From: Tubulanus polymorphus
Taxonomy: Eukaryota > Animalia > Nemertea
Direction of reading: 5' to 3'
Length of the DNA: 64,000 nucleotides
Assembly (NCBI RefSeq): GCF_964204645.1
Contig: NC_134036.1
Span: 2,046,001-2,110,000, forward strand
Part shown: piece by piece, positions 1 to 64,000 of the stretch
How positions within the stretch are numbered: the first letter of the stretch is position 1
How the letters are laid out: every line of letters begins with the position of its first letter
Program-made: the position numbers and the translations under genes
The notes under the pieces: generated by a model
What the model was told of the DNA's origin: nothing
The model's database searches: none
Seen by the model: the letters and a program-made list of their open reading frames with translations, nothing else

Positions 1-185
1 TATTGAGGTCTATGGCCCACACATAACATCATAAATTGGTCAGGAAATAAAGTGTTTTGTGGTATAGATGACACGTTTGTACGATTTTACACTGTAAATT
101 TATCATTTTTCAGGACTTTCAGGACCTAAAATCGGCAATATTTTTGATACAAACTGAGAAAGTATCAAAACATTTGAGAACGCGT

Positions 186-496
186 TCAATGTGGAAGATT
201 CCGGACTAACATTTGATCCACTTGCGGGGTCCCCGTGTATAATCAATGATAAACATGTATTACTATCGGTAAACTCTGGGACTGGTAACAAAGGAGCCGT
301 GATTAGTATGAGATATAATGATGAGGGGTTTATAGATCACCCGCGTATAGTATTGAACTCTACTGACAGTGTGACAGGTGAGATACACAAAATATGTGAC
401 AGTAACACTGTAGTTATCCGTCACTTGGATAACAGTAATAAACCGGACTCACTGCGAGTTTATAATATAAACACTGTACTCACTCGTACAAAATAG
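186..496 (+). pseudogene. 5'-truncated copy of the tandem propeller gene (last ~100 codons)
   Basis: Matches 4785-5095 from TCAATGTGGAAGAT onward. Upstream 1-185 is unrelated and has an in-frame TGA at 155-157. Confidence 0.8.
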
Positions 497-736
497 AAAT
501 TCGGTTTTAATCAAACATGATATAACACGTTTCATCAAGGATTAAATCCATAGATAGTCAAAATATGTGGATTTTTTAAAAGTTAAAGAATGTATCTTTT
601 TAGGACCTGTTTATGGAATGAGACTCTCATTCATTCTATTACGTAATATATCATAACAGAAAAAAAAAAACTTAAGAAGAAAGAATTTGACGAAAGAAGT
701 CATTACTATTAGAATTATTGTGAGAATGTAATCAAT

Positions 737-937
737 GCCGTGATTAGTATGAGATATAATGATGAGGGGTTTATAGATCATCCGCGTATAGTATTGAACT
801 CTGCAGACAATGCGACATTAGAGATACACAAAGTGTGTGACAGTAACACTGTAGTTATCCATCACCGGGATATCAGTAGTAAACAGGACTCACTGCGAGC
901 TTATAATATAAACACTGTACTCACTCGTACACAATAA
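737..937 (+). pseudogene. Duplicated 3'-end cassette (last ~65 codons of the propeller gene), frame still open
   Basis: AVISMRYNDEGFIDHPRIVLNS...YNINTVLTRTQ* repeats the gene end ~440 bp downstream. No pyrimidine-rich acceptor precedes it. Confidence 0.8.
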
Positions 938-1360
938 AAACCCTAAACGCTCTGTAAGTTGGACATTAGACATATATGAAGTGTGTAACAGTTTGAGTTA
1001 TCCGTCACTAGGATAAAAGTAATAAACCGAATAATGTAAACACTTCATAAAATAGAAACCAGTTTTAACCTGATTTTATATCAAGTATGAGACTAACGGT
1101 TACGATAACGTCTAGTGATTTAGCGTTTGACGACACGAATGTCTGTGTAATTAAATCGCTAATAAAGTCGTACATTTAACGGGGATTTCAAAAAGCCGTT
1201 TTGAGGTTTAACTAATTTATCAAAGAATGAATTATTTTAAGTAGTTAAGAAAAGTTAACTTGAAATCTATTTCAAAGCACATTCATAATTTTGGTGAAAG
1301 TGGGGCGCAAGTTCTTAATGGTAAATACGTAATCCACGCTTAAAATTAAGTTCCTAGTAG

Positions 1361-1467
1361 CGGTTTTATAGACTGGTATTAACTTTGGTCTGGGGGTTAA
1401 CTTTATTCATTTTCAATTGTGTTAACCCCCGGGTTGAAGTTGACACCAGTCTATAAAATAAGCCCCT
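1361..1467. mobile_element. Short palindromic MITE-like element (family also at 5964-6070 and 31224-31332)
   Basis: GGTTTTATAGACTGGT...ACCAGTCTATAAAA inverted ends with internal GGGGGTTAAC/GTTAACCCCC arms. A similar dispersed copy lies in a cyclase intron. Confidence 0.65.
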
Positions 1468-2394
1468 TTAGTTTTATTCCCACGAAATTTTCTGAGCATG
1501 TTCACTCAACAAAACAGGAAAATGATCTGAAATTCTTTTTTGAGATTTGACGTTATTATGGGCTGTTTCTTGTGAAGCAAAATCAAATCACTGAGTTGAG
1601 GAGTTCTACCCTAATCTGTTAGTAATAATTGGAACTTATGGGATTTTCCGACTCACTAAGTTTTCGACTTTGACATGTTAAACTAATTATGATATAACAC
1701 GTTTCATTCGGGATTCAATCCATATATAGTCAAAATGTGGATTTTTTAAAAGTGAAAGAATTTAAGGTTTTTTGAAACCTGTTTGCGGAATGTGACTTTT
1801 CAGTCATACTATTACGTAAGATAATATAAAAGAAAAGAGACTAAAAGTTGAGAAGAGAAAATTTTTATGAAAAAAGTAATTATCATTAGAATTATTGTAA
1901 GAATGTAATCAATCATGATTGTATTGTTAAAAAACTAATATATTGACGAAATGATAATTATTAGAATTATAATAATAATGTGATTAACTATAATTGTATC
2001 GTCAAAAAAGAAAATATAACAAAAATAATTATTATGATCATCAACCAGTTGTAATTTCCGCTTTATTATTTTTTCTCTCTGGTCTTCTGTATAACATCAG
2101 GTCACTGGATCATCCTGAGGTCAGATGCACAGTCATTGCTTAGAAGACCATTTTAATTATGTTGCCAATCTAACGAATTTCCCTGCAATGCGTGCAGTGC
2201 AAGAAACGGACAAGACCGTCCAATGAATAGCACCATTGAGGCTTGTTAAAGGGCCAATGATGAGTTTTGTAAAATTACCACAAATAAGCGTTTTTGATAA
2301 AAATGATATAAATTTTCGATGACAAAAATTTGTCGAAAAATCAATAAAATTATTATTGGAGAGGATTTTTAAATAAGTAATTTCGACCTCGGTG

Positions 2395-3050
2395 AACCCG
2401 GAAGTATGACTGACGTCACTTACAGAACAGCAACATCAACAAACATTGAAAAAACAGGGCGGGTAATTCAGAAGGGTTGTCGCATTTTTATGGACGAATT
2501 GCAACAATTCTCGCTCAAATAGTTTTGAAGATTAGTTTTCTTTTCTTGAATTTCGAATTGAAAACGAATGCGATTCGTCTTTGAAAACAAATTCAATAAG
2601 ACCCTGGACATATCACGTGACTGTTCTTATAAAAGACCCGAGTTGATTACTGACGTCATTATATAGTTCATAGAGAAACCGTTTTATCTGTATCTATAAG
2701 ATTTATCTGCGTCACTAGATCTGATAATCGGGTCTGTATTTCAAATTAGCGGTATGGTTTATTTAGATTATTATGACGTCATAACATTCGCGCACCTAGA
2801 TAGTTCACGTGTTTGGCGTAAAGGTCGCTGAAGGTTGCGACTCTGTACCTTCGTGGGGGGTTCAAAATACCGATCAGTCACGTGGTTAGAATCAAACACT
2901 GTGAATGATATCAATTCACTTTTCTTGTGTTGGTAGCAACAACAGTTAAAAACGACTTCAATTGTTAATTTCGTTTTAAGTTACGTGTTTGTATTATGTC
3001 TGTATCTATTGACGACGACCTATTTATCAAACGGTAAAATGGCGGCAGAA
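2395..3050 (+). promoter_or_regulatory. Putative promoter of copy A (duplicated at ~7000-7650)
   Basis: ETS CCGGAAGT 2398; CRE TGACGTCA 2411, 2651, 2774; E-box TCACGTGA 2613; TATAAAAG 2628; YY1-like AAAATGGCGG at 3036. Confidence 0.5.
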
Positions 3051-3188
3051 CTGGTTCTTGCCGCGCCCGTCTTTTGTACAGTTACTATTTAGAGAAGGCA
3101 AACCATAACCCTGGGACTAATATCACCTGACTGTTCTACGCCCAAACCGCATTCAGTTCATTTGTGGTGTTAATTACTGACGGTCAAC

Positions 3189-5095
3189 ATGGCTACAAGT
3201 AATCCGGATCGTTTCGAGATTTCCGTACCTTTCAAAGGACGTCGCGTTACCGTTTGGTCCGATCAGGATAATGAGTACAGAACGATACAAAATTACTTTT
3301 ATCAGCCATTGTTTAATTTGGAATCTGATCGAATAACTGCGGATGGAAATATATTACAACTTGATATAACTCTGTGGTGTGAAGAATTAGAGGCTGCTAT
3401 TGAACAAAAACTAAAAACCATCTATACAAGTCACGTAATAGCGGTGCAGATGATGCCGTTTGATGAGGTAAGAATCTGTAATTCTCATCTTCAGTTTCAT
3501 CATCACCCGCGTGTGATACTAGACGGGTGACCACTGCGAGGTGAGAGTCAAATAGAAAAAATCTTTTTATATTTCAGGTGAAATTAGAATGGGGAGATGC
3601 GCCCTCTGGTGTGGAGATACCGAATCATCCGATCCCGTTCAATCATCAACCTCAGAATCACGTGTTTATCGTTAAATGTGAAAATGAAGAAATGTGTGAA
3701 ATCTACAAATCGCGACTTCAACAATCTCCGCAATCAATAGGTTCGGGTCTTGTGATCGGTGCTAGTCGTCACGGGAACGAATACGTGTTTAGAGTGAACA
3801 CTGTACCGATCAGTGAAGCGCGAACAGTTCAACCAGACATTGATCAACGTCATAATTCCCAAATCGACAATGTGAAACTGTTTCAAGATAATTTAGAAAA
3901 TCAATTCTCTCAATTAAAACGCACAGTTGAAGAGAGACTGAACCGGTGCTGTACTGAACAACAACTTGAAGAAAGGCTGAACCGGTTCTGTACTGAACAA
4001 CAACTTGAAGAGAGGCTGAACCGGTTCTGTACTGAACAACAACTTGAAGAGAGGCTGAACCGGTGCTGTACTGAACAACAACTTGAAGAGAGGCTGAACC
4101 GGTGCTGTACTGAACAACAACTTGAAGCATTAGAAGTTAAACTGAACAACGCTATCGATGACGTCACAGGGAGAGTGGATGAAGTGGAGAGTTCTATTGG
4201 TGTCGTCATTGATTCATTAACGATCAGTAAACAGGTTCAGACAGATTTCTCACCTGACCTAGCGAACTCATTACCTGGTGAGCAGACGGGTAAACAGTCA
4301 CGTATAATATGTGCGGACATCTGGGGGCCCAATGATATATATTACATGGATGATAATGATGTAATGAAGAGATATATAGAGTGTGATGGTGATGATTGTT
4401 TACTAGGACTCGATACAGATAGTAACGGTCACCTGTTTGTAGTCGTGGAGAAAAACGAGAAACTCTTCCTGAGAAAATATAAAGATCAGGACAAAGTGTT
4501 AGAGGAAGATGTCACTGATATTGTGTCTGAATGTGGAACACTAGTCATTCGTGGTAACAATATTTACATCAAGTCAGGAAGAGACGTTCATGTTTTACGT
4601 TTACTAGAAAACCCTGTAAATAGTTTGATTGATAGAAACCGTGTGAAAAAATATCAGCTCCCGGATGGAGAGTACGAATATATCAAATGTTTAGATGTCG
4701 ACACGCGGGGACGCATGTTTGTATACTGTAATAGATCGGGAAGATTACTCTATCTAACAGCTGATGCGGAATTGATCAGTTTTATCAATGTGGAAGATTC
4801 CGGACTAACATTTGATCCACTTGCGGGGTCCCCGTGTATAATCAATGATAAACATGTATTATTATCGGTAAACTGTGAGACTGGTAACAAAGGAGCCGTG
4901 ATTAGTATGAGATATAATGATGAGGGGTTCATAGATCACCCGCGTATAGTATTGAACTCTACTGACAGTGTGACAAATGAGATACACAAAATATGTGACA
5001 GTAACACTGTAGTTATCCGTCACTGGGATAACAGTAATAAACCGCACTCGCTGCGAGTTTATAATATAAACACTGTACTCACTCGTACACAATAA
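3189..5095 (+). CDS. Uncharacterised 598-aa protein, copy A: join(3189..3467,3578..5095); unnamed N-terminal domain + 13-aa-repeat coiled coil + NHL-like beta-propeller
   Basis: Phase-0 intron GAG|GTAAGA (3468) ... TTTCAG|GTG (3577) joins the 113-aa and 505-aa ORFs in frame. Start context CAACATGG. Blade-like motifs GLDTDSNGHLFVV and LDVDTRGRMFVYC. No signal peptide. Confidence 0.85.
3929..4123 (+). repeat. Coding 39-bp tandem repeat x5 (EERLNR[C/F]CTEQQL)
   Basis: GAAGAGAGGCTGAACCGGT[G/T]CTGTACTGAACAACAACTT units, read directly. Confidence 0.97.
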
Positions 5096-5340
5096 ACACC
5101 CGGTTTTAATCAAACATTATATAACACGTATCATTCGAGATTAAATCCATAGATAGTCGAAATATGTGAATTTTTTAAAAGTTAAAGAATGTATCTTTTT
5201 AGGACCTGTTTATGGAATGAGACTCTCATTCATTCTATTACGTTATATATCATAACAGAAAAAAAAGACTAAAAGTTAAGAAGAAAGAATTTGACGAAAA
5301 AAGTCATTACTATTAGAATTATTGTGAGAATGTAATGAAT

Positions 5341-5541
5341 GCCGTGATTGGTATGAGATATAACGATGAGGGGTTCATAGATCACCCGCGTATAGTATTG
5401 AACTCTGCAGACACTGCGACATTAGAGATACACAAAATATGTGACAGTAACGCTGTAGTTATCCGTCACTGGGATAACAGTAGTAAACAGGACTCACTGC
5501 GAGCTTATAATATAAACACTGTACTCACTCGTACACAATAA
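5341..5541 (+). pseudogene. Second duplicated 3'-end cassette, frame open
   Basis: AVIGMRYNDEGF...YNINTVLTRTQ*; homologous to 737-937 and to 4895-5095. Confidence 0.8.
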
Positions 5542-7790
5542 AAACCCTAAAAGCTCTGTAAGTTGGACATTAGACATATATGAAGTGTGTAACAGTTTGA
5601 GTTATCCGTCACTAGGATAAAAGTAATAAACCGAATAATGTAAACACTTCATAAAATAGAAACCAGTTTTAACCTGATTTTATATCAAGTATGAGACTAA
5701 CGGTTACGATAACGTTTAGTGATTTAGCGTTTGACGTCACGAATGTCTGTGTAATTAAATCGCTAATAAAGTCGTACATTTAACGGGGATTTCAAAAAGC
5801 CGTTTTGAGGTTTAACTAATTTATCAAAGAATGAATTATTTTAAGTAGTTAAGAAACGTTAACTTGAAATCTATTTCAAAGCACATTCATAATTTTGGTG
5901 AAAGTGGGGCATAAGTTCTTAATGGTAAATACGTAATCCACGCTTAAAATTAATTTCCTACTAGCGGTTTTATAGACTGGTATTAACTTTAGTCTGGGGG
6001 TTAACTATATTCATTTTTAATTTTGTTAACCCCCGGGTTGAAGTTGACACCAGTCTATAAAATAAGCCCCTTCAATTTTATTCCCACGAAATTTTCTGAG
6101 CATGTTCACTCAACAAAACAGGAAAATGATCTGAAATTCTTTTTTGAGATTTGACGTTATTTTGGGCTGTTTCTTGTGAAGCAAAATCAAATCACTGAGT
6201 TGAGGAGTTCTACCCTAATCTGTTAGTAATAATTGGAACTTATGGGATTTTCCGACTCACTAAGTTTTCGAGTTTAACATATTAAACTAATTATGATATA
6301 ACACGTTTCATTCGGGATTCAATGCATATATAATCAAAATGTGGATTTTTTAAAAGTGAAAGAATTTAAGGTTTTTTGAAACCTGTTTGCGGAATGTGAC
6401 TTTTCAGTCATACCATTACGTAATATAATATAAAAGAAAAGAGACTAAAAGTTGAGAAGAGAAAATTTTTATGAAAAAAGTAATTATCATTAGAATTATT
6501 GTAAGAATGTAATTAATCATGATTGTATTGTAAAAAGCTAATATATTGACGAAATGATAATTATTAGAATTATAATAATAATGTGATTAACTATAATTGT
6601 ATCGTCAAAAAAGAAAATATAACAAAAATAATTATTATGATCATCAACCAGTTGTAATTTCCGCTTTATTCTTTTTTCTCTCTGGTCTTCTGTATAACAT
6701 CAGGTCACTGGATCATCCTGAGGTCAGATGCACAGTCATTGCTTAGAAGACCATTTTAATTATGTTGCCAATCTAACGAATTGCCCTGCAATGCGTGCAG
6801 TGCAGGAAACGGACAAGGCCGTCCAATAAATAGCACCATTGAGGCTTGTTAAAGGGCCAATGATGAGTTTTGTAAAATAACCACAAATAAGTGTTTTTGA
6901 TAAAAATGATATAAATTTTCGATGACAAAAATTTGTCGAAAAATCAATAAAATTATTATTGGAGAGGATTTTTAAATAAGTAATTTCGACCTCGGTGAAT
7001 CCGGAAGTATGACTGACGTCACCTACAGAACAGCAACATCAACAAACATTGAAAAAACAGGGCGGGTAATTCAGAAGGGTTGTCGCATTTTTATGGACGA
7101 ATTGCAACAATTCTCGCTCAAATAGTTTTGAAGATTAGTTTTCTTTTCTTGAATTTTGAATTGAAAACGAATGCGATTCGTCTTTGAAAACAAATTCAAT
7201 AAGACCCTGGACATATCACGTGACTGTTCTTATAAAAGACCCGAGTTGATTACTGACGTCATTATCTAGTTCATAGAAAAACCGTTTTATCTGTATCTAT
7301 AAGATTTATCTGCGTCACTAGATCTGATAATCGGGTCTGTATTTCAAATTAGCGGTATTGTTTATTTAGATTATTATGACGTCATAACATTCGCGCACCT
7401 AGATAGTTCACGTGTTTGGCGTAAAGGTCGCTGAAGGTTGCGACTCTGTACCTTCGTGGGGGGTTCAAAATACCGATCAGTCACGTGGTTAGAATCAGAC
7501 ACTGTGAATGATATCAATTCACTTTTTTGTGTTGGTAGCAACAACAGTTAAAAACGACTTCAATTGTTAATTTTGTTTTAAGTTACGTGTTTGTATTATG
7601 TCTGTATCTATTGACGACGACCTATTTATCAAACGGTAAAATGGCGGCAGAACAGGTTCTGGCCGCGCCCGTCTTTTGTACAGTTACTATTTAGAGAAGG
7701 CAAACCAGAACCCTGGGACTAATATCACCTGACTGTTCTACGCCCAAACCGCATTCAGTTCATTTGTGGTGTTAATTACTGACGGTCAAC

Positions 7791-9682
7791 ATGGCTACAA
7801 GTAATCCGGATCGTTTCGAGATTTCCGTACCTTTCAAAGGACGTCGCGTTACCGTTTGGTCCGATCAGGATAATGAGTACAGAACGATACAAAATTACTT
7901 TTATCAGCCGTTGTTTAATTTGGAATCTGATCGAATAACTGCGGATGGAAATATATTACAACTTGATATAACTCTGTGGTGTGAAGAATTAGAGGCTGCT
8001 ATTAAACACGAACTAAAAACCATCTATACAGGTCACGTAATAGCGGTGCAGATGATGCCGATTGATGAGGTAAGAATCTGTAATTCTCATCTTCAGTTTC
8101 ATCATCACCCGCGTGTGATACTAGACGGGTGACCACTGCGAGGTGAGAGTCAAATAGAAAAAATCTTTTTATATTTCAGGTGAAATTAGAATGGAGAGAT
8201 GCGCCCTCTGGTGTGGAGATACCGAATCATCCGATCCCGTTCAATCATCAACCTCAGAATCACGTGTTTATCGTTAAATGTGAAAATGAAGAAATGTGTG
8301 AAATCTACAAATCGCGACTTCAACAATCTCCGCAATCAATAGGTTCGGGTCTTGTGATCGGTGCTAGTCGTCACGGGAACGAATACGTGTTTAGAGTGAA
8401 CACTGTACCGATCAGTGAAGCGCGAACAGTTCAACCAGACATTGATCAACGTCATCATTCCCTAATTGACAATGTCAAACTGTTTCATGATAATTTAGAA
8501 AATCAATTCTCTCAATTGAAGCACACAGTTGAAGAGAGACTGAACCGGTTCTGTACTGAACAACAACTTGAAGAGAGACTGAACCGGTTCTGTACTGGAC
8601 AACAACTTGAAGAGAGGCTGAACCGGTGCTGTACTGAACAACAACTTGAAGAGAGGCTGAACCGGTTCTGTACTGAACAACAACTTGCAGCATTGGAAGT
8701 AAAACTGAATAAGACTATCGATGACGTCACAGGAAGAACAATCAATGATGTCATAGGGAGAATAGATAAATTGGAGATATCTATTGGTGACGTCATTGAT
8801 TCATTAACGATCAGTAAACAGGTTGAGACAGACTTCAGATCTGAGCTAGTGACGTCATTACCTGGTGAGCAGACGGGTAAACAGTCACGTATAATATGTG
8901 CGGCCTACTGGGGGTCCAGTAATATATATTACATGGATGATAATGATGTAATGAAGAGATATATAGAGTGTGTTGGTGGTGATTGTTTACTAGGACTCGA
9001 TACAGATAGTAACGGTCACCTGTTTGTAGTCGTGAAGAAAAACAAGAAACTCTGCCTGAGAAAATATAAAGATCAGGACAAAGTGTTAGAGGAAGATGTC
9101 ACTGATATTGTGTCTAGATGTGGAACACTAGTTATTCGCGGTAACAATATTTACATCCAGTCAAGTAGAGACGTTCGTGTTTTACGTCTATTAGAAAACC
9201 CTGTAAACAGTTTAATTGATAGAAACCGTGTGAAAAAATATCAGCTCCCGGATGGAGAGTACGAATATATCAACAGTTTAGATGTCGACACGCGGGGACG
9301 CATGTTTGTATACTGTAATAGATCGGGAAGATTACTCTATCTAACAGCTGATGCGGAATTGATCAGTTTTATCAATGTGGAAGATTCCGGACTAACATTT
9401 GATCCACTTGAGGGGTCCCCGTGTATAATCAATGATAAACATGTATTATTATCGGTAAACTCTAGGACTGGTAACAAAGGAGCCGTGATTAGTATGAGAT
9501 ATAATGATGAGGGGTTTATAGATCACCCGCGTATAGTATTGAACTCTACTGACAGTGTGACATATGAGATACACAAAATATGTGACAGTAACACTGTAGT
9601 TATCCGTCACTGGGTTATCAATAATAAAACGGAGTCACTGCGAGTTTATAATATAAACACTGTACCCACTCGTACAAAATAA
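7791..9682 (+). CDS. Uncharacterised 593-aa protein, copy B: join(7791..8069,8180..9682)
   Basis: Same GT-AG phase-0 intron (8070-8179). Paralog of 3189-5095 with 4 repeats and an 8-aa duplication (TINDVIGR). Confidence 0.85.
8531..8686 (+). repeat. Coding 39-bp tandem repeat x4
   Basis: Same unit as 3929-4123. Confidence 0.97.
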
Positions 9683-9951
9683 ACACCCGGTTTTAATCAA
9701 ACATGATATAACACGTTTCATCAAGGATTAAATCCATAGATAGTTGAAATATGTGAATTTCTTAAAAGTGAAAGAATGTATCTTTTTAGGACCTGTTTAT
9801 GGAATGAGACTCTCATTCATTCTATTACGTTATATATCATAACAGAAAAAAAAGACTAAAAGTTAAGAAGAAAGAATTTGACGAAAAAAGTAATTTCTAT
9901 TGGAATTATTGTGAGAATGTAATCAATTATGATTGTATCGCAAAAGAAAAC

Positions 9952-11284
9952 AATAGCGAAGTTTCCAGTTACCAGTGGCCATTTTGAGGCGGTCCCGCGG
10001 GTCCCGCATCGTTGGAAAGATTTAAACATTTTTTAAACTAAAACTTCTAGCGCGATTCATTGTAGTCCATTCGTCTTTTGGCACAAAAATTAAAGTCATG
10101 AATCGTTAAAAAGGTGACCATTTCTATTTTCTGATGGTGTTTATTATATTTTTCTCGACTGCAACAATCGAACACAGTTACAGTTTAAAAAAGATACGTC
10201 ACTTTAAGGAAGGCGTACTTCTAAAAAAATTGGTAATTTTGTGTTATTGACTGTCACTTTTCCATGTTAAGATCTAGAATTTTTCATTGAAGATAGAGTT
10301 TTATCTGAGGATTTTGTTGATACTACATTCGTAAAAATATCTTCATAGAAACGCGCGTGGCCATCGGTTGAGTCAAGAGCAAAGCGCGCACGAGTGGTTG
10401 ACCGTCGATTTTCTGCATACCCGTTCTAAGCCAATTTCATGGAAATTTTAAAGTTTTTTTTAATTTAAATCATCGTTCGATTGTTTCCATGTTGAATTGA
10501 GGGTATTTGGTGTCTCCCCAGCATAATTAGATTTGAAACGATGCTTGATGTTAACAACGACCGCTTGTTTTTATTGAAAGACTGCATCTTTGTGTCGTGT
10601 CACCTAGAAGCCGTTATCCTCTATTCTCTGATCGACACTGCGCTCGGTCCCATGTTTAACATTCGACGATTGAACATTCTAGGTCAGATAAGAAAAGTTT
10701 CTTGACATTTCTTTCTGGACTAGGTCCAATCCTAATGCATAGTATCTGATTTTAATCTATAAAAATATTTAGTATCTAGAAAATTGCCATAAAAATAGCG
10801 CAATACGCGCATGCAGAAAATCGACGGTCATCAACTCGTGCGCGATTTGCGCTTGACTCAACCGGTGGCCACGCGCGTTTCTATGAACATATTTTTACGA
10901 ATGTAGTATCAACAAAATCCTCAGATAAAACTCTATCTTCAATAAAAAATTCTACATTGTATCTCTTAACATGAAAAAGTTACAGTCAATAACACAAAAT
11001 TACCAATTTTTTTAGAAGTACGCCTTCCTTAAAGTGACGTATCTTTTTTAAACTGTAACTGTGTTCGATTGTTGCAGTCGAGAAAAATGAATTAAACACC
11101 ATCAGAAAATAGAAATTGTCACCTTTCTAACGATTCATGACTTTAATTTTTGTGCTAAAAGAGTGGTGGACTACAATGAATCGCGCTTAAAGTTTTAGTT
11201 GAAAAAATGTTAAAATCTGTCCAATCATGCGGGACCCGCGGGACCGCCTCAAAATGGCACCTGGTCACTGGAAACTTCGCTATT
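9952..11284. mobile_element. Non-autonomous DNA transposon / foldback element with ~470-bp TIRs
   Basis: 9952-10418 is the reverse complement of 10811-11284 (AATAGCGAAGTTTCCAGT...ACTGGAAACTTCGCTATT). No ORF. It interrupts sequence homologous to the array's 3' flank. Possible AT target duplication. Confidence 0.9.
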
Positions 11285-11964
11285 TGAAAAAAATATTAAT
11301 TATTATTGAAATTATTTTAATAATGTATTCAATTACGATCTAATATTGTAAAAAGAAAATATAACACAAATAAATATCATTATCATTATCCAGTTTTAAA
11401 TTCCACTATAGTCAAATTTGTCTGGGGTTTTCATATCATCCTGGATCATTCTGAGGACAGTTGTACAGTCATTGCTTAGAATTTTAGATCGTTTCTATAA
11501 CCAATCTAACGAATCGCCCTGAAATTCCTAAATTAATCGAAATAGAAAAATAAAAATGAAATAAAACTTGTTCTGGTGTAAGACATTTGGTCTGATCTCC
11601 CGTGATGAGAGGAAATAGGAGCGCGTTATCAGAAGATAGTGACATGTAGATTTCCAGGACCGCTATATAAAGCTGGGTTCACTCAGTCCTGGTCTCCACA
11701 CAGATATCCGTCGTTCTTAGTACAACCATACTGTGGTACATCAGACACTAAGGTGAAAAGCTGGCATGTTGCCAGGACGCCACACGCTCAACTGCTGGTG
11801 CAGTTAAAAAACTCTCCGTTGAAAGTTCGAAAATTATTTAATCGTTGAAATAATTCTGATTTTCTGATTCAATGCTGTGCATTGGCTTTCAACACACTGT
11901 GACGTCACATTGTCCGAATGTGAATGGTCGGCGAATATCTGTGAATGTTTACCGGCACCAATCG

Positions 11965-12193
11965 GGCGGACCGGATGGCTTAGTCGGTCGGCGACTAGCG
12001 TGTCACCGCTGTGGCCCAGGTTCGAGTCTCGGAGGAGGCGGGTCAGGATGTGGCAAATGATCTCCGGTAAGCGGGCGAGTCGAGAGTACTGTCCTCCCTG
12101 GAATGAGGTTGCTAATGCGTGAGTCCTACAGAATATCTGGCGTGGGGTAAATTATGTTTAATTCAGTCGTTTCTGGCTGAATTATTTATTTAT
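11965..12193 (+). mobile_element. tRNA-derived SINE (Asp-like head)
   Basis: A-box TGGCTTAGTCGG, anticodon-like GCGTGTCACCGC, B-box GGTTCGAGTC, GC-rich body, (TTAT)n-like tail. Confidence 0.6.
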
Positions 12194-13793
12194 CCCACAA
12201 TGCCGGTCCAGGTTGCGGAGTAATTCCCCCAGGGACCTTCGATTTTTTTACAATATTAGTTTGTTATTTTAAGTTGACTGGTGAGGGTTTAGGAAATTTT
12301 TTATTTTTGTTTCGAAAAAATCCCAACGAGAATTCCGTAGATGTAATGCAGATGTAATGTAAGTAATGCAGCTATCGATCTCCAGGTAAATTGACAAAAC
12401 TTCAATGATTTTTTAAACTTCGCCAGAGTAGACTCAGAGTAGATGTGTACGCAGCGACGTCTGGTAAACGTGTGTATAAAATCGGCTAAAAACGACAATC
12501 CAATAGAGAATCGCTCACTGGAGACCTGACATACGCTCTACTACACAATAGTGCCGCGTGACTGCACAAACCCTTAGGCAAACTTCAATATTCCCGAAGC
12601 TTAACTCGAAAATAGTAAAATTGAGCCGGAATTATAGTTCAAAACAAGACGTAAATAGAAGGGAACATCTACGCTTAAGTTTGTTGGATAGTTTAGATAA
12701 ACCTGCAGTATGCAATTTTAGGCTAAAATCCTAGCATTCGGTATTCTATCTTTAACAATATGTGTCTCTATGAATAGTCGAATTAAACTCGATGACCTGT
12801 AGGTCCCATTGAAAATGTTTGGCACGAATTGAATGGTTCTCGAGGATTAGCGTCACGGACTCGGGTCTGTCACAGGAATGCGCGATCGAGCCTTCTGATT
12901 GATCCACTCCGGTCGCCTCGATGATGCAACGTCGCTGATTGGTCGACGTAGGTATTAGAAGCGCGGTTCGAGCCTCCCGATGCCAGTCCGAGAACCGATG
13001 TCCAGTGATGAAGGTTTACCTATAAGAGCTCTGCAACAAGGCGTGAAGAACGTGTGGCTTCAAGCGAACAACTTACTAATTAGCGGTTGATGATGTTAGG
13101 AGAGACTGGAACGTGATGGAATTAGTGACGCGTAGCGATTGGGAACGCCATATGAGACTGACGGCTGTTGGTGCTGACGATTGCAGAGGAGATCCCGATA
13201 CTGTTGCTGCTGCTGCTTCTGCTGTTAATGTCGGATTTCAACTACAAACCGATGACGGCTCACTTGCTGATGAGGACGAGTTGCTGGTGTTGCCGATTTC
13301 CGATGTTCTATTTCAAGATGCACACATTTTGATCAGGTTAGAAATTTCGTATAGAATTCAAAACTCTGAATCGAATCTTTCGAAAATTATCGCGTTTTGA
13401 CTGTTGAACCAAATTCGGCTTCATTTGAAGCGAAATTGCATTTTGAAATTCAAACTCAAACTCTAGTTCAGTTTTCAAATGGCTTTTGGTCTTTGTCTCC
13501 TCGGGGTTAGTCGTTTTTAGTCGCAATTTTATACATTATGAATATTGTGTCTTTTTAGGGTTAAACCGAAACCAGTTCGCTATTACTGACAACTACATGT
13601 ACACGACTCGTTTGTCGCAACGTCCTGAACTAGTTTGCTGCTGCGGCTGCTGTATTGGGAACAGCATCAACCCACATGCTGTTTCGGTTTCTTTACATCA
13701 AGATAAGGTTATTAAATTAAACTGCACCCATCCGGAATCGTTCTCCAGTTCATCCGATTTCTTTTTCAGCCGGCAATATCTGAGGGCGAGTTA

Positions 13794-14441
13794 CATCTTC
13801 AAACCTCGAGACGCAGACTCCACTCCGACTACAGCACCATATTCAAACCTCGAGACGCAGACTCCACTCCGACTACAGCACCATATTCAAACCTCGAGAC
13901 GCAGACTCCACTCCGACTACAGCACCATATTCAAACCTCGAGACGCAGACTCCACTCCGACTACAGCACCATATTCAAACCTCGAGACGCAGACTCTACT
14001 CCCGACTACGGCACCATCTTCAAACCTGGAGACGCAGACTCTACTCCCGACTACAGCAACATCTTCAAACCTGGAGACGCAGACTCTACTCCCGACTACG
14101 GCACCATCTTCAAACCTCGAGACGCAGACTCTACTCCGACTACGGCACCATCTTCAAACCTCGAGACGCAGACTCTACTCCCGTCTACGGCACCATCTTC
14201 AAACCTCGAGACGCAGACTCTACTCCCGACTACAGCAACATCTTCAAACCTGGAGACGCAGACTCTACTCCCGACTACGGCACCATCTTCAAACCTCGAG
14301 ACGCAGACTCTACTCCGACTACGGCACCATCTTCAAACCTCGAGACGCAGACTCTACTCCCGTCTACGGCACCATCTTCAAACGACGCAGACTCTACTCC
14401 CGTCTACGGCACCATCTTCAAACGACGCAGACTCTACTCCG
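13794..14441. repeat. 44/45-bp minisatellite, ~15 units
   Basis: TTCAAACCTCGAGACGCAGACTC[C/T]ACTCC(C)GACTAC[A/G]GCACCAT repeats; this explains the 329-aa ORF. Confidence 0.95.
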
Positions 14442-14777
14442 TCATTATTTCGTTTTGCCGCATGTTATAAAGTAACGTAAATAAATAAACGTCCATCTAT
14501 ATATAAAATGCTCGTCTTCAATAAAATCTCTTTGTCTCTGGCACTTTGCCCCGGAAAGGACTCTTTCCGCTTACAACTTCTCACGTTCAAGGAAAGGACA
14601 AAGTCAAAAAGGAAAGTCAAAAAGGAAAGGACAAACGCAGACAAACGCAAAGTACAAATCAAAGCATTTATTCCAAATTCAAAGTAGGAATTTCTTACAG
14701 CTTGTTTGCAAAAGTAAAATTCAACATTTTATTGAAACATCAAAAATTCCAACAGCTTGTTAAGAAGTAAAAATTAT

Positions 14778-14840
14778 GGGATTTGAACCACCAACCATTC
14801 GACTAGCAGTCCAGCACCCTACCAACTACGCTATAGGGCT
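14778..14840 (-). pseudogene. tRNA-like sequence (GCT anticodon loop); SINE head or tRNA pseudogene
   Basis: Minus strand TAGCGTAGTTGGTAGGGTGCTGGACTGCTAGTCGAATGGTTGGTGGTTCAAATCCC has A and B boxes but no acceptor stem. Confidence 0.55.
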
Positions 14841-14959
14841 ATATACTGACAGCACACAGAGGAACTCCTATTTATCCATTGCTTAAGCAAATTTTATCAA
14901 AAAAAATAATGCCATCTACCGGGTGATACAGGAACTAGAGTTCCTATCTCAACCCGGTA

Positions 14960-15170
14960 GATGACTGAGAGAATGAAAGAGAGATGAGAGAGGAGAATGA
15001 AACAATGAGAGAGAGGATGGCATATCACCTGAAGTGAGAATGAGAGTGAGTAAGGAGAGATGAGAGAGTAAGGAGAGATGAGAGTGAGGAGGGGAATGAG
15101 AGAGTGAGAGATGAGGATGAGAGAGGATAGAAAGAGATAGAGAGAGGATAGGATAGCATATCACCTGAAC
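14960..15170. repeat. Purine-rich low-complexity (GA) tract
   Basis: Degenerate GAGA/GAGAT repeats. Confidence 0.8.
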
Positions 15171-15519
15171 TTTTATGTTCCTCTTGTTTTCTATTTAGGA
15201 TGCTGTAAGCAGTTTTACAGTTTCTAGTTCAAACAGATATTTATCCCATCAGCAGCAATGTTATTATTTCGTCCTCGTGGACATTAGAGTTCTCCCATTA
15301 TATCCGTTCGTTCGTTCGTTTATCCTCTCTGCCCACACATATTTATGCAGTTCATCTGATGTAGTCCTGATCAACAAACACAAACGTCAATAGTTCCACC
15401 GTATCGATAACGAACGTCCTAAAAATATACATGAAATTTAATAGATTTGAGCCCACCTGGTCAAACACAGTTAGAGTCTAATTACCGGTGAATCAGAAAA
15501 ATGGCAATCTAAGGTATCT

Positions 15520-16200
15520 CCCAAAATGAGGGTCAAGGGTCAAATATTTTTTGTCTCCGATTTCGATGAAATCCAGTATAGACATGTATTTAAAGGTGCT
15601 GATCACAAATCTGAAAGAATTTTTCGGATCCAGGGCCCCAAAAATGAGAAATTTGAATTTTTAGGGGGACCCCTAAATTTTCAAAAGGCCTTGGACCCCA
15701 GAGTTTTCGAGATATTCAAAATCTGATTGCAGATTTGGAATCAGCACCCTTGAAAATAGTAAGCGCTAAAATTGCAAGCAAATTGAAGAGATTCGATTTT
15801 TTGGCCAAAAATGGCAAAAATCTAAGGTCCAGGAGTTTTTTTCGGGCAAAAAATTTTTTTTTCTCTGATTCCTTCGAAACTTGGTAGGAAGATGTATTCT
15901 GGCGTGTAGAATCCGGATCTGCAATCAGATTTTGAATCGGAGTTCAACTTCATGGCCAAATTAGGGTTTAATTGGCCAAAATATGCACCCCAAAAATGGG
16001 GTACAAAGTCAAAATTTTTTTTCACCCTATTTTCATAAAATTTAGTACAGACATGGTTTTTGGGGTGCTGATCACGAATATGAAATTAATTTCTGGATCA
16101 AAAGCCCCTAAAATGAAACATTCAGGATTTCATGTTTTGACCCCTAATTTTTTCACTAATTTTATGAAATACGATTTTTTATTTAACCCGTAAATCGCAT
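15520..16200. repeat. Direct and inverted sub-repeats (GGTGCTGATCAC.AAT.TGAAA), probable DNA-transposon subterminal remnant
   Basis: Motif at ~15595 and ~16064, a diverged copy at ~15900, and an inverted copy at ~15725-15750. Confidence 0.45.
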
Positions 16201-17714
16201 TGATCAAACGAAAAATGGAGAAGAAGAGCTAATTTGCATAACCAATGGAGGCAGAGAGAGAGAGAGGAAGAGGAAAAGCGAGGGAGAGAGAGGAGAGAGA
16301 CAAGAGAGAGGTGAGTGAGAACCTTCATCATATTTCTCAACGAAACAATGTTCTATAATTCAGAGTCGCATTCTATTTTTGAAATGATTAATTTTTGAAT
16401 AGCCCAGAACCACGACACAGTGAAATGCTAACGACCAGAAACGCTTATGTGTCAAATTAATAGGTCGAATAGGTGAACGACCAAAACTGGTACCTGGCTA
16501 CAGGTAATCAAATACAGTATTATCAAATGAGCTAAGATGAAGGTCCAATGTTTACACACCCAATACAATAAGGAGAAGGATATATTCACCTGTCACTGTT
16601 TGGCTGAATCCGAATTTGGTGCCGGAAATCTTCCAATGTTGTTGTAAATCCATTAATGCTTTTAGGTTTTAGTTCATAGTCCAAACACATTACATTTAAT
16701 CTGTTGACAGCATCGCGAAACTATTTAAGTCCATATTATGGTGAATCCTCGAGAGACAGTTTTAAACGCTATGATGCATTCCTTTGTTCACTGAGTGTTC
16801 CGTGAATGTTATGTCATGATAGGTCGTTTAGCGTGAAACTGCTGGTGAATTCGCGCTTAGAATTCGCCGTTTCAAAGTTCCGTGTAGAGGCGAAATCGAT
16901 GAAATATCCAAGATGTCGAAGATGATAAGGATCGAGTCCACCATGGATTATGAAATTTAAAACAAAGGAAAACAAAATTAAAATTGTATTTACAGACATC
17001 TAAACGGTGCCAGTGACAAGAAAACCTCGCAGTAGGCAGGACACAGTTAAACAGTTGTGACTCAAGTCAAAAATGTTTTGGAATTTCAAAGACAGGTATT
17101 TAGGTTGGTAGATTGGTTTTTGCCAAATTGTTTACTGTGCTTACTTATTAAATCCCTTTAAACACTTTGCTGAAATCAAAGTAATCTTCAGCGCCTTCGA
17201 AGGCATTTTCGTTTTGAAGGAGTTTTTAAGGTATGACAACGTCAAAATCAACGAACCGAAACTAAAACGAATTTAGATAGAACTCTTTCGGTATCAATAC
17301 ATACAACAGTTTAGATCTACGAGTTGATATAGACGCCATTGGGTTCGAGTCCCAATTATTCCAGTGGTTCAGAGGTTTTATGGTGTAATGTAGATTTCGG
17401 CAAATAATGCAACTAGGACTTAAATTTCTTTTTCACCATACAACAGATAATTTGGGTTCGAATCCCAATTATTCCAACAGCAAAGTGGAATTAATGTGAA
17501 ATTCAAATTTCGGCTAATATAAGACCAGAGCTTCAATTACTTAATTCATTAACCGATAACGTTATCAAAGATTGCACAGAAAATAACAGCCCGATAATTG
17601 AAAAACCACAGAATATTTCATACAGTCGTTTCGAAACTTACGCCTGATTTTGCCCTCATAAATTCCTTACGAATAGGGTCACATTATAAAGATTATCGTA
17701 TTCTAACTAATTCC

Positions 17715-19237
17715 ATAAGCCTAAACAATGAGCTGAATTGAAGACAACAACTAATTTCATAGATTCAAAGTCTAAACAATGAGTCTAATTGAAGACAATC
17801 ACCAATTTCATAGATTCAAAGCCTAAACAATGGGTTTAATTGAAGAAAATAACTAATTTCATAGATTCCAAGCCTAAACAATGAGTCTAATTGAAGGCAA
17901 TAACTAATTTCAAACATTCCAAGCCTAAGCAATGAGTCTAATTAAAGGCAATAATTAATTTCAAACATTCCAAGCCTAAACAATGAGTTTAAATTGATGA
18001 CAATAACTAATTTCAAACATTCCAAGCCTAAACAATGAGTTTAATTGAAGACAACAACTAATTTCAAACATTCCAAGCCTAAACAATGAGTCTAATTGAA
18101 GGCAATAACTAATTTCAAATATTTCAAGCCTAAACAATGAGTTAAATTGATGACAATAACTAATTTCATCTATTTAAAGTCTAAACAATGAGTCAAATTG
18201 AAGACAATAACTAATTTCATAGATTCAAAGCCCAAACAATGAGTCTATTTGAAGACAATAACCAATTTCAAACATTCCAAGCCCGAATAATGAGTTAGAT
18301 TAAAGACAATGACTAATTACAAAGATTCCAAGCCTAAACAACGTGTCAAATTGAAGACAATATCTTATTTCAAATTATTCAAAGCCCAAACAATGAGTTA
18401 GATTAAAGACAACAACTAATATCAAACATTCCAAGCCTAAACAATGAGCTCAATTGAAGACAATAACTAATTTCAAAGATTCAAAACATTAACAATGAGT
18501 TTTATTGAACACAATAACTAATTTTAAAGATTAAAAGCCTAAACAATGAGTTTAAATGAAGACAATAACTAATTTTAAAGATTCAAAGCCTAAACAATAA
18601 GCTTAATTGAAGACAATAATTAATTTCAAAGATTCAAAGCCTAAACAATGAGTCTTATTGAAGACAATTAAGCTTAATTGAAGACAATAATTAATTTCAA
18701 AGATTCAAAGCCTAAACAATGAGTTTAATTGAAGACACTAACTAATTTTAGAGATTAAAAGCCTAAACAATGAGTCTAATTGAAGACAATAACTAATCTT
18801 AAAGATTCAAAGCCTAAACAATGAGTCTAATTGAAGACAATAACTAATTTTAAAGATTCAAAGCCCAGACAATGAGTCTTATTGAAGACAATAATTAATT
18901 TTAAAGATTCAAAGCCTAAACAATGAGTTTAATTGAAGACAATAACTAATTTTAAAGATTCAAAGCCTAGACAATGAGTTTAATTGAAGACAATAACTAA
19001 TTTTAAAGATTCAAAGCCTAAACAATGAGTTTAATTGAAGACAATAACTAATTTTAAAGATTCAAAGCCTAAACAATGAGTTTAATTGAAGACAATAACT
19101 AATTTTAAAGATTCAAAGCCTAAACAATGAGTTTAATTGAAGACAATAACTAATTTTAAAGATTCAAAGCCTAAACAATGAGTTTAATTGAAGACAATAA
19201 CTAATTTTAAAGATTCAAAGCCTAGACAATGAGTTTG
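17715..19237. repeat. 51-bp satellite, ~30 units
   Basis: AAGCCTAAACAATGAGTTTAATTGAAGACAATAACTAATTTTAAAGATTCA period. Confidence 0.97.
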
Positions 19238-21353
19238 AAACAACAACAAAAAAAACACTGTGATGTAATCTCACTTCCCCAATAAGGATTCAGTCTACCG
19301 TGTCAAAGTTCATCATTACACTCATTAACTGAACCGAATGTTTCCTAAATAAACAACAACATTAGAATCTCAACTTACAAATTCATTTGTGTTTGTTTGT
19401 GAGCATCTTCGTGGTTTATCTTTTCCTTGTGGAGAGAAGTGACAACCAAGTTACAGTAGACAGCTCACATGATTCATCTATCGGGACCGGTGGGTCTAGT
19501 TAACATGTATTGGATATCAGGTCCTGATAGATGATGGCGAGGAAGATCCAGAATCTACCAAATGTTGGTTCAACAAACTGACAGCAGGTCCTGAGGAAAA
19601 GGTGCCCACCTGAAAAAAACCATTTAACATCACCATCAAATCAACTAAACCAGAGGCTATTTATATTTCAAGTAGAAATGCTAATCACATAGGTAGCCTC
19701 AAGCCTGACCTAACTTAAATCTCACACATGGAAATGGGGCTTCAACGTCTACTCACCAATTCGTGTTTTTAAACTGATGAATGATTTTTGAAGTTCATAG
19801 CATAGCAAATCCTGACGAGGGACTCCATTTTATCTAACCCATGAATCGTTAGAATTTCCGTAGAAGCTACTGTCGATGTTTTAGTTTAGTCAGCGCGTGC
19901 TGGCAGCAATTAGGTACTGGTTAGTTGAATGCTGAAGGGTACCATCTGAAAATAAAACCATCAAAACATTTAATTCAACCTATTAGCAAGAGATAGTCTT
20001 CATCTAGAGAGGGTTCAATTCAAATCGGTGTATTATTGATCGATTATTCCTTTCAAACACCGAGGACAATGTGTTATCGTATAAACCGGTTTATCACAAT
20101 GCTTTGTACATTTTCAACGGACAGTGACAATGCGGGTCACCGCCGTACTACAGTTTGATAATATCTATCTGACCTTGAAAGCGTTTTATACTTCAACATT
20201 CTACAGTATGATATAGATATATCAGATATTTTTACCACTCCCAGGAAAATGAGATATCAATATCGTCGTTATCTCCTAATTAGATATCGTTATCTCCTTT
20301 TAGTCGAATTTAGATGTGAACACAAAATCAAAACCGTTTCGATAGAAAATCAATTTCATTTTCACTTTGTAAAACACCTTACATATGCTCACCCAACGGT
20401 TTGTACCTCAGGCATAGGGCTAGTGAGTGAGACAAAAATTAATAATGACTATTTTACACCCTCTGAATCAGATAAACCTATTTACTTTTCAACAGTCTTT
20501 TATTTTTCCTGAGTATCCTAACAAAACTTAGATCTCTGCAACAAGGAATCTGTGCTATCCAACAAATATCAATGAACCATTTAACACCAGATAGGGTTCC
20601 CTAACACATATTTGTTAACTTTTCAACACCTCACACGCTAGTATGACAAGACCTAGGTCCCTGCAATGAGGTATTTATGTTACCCAAAAATCATTTATCA
20701 ACACCTCATATCCTACCCTGGTAGTTTTACAAATCGTGTATCTCTGCAATAAGGCATTAGCGTTTACCTCAAAGATCAAACTTCAAACACCTTTTAGGCT
20801 TCCTTAGTGATTTAAAAAATCATGTATTCCTGCAATAGGTGGGTCCCATTATTGGTGTTGCTCGAATTGGAAGTTTAATCAGGCGGACTCCTTCTGAATG
20901 GACGGTGTTTTTATGGATCTCTTAAGCCAACATCTTCTGAAGAGCTGTTGGGACGATAATGATTGTCTACTGGAACTGGGACCGAATTTCAAACTTCGAA
21001 CTCAACCGAAAACTGCCGGAACTCGAGAGTATTGTGAAATATATTTCTCCCTTAGCCTAGTCAATTGGTGTCCGAGTTTCCGGAAAAATAAAATACGTCT
21101 CTTACCTGCTTTTACATTAGCTATACCGAGGACCGGTGAGAGAGATTCGTCAACACACGTCCGTAACCTCATCTACTTCCGCCAGAACGACCTCCACAGT
21201 CGCGCGATTCGGAACAAGTCTTACGTTACCGGCTGACCTTGACTTGCGAACGACCTCCACAGTCGCGCGATTGGGACGTCTTTACGTTACCGTGACCTTG
21301 ACTTGCATACCGTACGCATCGCCACAAATGCCAGACGACTAAGGATAGTTGAT

Positions 21354-21420
21354 GGTCGGTGGCCGAGTGGTTTACGCTCTTGGCCGCTGCACTGCGGAGC
21401 TGGGTACGAATCCCAAAAGC
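21354..21420 (+). pseudogene. Degenerate tRNA-like / SINE head
   Basis: A-box TGGCCGAGTGG and B-box-like GGTACGAATCC at tRNA spacing; stems are incomplete. Confidence 0.45.
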
Positions 21421-22014
21421 CCCCATTGTATATTTTGGGAAAAATTCTCATTTTGCTTTACTAAGGCCTATTGATTAATTATCCAATCTGCCATTTCATT
21501 TGAGTAAAAGCTTTGCCATTTTTTCCAATGTCTTAAGGAGCCCAACTTTATCGGCAGCAAATTCGAAGACACCGTGCAATTTATGAGGAGTAATTTCTGG
21601 AGTAATTTCCTCGAGCAAACGAAAAAACCGAACAAAAAAAAAATGAAATGAAAACAGTGCATACGAATTTTTTATCACAAAATTTATTCCACTATCATTA
21701 ATTATTATTAGTATTATTATTAATAATATCATCATCATTATTATTATTATAATCAGGGTTGATATCAATATGGTTAGCATAATCAATATTATTCAGATTT
21801 TCACATAACCTCTTTATATAACATTATATATGGAACATAATCAACATAATTGATATTCATTTTTATTTACATCACTATTTTCATATACTGATATATAGAT
21901 ACTAGTACGTAGAGTTATATAGCGCCGGTATTATCGATTTTAGACGATATTTATCGATAGTAATATTGATTTACCACCTAGGGTATCATTTTATCATAGG
22001 ATCCACAAAAGAAA

Positions 22015-22440
22015 TCAAACCCACACAACTGGATTCAGAGTCAAATTAAACCCACATAACTATGGAACTGGATCCAGAGTCGAATTGAACCCACACAACT
22101 GTTGAACTGGATTCAGAGTCCAATAAAACCTACACAACTGTGGAACTAGGTTAAGAGTTAAATTAAATCCACATAACTGTGGAACTGGATCCAGAGTCGA
22201 ATTGAACCCACACAACTGTTGAACTGGATTCAGAGTCCAATAAAACCTACACAACTGTGGAACTAGGTTAAGAGTAAAATTAAACCCACATAATTGTGGA
22301 ACAGGATCCAGAGTCGAATTGAACCCACACAGCTGTGGAACTGGATCCCGCAGCAAATTAAGCCCTTGTGGAACCGTGCCTGGAGAACCTACATAACTGT
22401 GGAACTGGATCCAGAAACTCTAATAAAACACAACTGTAGA
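22015..22440. repeat. 39-bp minisatellite with 117-bp (3-mer) higher-order repeat
   Basis: AAACCCACACAACTGTGGAACTGGATCCAGAGTCAAATT units; variants recur at 117-bp spacing (22081, 22198, 22315). Confidence 0.92.
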
Positions 22441-23596
22441 TATCATTAAATCCTAGTCATCGAAACGCCGCCTGCAGAAATTCGAACAATATGCATTATT
22501 GACTATATCCATCATAGTTATCATACAAGGTATAATCATTTTCGTCATCGATCAATAAATACACATGTGCATGTCACATGCACGTATGGGGCGCTTGTAC
22601 ATGTAAATTTAGGACAACATTTTCGATCGATACACTTACGTACTATTAACCACATTCTAAGGGGACATGATTTATGGAAAGCAGTGTTAGCAACTTTACC
22701 AGTTCAGTGACATTACTAACTACATCATAAGTACTGTTTGAATTGTGACCAACTAAAAACAAAATATGAATTTCGACTCTTACGGCGAAACGACGAAACA
22801 AAACGCTCATGGACGATCGGACCTTAGATTGTATAATTCATTTTTTTACCAAGATTTGAAATGAAATGATTTTAAAACGAAAGTCGTACGTCCGATATCG
22901 TTACGGAGTTTAAAGTCGTATGTCCGATGTCGTAAGGAGTTTAATTAAAACGACCACACTACAATGTCCGAATGGCTGCAGTTTGAAACTTGCATCGAAG
23001 CGCGGAAAATTGCTTAGTAATTCTTTCGACCCTCTCTGTCGTCCAAGGGTATATTGCCCAAACAGTTGGCCACAGATAAGTTGACATAGTGACGATTATA
23101 ACTGTTACTGTGGCTGTTTCAACAAACTTGAGAAACTGGTCCATCCAAACTCTCTTGTAATATAGAAGTTTCTCGTTAATTTGAAGAAGTGCTCAAAGTT
23201 TGGTTTACGTAACTGGTAAGTTGGCATGGTGCCAATGAAGTTTTCATCGTTACTATGTTAACCGCAGTTTGAGGAACCGACCCAGGAGGTTCGAAGGCAA
23301 CCGAAAAAAAGGTAGCTAATATATTTCTGAAATACATTTACAAGAAACGAGGCTAACGCGCGCCACGAAGCGTCTACGGCAAGCGAGGGTTTTTTTTTCG
23401 GCACGCACATTAAAACACGACAATCTACATATTCACTTATTCACGAATGTAGAATACTTTCAGTGTGGTCGTTGATACTTCTTCGTTTTTTTTTTGTTGT
23501 TGTTTTTTATTTAAGCTTTTCGCTTACGTAATCTAACGTATCAAAAAAGTGTCGACACGAAAACCGATGATATAATTTTTTCGGCACGGTACCACA

Positions 23597-23923
23597 GGCG
23601 CCATCTATATCTCATTAATGATACTAATACGTCGTCATGGTTATAACGGCCGATAAGTAGGCGCCATCTTTTTTCCACACGGCCCGACGTCCAATCACAG
23701 AGGAGTTCATCATACTAATTTTATATATTCATGATATGTACACTTCACATCACCACACTAACACACACGCGCACGTGAGCGCCACCTGGCGTCTGAATAC
23801 GAAATCGATTAATTCCGATAAAACGTAAATGTCATCTTTCACGAATATGTACACTCCGTGCGCCACCTGGCGGCTCATTTACCACGTGTATGAATGTGTG
23901 CATTCCGTGCGCCACCTGGTGGC
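23597..23923 (-). promoter_or_regulatory. Cluster of co-oriented CTCF-like motifs in the 3' UTR/flank of the cyclase
   Basis: GCGCCACCTGG at 23779, 23860 and 23909 (reverse GCCACCAGGTGGCGC); GGCGCCATCT at 23597 and 23660. Confidence 0.5.
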
Positions 23924-24066
23924 CGAGCCGATCGGTCGAGTGAACCCACGTTTCTCAACAATAAATTTCTCGAATTTCAAACGACATTAAAAACAACCAA
24001 CAATAACGCGCGTTGAGTCCGGTATCGTAGCGACCGTACGCGCGTTACGCGTCGTTATAGTTACCC

Positions 24067-37046
<12,980 letters not shown>

Positions 37047-39239
37047 CTGAAAAATAGGAAATAATAAAAAAAATCGATTATTTATTTAATCGCCAACTTT
37101 TTTTTAGACTGAAAATTAAGATTCGAAATTTTTTTTAAAAATTGCGGAAAATTTGTAAAATCCCTCCTGTTGCGACTAAATTCACCGAAGTTTTTTTTAC
37201 GTCTCAAACTATTTGCTATTTCGGTAAAGACTCGAAAGGTATTCGCACGATTTACCGATGATTCGACAAAATACTGAAAATTGTTGAATGAAGAAGTTCT
37301 TCTTCTTTTTTTTCTCCATAACAGAAAAAAAACCTCAACAACTCATCCTGCGAGGTGTCGGGAATTAAAAGAAATACCAGCAGGTAGATAATTGAATTTC
37401 CCCCTCCCCGACCCTCCTCGCAAACGAAGTAAGGAGCGAAAAAAAGAAATCGCACGACTCACGTGACCGTGATGAACTAGTTTTTTCAGCGGAAGTGGGA
37501 GGTCGTATTATTAGCGATAAACTAATAAATAAATCCGCGGTGCGGTCAACAGGCTCGACCGCATCACGTTTGTGAACACTGGCGCACTGATTCGATTTTC
37601 TAACGATAAATCTAATTAGCATATAGTCGACATTGTTAGCGTCTCGATCACGTGTTCGCTCTGGTTATTAATTAGTTCCAAGCGAGAATCTTAGCCCGTG
37701 ACTATGCAAACGGCTCCAAGAGTCATTTTAGAAAAGATGTCCGCCTCCACGAAATACCCTATGACATCATCAAATTGATGTGGGGATATAGATACTTCTA
37801 GAAAAGATGCCTGCCTCCAAAAATCACCCTATGATATCATAGACAAGATATCTATAATCCCCATATGACCTCATCAAATATTGATATAGAAAGGCGCTTT
37901 CGGAAAAGCCTCAATAAGTCCTACAGAGACATCAATTTTTGTGGTAACACATATAGCCACTTCAAAGAAAGATAGCTACGTCCATAAATCCCCCAATGAC
38001 GTCATCGCGGTATTTTTACGGAGTCAGCCAGGTGTCCATACCCTTTTTATACTTAAAAGGTCCAAATATCTCCACGTATAGTACTGTTGCAGCATATACA
38101 AGATTGAATACGAACAGACGAACCTTTTACGTTGGCATTTATTGTCCTAATTGGGCGGCGCATACGATAGCTATTAACCTCACTCTTTAGCAGACATAGT
38201 GAATCGAGAGAATGGGAGAGGGTAGAGAAAGGAGTTGGAGACACGGACGTTTATTCCTACCTAATTCGATATATGGTTGCGATCAATGAAGGATACATGA
38301 TTTGATTACGTGGACTTTATTAACACGATCTATGTGAGCGATAGAGTGAGTGAGCGAGGGTCTGATGTAATCAGAAATCCACGACCAGCTACTTCGGCTT
38401 CTTAATTCACGGCTTATCGTAAAGGGGTATGTGAGGGCATAAGGGAGGTGTGAGGGGTGTCAGTGTCTGTAAAGGGTATGTGAGGGCATGTAAGGGGAAA
38501 CCCATGGGATGCAGGATGTGGGGGAGGGGGTAAGATGGGGATGAAAGGGTCTGTTAGAGGTGTCAGTGTCTGTTTGTGGTGTCAGGATATTTGAGGGGAT
38601 GTGTCTGTCAGGCTGTCAGTCGATTTGAAGGGCGAAGAAGGGTCTCGGGAAATAGCTCTGAGAATTACAATTAAATGTCCTGCAGCGCACTATTCTGGAC
38701 AGATTCGATTGTCCGCAGTCGTGCCCGGAATTTCTGGTGGTTTATGCTAAACCCATTTTCCCGAATGACTACCTCTGAGTGGAAAAAGAAAAGGTTGTAT
38801 TTCTCTTTCAGAGCAGCCTGTAACCTGCAACCCCTGGGCCTGTAACCCGCATCCCCTCAGCCTAACCCGCTTCCTAATTCGACTCTTAATCACACTATTC
38901 CTCCAAATCGAACTACAAACACCAGACATTTCATCTGCTCTCACCTTCCAAAAACAGATCGTCAACACTTCAAACTACAAAGTGAATATCTGTTAAGTGT
39001 TTATGAGGGCTTCACACACAAAGTCTGAAGAGGGCGAAGAAGGCTTTGATTGTCATATTCTTAAGAAACTTTCGAAAAAAGATCTCGACACTTTTTTTCT
39101 GTCCGCCCGCGAGGAATTGAGGCAAATTTCGCGGCCGATAAATCACTGGATACCAGACGAGAATTACAGCGCGTGACATCACGCGAACCGATGCGTTAAA
39201 CAATCGCAAAAAACCCGCCAGCGAAACAACCACCGCGGT

Positions 39240-39289
<50 letters not shown>

Positions 39290-39480
39290 CAGCAGCAGCA
39301 GCATCACTACTATTACCATAAGCAGCAACAGCAACAGCATCACCGCCACCATCAGCAGCAACAGCATCATCACTACCATCAGCAGCAGTAGCCGCAACAT
39401 CACTACCACCATCAGCAGCAGCCGCATCAGCAGTGTCTGCACCAGCAGCAACAGCAACAATGCCACTGCATCAACAGCAA
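39240..39480. repeat. (CAG)n microsatellite with degenerate tail
   Basis: About 20 near-perfect GCA units followed by CAT/CAC/CAA variants. Confidence 0.95.
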
Positions 39481-40555
39481 AAAGACGCCTAATAAGATTG
39501 AAGAGAGTCTGAACGCTGACGATAAGTGTGTCGTGCCGATAAACTGTATATACACCCCGCAGCGCGGGAGACAGAGAGCGGGAGAGAGATACTTAATACC
39601 GTTTATTATAGCTTAACTCAATCTGCCGGAAAAATGGACGCCCTTTAGAATGCCATGGTATCGATGCGATGATAGAGTGAGTGAGTGAGGCGCTAGTGAT
39701 ATAGTTTTGCCCTTTCGAAGCGCTAAGAACCTTCGATAAACGATGGTCGATTTTACGAGTCAATAAATTCTTGTTTTATATTAGGATATCCTGAAGAGAT
39801 GGCCGCTTTTATGAATCCTCCATGGACATCACCGAATTGATGTGAGGATATAGACTAAAAAATGGCCGCCTCATATCATTAAGTCGATTTGAAGATATGG
39901 AAACTTCTAGAAAAGATGGCTATTTCCATAAAATCCACAAAATATCACCAAAGTAATGTGATGATAAATGTGATAGAAAAAATGGCTACCTCGATAAATC
40001 CCCTTATGACGTCAAATAGCATTTCGAATCTATAATACGGCTATGCTTATTATTAAATCATTTGCGAGAAACGCTAATCATAGGACGGTTCACTGGACTA
40101 GGAACGGAACTTTTTCGAGTCCAGAAAAAGTTTAGGTTCCGAATCAACGATCAAAGATTCGGTAACTGGTCGAACCGTTTTATTGCCGCCTCTGACGCGA
40201 AACGGTTTAAAATCTTCGACCATAAATTCACCCGATTAGTTTTAACGGTCGCGCGTTAAGCGGTTTAATGGAGTTTAATGACGCGTGACCCGCACCGCGT
40301 TTAAGTCGTCAGAAACTTGTAATTAAACCGTTTACGAGATTTAATCGCCTTCGAAATGAGTTTCTAAGGCTAAAATGAATCGATACCTTGTTTCTGATTC
40401 AGCTAGTAGAACACAGTCACAATTCGGTCGCATGTAAAACTCGGGTAAAGTTCTTGTAAGGACTCACTCATACAGATTGATACCTTGTCTCTCATTTCAG
40501 CTTAGTTTAAAAGTTGACCTAGCCAGCCGCCGATTTACCTTGTACATTACTTATA

Positions 40556-41000
40556 GAAAATCACGATCAAGCTGACAATAGCAGGCCCGGCAGTTATAGA
40601 AATTAACTGATTACTAATTTTATTGCAGTTTACAAAAATGACCCCAACAATTAGGACAAACCAGGTATCATTCATTCTATTCCAGCCCTCTTGGATTCTC
40701 GCTAATACCTTTCTTTAAAATCATGATCAAGCTAACAATAACAAATCCGTCAGTTATAGAAATGAACCGATTATAAATTTTATTGCAGTTTACAAAAGTG
40801 ACCCCTAGGAGAAAGAAACCAGGTATCATTCATTCGATTCCAGCCTTCTTCTTGGCTTCATGGATTCTCGCTAACTTTCTTTAAAATCATGATCAAGCTC
40901 ACAATAACAGACCCGGCAGTTATAGAAATGATCTGTGATCACGAATTTAATCGCAGTTTACGAAAGTGACCCCCAAGGAGAAACAAGGTATCATTTTGTT
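40556..41000. repeat. ~160-166-bp tandem repeat x~3
   Basis: AAATCA[C/T]GATCAAGCT.ACAATA at ~40558, 40718 and 40884. Confidence 0.85.
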
Positions 41001-43675
41001 CTGGCCTTACGGTAGAAATTTGAATTTCATCGGTTTACGAGTTCGTCCCTTATTGGAAGCTGTAAAATAGCTTGCAACAATTCGCTGTATATAAACCTCT
41101 CGGCTTACACCGACCTTAACATCTAGAATAACTCGCAGATTTGTAAAAGCGAAAAAAACGTACATTTCGAAATATCGAAAAAATAAGAGATCTCAAAAAA
41201 TCGATTAAATTGAGATTCATCATAGTTTTGACAGGCTAGTTTAACGGATGGTGAACAGAGCTCTCATATCGTCTGCTTCTAAGAGAACGTGCGTGCGCGG
41301 CTTCTATCAACATTTTAGATTAACTTCTACCAGGTTCCACCAGACGAACCCCCTTAGTCCGTACTAATCTGGTCTTTTTCTAACATCAACACAATATATA
41401 TGCCTCCCGATATCCGACCATGTTCAGTTGGTAGGCATGAAAACATATTGTTAAACTTTCAAATCATGGAGTCTCTCATGAACCCCTTTCAATAAAGACT
41501 TTTTGGATATCCTTCAATACAGTTTCAAATGGATTAAAAAACGATGATTTAGGTCGACTGCCTGTCCTTTCTGGTCCTATTAAGACCTTTATTAGGTATG
41601 TACTACCAAAAATGAGCGAGCTAGGCCACATGGAATGCTCTCAAGTCAGGTTGAAATAGACATTTGTAATACAGACAATTTCATAAAAGATGGCTCCCTC
41701 CATAAATACCCATATGACGTCATCAAATCGATTTGGTAGATACTTACAGAAAAGATGGCTTCCACTACCCTATGACGTCGTCAAAGATGGATATGGCAAA
41801 TTATTTCAGAAAAGATGGCTACCTCAATAAATCCCCTATGACGTCATCAAAACGATATGGTGGAAACTTAAAAAAAAAAGATGGCCTCCGTCTATAAAAC
41901 CCCTTATAAACCTCCTTAAATGTCTGCTTCCATCTCGCTTGACACACGCCCCTCTCTCCCCCTTGTCTCCCCATCTACTCTCGACCCCTTCCTCGCGTCC
42001 CCTCTCTCTCTCTCGTCCCTCGCAAACCTACCAAACAAACTTCGGAGGTAATCGATTTCCGATCGATAGCCAGTCTGATCGGTATCTAAGTCACTGTAAG
42101 TATAAACGTGATTAATCACTGATCGATTCATTGTCACGTGTTCAGCATGATTTCGTTGTTTTTTTTTCTCACTGTCTCTCATCGCACGCGTATACTTGAA
42201 GCATTATTCTAATCGATCGATATCGCCGAGCTCCGGTATCCTATACGTACAACACACACACACACACACACGCCACTACGAGGCGGTAAATTGCTCAATT
42301 TGCGGTGGATTTAGATTCGGTATTGGGTAGGGTTATTACCGACGCGACAGTGACGACTGTTTAGTGGATCCATGCACGTTTCGTTAACACATACCTGATC
42401 AGTATCCGCGTCTAATCCACAATAAAATTACTTTAACAACTGGGATAGTTTTTTTTTTCTGGATAGTTTTTTAGTGGATAGTTTTTTCTTGGTTGGTTTT
42501 GTTTTTCTAAATGAATACAGTGAATCACAAATTTGTAAAGTCTTATTTTTCATAATGAATAAACGTCTTTGCGTCATGGCGAATAAAACTAAGTTTGTAA
42601 GTTGAGAAATTCAGTCTTGTCAGTTGCAACAAATCTATTTTTTGCAGCGATCGCATTACTCTCATCGAAGGTCACAGGAGCCCGACATGCAGCACCTTGC
42701 AGGAGCCCAACAGGTATGCAGCACTTCTTGGGAGCCCGACATGTATGCAGCACCTAGCGGGGCCGGGTGAGCGAGAAACTTTGCATCAAGTGTGTGTGGG
42801 GTCATGCAAACGTTTTCAAAAAAGGATGGCCGCCTTCATAAATCGCCTTATGACATCATCGAAATGATGCGGTGATGAAGAAACTTCTAGAAAAGGTGTA
42901 AACCGAGGTCAAACAAGTGGAAAAAGTTTTGAAAAAAAAGATCGAGAAGTTATTTTGCAATTGGCGATCAGGTCAGGCGACTGGATCAGGATTACCCTGT
43001 GATGGCGAGAGGTCAAGCGTTACCGAGATAACGGGACAATAACCGTTAGAAATCACCCCCCCCCGCAGCGAATCTGATCACCAATAGAAACAATCATATT
43101 ATTGTACCAGGAAATTGATAACCGACAAACCGAAACAGTGATTTCCGGTTATAAATTCGAGACGCTCGTTTAACGACCATAAATATACCGGGCGATAAGA
43201 TTGTGGTCGTATCGTCTGCTCAAAGTGGTAATAACGGAGATGATAATGTGTGTAATAAGAATCATTATACTATCTTTCACTTACGCTAGGCGCAGCGGTA
43301 CAAAAAATCAATTATCGTCGTTTCGGCTCGACAAAAATCGTCGATTCCGGTTTTTAGACGCGATCGTGTTCGTAACGAACGAAAACCGAAACGCGAAACG
43401 ACGAGAATGAGAATTTAATTTGAATTCGAAACAAATATGGGAGAAAGGATCTCTGGCGAAAGAGACAAATAAATTAAGGATCTCTTCTTTCTTCGTCTAG
43501 TGTTGACCCAGGAAGGGTAAACCGGTATCTACTCATACTGCCGTTAAATAACAGTTTCGTTCGATCGAATTTTCATTAAATGTTATTTACGCTTTGCTAC
43601 AAATCGCGTCATAAGCTACAATTTCATTAGTTGCCTCGCTTTCAGCAATCGCTTCTTTAGTTTTTAGATCACAAC

Positions 43676-44285
43676 TACAATGAGCTTAGACTGGTCTTAA
43701 GTTGTTAAATGCGTTATAGAACCAAAATGAGCTTAGACTGGTCTTAAGTTGTTAGATTGGTTATAGAACCAAAATGAGCTTAGACTGGTCATAAGTTGTT
43801 AGATTGGTAATAGAACCAAAATGATCTTAGACTGGTCTTAAGTTGTTAGATTGGTTATAGAACCAAAATGAGCTTAGACTGGTCATAAGTTGTTAGATTG
43901 GTAATAGAACCAAAATGAGCTTAGACTGGTCTTAAGTTGTTAGATTGGCTATAGAACCAAAATGAGCTTAGACTGGTCTTAAGTTGTTAGATTGGCTATA
44001 GAACCAAAATGAGCTTAGACTGGTCTTGTAAAGTTGTTAGATTGGTAATAGAACCAAAATGAGCTTAGACTGGTCTTAAGTTGTTAGATTGGATATAGAA
44101 CTGAAATGAGCTTAGACTGGTCTTAAGTTGTCAGATTGGTTATAAAGCCACAATGAGCTTAGACTGGCCTTAAGTTTTTAGATTGGTTATAGAACTGAAA
44201 CGAGCTTAGACTGGTCTTAATTTGTTAGTTTGGGTATAAGAACCAAATGAGCTTAGACAGGTCTTAAGTTGTTAGTTTGGCTATA
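43676..44285. repeat. 47-bp satellite, ~13 units
   Basis: GAACCAAAATGAGCTTAGACTGGTCTTAAGTTGTTAGATTGGTTATA period. Confidence 0.96.
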
Positions 44286-45556
44286 CTAATAAGCCTCTTA
44301 TAGTGGTACTTCCATCCTGAAAACGGTGCCTGGAGTCTGTGATATTCAAATATCATCATTCCCTTACAACAATCGTCGTCAAAGCAACAGCCACAGAAAA
44401 AACTAATTTCATACCACATTCGACACGAGTCATTCGATACACGTGCTTTAGATTCTCGTTATTAGTTTTTGTCAGGTTTTTTTTTTCTCCAGCTTTTTGC
44501 CGAGGTTTATAGAAACCACGACCGACAGGAGTGTCGGGTGTCGGGTGCCCTAGTCTGCCTACGATCAAGAAGAGATTGGGAGAAAATATAATTCCTTTTG
44601 ATTATTCATTTATCATCTAGATTACGGATTATATGGATGAATGTATTTTCGATGTATGCGCAGTTCCTCTCTGAGATTCTCATATTACCGGTGATATCAT
44701 TTTGATATTTCGTCCGACAACGATTCGTGAATAATTTATCCCCGCGAAAGACGAATAGAAATTTGAGATTCGAGATTTTACTGTCGATCTGTATAATCAC
44801 GATCCTTGGTTAATCCCACGGGACTCGAACCGCCAGCACTGTTTCACGCTTAGCTCTCAGACTTCCGGAGGAAAACCCATAAAAATGTGCATTCTCTGAT
44901 AGCCGTTGAAGAAGATCCTTTTATATGACATCAAAACATTGATGAGGCAAAAGATATCTCTAGAAAATATCGTTATCATAGACACAGACAAATAAGAGGT
45001 AAACTACCTTCATGAATCACCCTATGACGTCATCGGGGGATTCATGATACACGACATATTGATTTGGCAAAGGATATTCCCAGAAATATAGGTTTCATAG
45101 ACGCAGACAATATGTGGTAAATTGCTTTCATGATTCCCCCTATGACGTCACCAACTGATGATCCTCGCGGTGGAATTGGTAGAAAATAGAAACTTTGTAT
45201 TTGTTTTTGGTGGTACCTTACAAACACGTATCGAGTTTGTGGTTTCTCCGTCATAAGGAAGTAAACATCAACGCTTAGTTTCACGAAGGTTTAAAACAAT
45301 TAGCTCATCGCCATTTCTTTCTTCAAACCACGCTCCCTTTACTTCCGTTTTTTCTTGTCTTCCCCCAGAGGGCAGCACATCCTAGCCAAAATTGTTGCCA
45401 ACAGAGTTTGAAGAAGGCAATGAAACCAATATCGCTGAGTCGGATAAAGTGCAGCGCGTGATCTTCTCGCGGTGGAATCTTTAATGATCCATAGGACGTA
45501 ATTGTGATCGATTGGTCGCTGACGATTCCCGCTGAATTCCCTTATTCCCTGATCGA

Positions 45557-45760
45557 GAGCAGACGAGAGAGAGAGAGGGAGATATAGCAGACGAGAGGGA
45601 GGTATAGCAGACGAGAGAGAGGGAGGTATAGCAGACGAGAGAGAGGTATAGTAGACGAGAGAGAGAGGGAGGTATAGCAGACGAGAGAGAGGTATAGCAG
45701 ACGAGAGAGAGGGAGGTATAACAGACGAGAGAGGTGGGAGACGAGAGGGAGGTAGCAGAA
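45557..45760. repeat. ~20-26-bp purine-rich minisatellite
   Basis: GGTATAGCAGACGAGAGA(GA)GGGA units. Confidence 0.9.
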
Positions 45761-48700
45761 GTATGGAGGTAACAGACGTGCGCAGACGAACTAGACTGAG
45801 AATAGAATCGGCGAAAAAGTCGACGGATTATTATCGTTACGCAGTCGCCGTCTGCTGTTAGCAGTCCGTTTGTAAAAATAATTGTCCAATTATACGTCTG
45901 ATGATGATGATATAACAGACCAGGTTAATGACGCCGAAACTCTCCGTAAAGGGATCTCGGTCGTCTGCCAACCTTCTTGGCATTCATAACAAAATACCAT
46001 AGCAACTTGGAAATGTTAGCAGAAGCAAAGCAAAGAACGGATCCACGTATAAATTTACATTTCGTAAAATGGCTGCCCCCATGAATCCCCCAATGACGTC
46101 ACTATTAGTTGATGCTATAAAGCCACTGCATGGAAATATGGTCGCCTTCATGAATCCTCCAATGACATCATCAAATTGATGATAGTAAATGATGGCTATT
46201 TACAAAAATTCCGATATGACTCCATGTAAAATATGTTGTGCATAAACAATAGCGAAATGAGTACATCTCTAGATCACCCTATGACGTCATCGAATTACGT
46301 GCACTTTATTGTTTAGCAGAAGTTGGCGAAGTTACGTAAATTGATGATAACGGGAGGAATCACGTCGTTTGTCGAGGAGAATTTTACACTTGTCACTCGG
46401 CGACAATTTCTCTAAATGATCTAAATTAGTTTAGCATTGTAAAAACGTCGATAATTTCTGACGATGACACAACAGCATCAGCAGCATCAGCGGCAGACGA
46501 TATTATCTACACCGCAACGGCGCCATTATCTTAATCTCGTTACAACAGACGTCGAGTCTTCGAAACTTCTTCCGCTAAAATGTCTTCACCTCTCCCGACG
46601 ACGGTGTTAATTCTCGGAGCTGCCACCGGCAGGCGAGTAGCTTTTAGATTTTAAAACTTTTAAAACGTCGTCTGCGTCGAGTAGGACGGTAAGTGTCGGT
46701 TTTAGTTTAATCCTATTAAACAGTTTGAAACTCCGAGCAGACGATACCGCGGATTAAATCTTACTCCCACTCTTCCTCCCTACGCTGGCGTAAAGTATTC
46801 TACTCCTAAAGAGTGACTATCTAATCTTATTCCTCCTTAAACGTAGTTACGACTTGGGGGAGATGAGAGCAACAATATCATCTCCTTAGTGATAATACCA
46901 CGACCGTTATAAGTAACGATAGCGATGAGATTTTGAATCGGGTTCAACGCGTGAAATGCTTTTAAGATTACCAAAGGCTTCACTGACGGTGTTAATGAAT
47001 CAAGCAGTAGGCAAAGGAAGGGGGTATCTAACTGGTAACAGGTTGAGATATGAAGATGAAGAGCTCTAATCGAAAGCTTTTAGGCGTAACACGTCGTCAT
47101 TTCAACCAGCCCTGGAAGTGGTAGTATCCACAGTGATCTCCGTCGCACTTCCAGATCCTATAGTTCACCAAACTTGTGGTACACCAGGCGCAAACGTTCT
47201 TGGCGAAGTCGCGCTCGAAATACAACAGTACACGTTACCTCACAATAAGAAGGACTCCATCAGTAAAAATGGTTGTATCCAAAGTGATATCCGTCATTCT
47301 CCGATCCTATAGTTTACCCAACTTTGCTACATCAGACACTAACGTCCTTGGCAAAGTCGCGCTCGACACAATAGTAGCACAAGTACAATAGTACACGTAA
47401 CCTCTCAGTAAGGAGGACTCCATGGATGTCGATATCAATAAAAAGCGATATTAACATTCGATGAAGAGGGTTAACTGGTTGAAACAGTGACACGGAGGGG
47501 ATTGGCGGAGAGCTCTCGTCGGAGGCTTTTAGGCAAAATTGGCTGTTAACATAGTGTGCCAGACGCCACACTAAAACACAGTATCAAAAGTACAAAAGAA
47601 GTCGCGAAAATAACCCCATGAATATCAATGTCAATTACAAGTTTGTTTACTCTATAAATCCGCCAATGACGTGTAGTTATAGATACTATCAAATTCTCAA
47701 CAACTCCATGAACTCGTTAAGACAACATAACATTAACACGTGGTATCATAGACTTTTCCAGAAAAAAAAAGGATTGAATGTCAATATCGATAAAATCCAA
47801 CTTGACATTCATCAACAGGTGGTGTTGTAATGATGGCTGCCATTATAATCACCCAATGACGTCACGATACTTTAAAACATGAATCACCTGAGATCTGGTA
47901 TTATAGGCACTTCCAGAAAAATGGCATCCTTCATGACATCATAAAATGGCCGCTTCCTTAGGTCACTTTCTGAAATGACTTTTTACAGAACAATCACTGA
48001 TTCAGTTTTAGTGTCGCCGATAAATCAAGTCTCAAGTAAGTAATTGATGACGTCATAGGGGGCGTTTTATGGACGAAGACACTTTAGAGAGAAGTGATGC
48101 TTAGCCGAAGGAGTGTGTAGATCAAGTATCAGCCATTCTAACGGAAAAAATCCCATTCCAAACGCCCACACAGACAGACACAAAGTTGTGGACAACGGAT
48201 GAAAACATTGTTGAATATTTGAATTGCATCGCGTGATTCGTAAAGGGTTAATACGTCGGTTATTGTCTGTTCGATATTAACGGAACCAGCAAAGATACGT
48301 TAACAGTCGTAAATCACGCGAACCAAAAAATGTCGTCTCTGTTTGGTAAATATTACGAGTTTGCACGATTTGTTTGTGTGTCTGTTCTGTAGTACGTCGA
48401 GACGGCCGTCGTTTGACAGTTGTGAAATTGGTCTGTCCTCTCTCGAGTAAACACGTAAATGAGCCGCCGCGGAGTTATTCGGTATCGTGTCGAGCAGTTT
48501 GAAGTTATATTCCGATTGAGTAGTAGGGTATCGTGTTAGGCAGACTATTGTACGCAAATGAAGCATACTTGTTTCGGTTGCGCTAGTGGTATTTGCTAAT
48601 GGCGTACTAGAACGCTCTTCAGAGGTCGTTGAACCAACCGTGACATCCATTATCCTACATTCCAACTCACTCTTCACGTACTCTATAGATGGCGCACTAC

Positions 48701-49496
48701 TAGAATTCTCTAATGGCGTACTTGACCTCTCGTAAAGAGGACATCTTACCCCCAATGGCTCCTAGCATCTTATCCCACCTCACTCTCTCAATCTCTATAG
48801 ACCTCACATTAACCTTTGCCACGCTACAAGAATTCGCTAATGGCGTACTAGACCTCTTAACTAAGGGGATATCTTACCCCGAAGGTCTAACCCTAACATC
48901 CCATATCCCACCTCTCTCCCTCGACAGTCCTCGTCCCACACTCGCTCGTTTTCGCTTCGCTCTGGACAAACGGCGTTCTTATCAGAATCTCAAGGGTCGG
49001 ACGTAAATGTGTCAGCGAAAATGAATAATTAACTAATGGTGTCGATTGAGCATAAACAAAGATAACACGAAACGGACATTCGGGAGCAGACGATTTCCAC
49101 AAACACCAGGAAATCTACTGAACACGTGACGTGTGTGGGTTGATGGTTGGTAAAGGGTTAATCCCAGCGGAGAAAAAACACAATAAATCATGTTTACGGA
49201 ACTAACTACACTATTCGTCCCGTGCGACGTCTTAAAACTGCGTTCAGCTAATCCGTTACCTAATAAACTCGTTCGCCTCGCCGTCCCTAGGGGGCGATAG
49301 TAGGTGATTCAATAGCGACGCTATTGGCGGTGATAAAACGGTCCCCCGGGGACCGACTCGGCAGGTCATATTTTATTTAGCTCCACTCTCAGGAGGTGCC
49401 ATCTCTTCATGGGATCAACCAATAACTGTGAAGGATTTATCAATCTGACTGCGACCTTACATTTCCGTAACTACCTTGACACACATCATTTCAGTG

Positions 49497-50810
49497 TCAA
49501 GTTCGGACGATCAGTTTTTGAAAGTGTGCTGATAAAATGTCTAATATCTGGTGTTTGTAGTTCATTTTCAATTAGAAATGTCTCAGGTGAAGCACTGAAC
49601 ACATGTGAAGTGTGGACGATCAGTTTTTGAAAGTGTGCTGATAAAATGCCTAATATCTGGTGTTTGTAGTTCATTTTCAATTAGAAATGTCTCAGGTGAA
49701 GCACTGGACACATGTGAAGTGTGGACGATCAGTTTTTTAAAGTGAGCTGTTAAAATGTCTAATGTCTGGTGTTTGTAGTTCATTTCCAATTAGAAATGTC
49801 TCAGGTGAAGCACTGAACACATGTGAAGTGTGGACGATCAGTTTTTGAAAGTGTGCTGATAAAATGTCTAATATCTGGTGTTTGTAGTTCATTTTCAATT
49901 AGAAATGTCTCAGGTGAAGCACTGAACACATGTGAAGTGTGGACGATCAGTTTTTAAAAGTGTGCTGATAAAATGCCTAATATCTGGTGTTTGTAGTTCA
50001 TTTTCAATTAGAAATGTCTCAGGTGAAGCACTGAACACACGTGAAGTGTGGACGATCAGTTTTTAAAAGTGTGCTGATAAAATGTCTAATATCTGGTGTT
50101 TGTAGTTCATTTTCAATTAGAAATGTCTCAGGTGAAGCACTGAACACATGTGAAGTGTGGACGATCAGTTTTTAAAAGTGTGCTGATAAAATGTCTAATA
50201 TCTGGTGTTTGTAGTTCATTTTCAATTAGAAATGTCCCAGGTGAAGCACTGAACATCAGTTTCTGAAAGTGTGCTGATAAAATGTCTAATGTCTGGTGTT
50301 TGTAGTTCATTTCCAATTAGAAATGTCTCAGGTGAAGCACTGAACACATGTGAAGTGTGGACGATCAGTTTTTGAAAGTGTGCTGATAAAATGTCTAATA
50401 TCTGGTGTTTGTAGTTCATTTTCAATTAGAAATGTCTCAGGTGAAGCACTGAACACATGTGAAGTGTGGACGATCAGTTTTTAAAAGTGTGCTGATAAAA
50501 TGCCTAATATCTGGTGTTTGTAGTTCATTTTCAATTAGAAATGTCTCAGGTGAAGCACTGAACACACGTGAAGTGTGGACGATCAGTTTTTAAAAGTGTG
50601 CTGATAAAATGTCTAATATCTGGTGTTTGTAGTTCATTTTCAATTAGAAATGTCTCAGGTGAAGCACTGAACACATGTGAAGTGTGGACGATCAGCTTTT
50701 GAAAGTGTGCTGATAAAATGTCTAATATCTGGTGTTTGTAGTTCATTTTCAATTAGAAATGTCCCAGGTGAAGCACTGAACATCAGTTTCTGAAAGTGTG
50801 CTGATAAAAA
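49497..50810. repeat. 109-bp satellite, ~12 units, with a duplicated 527-bp 5-mer
   Basis: Period 109; an 18-bp-deleted GTCCCAG variant occurs at ~50235 and ~50762. Confidence 0.96.
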
Positions 50811-51214
50811 ACTTCCAAATATCACCTTCGACTGGTACAACGACTCTCCAAAGATGAGATATTTGAGGAGGTAGTGGATCCATGTTTCGATGAATAAGGA
50901 CGGCTCCTACTTTTTCGCACGTTGCAAATTCCGTTCACGTTCGTGTGGCTAACAATTAATCAGCGACAGATTTCAAATCTCCCATCAGGTTAAATAACGA
51001 CGAATCGACGAGATAGCTCCCGATATCTCGATATGTATCTCGACGGGGATATTTCTCTATCTCGACGGGAATCTCGTTGTGCTCGGAATACCCCGCGAAC
51101 ACATCGCCAGCAATAAAACTTTTTTATTGCTTACTACAAACACTGATTCCTCGCTTGCCGATGGGAGTTTTATATGGATGAGATTTGATGTCGGATTTAC
51201 TTCGTATTGGCTCA

Positions 51215-51790
51215 TGAATTTACAACTGTGGAACTAACTCCAGAGTAAATTAAATCCATACAACAGTGAAACTGGGTTCGGAGTCAAATTAAATCCATAC
51301 AACTGTGGAACTGGGTCCAGAGGTAAATTAACCCCACAAAACTGTGGAACTTGGTCCAGAGTCAAATCAAACCAACTCAACTGTGGAACTGGGTTCAGAA
51401 TAAAATTAAAACCACACAACTGTGGAACTGAATCCAGAGACAAATCAAACCCACGCTTGCTGTGGAACTGGGTCCAGGGTCTAATTAAACCCATACAACT
51501 GTGGGACTAGATTCATAGACAAATCAAACCCACGCTTGCTGTGGAACTGGATCAAGAGTTAAATTAAAACCACACAACTGTGGAACTGGATCAAGAGTTA
51601 AATTAAATCCACTCAACTGTGGAACTGGGTCCAGAGTCTAATTAAACCCATACAACTGCGGAACTGGATCCAGAGACAAATCAAACCCACGCTTGCTGTG
51701 GAACTGGATCAAGAGTTAAATTAAATCCACTCAACTGTGGAACTGGATTCAGAGTCAAATTAAACCCACACAACTGTAGGACTGAGTCCG
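51215..51790. repeat. 39-bp minisatellite, same family as 22015-22440
   Basis: AAACCCA.ACAACTGTGGAACTGG.TC.AGAGT.AAATT units. Confidence 0.93.
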
Positions 51791-54700
51791 GGTCATGGAT
51801 GGAGAGAGCGAGAGGGAGAGATAGGCGGAGAGAGTGGTGAAGCCTTCCAAAATCTCGTCTCTCGTCTGCCATTCCTCGGGGGAAGCTATAATTACCTGTT
51901 TGCTTGGCGAGATCGACCAGGCGAATCAAAATGCCTAACTAGCCGTTTCAAATCTCCTACCGAACGCGAAGCCATAACAACTACTCCGGGAGTAGCAGCT
52001 AACACACGTCTTCTTATCTTACATAGACTTATCCGGTCTTACCACCTCTTACCGAGCGGCAAGGAAGATGTTAGCCGATTTGTGTAATACGTCATCACAA
52101 TTAGGGCGATTAGATTTTCGTTTGTAAGGCTTTCCTTTTTTTCGCTGTTGTTTTTGTCGGAGGTATTTGAATAACATCGGAAACAATGCGACTTCGGTAG
52201 GTGGCGCCACTGACCTGGGGAAATTCGGGGAATTATGACCAATTTTACCAAAAAAACAGGAAAACTCTTTTCACCTATTTCCAAACTCTTACTTTGAAAT
52301 ATTATCATCCATCTTTTTCCCCGAACTCCCAACCAGCTAACCAACTTCAAGAACTTTTTTCTCCATTTCCTCCGCTAACACTAAGCGTAATAGAGTCAGA
52401 ATATGCTGATTCTCTTTATTTGAATTTTCACATTTTTTAATATCAATAATTTTGCAACAGAGTTTATCGAGAATGAAAAGGTCACGCGCGCGCTCGACAC
52501 CTAATTATGGTAATTGTACACGCCATCGGAAAACTCCAGGCTCTGGGGATTAGAATTGAGCGTCGACCCTCCGAGATTGTAGCGGCAGGTGATTTTATTG
52601 TTCAAATGTCATCGACGTCGTTTCTTATCGGTTCAAAAACCGTTGACAGATCTAATTTGAATATGGATATCAAATTCGAGAAAGATAAAAATCCACCCGC
52701 GCGACGCGCATCTGAATTTTCGTCGAAAAGCAATTTTCGATTTGAAAAAGTTATCATCGTCACCACCACATCGAGGTTGAGTGGTCGAGTAAATCAGGAA
52801 TTTCTTTTCAAAATTGATATTTCAAATTCGCAGAAACGAAATCTCAAATTAACGGCACCAGGCACTCACCATTTCACCATACTCGATCGAGAGAGGCGGA
52901 ATGCGTGTCGGGAGAATACGTTAATTTGAAATTCAAAATCATCCGTCAACAGCAACCACCGCATAAGTGCGTAACGGGCATGCGAAATACGAAATTCGAA
53001 AATAACCGTCAACTCTGTGTCAACCGTCGCGGTGGTCTTATCACGTTCGCGTGAATTCCCGCGAGATCTCGTCGGATAACGCGACAGGCGACGAGAGTTC
53101 GGGTATTTAAAAATTGATCGTTCTCCCTCTCTTTCTCGACTGGGAACGAAGATCGTATCTCGATAATCTGTCAAAACCGACCAACGACATTCGACAAACG
53201 ACGAACGATTCTCGTCGTAAGCAAGTCGTAAAATGGCGGCGAAGGAGGAATGTCGCTTATTGAGAGACCTGATTGTAAAATCAAATATTAAATCACTTTA
53301 CACCGAATTTTCTGCCGTTTGAATATGGAAAAGGAACATTAACGTAACGTAAGCGTTTTGCCGAAACTACGTTGGAACACGTTAACGTTGTGTGTCGACG
53401 TGACGTTGAAACGTTAGACGTTTGTTTACGTCGAGAAGTTATGAAACGTCGGGCGCGAGTTTACGACCGTAGTTTACGCTACGAAAACGTCGTATAATCC
53501 AGCGCAATCTTTACGTAAACGTGACTTGAATTGTTGAACAACGTAAAAAAAAATGAAGTGTTCAACGTTCAACGTAAAGTTCGACAATACGGATACATTG
53601 TAGAGGTAGCGCCATCTATTGTGGCGCTTTAAAGTTGCTGTACATCTGATTCATACAAGCAGCCATCTTTTCATGAAGGTTCTACAAAACAAAATGAGTC
53701 GGGATGTGACGTCATAGAAAGGGAATGAATGGAGGAAGCGCCATCTATTGTCGTAACTATAAAGTTGCCGTAAAGTTGATCGTTCAGAAAACGAAAACTG
53801 AGAATCAGAAAAAAGTAACACGAACGAGAAACGGAGCTGTAAATCATCGCAGACGATTTCGATTAGAATTAGGTCTTTGGCAAATAGCGATGAAACGGCC
53901 GCCATTTTTCATTTCGTTTGGTATTTACGATGTTTACCGAACGTGCCCGACACGACATCGATATCTCATCGGACGATCATCGTTACTATCGCCCTCTAGC
54001 GCCAAATCCGCTTAGATTTATGATTAGGTCAACAACGGCTTTTACCAGCCGACATAAATCACCGTCTGCGCCCTTCCCCCTCCGCCCCTACACGCAGACG
54101 AGACCCCCCTCTCCCCAAACACCAGACCTAATATTTACCCGAAATATCAGACGAACGAAATCTCGCGCTAAATCACGTACACTAACAAACGAACGAGATT
54201 CGGAACTGCGGCGACGTGTGATTTTATAACGTTTCTTAACGGCTCAATTCCGTGACGACATACGTACAGCGCACGTAACGTTAGCGTTAACGTCAACATT
54301 TCCGACGTTAAGAAACGTTAACGTCAAAACTTGGTAACTTTCGGCGTTATTTATGATCGTTTTCTGACATTTCGTGATTTTTTTTTAAATTGTTGCAAGG
54401 GTCGTTAGGCGTTTGTTGAAAGTCGTTTGTTGTAAGTCTATTGTTGGACGTCTTATGCCGAAAATCGGATGAACCATTGTTGGCGGCGTTTGTTGCTCGA
54501 TTCTCGACGAGGAACCGGAACCGGACGCGCGGTCAATCTTTACTCGTAACGGCGTTTCGTAGCAACGTCGATACGGGTCGATCGTAAAATACAGAAAACG
54601 GCATCCGAAACGTCAATTTTGTTTCGACCGTGTCCAGAGTAAACAAACGAAACGTCGATTGCTGTTGAATATTTGATGACGGAATCGATGGCGAATTCGT

Positions 54701-55349
54701 GCTTAAAACAAACACACTGCCCCCTATTAGTACAAACAAACGCAGGCGTTTCCAGTGTCCTCTGTGTCAAATGCCAAAGGACCCTGTCTGGCAAACATAC
54801 AAAGGGGATTATAATCCCCAGTTTTGTTTAATGCCAAAAGGACCTTGTTTGGCAAAGGGGATTTCACTGCGCCTTTTCTAAATGCCAAAAGGACCGATGA
54901 CCCTATGGCCGATTTTTGTCTCCTGCTAAGTAAAATAAGAAACATCTTTTTCACCAAATTTTATTGGACCCATTGCAGAACCACAGCACGATTCCGCGGC
55001 AACATCAAAATCATTATAACAGTGGGAGCCGTTACGCCGCGTCGGTTATTTTGAAATTCAAATTTTGACTTCATGCCGCGATATGATGAATACGAAGGCT
55101 GCACAGTCAGGCAGGTACTAGCACCAGTAGCAGCAGCAGTAACAGGAGCACCGCGGTGTTGCAGCATTTATCTTCATCAGAGGCGAGATAGTTATGACAG
55201 CTAGTTGTAATAGATCGACTCTAACAGCGAATAAACATGCATTGAAAACCACAAAGCTACAAACCGTTTCACCTGCATTTTTATTAAGTCACCAACTGTG
55301 AGTTGTCAAGAATAATGTCTTGTGCGGGGCACTTCTCAGTGCATGGGTC

Positions 55350-55600
55350 ATCCGTGTGGGTGGGTCAACTTTCTGTTGATGGCCCATCCTTCTGTGGTTG
55401 GGTCAACATTCTGTTAGTGGCCCATCCTTCTGTGGTTAGTCAACTTTCTGTTGGTGGCCCATCCTTCTGTGGTTGGTCAACTTTCTGTTGGTGGCCCATT
55501 CTTCTGTGGTTGGGCCAATTATCTTGGATTTGGCCATCCATTTGTGGTTGGGTCATGTTGGTGGGTCATCCTTTTGTGGCTGGGTCCTGTTGGTGGCATA
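55350..55600. repeat. ~38-bp minisatellite
   Basis: TGGCCCATCCTTCTGTGGTTGGTCAACTTTCTGTTGG units. Confidence 0.85.
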
Positions 55601-55647
55601 TCCCAATTTCTTGGTAACGCCACTAGGATGAAAAGGAATGCTATGTA

Positions 55648-55946
55648 TGCCCTACTATGGGATGCCCTACTATGGGAATGCTCCCCTATGGGATGCTGCT
55701 CCGGAAGGAAAGCCCCCACTATGGGATGCTGTTCCAAAGGGAATGCTCCACTGTGGGATCATGCTCCGGAAGGTATGCCCCACTATGGGATGCTGTTCCA
55801 AAGGGAATGCTCCCCTATGGGATGCTGTTCCAGAAGGTATGCCCCACAATGGGATGCTGCTCCAGAAGGTATGCCCCACAATGGGATGCTGCTCCAGAAG
55901 GTATGCTCCACTACAGGATGTTGCTCCAAAAGGAATGCTCCACTAC
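55648..55946. repeat. ~32-bp minisatellite
   Basis: ATGGGATGCTG[C/T]TCCA[G/A]AAGG.ATGC.CC.C. units. Confidence 0.9.
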
Positions 55947-58900
55947 CGCTATATTATATAACCACAATGTGCTCTAGTTAGTGACTGTGACGATGAAGAG
56001 GATATTGTGATAAACCGCTTCCTAAATGTCAAAAGCATTGATTAAACTTATTCCCGCTAATTTGAGCTGTATCCCTGGTTATTACTCGAGGATTAAACGA
56101 AACGCCGATACGATAGATATAATACCGGGTTGTTGAAAAAATAGCTTTCGAAAGAGGTGCGCGCGAGATTAAATTTTCAAATTAATTCTCTCGCCGTCGC
56201 TGTTCTCAAATACCCGCCGGTCCCGAACAGCGAGGAGTAAAAGAAGCGAGAATTGCAATTAACAATCTGGGATTGTAGCCCCGGGAGACATCGACACCGT
56301 CATAGGTACCACCGTGTCTGCACGTGGTGGGCGTCGGGTGGCTCCGATAGTAGACAGAGGGGTGAGAGAGGGGATGTGAAAAAGGATCTGATTCTGAGAG
56401 GGGTGCATCCCTATGATTAAAAGGGCACCTGCAAAGAAAGCTCATCGCAATCATTATCTTACGGAAATATAGAGAACAGGAATGCAGGAATTTAGAATTT
56501 GATAGATAGCAGTGTACTATTTTTCATTTTATCGTTAAACTTCAAGGTAACTTGACATTTTACACGGCACCTCTTGCACTCCAACCTTGGATCCGTCCCC
56601 GCGATGGACTGCTTGAAGTTGCCTGTTCTTACTGGTGCTTTGCAGACCTGCGTCAGTTATGTACAAAGGCAGAAAAAAGACAGAAAATAAGGGGATAGTT
56701 GCTTCCAGACATAGCAGAGAAGATAAGGCAGGTAATTAACAAATTACCGAGAAAACGACACTACGCTGCTAGGGGTATGATCGTTGCTATTGTAACCGTT
56801 ATAACAATACGCAGTCGTTAGAATTTCGAAAGTTTTAATTGAAATATTGCACGCGCGAGACTCCGGGAGGCGGTTGGAAGGAAGCAAATCAGAAATGTCA
56901 GATTAAGTTTTTAATTACAGAAGGTACGTCAGGTTTGAATCAGGTGTGGTCTCAGGTGTGGTGGTGAACTTTATTCAACCGAAAGTCGGTAATAGCGATA
57001 ACTATATAAATCTCATTTTCTCAGGAGTGTCAAAGTGTCCATTGACAAGAAAGTTAACTTGATCATACCATCTCATCAGGTGAGGTGATATCCCTCAGTC
57101 AGGTCTTTCATAAACCTCATTTTTTAAAAAGCAAAAAGAAACGTTTATTAATACTATATTTTCCTCACCAGAAGAGGTGATATCCCCACATCGGATGAGG
57201 TAATATTCCCTCATTGGATCAGGTAATATCCCCCATATCAAGAGAATTGATATTTGAACATCAGGTGAGGTGATATCACCCTGAAAAGCGAAATATATCT
57301 TACATGAACCTCATTTTCTAAATGCAAAAGAAAGTTTGATTAACACTAACTTGTTCTGGGTCACCAGGAGACTGGTGGTGGAATACATGTGAATCAAGTA
57401 ATGAAAAAGGCGGGTGAACAATAGGTGTTCGGAAAATAGATATCTAAAACGAATTGCTCATAATATATAAGAGACATATCACGTGTGGGGTCGCTAGAGA
57501 AACAAGACAAATGTAAAACAATATGTCCAAGAGGTTGTCAAGCAAGCGATGCGTGACGTAATTTGACATGTAACGGCTATAACTATAGAGTTACGAGGCA
57601 ACGCCTGGATGAGTTTGTAAGCCATTTCGATGTCTGGCACGGCGCTGTATCGTCTGCTAAGTAGCATCGGAGGATGACTTTATTTAGAAGTCTTCGGGGC
57701 ATCGTTTCATCATGATATTGATACCGGGCTTGAGCGCCACTCGGCCTTATCTGAAATGGACCAAAGATGAGTATCTGGTATATCTGGATCAAGGTCCTAC
57801 CGGTAGATCAAGATGGGGTACAAACTATGAACTTGTATGAAGTTCCCAAGGAAGGATTAGAATAAAAGACGGATATAGACTTTATAAAGACGGATTTATC
57901 CCACTAGTTCCACTGCTAGATCTGGATTACGATCGGGCCAGACTACTTGTCAAAATATCCTAATGGCAATCGAGCTTTGAAACTGGAAATAGCTGAGCTT
58001 GCCAAAATGGTAAAATGAATAGAATCAAAATGCATTTGGCCTGGGATCCAAAACCGCAGATACACTTGAGCTTGGAATAAATGGCCCTAGTGTCAGAAGT
58101 GGTATGCTAACATCAAGACTGTGACTTCGCATGCAAAACCAAATTGGTACAGAATTCACTCTTGATTATTTGCCAATAGATTTACAAGTGAATGTACTTT
58201 AAGTCGAGGCTCCTGTCGAAGTAAAGGAATAGACGAGGTTCTGAGTCATGTCTCTGTATCACTGTTTAAAACGGTCCCCGCGGGCGCAAGGTAATAACAT
58301 CACCGTGTATTATCATCTCGGCGTCCACCACATCTCATAAACACGTCAACCTAAAGTAAGATTAACAAAACTCTCGGGATTAAACAGGGAGTAAATATAA
58401 TCACTATCCCTCCAGCGACAGGAGGATAGTTCACCGATAGCTAGCTATCTCACATTGATGATGTCATAGGGGGATTAATCCAGCCACTCATCCCTCTGGG
58501 AGTGCCTATGTACCGCCAAATCACTTTGATGATGTCATAGGGGGATTCATGCAGACACTCATCCTTCCTGGCAGTGTCTACAAACCACCAAATCACTTCA
58601 AGGATGTCATAGGAAGATCTATGGGGATAGCCAGCTTTTCTAGAAGGCTCATCGCTACTTCAAGTTGGTGATGGAGGGATTTATCCAGTAACTCATCCCT
58701 CCTGGGAGTGTCTATAAACCACCAAATCACTTCGATGATGTCATAGGAAGATCTATGGTGATAGCCATCTTTTCTAGAAGGCTCATCGCCACTTCAAGTT
58801 GGTGACGTCATGGGAAAGTTTATGGGGACAGACATTTTTTCTAGAAACACCTATAGATTAATATGATGATGTCATAGGGAGACTAATGAAAACAGTCGTA

Positions 58901-61900
58901 TCTTCTAGATATATCTATATTTGATGATGTCATAGGGGGATAAAGACAACTACCTTTTCTAGAAGGGACGTTAATGATCAATTCGATGATGTCATAGGGG
59001 GATGGATGGAGATAGCCACCAATTCGACGACGTCGTGAGGAAATTTATGGTAGCAGCCATTTTTTCCTAGCCATATAAGATAAATGGAGGCGCCGTTTCA
59101 TGTTGCAATCATTATTAGTAAAAAAAATCTAACGTCGCATTGCGCGGCGATTTAAACCCGGGAAAACCTTATTAACGTAAAACCCATTATGATTAACGTC
59201 GTTTCTATGACGGCTATATCTCTCGACAATATCTCTGGTAACGCTGTCGTCAAGGATTACATACGCTGCGACGGATTACGTGGCACGACGTAAACGTGTA
59301 ATCCGCACTGATTATTACCTGAATACGTAACGTAAAAAACGTAAACATAAAAAAATTTCAACGATAAATCACGTGATAGTGAATTGGCCAATTACATCAT
59401 CGAACTGATGTGATGAGCTTTCTAGAAATATGTCCGCCTCCATTGAACCCCTAATGACGTCATTTAATCGATATTTAGATATAGATCCTTTCTAAAAATG
59501 TCGGTCTCTACAAAAACCCTTATGACGTCATGAAATTGATGCGATTCAACAAAGATGCCCGTTTCCGTAACACGCTCTATGACGTCATCGAATTGGTGTC
59601 GTGACTAGATCGTGACTAAATGCTAACTATGACGTCATTAAAATGAAAGCTATTCCAAACGTAAATGAAATTATCGAAAAACTGGGGAAGATTCTAAATG
59701 AAATTCGAATCTAATAATATTGGAAGAACACGACTTGTAATCATAGCGATAGTGTAATTAATGTAATCCAACCTGAATGTAGAGACCCATTCAAATCTCT
59801 TCTCCTGTAATTAATTTTTGTCGCGGGCATCAAATTGAGGGCTGTGTGATATTTACATAAATATTGCGAGGGTGTCGCAGGGACAGAGAGAGAGATAAGG
59901 TCATTTGAACTTTGTGTGAAATACAGCTTAGTAATTTTCTTAAAAGCACCAAACCAGGCGAGGAATCTTAACTTGTGCATGGCACCCCTTTAAAAAAAAA
60001 TAAAACCTGGAAAGAAATATTAACTTGTGCTTGGCACCCCTTCTAACTAACTCACCAACCTACTCTTGACCTGTGGCGCGAGCGATTCAAATTCTTCCAG
60101 TAACATTGTCAGATTCGTTTAAGTCAAATGTGTTTATTTCAAACACGAGGGACTTTCAAGTACAGCTCGAACCCCCTTGAACCATCACTACCTTCTGATT
60201 GCGAGCTAGATAATGAATTTACGGACTTCTAAGTTAATTGCCAAAGTTAAACCAATTCCTGTGACGTGTGTCACTTTTTTCCCCAATAAATTGTTTTAAT
60301 TTCAGCTGAAATTCACTTTTCAAACAAATTCGATTTTCTATTTTTAGAATAAAATTCTGAAGCTCTCTCGGTGTAACTAGTCCAGTTTCTTTTAATCATA
60401 TTTTCTAAACTAAGAGTTAATTAAGAAAAGTAATAAAATCCTCTAATTGAATAGAAACCTCCTTCATTGAGATTTAATTTAATTTTAACGAATCCAAGAA
60501 ATTCGACTTTTTCTACTTCCGACACTAAATAATCTCATCGTTCCATATCCTCACATAGAAAAAGGGCTAAATAAATGAATATGAAATTCAGGTCAGAATT
60601 GATCTTGATCTTGATTGGTCTTTACCGAATCCAAGATATTCGACTTTTTACTTTCAACTAAAAGGTCAACGTCCCAAAGCCTCAAACGCGCAAGACCCAA
60701 AAGGGTTATTCGCGTAACATGGAAATAGGGCTAAACAGACAAATAGAAAATTCTGGTCAGGCGAAATTTTACGACATCGTCGTTTCCTCGAGAGATATCC
60801 GAATTTTTAACTTGTCAACTTTCGAGACAAAATTTATTCGTTTGAGTTCGCGCGATTTTATTTATCCCCGCCTCTAGAGGAAGCGCGACGAATTACATCT
60901 AAAATTCATATATTCCTCCGCGAGTCGAGAAAAAATCCGCTCGCCATAAATTTTCAAAACTTCCACAAAATTACGACACCACACAAATATATCGTCGACG
61001 TCACGTGGTACACGCGTTGTTAGACCGAATTACGACAGTTGCACTTAATTTTACGACCTCGTTTGTCATCCGGGTCCTCGAGGGAACGCGATTAATTCGC
61101 GGTAATTTGACTGAAATTCATGTAAATAGTTCCGTTAATGTTTGACGCGAAGTAATTTGTTGTCGGGGCGTTATCGGGTAAATTGCCGTTTAATTTTTGA
61201 TTCATGCGCGCGCGTTATGAAGTTATCGGCGCAATCGAAATCGAATTCGTCAAATAAACTAAATTGCAATTCATTTGGAAATACAGACACGTAACGCAGT
61301 ATCGGATTTATCACGAGGGTGTTTCGTGCGATCCTCAAAATCCTTGCATCTCCTAAGACTTACTTAGATAGCGATAAACGCATTTTGAAAAAAGACACAA
61401 TTTTTGTTAAAAGCTTCCTAAACGTGTGCTTAACCTTGGAAATTTAAGTGGCAATTTTATCGACAATATTGTCGAGAGACATTAGGAGCACAGTTGCCCA
61501 TCCTCTTACAACAGATTTGCTCTTCATGAAAATTCTCAAGATCTTCAAGTAAGCCTACGTTTTCGAGACCTAAGTCTTAAAGTGGGCTTAAGTGATATTC
61601 AAGTAAGCCTACATTTTCGAGGCCTAAGTCTTAAATTGGGCTTAAGTCTTAGGACTGGTTTTAGGTTGTTACATAGAACTACAGTGGCATTAGACCGGTC
61701 TCAAACCTAAGCCTTGTCTGTAACCGGCCCTTGAACTCCAAGTCCACCAATCTGCCCTACATATTCAGATTGTTTTTTTTTCCTTTGTGGCTAAATTTTC
61801 CTCTAGGTCGTGAATTGTGTCATATTGCTAATTCAGAATGCATGCGCGCGCACCAGTGGAAACATCTCACGCAGACGACAAGAAATCCAAAGAAACACCG

Positions 61901-62744
61901 ATCGGAAAATAGCTACGAACATGGATATAATTTATGCCAAGCATGTCGAGTAAATACAGTCTAATTTAAGTCAACAATCGCGATGGCGCGCGGATCGAAA
62001 ATAAATTGTATGATTTATTCGGGACTCGAACCCGATCGGGAATGAGGAACACATTGAACCAGAATGCGAAACAATTACGATTAATACGAGCCGTTGTAAA
62101 AAATCGATATTGTTTATGGTTTTTGATGATTCGAAATTCGAATGAATGATGATCAAAAGGGAAATGCGGGACTCGAACATAAATGGGTGATTCATCAAAA
62201 TGTTGTTGACACAGTTCGTTCGCATTCAAAAATTCAAAAATACAACAATGGCGACCGCTGTTATAAAATGCACGACGCGCAGCACGCGTTATTGGCTTCA
62301 TAATTGAATTGTCGAGTCGTCAATGTCAAACAAAAATCGACTGCTGCGAACTGCGATTCAAATATCAATATTTATTCAAACGACAACAGACGCGGCGGTG
62401 GCGCCTAGCAGCAACGACAGCAACAACCGGAGAAATGGATTTTATGATGCGAAAATAAAGCGATGCGAATCGTATTTTAAATGGATTGTAATATCGGAAT
62501 TGTCGGCGCAATTGTCGATAAATATTTGATTTCGAATCAGTAAATACAAAAGGATAAACCGATTAAACCGTTAACTCCGCTCGTGTTTGTACAGATGGCG
62601 CTTTCGTCACCGGAAGTGGGGACACGCTCCTCAGGCTCTTGGGCAGTTTGGATCCAGATTCACAGAAAAGTCTTTTTAGTAATTAAATCTCCCATTTCTA
62701 GAGCCTCTTCGGATTTGATCTTCGTTAAAAAAGATTTTAGGAAA

Positions 62745-63090
62745 TTAAATATGGCCGCTATAGAGCCAAAATGATAAGATCATGGCGGCCCTTTACATTA
62801 AAAAGAAATCATTAAATTAAATTTGGCCGCAATAGAGCAAAAATGACTAGATCGTGAGCCTTAAGCGATAGAACCTTAAATATCGAGTACTTTTAGAAAT
62901 CAAATATGGCCGCAATAGAGCTATATTGATATTTGAGACATTATGTACGCATATTGAGAAGATAAACTCATCAAAATATTAAATATGGCCGCTATGTAGC
63001 TTAACTGACATTCATAACGACATCATTCACGCATTGTAATAAGATGAACATTTTGAGAAATCAAATATGGCCGCTGTATAGCTATAATTA
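62745..63090. repeat. Degenerate repeat with AAATATGGCCGC (YY1-like) core x~6
   Basis: Cores at ~62747, 62781, 62820, 62902, 62981 and 63063. Confidence 0.7.
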
Positions 63091-63458
63091 TATAACTATA
63101 AAGCTATTGATCGACAGTGGACCCCTATAAATTGAAGATGAATCTAATTTCTTTCCGGGGGCTGCAAACGTTAATGAAAATGTTTCCCGTCTCATGCGAT
63201 CTATGGCGACAACGTTAGGGTCAGAAACTGACCGTATATAACGTCATTTACGTTTCTGCGAACGTAACCAAGCGTTAACGTCGCGGAGAGTGAGGATACA
63301 GTGACGTTTATTGCCTATCAGTAACGCTCCGTCGGATAAAACGAATAGAAGGAAAAATTGGGTTTTTTTTCTATTTTTCGTTCTTTTCGTGTCGAAGCTT
63401 CCCGATTAAGACTTTCTGATCTATGTCTCAAGAGAAAAATAACTGACCAAGAAAAAAA

Positions 63459-63812
63459 GGCGTCGATATTTCTGATAAAGAAAAACTCATGATATCTGCA
63501 GGTTTCTTGGGTGGAAATCACTCGAGCTATCTGATATCTAATATTGTTAAACGCTAAAATTAACTTATAAAAAGGTTAAGTGGTCAGAACTTTAGACAAC
63601 ACGTTACGTGTTCAGAATTACACCTCAGATTTTCACGTGGCGTCGATTTTTCAGATAAAAAATCCTATGGTATCTGCACGCTTTTTGGGTGATATCACAT
63701 GAGTCATCTCATATATCTGATATTGTTTAATGATATATCGCCTTTAAACGATACATAATAGTGGTCCGAACACATTAAGCTACACATTTAAGTGTTCAGA
63801 ATTTCACCTCAA
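63459..63812. repeat. ~180-bp tandem duplication
   Basis: GGCGTCGAT.TTTC.GATAAA at 63459 and 63639; GTGTTCAGAATT.CACCTCA at ~63608 and ~63792. Confidence 0.8.
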
Positions 63813-64000
63813 ATTTGTGGTTTAACATCTATTGGTAAAACCTTTTTTTTCATGAAACAGAGCCCAATAAACCTCGCCTAATCTAAACCTGAACCCACGA
63901 CTAGATTTCAAAGCTAAAACGGATGAATATCGAAGACTCAATTATACTCCATAGCACGGAATAATGATTAATTGCCGCTGTAGCTAATGACAATCTTCCA

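Follow-up and report, generated by a model that had tools for sequence, protein, structure and literature searches.

Our analysis of codon changes indicates that the nemertean Tubulanus polymorphus carries a large undescribed family of genes whose proteins vary on one face of a propeller domain and are otherwise constant, and that this face changes in the pattern seen in immune-type receptors. Two members, copy A (3189-5095) and copy B (7791-9682), lie in the window analysed here (64,000 nucleotides of contig NC_134036.1, positions 2,046,001 to 2,110,000) and stand last in a tandem array of 8 genes. We think it reasonably probable, taking this claim jointly with the whole sensor explanation developed below, that A and B are both intact and transcribed and belong to a lineage-specific family in T. 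polymorphus. Little of the innate immunity of lophotrochozoans has been charted, and our literature search found no record on nemertean innate immunity.

Gene arrays

The array with A and B (hereafter C12) holds 8 genes in 56 kb and an independent array (C8) holds 10 genes in 46 kb, with open frames kept in 17 array copies. Genome-wide there are about 40 full-length family genes, more than 100 matching segments and 45 matches to exon 1. Protein word-index searches returned family matches only in T. polymorphus, a result that argues only weakly for the family's absence from other species. Each tandem unit measures 4602-4603 bp, and the ~1-2% non-coding divergence between A and B reported in the initial annotation is confirmed at 0.5-3% per 200-bp bin; bins that cover the propeller diverge by 3-9%. 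Across the array the spacers and the 5' half are 97-99% identical, and the array evolves in concert.

Such spacers, and two C8 copies that are identical to each other, are what one would see if A and B were two haplotypes of one gene placed side by side by the assembly. We regard this artefact as improbable in the extreme, since C12 comprises 8 units that differ in repeat number, one of them carrying a ~6.1-kb insertion, with no N runs, since the same pattern recurs in the independent 10-unit array, and since RefSeq assigns separate loci to the copies (copy B is RefSeq model P0003, LOC141914252). Contigs from public runs also match A-specific and B-specific stretches without mismatch, in a sample that may equal the assembled one. 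The insertion falls in copy 0, splitting off a remainder that sits upstream of the window, and the RefSeq model of this copy (P0005) stops abruptly at the break. Features of the window are collected in Table 1.

Table 1. Features of copies 0, A and B, in window coordinates.
Feature	Position	Strand	Basis
Copy 0 tail: propeller residues ~167-269 and stop	185..496	+	tblastn of propeller against joined array
Orphan open 3'-end cassette, 74 codons, last-blade-like, 3' of copy 0	713..937	+	
Copy A exon 1: 93 codons, first half of N-domain	3189..3467	+	
Copy A intron: 110 nt, GT..AG, phase 0	3468..3577	+	sequence; RefSeq P0003 junction in B; spliced contig
Copy A exon 2, second half of N-domain	3578..3871	+	AF2 pLDDT 90 (P0003:1-185)
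Copy A stalk/linker	3872..4201	+	39-nt repeat, 5.2 copies at 3927-4127
Copy A six-bladed propeller and stop (5093-5095)	4202..5095	+	modelled part is 4316-5092
Orphan open 3'-end cassette, 74 codons, 3' of copy A	5317..5541	+	
Copy B exon 1	7791..8069	+	P0003
Copy B intron	8070..8179	+	RefSeq P0003; spliced contig
Copy B exon 2: second half of N-domain, stalk, propeller, stop	8180..9682	+	P0003
Copy B stalk 39-nt repeat, 4.1 copies	8529-8687	+	
Copy B propeller, equivalent of the modelled part	8903-9679	+	

Protein architecture and folds

The genes have two exons each, and their products, ~595 residues long, consist of a constant N-domain of ~185 residues, a helical stalk and a six-bladed NHL/YWTD-like propeller. 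An in-frame TAA stands upstream of the copy A ATG, at 3171-3173, with no AG in between, which fixes the true start at 3189; the protein thus begins without a signal peptide, and its N-terminus is hydrophilic. Pfam finds neither zf-RING nor zf-B_box in A, B or their paralogs, and the claimed absence of signal peptide, RING and B-box holds on all three counts. The proposed intron is likewise borne out, its GT..AG, phase 0 junction being equal to that of P0003 for copy B. RNA evidence consists of this RefSeq model and one spliced contig in public run X4, whose kind is unrecorded (depth 272, against 28 for the unspliced contig); the contig's joint, shifted by 2, reads 3467|8180, and the final 26 letters of exon 1 are identical in A and B. 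The stalk repeat of 39 nt (13 residues, di-Cys) varies in copy number, is not a canonical heptad multiple and gives weak coiled-coil-type Pfam matches, in paralogs. Stalk and propeller are both cysteine-rich.

The C-terminal domain is, by structural modelling, a six-bladed propeller of the NHL/YWTD class. The AF2 model (pLDDT 85, pTM 0.84) compares in VIA most closely with the NHL domain of Mei-P26 (Z 20.7, rmsd 2.6 A, 225 residues aligned), followed by a YWTD propeller of megalin (Z 20.1, statistically tied with the NHL matches) and the NHL domain of Brat (Z 19.9; 224-225 residues at 2.6-2.7 A for Mei-P26 and Brat). Structure matches in the ESM Atlas are six-bladed propellers of NHL/SGL type (TM 0.7), and its feature search gives a weak NHL/SGL lead. 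With 225 residues superposable on six-bladed domains, a five-bladed propeller was rejected. The first two strands of the sixth blade are probably encoded by 4202-4315. The original description of an NHL-type propeller thus stands for the fold and fails for the sequence family: searching A, B and paralogs for Pfam PF01436 (NHL) gave nothing at E <= 1, and a profile search of PDB sequences with the propeller returned no match and no NHL chain.

The N-domain, modelled confidently as an alpha/beta fold on the database protein P0003 (residues 1-185), is on this modelling a novel fold, that of a hitherto uncharacterised domain family whose distant relatives occur in other animals. Pfam searches of both exons of A and B (each exon by itself), of paralogs and of 35 N-domain sequences gave nothing above threshold, weak DUF6650 and Galaxin_repeat matches falling below the cut-off. 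Foldseek against the PDB stayed at E > 0.05, and the best of 48,161 chains in VIA reached Z 6.8, inside the tool's stated noise range. PDB sequence profiles and the ESM Atlas feature search gave no match for the N-domain, PADLOC gave chance-level Cas6b matches alone, and we saw no conserved polar residues of catalytic look. TRADD-N and FIIND identities were rejected because the fold searches stayed in noise; no TRADD-N chain is among the best 50 of the 48,161, and the 35 N-domains have no Pfam Death-fold or TRADD-N match. Nor is there a Pfam match to a NACHT/NB-ARC NTPase in A, B or paralogs. The distant relatives carry signal peptides or membrane anchors, so look secreted or membrane-anchored, and their C-terminal domains are Xlink, C1q-like or tail-collar-like binding domains; against PDB sequence profiles they have no match except in the Xlink part. 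One of them lies on a metagenome contig with uninformative genomic context.

Selection and recombination

How do A and B differ? Over the 259 codons of the modelled domain the recount is exactly 27 amino-acid and 8 synonymous codon differences, the numbers first counted by eye. All the variant patches listed at that time are present, with the copy 0 variants found in its tail, and the acidic-to-basic shift from A to B is real, with net charge (K+R minus D+E) moving from -12 to -1. The clustering of the changes is far from chance. Among modelled residues 1-250, where faces were assigned by loop parity in the model's DSSP string rather than by 3-D coordinates and the model begins ~40 residues late, 25 of 124 positions are replaced on the even-loop (top) half and 0 of 117 on the other (Fisher p = 2e-8). 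All 25 replacements thus fall in the half with the loops of one face, as the initial annotation had supposed. In the same split, nd/sd is 29.5/1.5 for the top half and 0/6 for the bottom half.

The NG86 dN/dS of the whole domain between A and B is 1.00 (dN and dS both 0.053), so the signal of selection is visible only after splitting the faces, and we dropped the whole-domain ratio as evidence by itself. The top-face value is 5.8, with dS 0.019. Across the C12 array, pN/pS is 2.18 on the top face and 0.30 on the bottom, and in the close group of the independent C8 array it is 2.22 on the top and 0.93 on the other half, an excess to which GC-biased gene conversion may contribute; dN/dS across paralogs is thus about 2.2 on the top face in both arrays and not clearly below 1. 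The invariance claimed for strands and N-domain survives in part: the N-domain is constrained array-wide (pN/pS 0.37; dN/dS about 0.35), but over its 191 codons A and B differ by 8 replacements as well as by 2 silent changes.

Variant patches have been recombined among the array copies. The four-gamete test fails for 61% of informative site pairs, a failure so widespread that it suggests shuffling by gene conversion. Site-model tests can come out too high where recombination is heavy, a risk that segment trees and tree-free tests lessen and do not abolish, and the likelihood ratios for M2a against M1a (81.5 in C12, 104.6-150 in C8, from our own GY94 codon code, not PAML) should be read with this in mind. 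The selected sites fall mostly on the top half (15 of 17 in C12, 19 of 23 in C8). Five segment-specific trees give summed ratios of 67.9 (C12) and 100.8 (C8), and the negative control, the N-domain exons of the same genes, gives omega 0.17-0.46 and no M2a signal, likelihoods having been clipped in both sets of runs. A tree-free test on seven independent pairs gives nd 207.5 and sd 24.5 (binomial p = 1e-5). With omega above 1 in both arrays and the three kinds of test in agreement, the proposed diversifying selection on the variable face is upheld. Read from these codon statistics, the top face of the propeller (B-C turns and D-A loops) is under selection for amino-acid change in two independent arrays, and the bottom face, core and N-domain are under purifying selection.

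Could the same pattern arise from relaxed constraint, the copies being redundant young duplicates that decay neutrally and import patches by conversion from divergent paralogs? Copy 0 is broken, the whole-domain ratio is 1.00, and 6 of the 8 silent A/B differences sit within codons 77-104, like a conversion tract. However, neutrality is incompatible with omega of 2-6 for one face and of 0-0.3 for the opposite face in the same exon, the open frames and the constrained N-domain speak against decay, and imported tracts would bring silent differences where the top-face dS is low. We therefore hold relaxed constraint to be very improbable.

Caspase fusions and a model for the family

A and B carry the N-domain and no caspase. 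In three RefSeq paralogs, P0014, P0015 and P0063, the propeller is followed by Peptidase_C14 (E = 1e-57 to 1e-67) and so occupies the usual position of the caspase prodomain. P0014 retains the QACRG and SHG motifs, and the fused propellers nest within the C8 clade (SH-aLRT 99). LOC141910044 is one of the fusion genes.

Caspases are cytosolic enzymes. Nemerteans are toxic predators, and venom genes typically form tandem arrays under positive selection. The proteins might then be secreted or extracellular, of lectin or toxin type, exported unconventionally and engaged in a predator-prey or extracellular-immunity arms race; the look of the distant N-domain relatives and the many cysteines of stalk and propeller fit such a role, as do coral propeller lectins under positive selection (PMC2880987). 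We consider this unlikely given the fixed start, the hydrophilic N-terminus and the sister genes that join the propeller to caspases. It is also rather improbable that the family regulates endogenous targets, as TRIM-NHL-like RNA binders or as adaptors that keep pace with transposons of the worm itself or with a fast-evolving partner. The best structural matches are indeed RNA-binding NHL domains (Mei-P26, Brat, TRIM71, NHL-2) that bind on the top face, but the charge of the copy A propeller is unfavourable for RNA binding, the NHL sequence signature, RING and B-box are all absent, and omega of 3-6 with mosaic shuffling is unusual for housekeeping regulators.

On balance we lean towards the family of A and B being cytosolic sensors with a ligand-binding top face, paralog-specific, whose clustering triggers a response. 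In such a sensor the top face would be the putative binding surface, with a different specificity in each paralog. The swing of the face's charge from strongly acidic to neutral makes proteins, from pathogens or from other genetic parasites, the probable ligands. A multivalent ligand would cluster the constant N-domains via the stalk and so elicit a downstream response, and in the sister genes clustering of the propellers would activate the fused caspase directly. More tentatively, and with more doubt than belief, we propose that the genes may represent a class, so far undescribed, of cytosolic non-self sensors that animals encode in the germline, with a shuffled propeller repertoire that signals via the N-domain or a fused caspase; its diversity would arise as gene conversion moves short tracts between members of an array, with the orphan 3' cassettes as a possible further source.

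If the sensor reading is true, the three-part protein, with its novel constant domain, its stalk of repeats and its NHL-like propeller, would be a new receptor architecture. The propeller-caspase fusions would then tie ligand recognition directly to cell death, each a single-chain sensor and executioner, a functional analogue of plant and fungal NLRs built from unrelated parts. The array of A and B itself offers a clean natural case of concerted evolution plus face-restricted diversifying selection.

Comparison with known systems

TRIM-NHL propellers bind ligands on their top face. Like TRIM-NHL proteins (Brat, Mei-P26, TRIM2/3/71, NHL-2), the worm proteins place a six-bladed propeller after a helical region (Z 19-21, rmsd 2.6-3.0 A), but they are without RING, B-box and Pfam NHL, share 8-14% identity and have a different, novel N-domain. 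TRIM-NHL genes, moreover, are single copies and conserved, while the worm genes are tandemly arrayed and their propellers hypervariable on the top face. Primate TRIM5alpha and the B30.2 domains of fish finTRIMs are comparable in that they combine a coiled-coil-linked sensor with loop-restricted positive selection and tandem gene clusters; their sensor is a SPRY domain and their effector a RING E3 ligase, whereas the variable domain of the worm family is a propeller.

Lineage-specific expansions of DED-TRADD-N, linker and variable WD40 propeller, linked to apoptosis, occur in Branchiostoma and oysters (Kaur, Iyer, Burroughs, Aravind 2021, PMC8195603), and the high variability of these propellers is attributed to recombination (PMC8195603). 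They share with the worm family a constant N-module, a linker and a variable C-terminal propeller, in marine invertebrates. However, the worm propeller is NHL/YWTD-like rather than WD40, Pfam identifies its N-domain as neither DED nor TRADD-N, TRADD-N is missing from the best fold matches, and the worm family includes direct propeller-caspase fusions.

Coral tachylectin-2 is an invertebrate propeller protein with high amino-acid diversity under positive selection (PMC2880987), but it is a five-bladed lectin without N-domain or stalk and with no sequence relation to the worm family. In the fungal HNWD/NLR genes het-e and het-d, WD40 repeats are under diversifying selection (PMC12222747, PMC4986451). 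These share with the worm family selection on a few positions of a propeller surface, variants shuffled by recombination and a highly conserved background, and their intracellular, cell-death-linked action would be a further likeness. The worm family differs in being without a NACHT/STAND NTPase and in its animal host, and it stores its diversity in arrays of paralogs, where the fungi store theirs in repeats within a gene.

Results

Gene structure and arrangement

Copies A and B, two neighbouring genes arranged head-to-tail in repeat units of 4602-4603 bp, close an eight-gene array at C12:2.003-2.056 Mb, C12 being the chromosome-scale contig, in the 268-Mb assembly of the palaeonemertean Tubulanus polymorphus, whose positions 2046001-2110000 make up the window. 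A second array, with ten genes in the same kind of unit (~4.4 kb), lies at C8:668-714 kb. Over 100 segments of the genome match the propeller, and the N-domain has matches to exon 1 in 45 places and to its exon-2 part in 44. That the copies are an artefact of two haplotypes is the rival reading to which, of four, we give least weight; these two multi-gene arrays speak against it. Two C8 members, c8_2 and c8_4, are identical in N-domain and propeller; the duplication is either very recent or a product of the assembly.

The splice junction proposed in the initial annotation is exactly that of RefSeq LOC141914252 (P0003, 593 aa), the product of copy B. In public sequencing run X4 (run kind not on record), one contig of depth 272 passes directly from 3467 to 8180 across a gap with GT..AG ends, and another, which is unspliced, covers 3440-3531 at depth 28; contigs of X2 and X3, runs of the same sample, match A-specific propeller sequence without mismatch. 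Along with the RefSeq models, these contigs support the existence of spliced transcripts. Other contigs, from X1 and X2, link B-type to A-type stalk (8796 to 4168, back 4629; in X2 with 9 extra letters) and could be a hybrid copy, a different haplotype or an unequal-crossover product.

The stalks of A and B differ by indels of a 39-nt (13-residue) di-Cys repeat, present in 5.2 copies in A, 4.1 in B and 4 to 8 among paralogs. The 13-residue period is not canonical for a coiled coil, and in some repeats the first C is replaced by F.

In copy 0, the broken gene before A (LOC141914253, P0005), an insertion interrupts the propeller after about residue 168; its 4-kb middle stretch (L047) holds no ORF of at least 150 aa, and the RefSeq model terminates in read-through sequence. 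In four of the eight C12 units the stop codon is followed after ~240 bp by an orphan 74-codon open frame that resembles the last blade; there is none downstream of copy B. The last blade of the paralog L003 bears cassette-like residues, which suggests conversion from such a cassette; dN/dS between cassettes rests on small counts.

Coordinates of features in and around the arrays (window positions unless a contig is named)
Feature	Position	Strand	Remarks
Insertion in copy 0	C12:2040048-2046184 (position 8048 of L042, a stretch outside the window, to window 184)		~6.1 kb
Copy 0 propeller tail	185-496	+	resumes after insertion
Copy A exon 1	3189-3467	+	sequence
Copy A intron	3468-3577	+	110 nt, GT..AG, phase 0
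Copy A exon 2	3578-5095	+	sequence
Copy B exon 1	7791-8069	+	structure as in copy A
Copy B exon 2	8180-9682	+	structure as in copy A
Stalk di-Cys repeat	3927-4127 (A), 8529-8687 (B)	+	39-nt unit
Orphan cassettes	713-937; 5317-5541; C12:2013380-2013601; C12:2026728-2026949
Thr/Pro/Leu-rich open frame	13486-14475	+	329 aa, tandem repeats of ~15 residues, just past array
c8_2, c8_4	C8:674744-675493, C8:683371-684120
Two propellers per open frame	C11:8502480-8510634; C8:756849-762726 (P0021); C40:20555-22318		2257, 1068 and 771 aa

Domain folds and fusions

AlphaFold2, given the residues encoded by 4316-5092 of copy A and an alignment of 26 paralogs, returned an all-beta model (pLDDT 85, pTM 0.84) whose Foldseek matches are all propellers. 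With VIA the model aligns to the Mei-P26 NHL domain at Z 20.7 (rmsd 2.6 A, 225 residues), to Brat NHL at 19.9 and to megalin YWTD propellers at 20.1, tied with the NHL matches; Atlas matches are six-bladed NHL/SGL/lactonase domains at TM 0.7. As modelled, then, the C-terminal domain is a six-bladed propeller of the NHL/YWTD class. The original description of an NHL-type propeller thus stands for the fold and not for the sequence, as Pfam finds no NHL signature in the A/B exons, searched separately, or in the paralogs; nor does it find RING or B-box, whose absence had been predicted. The modelled construct begins late: a conserved segment resembling a strand directly precedes it, another runs from ~4202, and since the strand-turn-strand motif repeats, these segments probably contribute the two opening strands of blade six.

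The N-domain, modelled from P0003 with distant relatives in the alignment, has an alpha/beta fold (pLDDT 90, pTM 0.81) for which comparison with the PDB gave only Foldseek E > 0.05 and a best VIA Z of 6.8, within noise; Pfam and PADLOC gave no match. When 1.84 billion representatives were searched exhaustively by profile, 28 distant relatives emerged beyond the Tubulanus paralogs (P0026-P0053, E = 1e-10 to 1e-3), namely metagenome eukaryote proteins and one tardigrade protein (XP_055351149), with a common second conserved region that is absent from Tubulanus. The N-domain defines an uncharacterised family. The weightiest rival to our reading is that the proteins serve outside the cell as lectins or toxins: several distant relatives carry signal peptides or anchors, and several end in Xlink, C1q-like or tail-collar-like domains. 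As to copy A itself, an in-frame TAA at 3171-3173 precedes ATG 3189 with no AG between, so this ATG is the true start, and since the N-terminus there is hydrophilic the protein lacks a signal peptide, as originally proposed. The only invariant N-domain residues are P40, W63, F123 and C127. Because conservation among the aligned relatives reveals no catalytic-looking polar set, the label "effector" is unproven, and a role in assembly or as an adaptor is at least as likely.

Elsewhere in the family the propeller is linked to long coiled coils, a second propeller or a caspase. In P0014, P0015 and P0063 it accompanies Peptidase_C14 (Pfam, E = 1e-57 to 1e-67); both motifs, QACRG and SHG, are retained in P0014, and P0016 has lost QACRG. 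The caspase-fused propellers nest in the C8 clade of the protein tree among N-domain-type genes (SH-aLRT 99), so that the same propeller must have moved recently between output modules. Word-index searches of 5.8 billion proteins found no match to the propeller or close N-domains outside T. polymorphus, which is weak evidence of absence from other species.

Selection on one face of the propeller

Non-coding divergence between the A and B units is about as low as first estimated (0.5-3% per aligned 200-bp bin), and bins covering the propeller differ by 3-9%. The exact count over the 259-codon C-terminal domain reproduces the 27 replacements and 8 silent changes counted by eye, every variable patch originally named is recovered, and the acidic-to-basic shift from A to B amounts to a net charge of -12 against -1. 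Since omega for the A/B pair over the whole domain is 1.00, the 27:8 count speaks for selection only once the two faces are treated apart. Of the eight silent differences, six fall in codons 77-104 (~4544-4627), where the proteins are identical and copy A has the states of L007 and L010, two more distantly related paralogs, a pattern that resembles a short tract of gene conversion.

Because the chain of a propeller runs strictly up and down, its loops fall on the two faces in turn; by convention the top face is the one made by the D-A and B-C loops. Each of blades 1-4 has four DSSP strands in a register that fits the NHL-like repeat motif, from which we assign the even-numbered loops to the top face, a topological assignment by loop parity and not by 3-D coordinates. 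All 25 A/B replacements of residues 1-250 sit in or beside even loops (25/124 in the top half, 0/117 in the bottom half; Fisher p = 2e-8), bearing out the suspected clustering on one face. Between A and B the top half has nd 29.5 and sd 1.5 (nonsynonymous and synonymous differences; omega 5.8), the bottom half 0 and 6. In the seven C12 genes that are intact, 53/124 top-half columns vary versus 15/117 in the bottom half (p = 2e-7), and pooled pN/pS is 2.18 versus 0.30; in the close group of the C8 array, which is independent of C12, pN/pS is 2.22 versus 0.93.

Pooled pN/pS is 0.37 (C12) and 0.32 (C8) for the N-domain and 1.09 and 0.93 for the propeller, with close pairs reaching 2-3.5. In site models fitted with our own GY94 implementation, M2a improves on M1a with an LRT of 81.5 in C12, where 11% of sites have omega ~12 and 15 of the 17 selected sites lie on the top half, and of 104.6-150 in C8. 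In a partition test, omega is 3.15 for the top face (p = 1.5e-5 against 1) and 0.34 for the bottom. Because recombination is rampant (the four-gamete test fails for 61% of informative site pairs; PHI p = 0.03), the M2a test was repeated with five segment-specific trees, and the summed LRT is 67.9 in C12 (p = 1e-10) and 100.8 in C8 (p = 4e-17). Seven non-overlapping pairs, tested without a tree, yield top-face nd 207.5 and sd 24.5 (binomial p = 1e-5) and a bottom-face pN/pS of 0.54. In the negative control, the N-domain exons of the same genes, omega is 0.17-0.46 and the M2a signal is absent. These tests establish positive selection restricted to one face and replicated in two arrays, and the diversifying selection first postulated for the propeller loops is thereby upheld. 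They speak against neutral decay of the copies, third by weight among the rivals, in whose favour stands the whole-domain value for A and B.

The propellers are also mosaics. Variant patches recur from paralog to paralog in changing combinations (B, L004 and L009 share the basic form of the first B-C turn), and in C8 some pairs with identical N-domains have propellers differing by dN 0.15-0.2. The picture is one in which spacers and the 5' half evolve in concert, and selection preserves and reshuffles top-face diversity.

Discussion

We propose that the top face of the propeller binds diverse ligands and that the proteins act in the cytosol, where ligand-driven clustering through the stalk would activate the N-domain or, in the fusions, the caspase. 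The ligands may be non-self. Regulation of endogenous targets, second in weight among the rivals, would give the same top face a ligand from within the animal.

Our literature search found no paper on the Tubulanus propeller family. Expansions of variable propellers are known from marine invertebrates, in DED-TRADD-N + WD40 proteins (PMC8195603). The Tubulanus family follows the same logic as these expansions, as the fungal HNWD NLRs (PMC12222747, PMC4986451) and as TRIM-type sensors. However, it has neither the TRADD-N/DED of the first, nor the NACHT of the second, nor the RING/B-box and NHL signature of the third, and because all of these are absent it stands outside the three.
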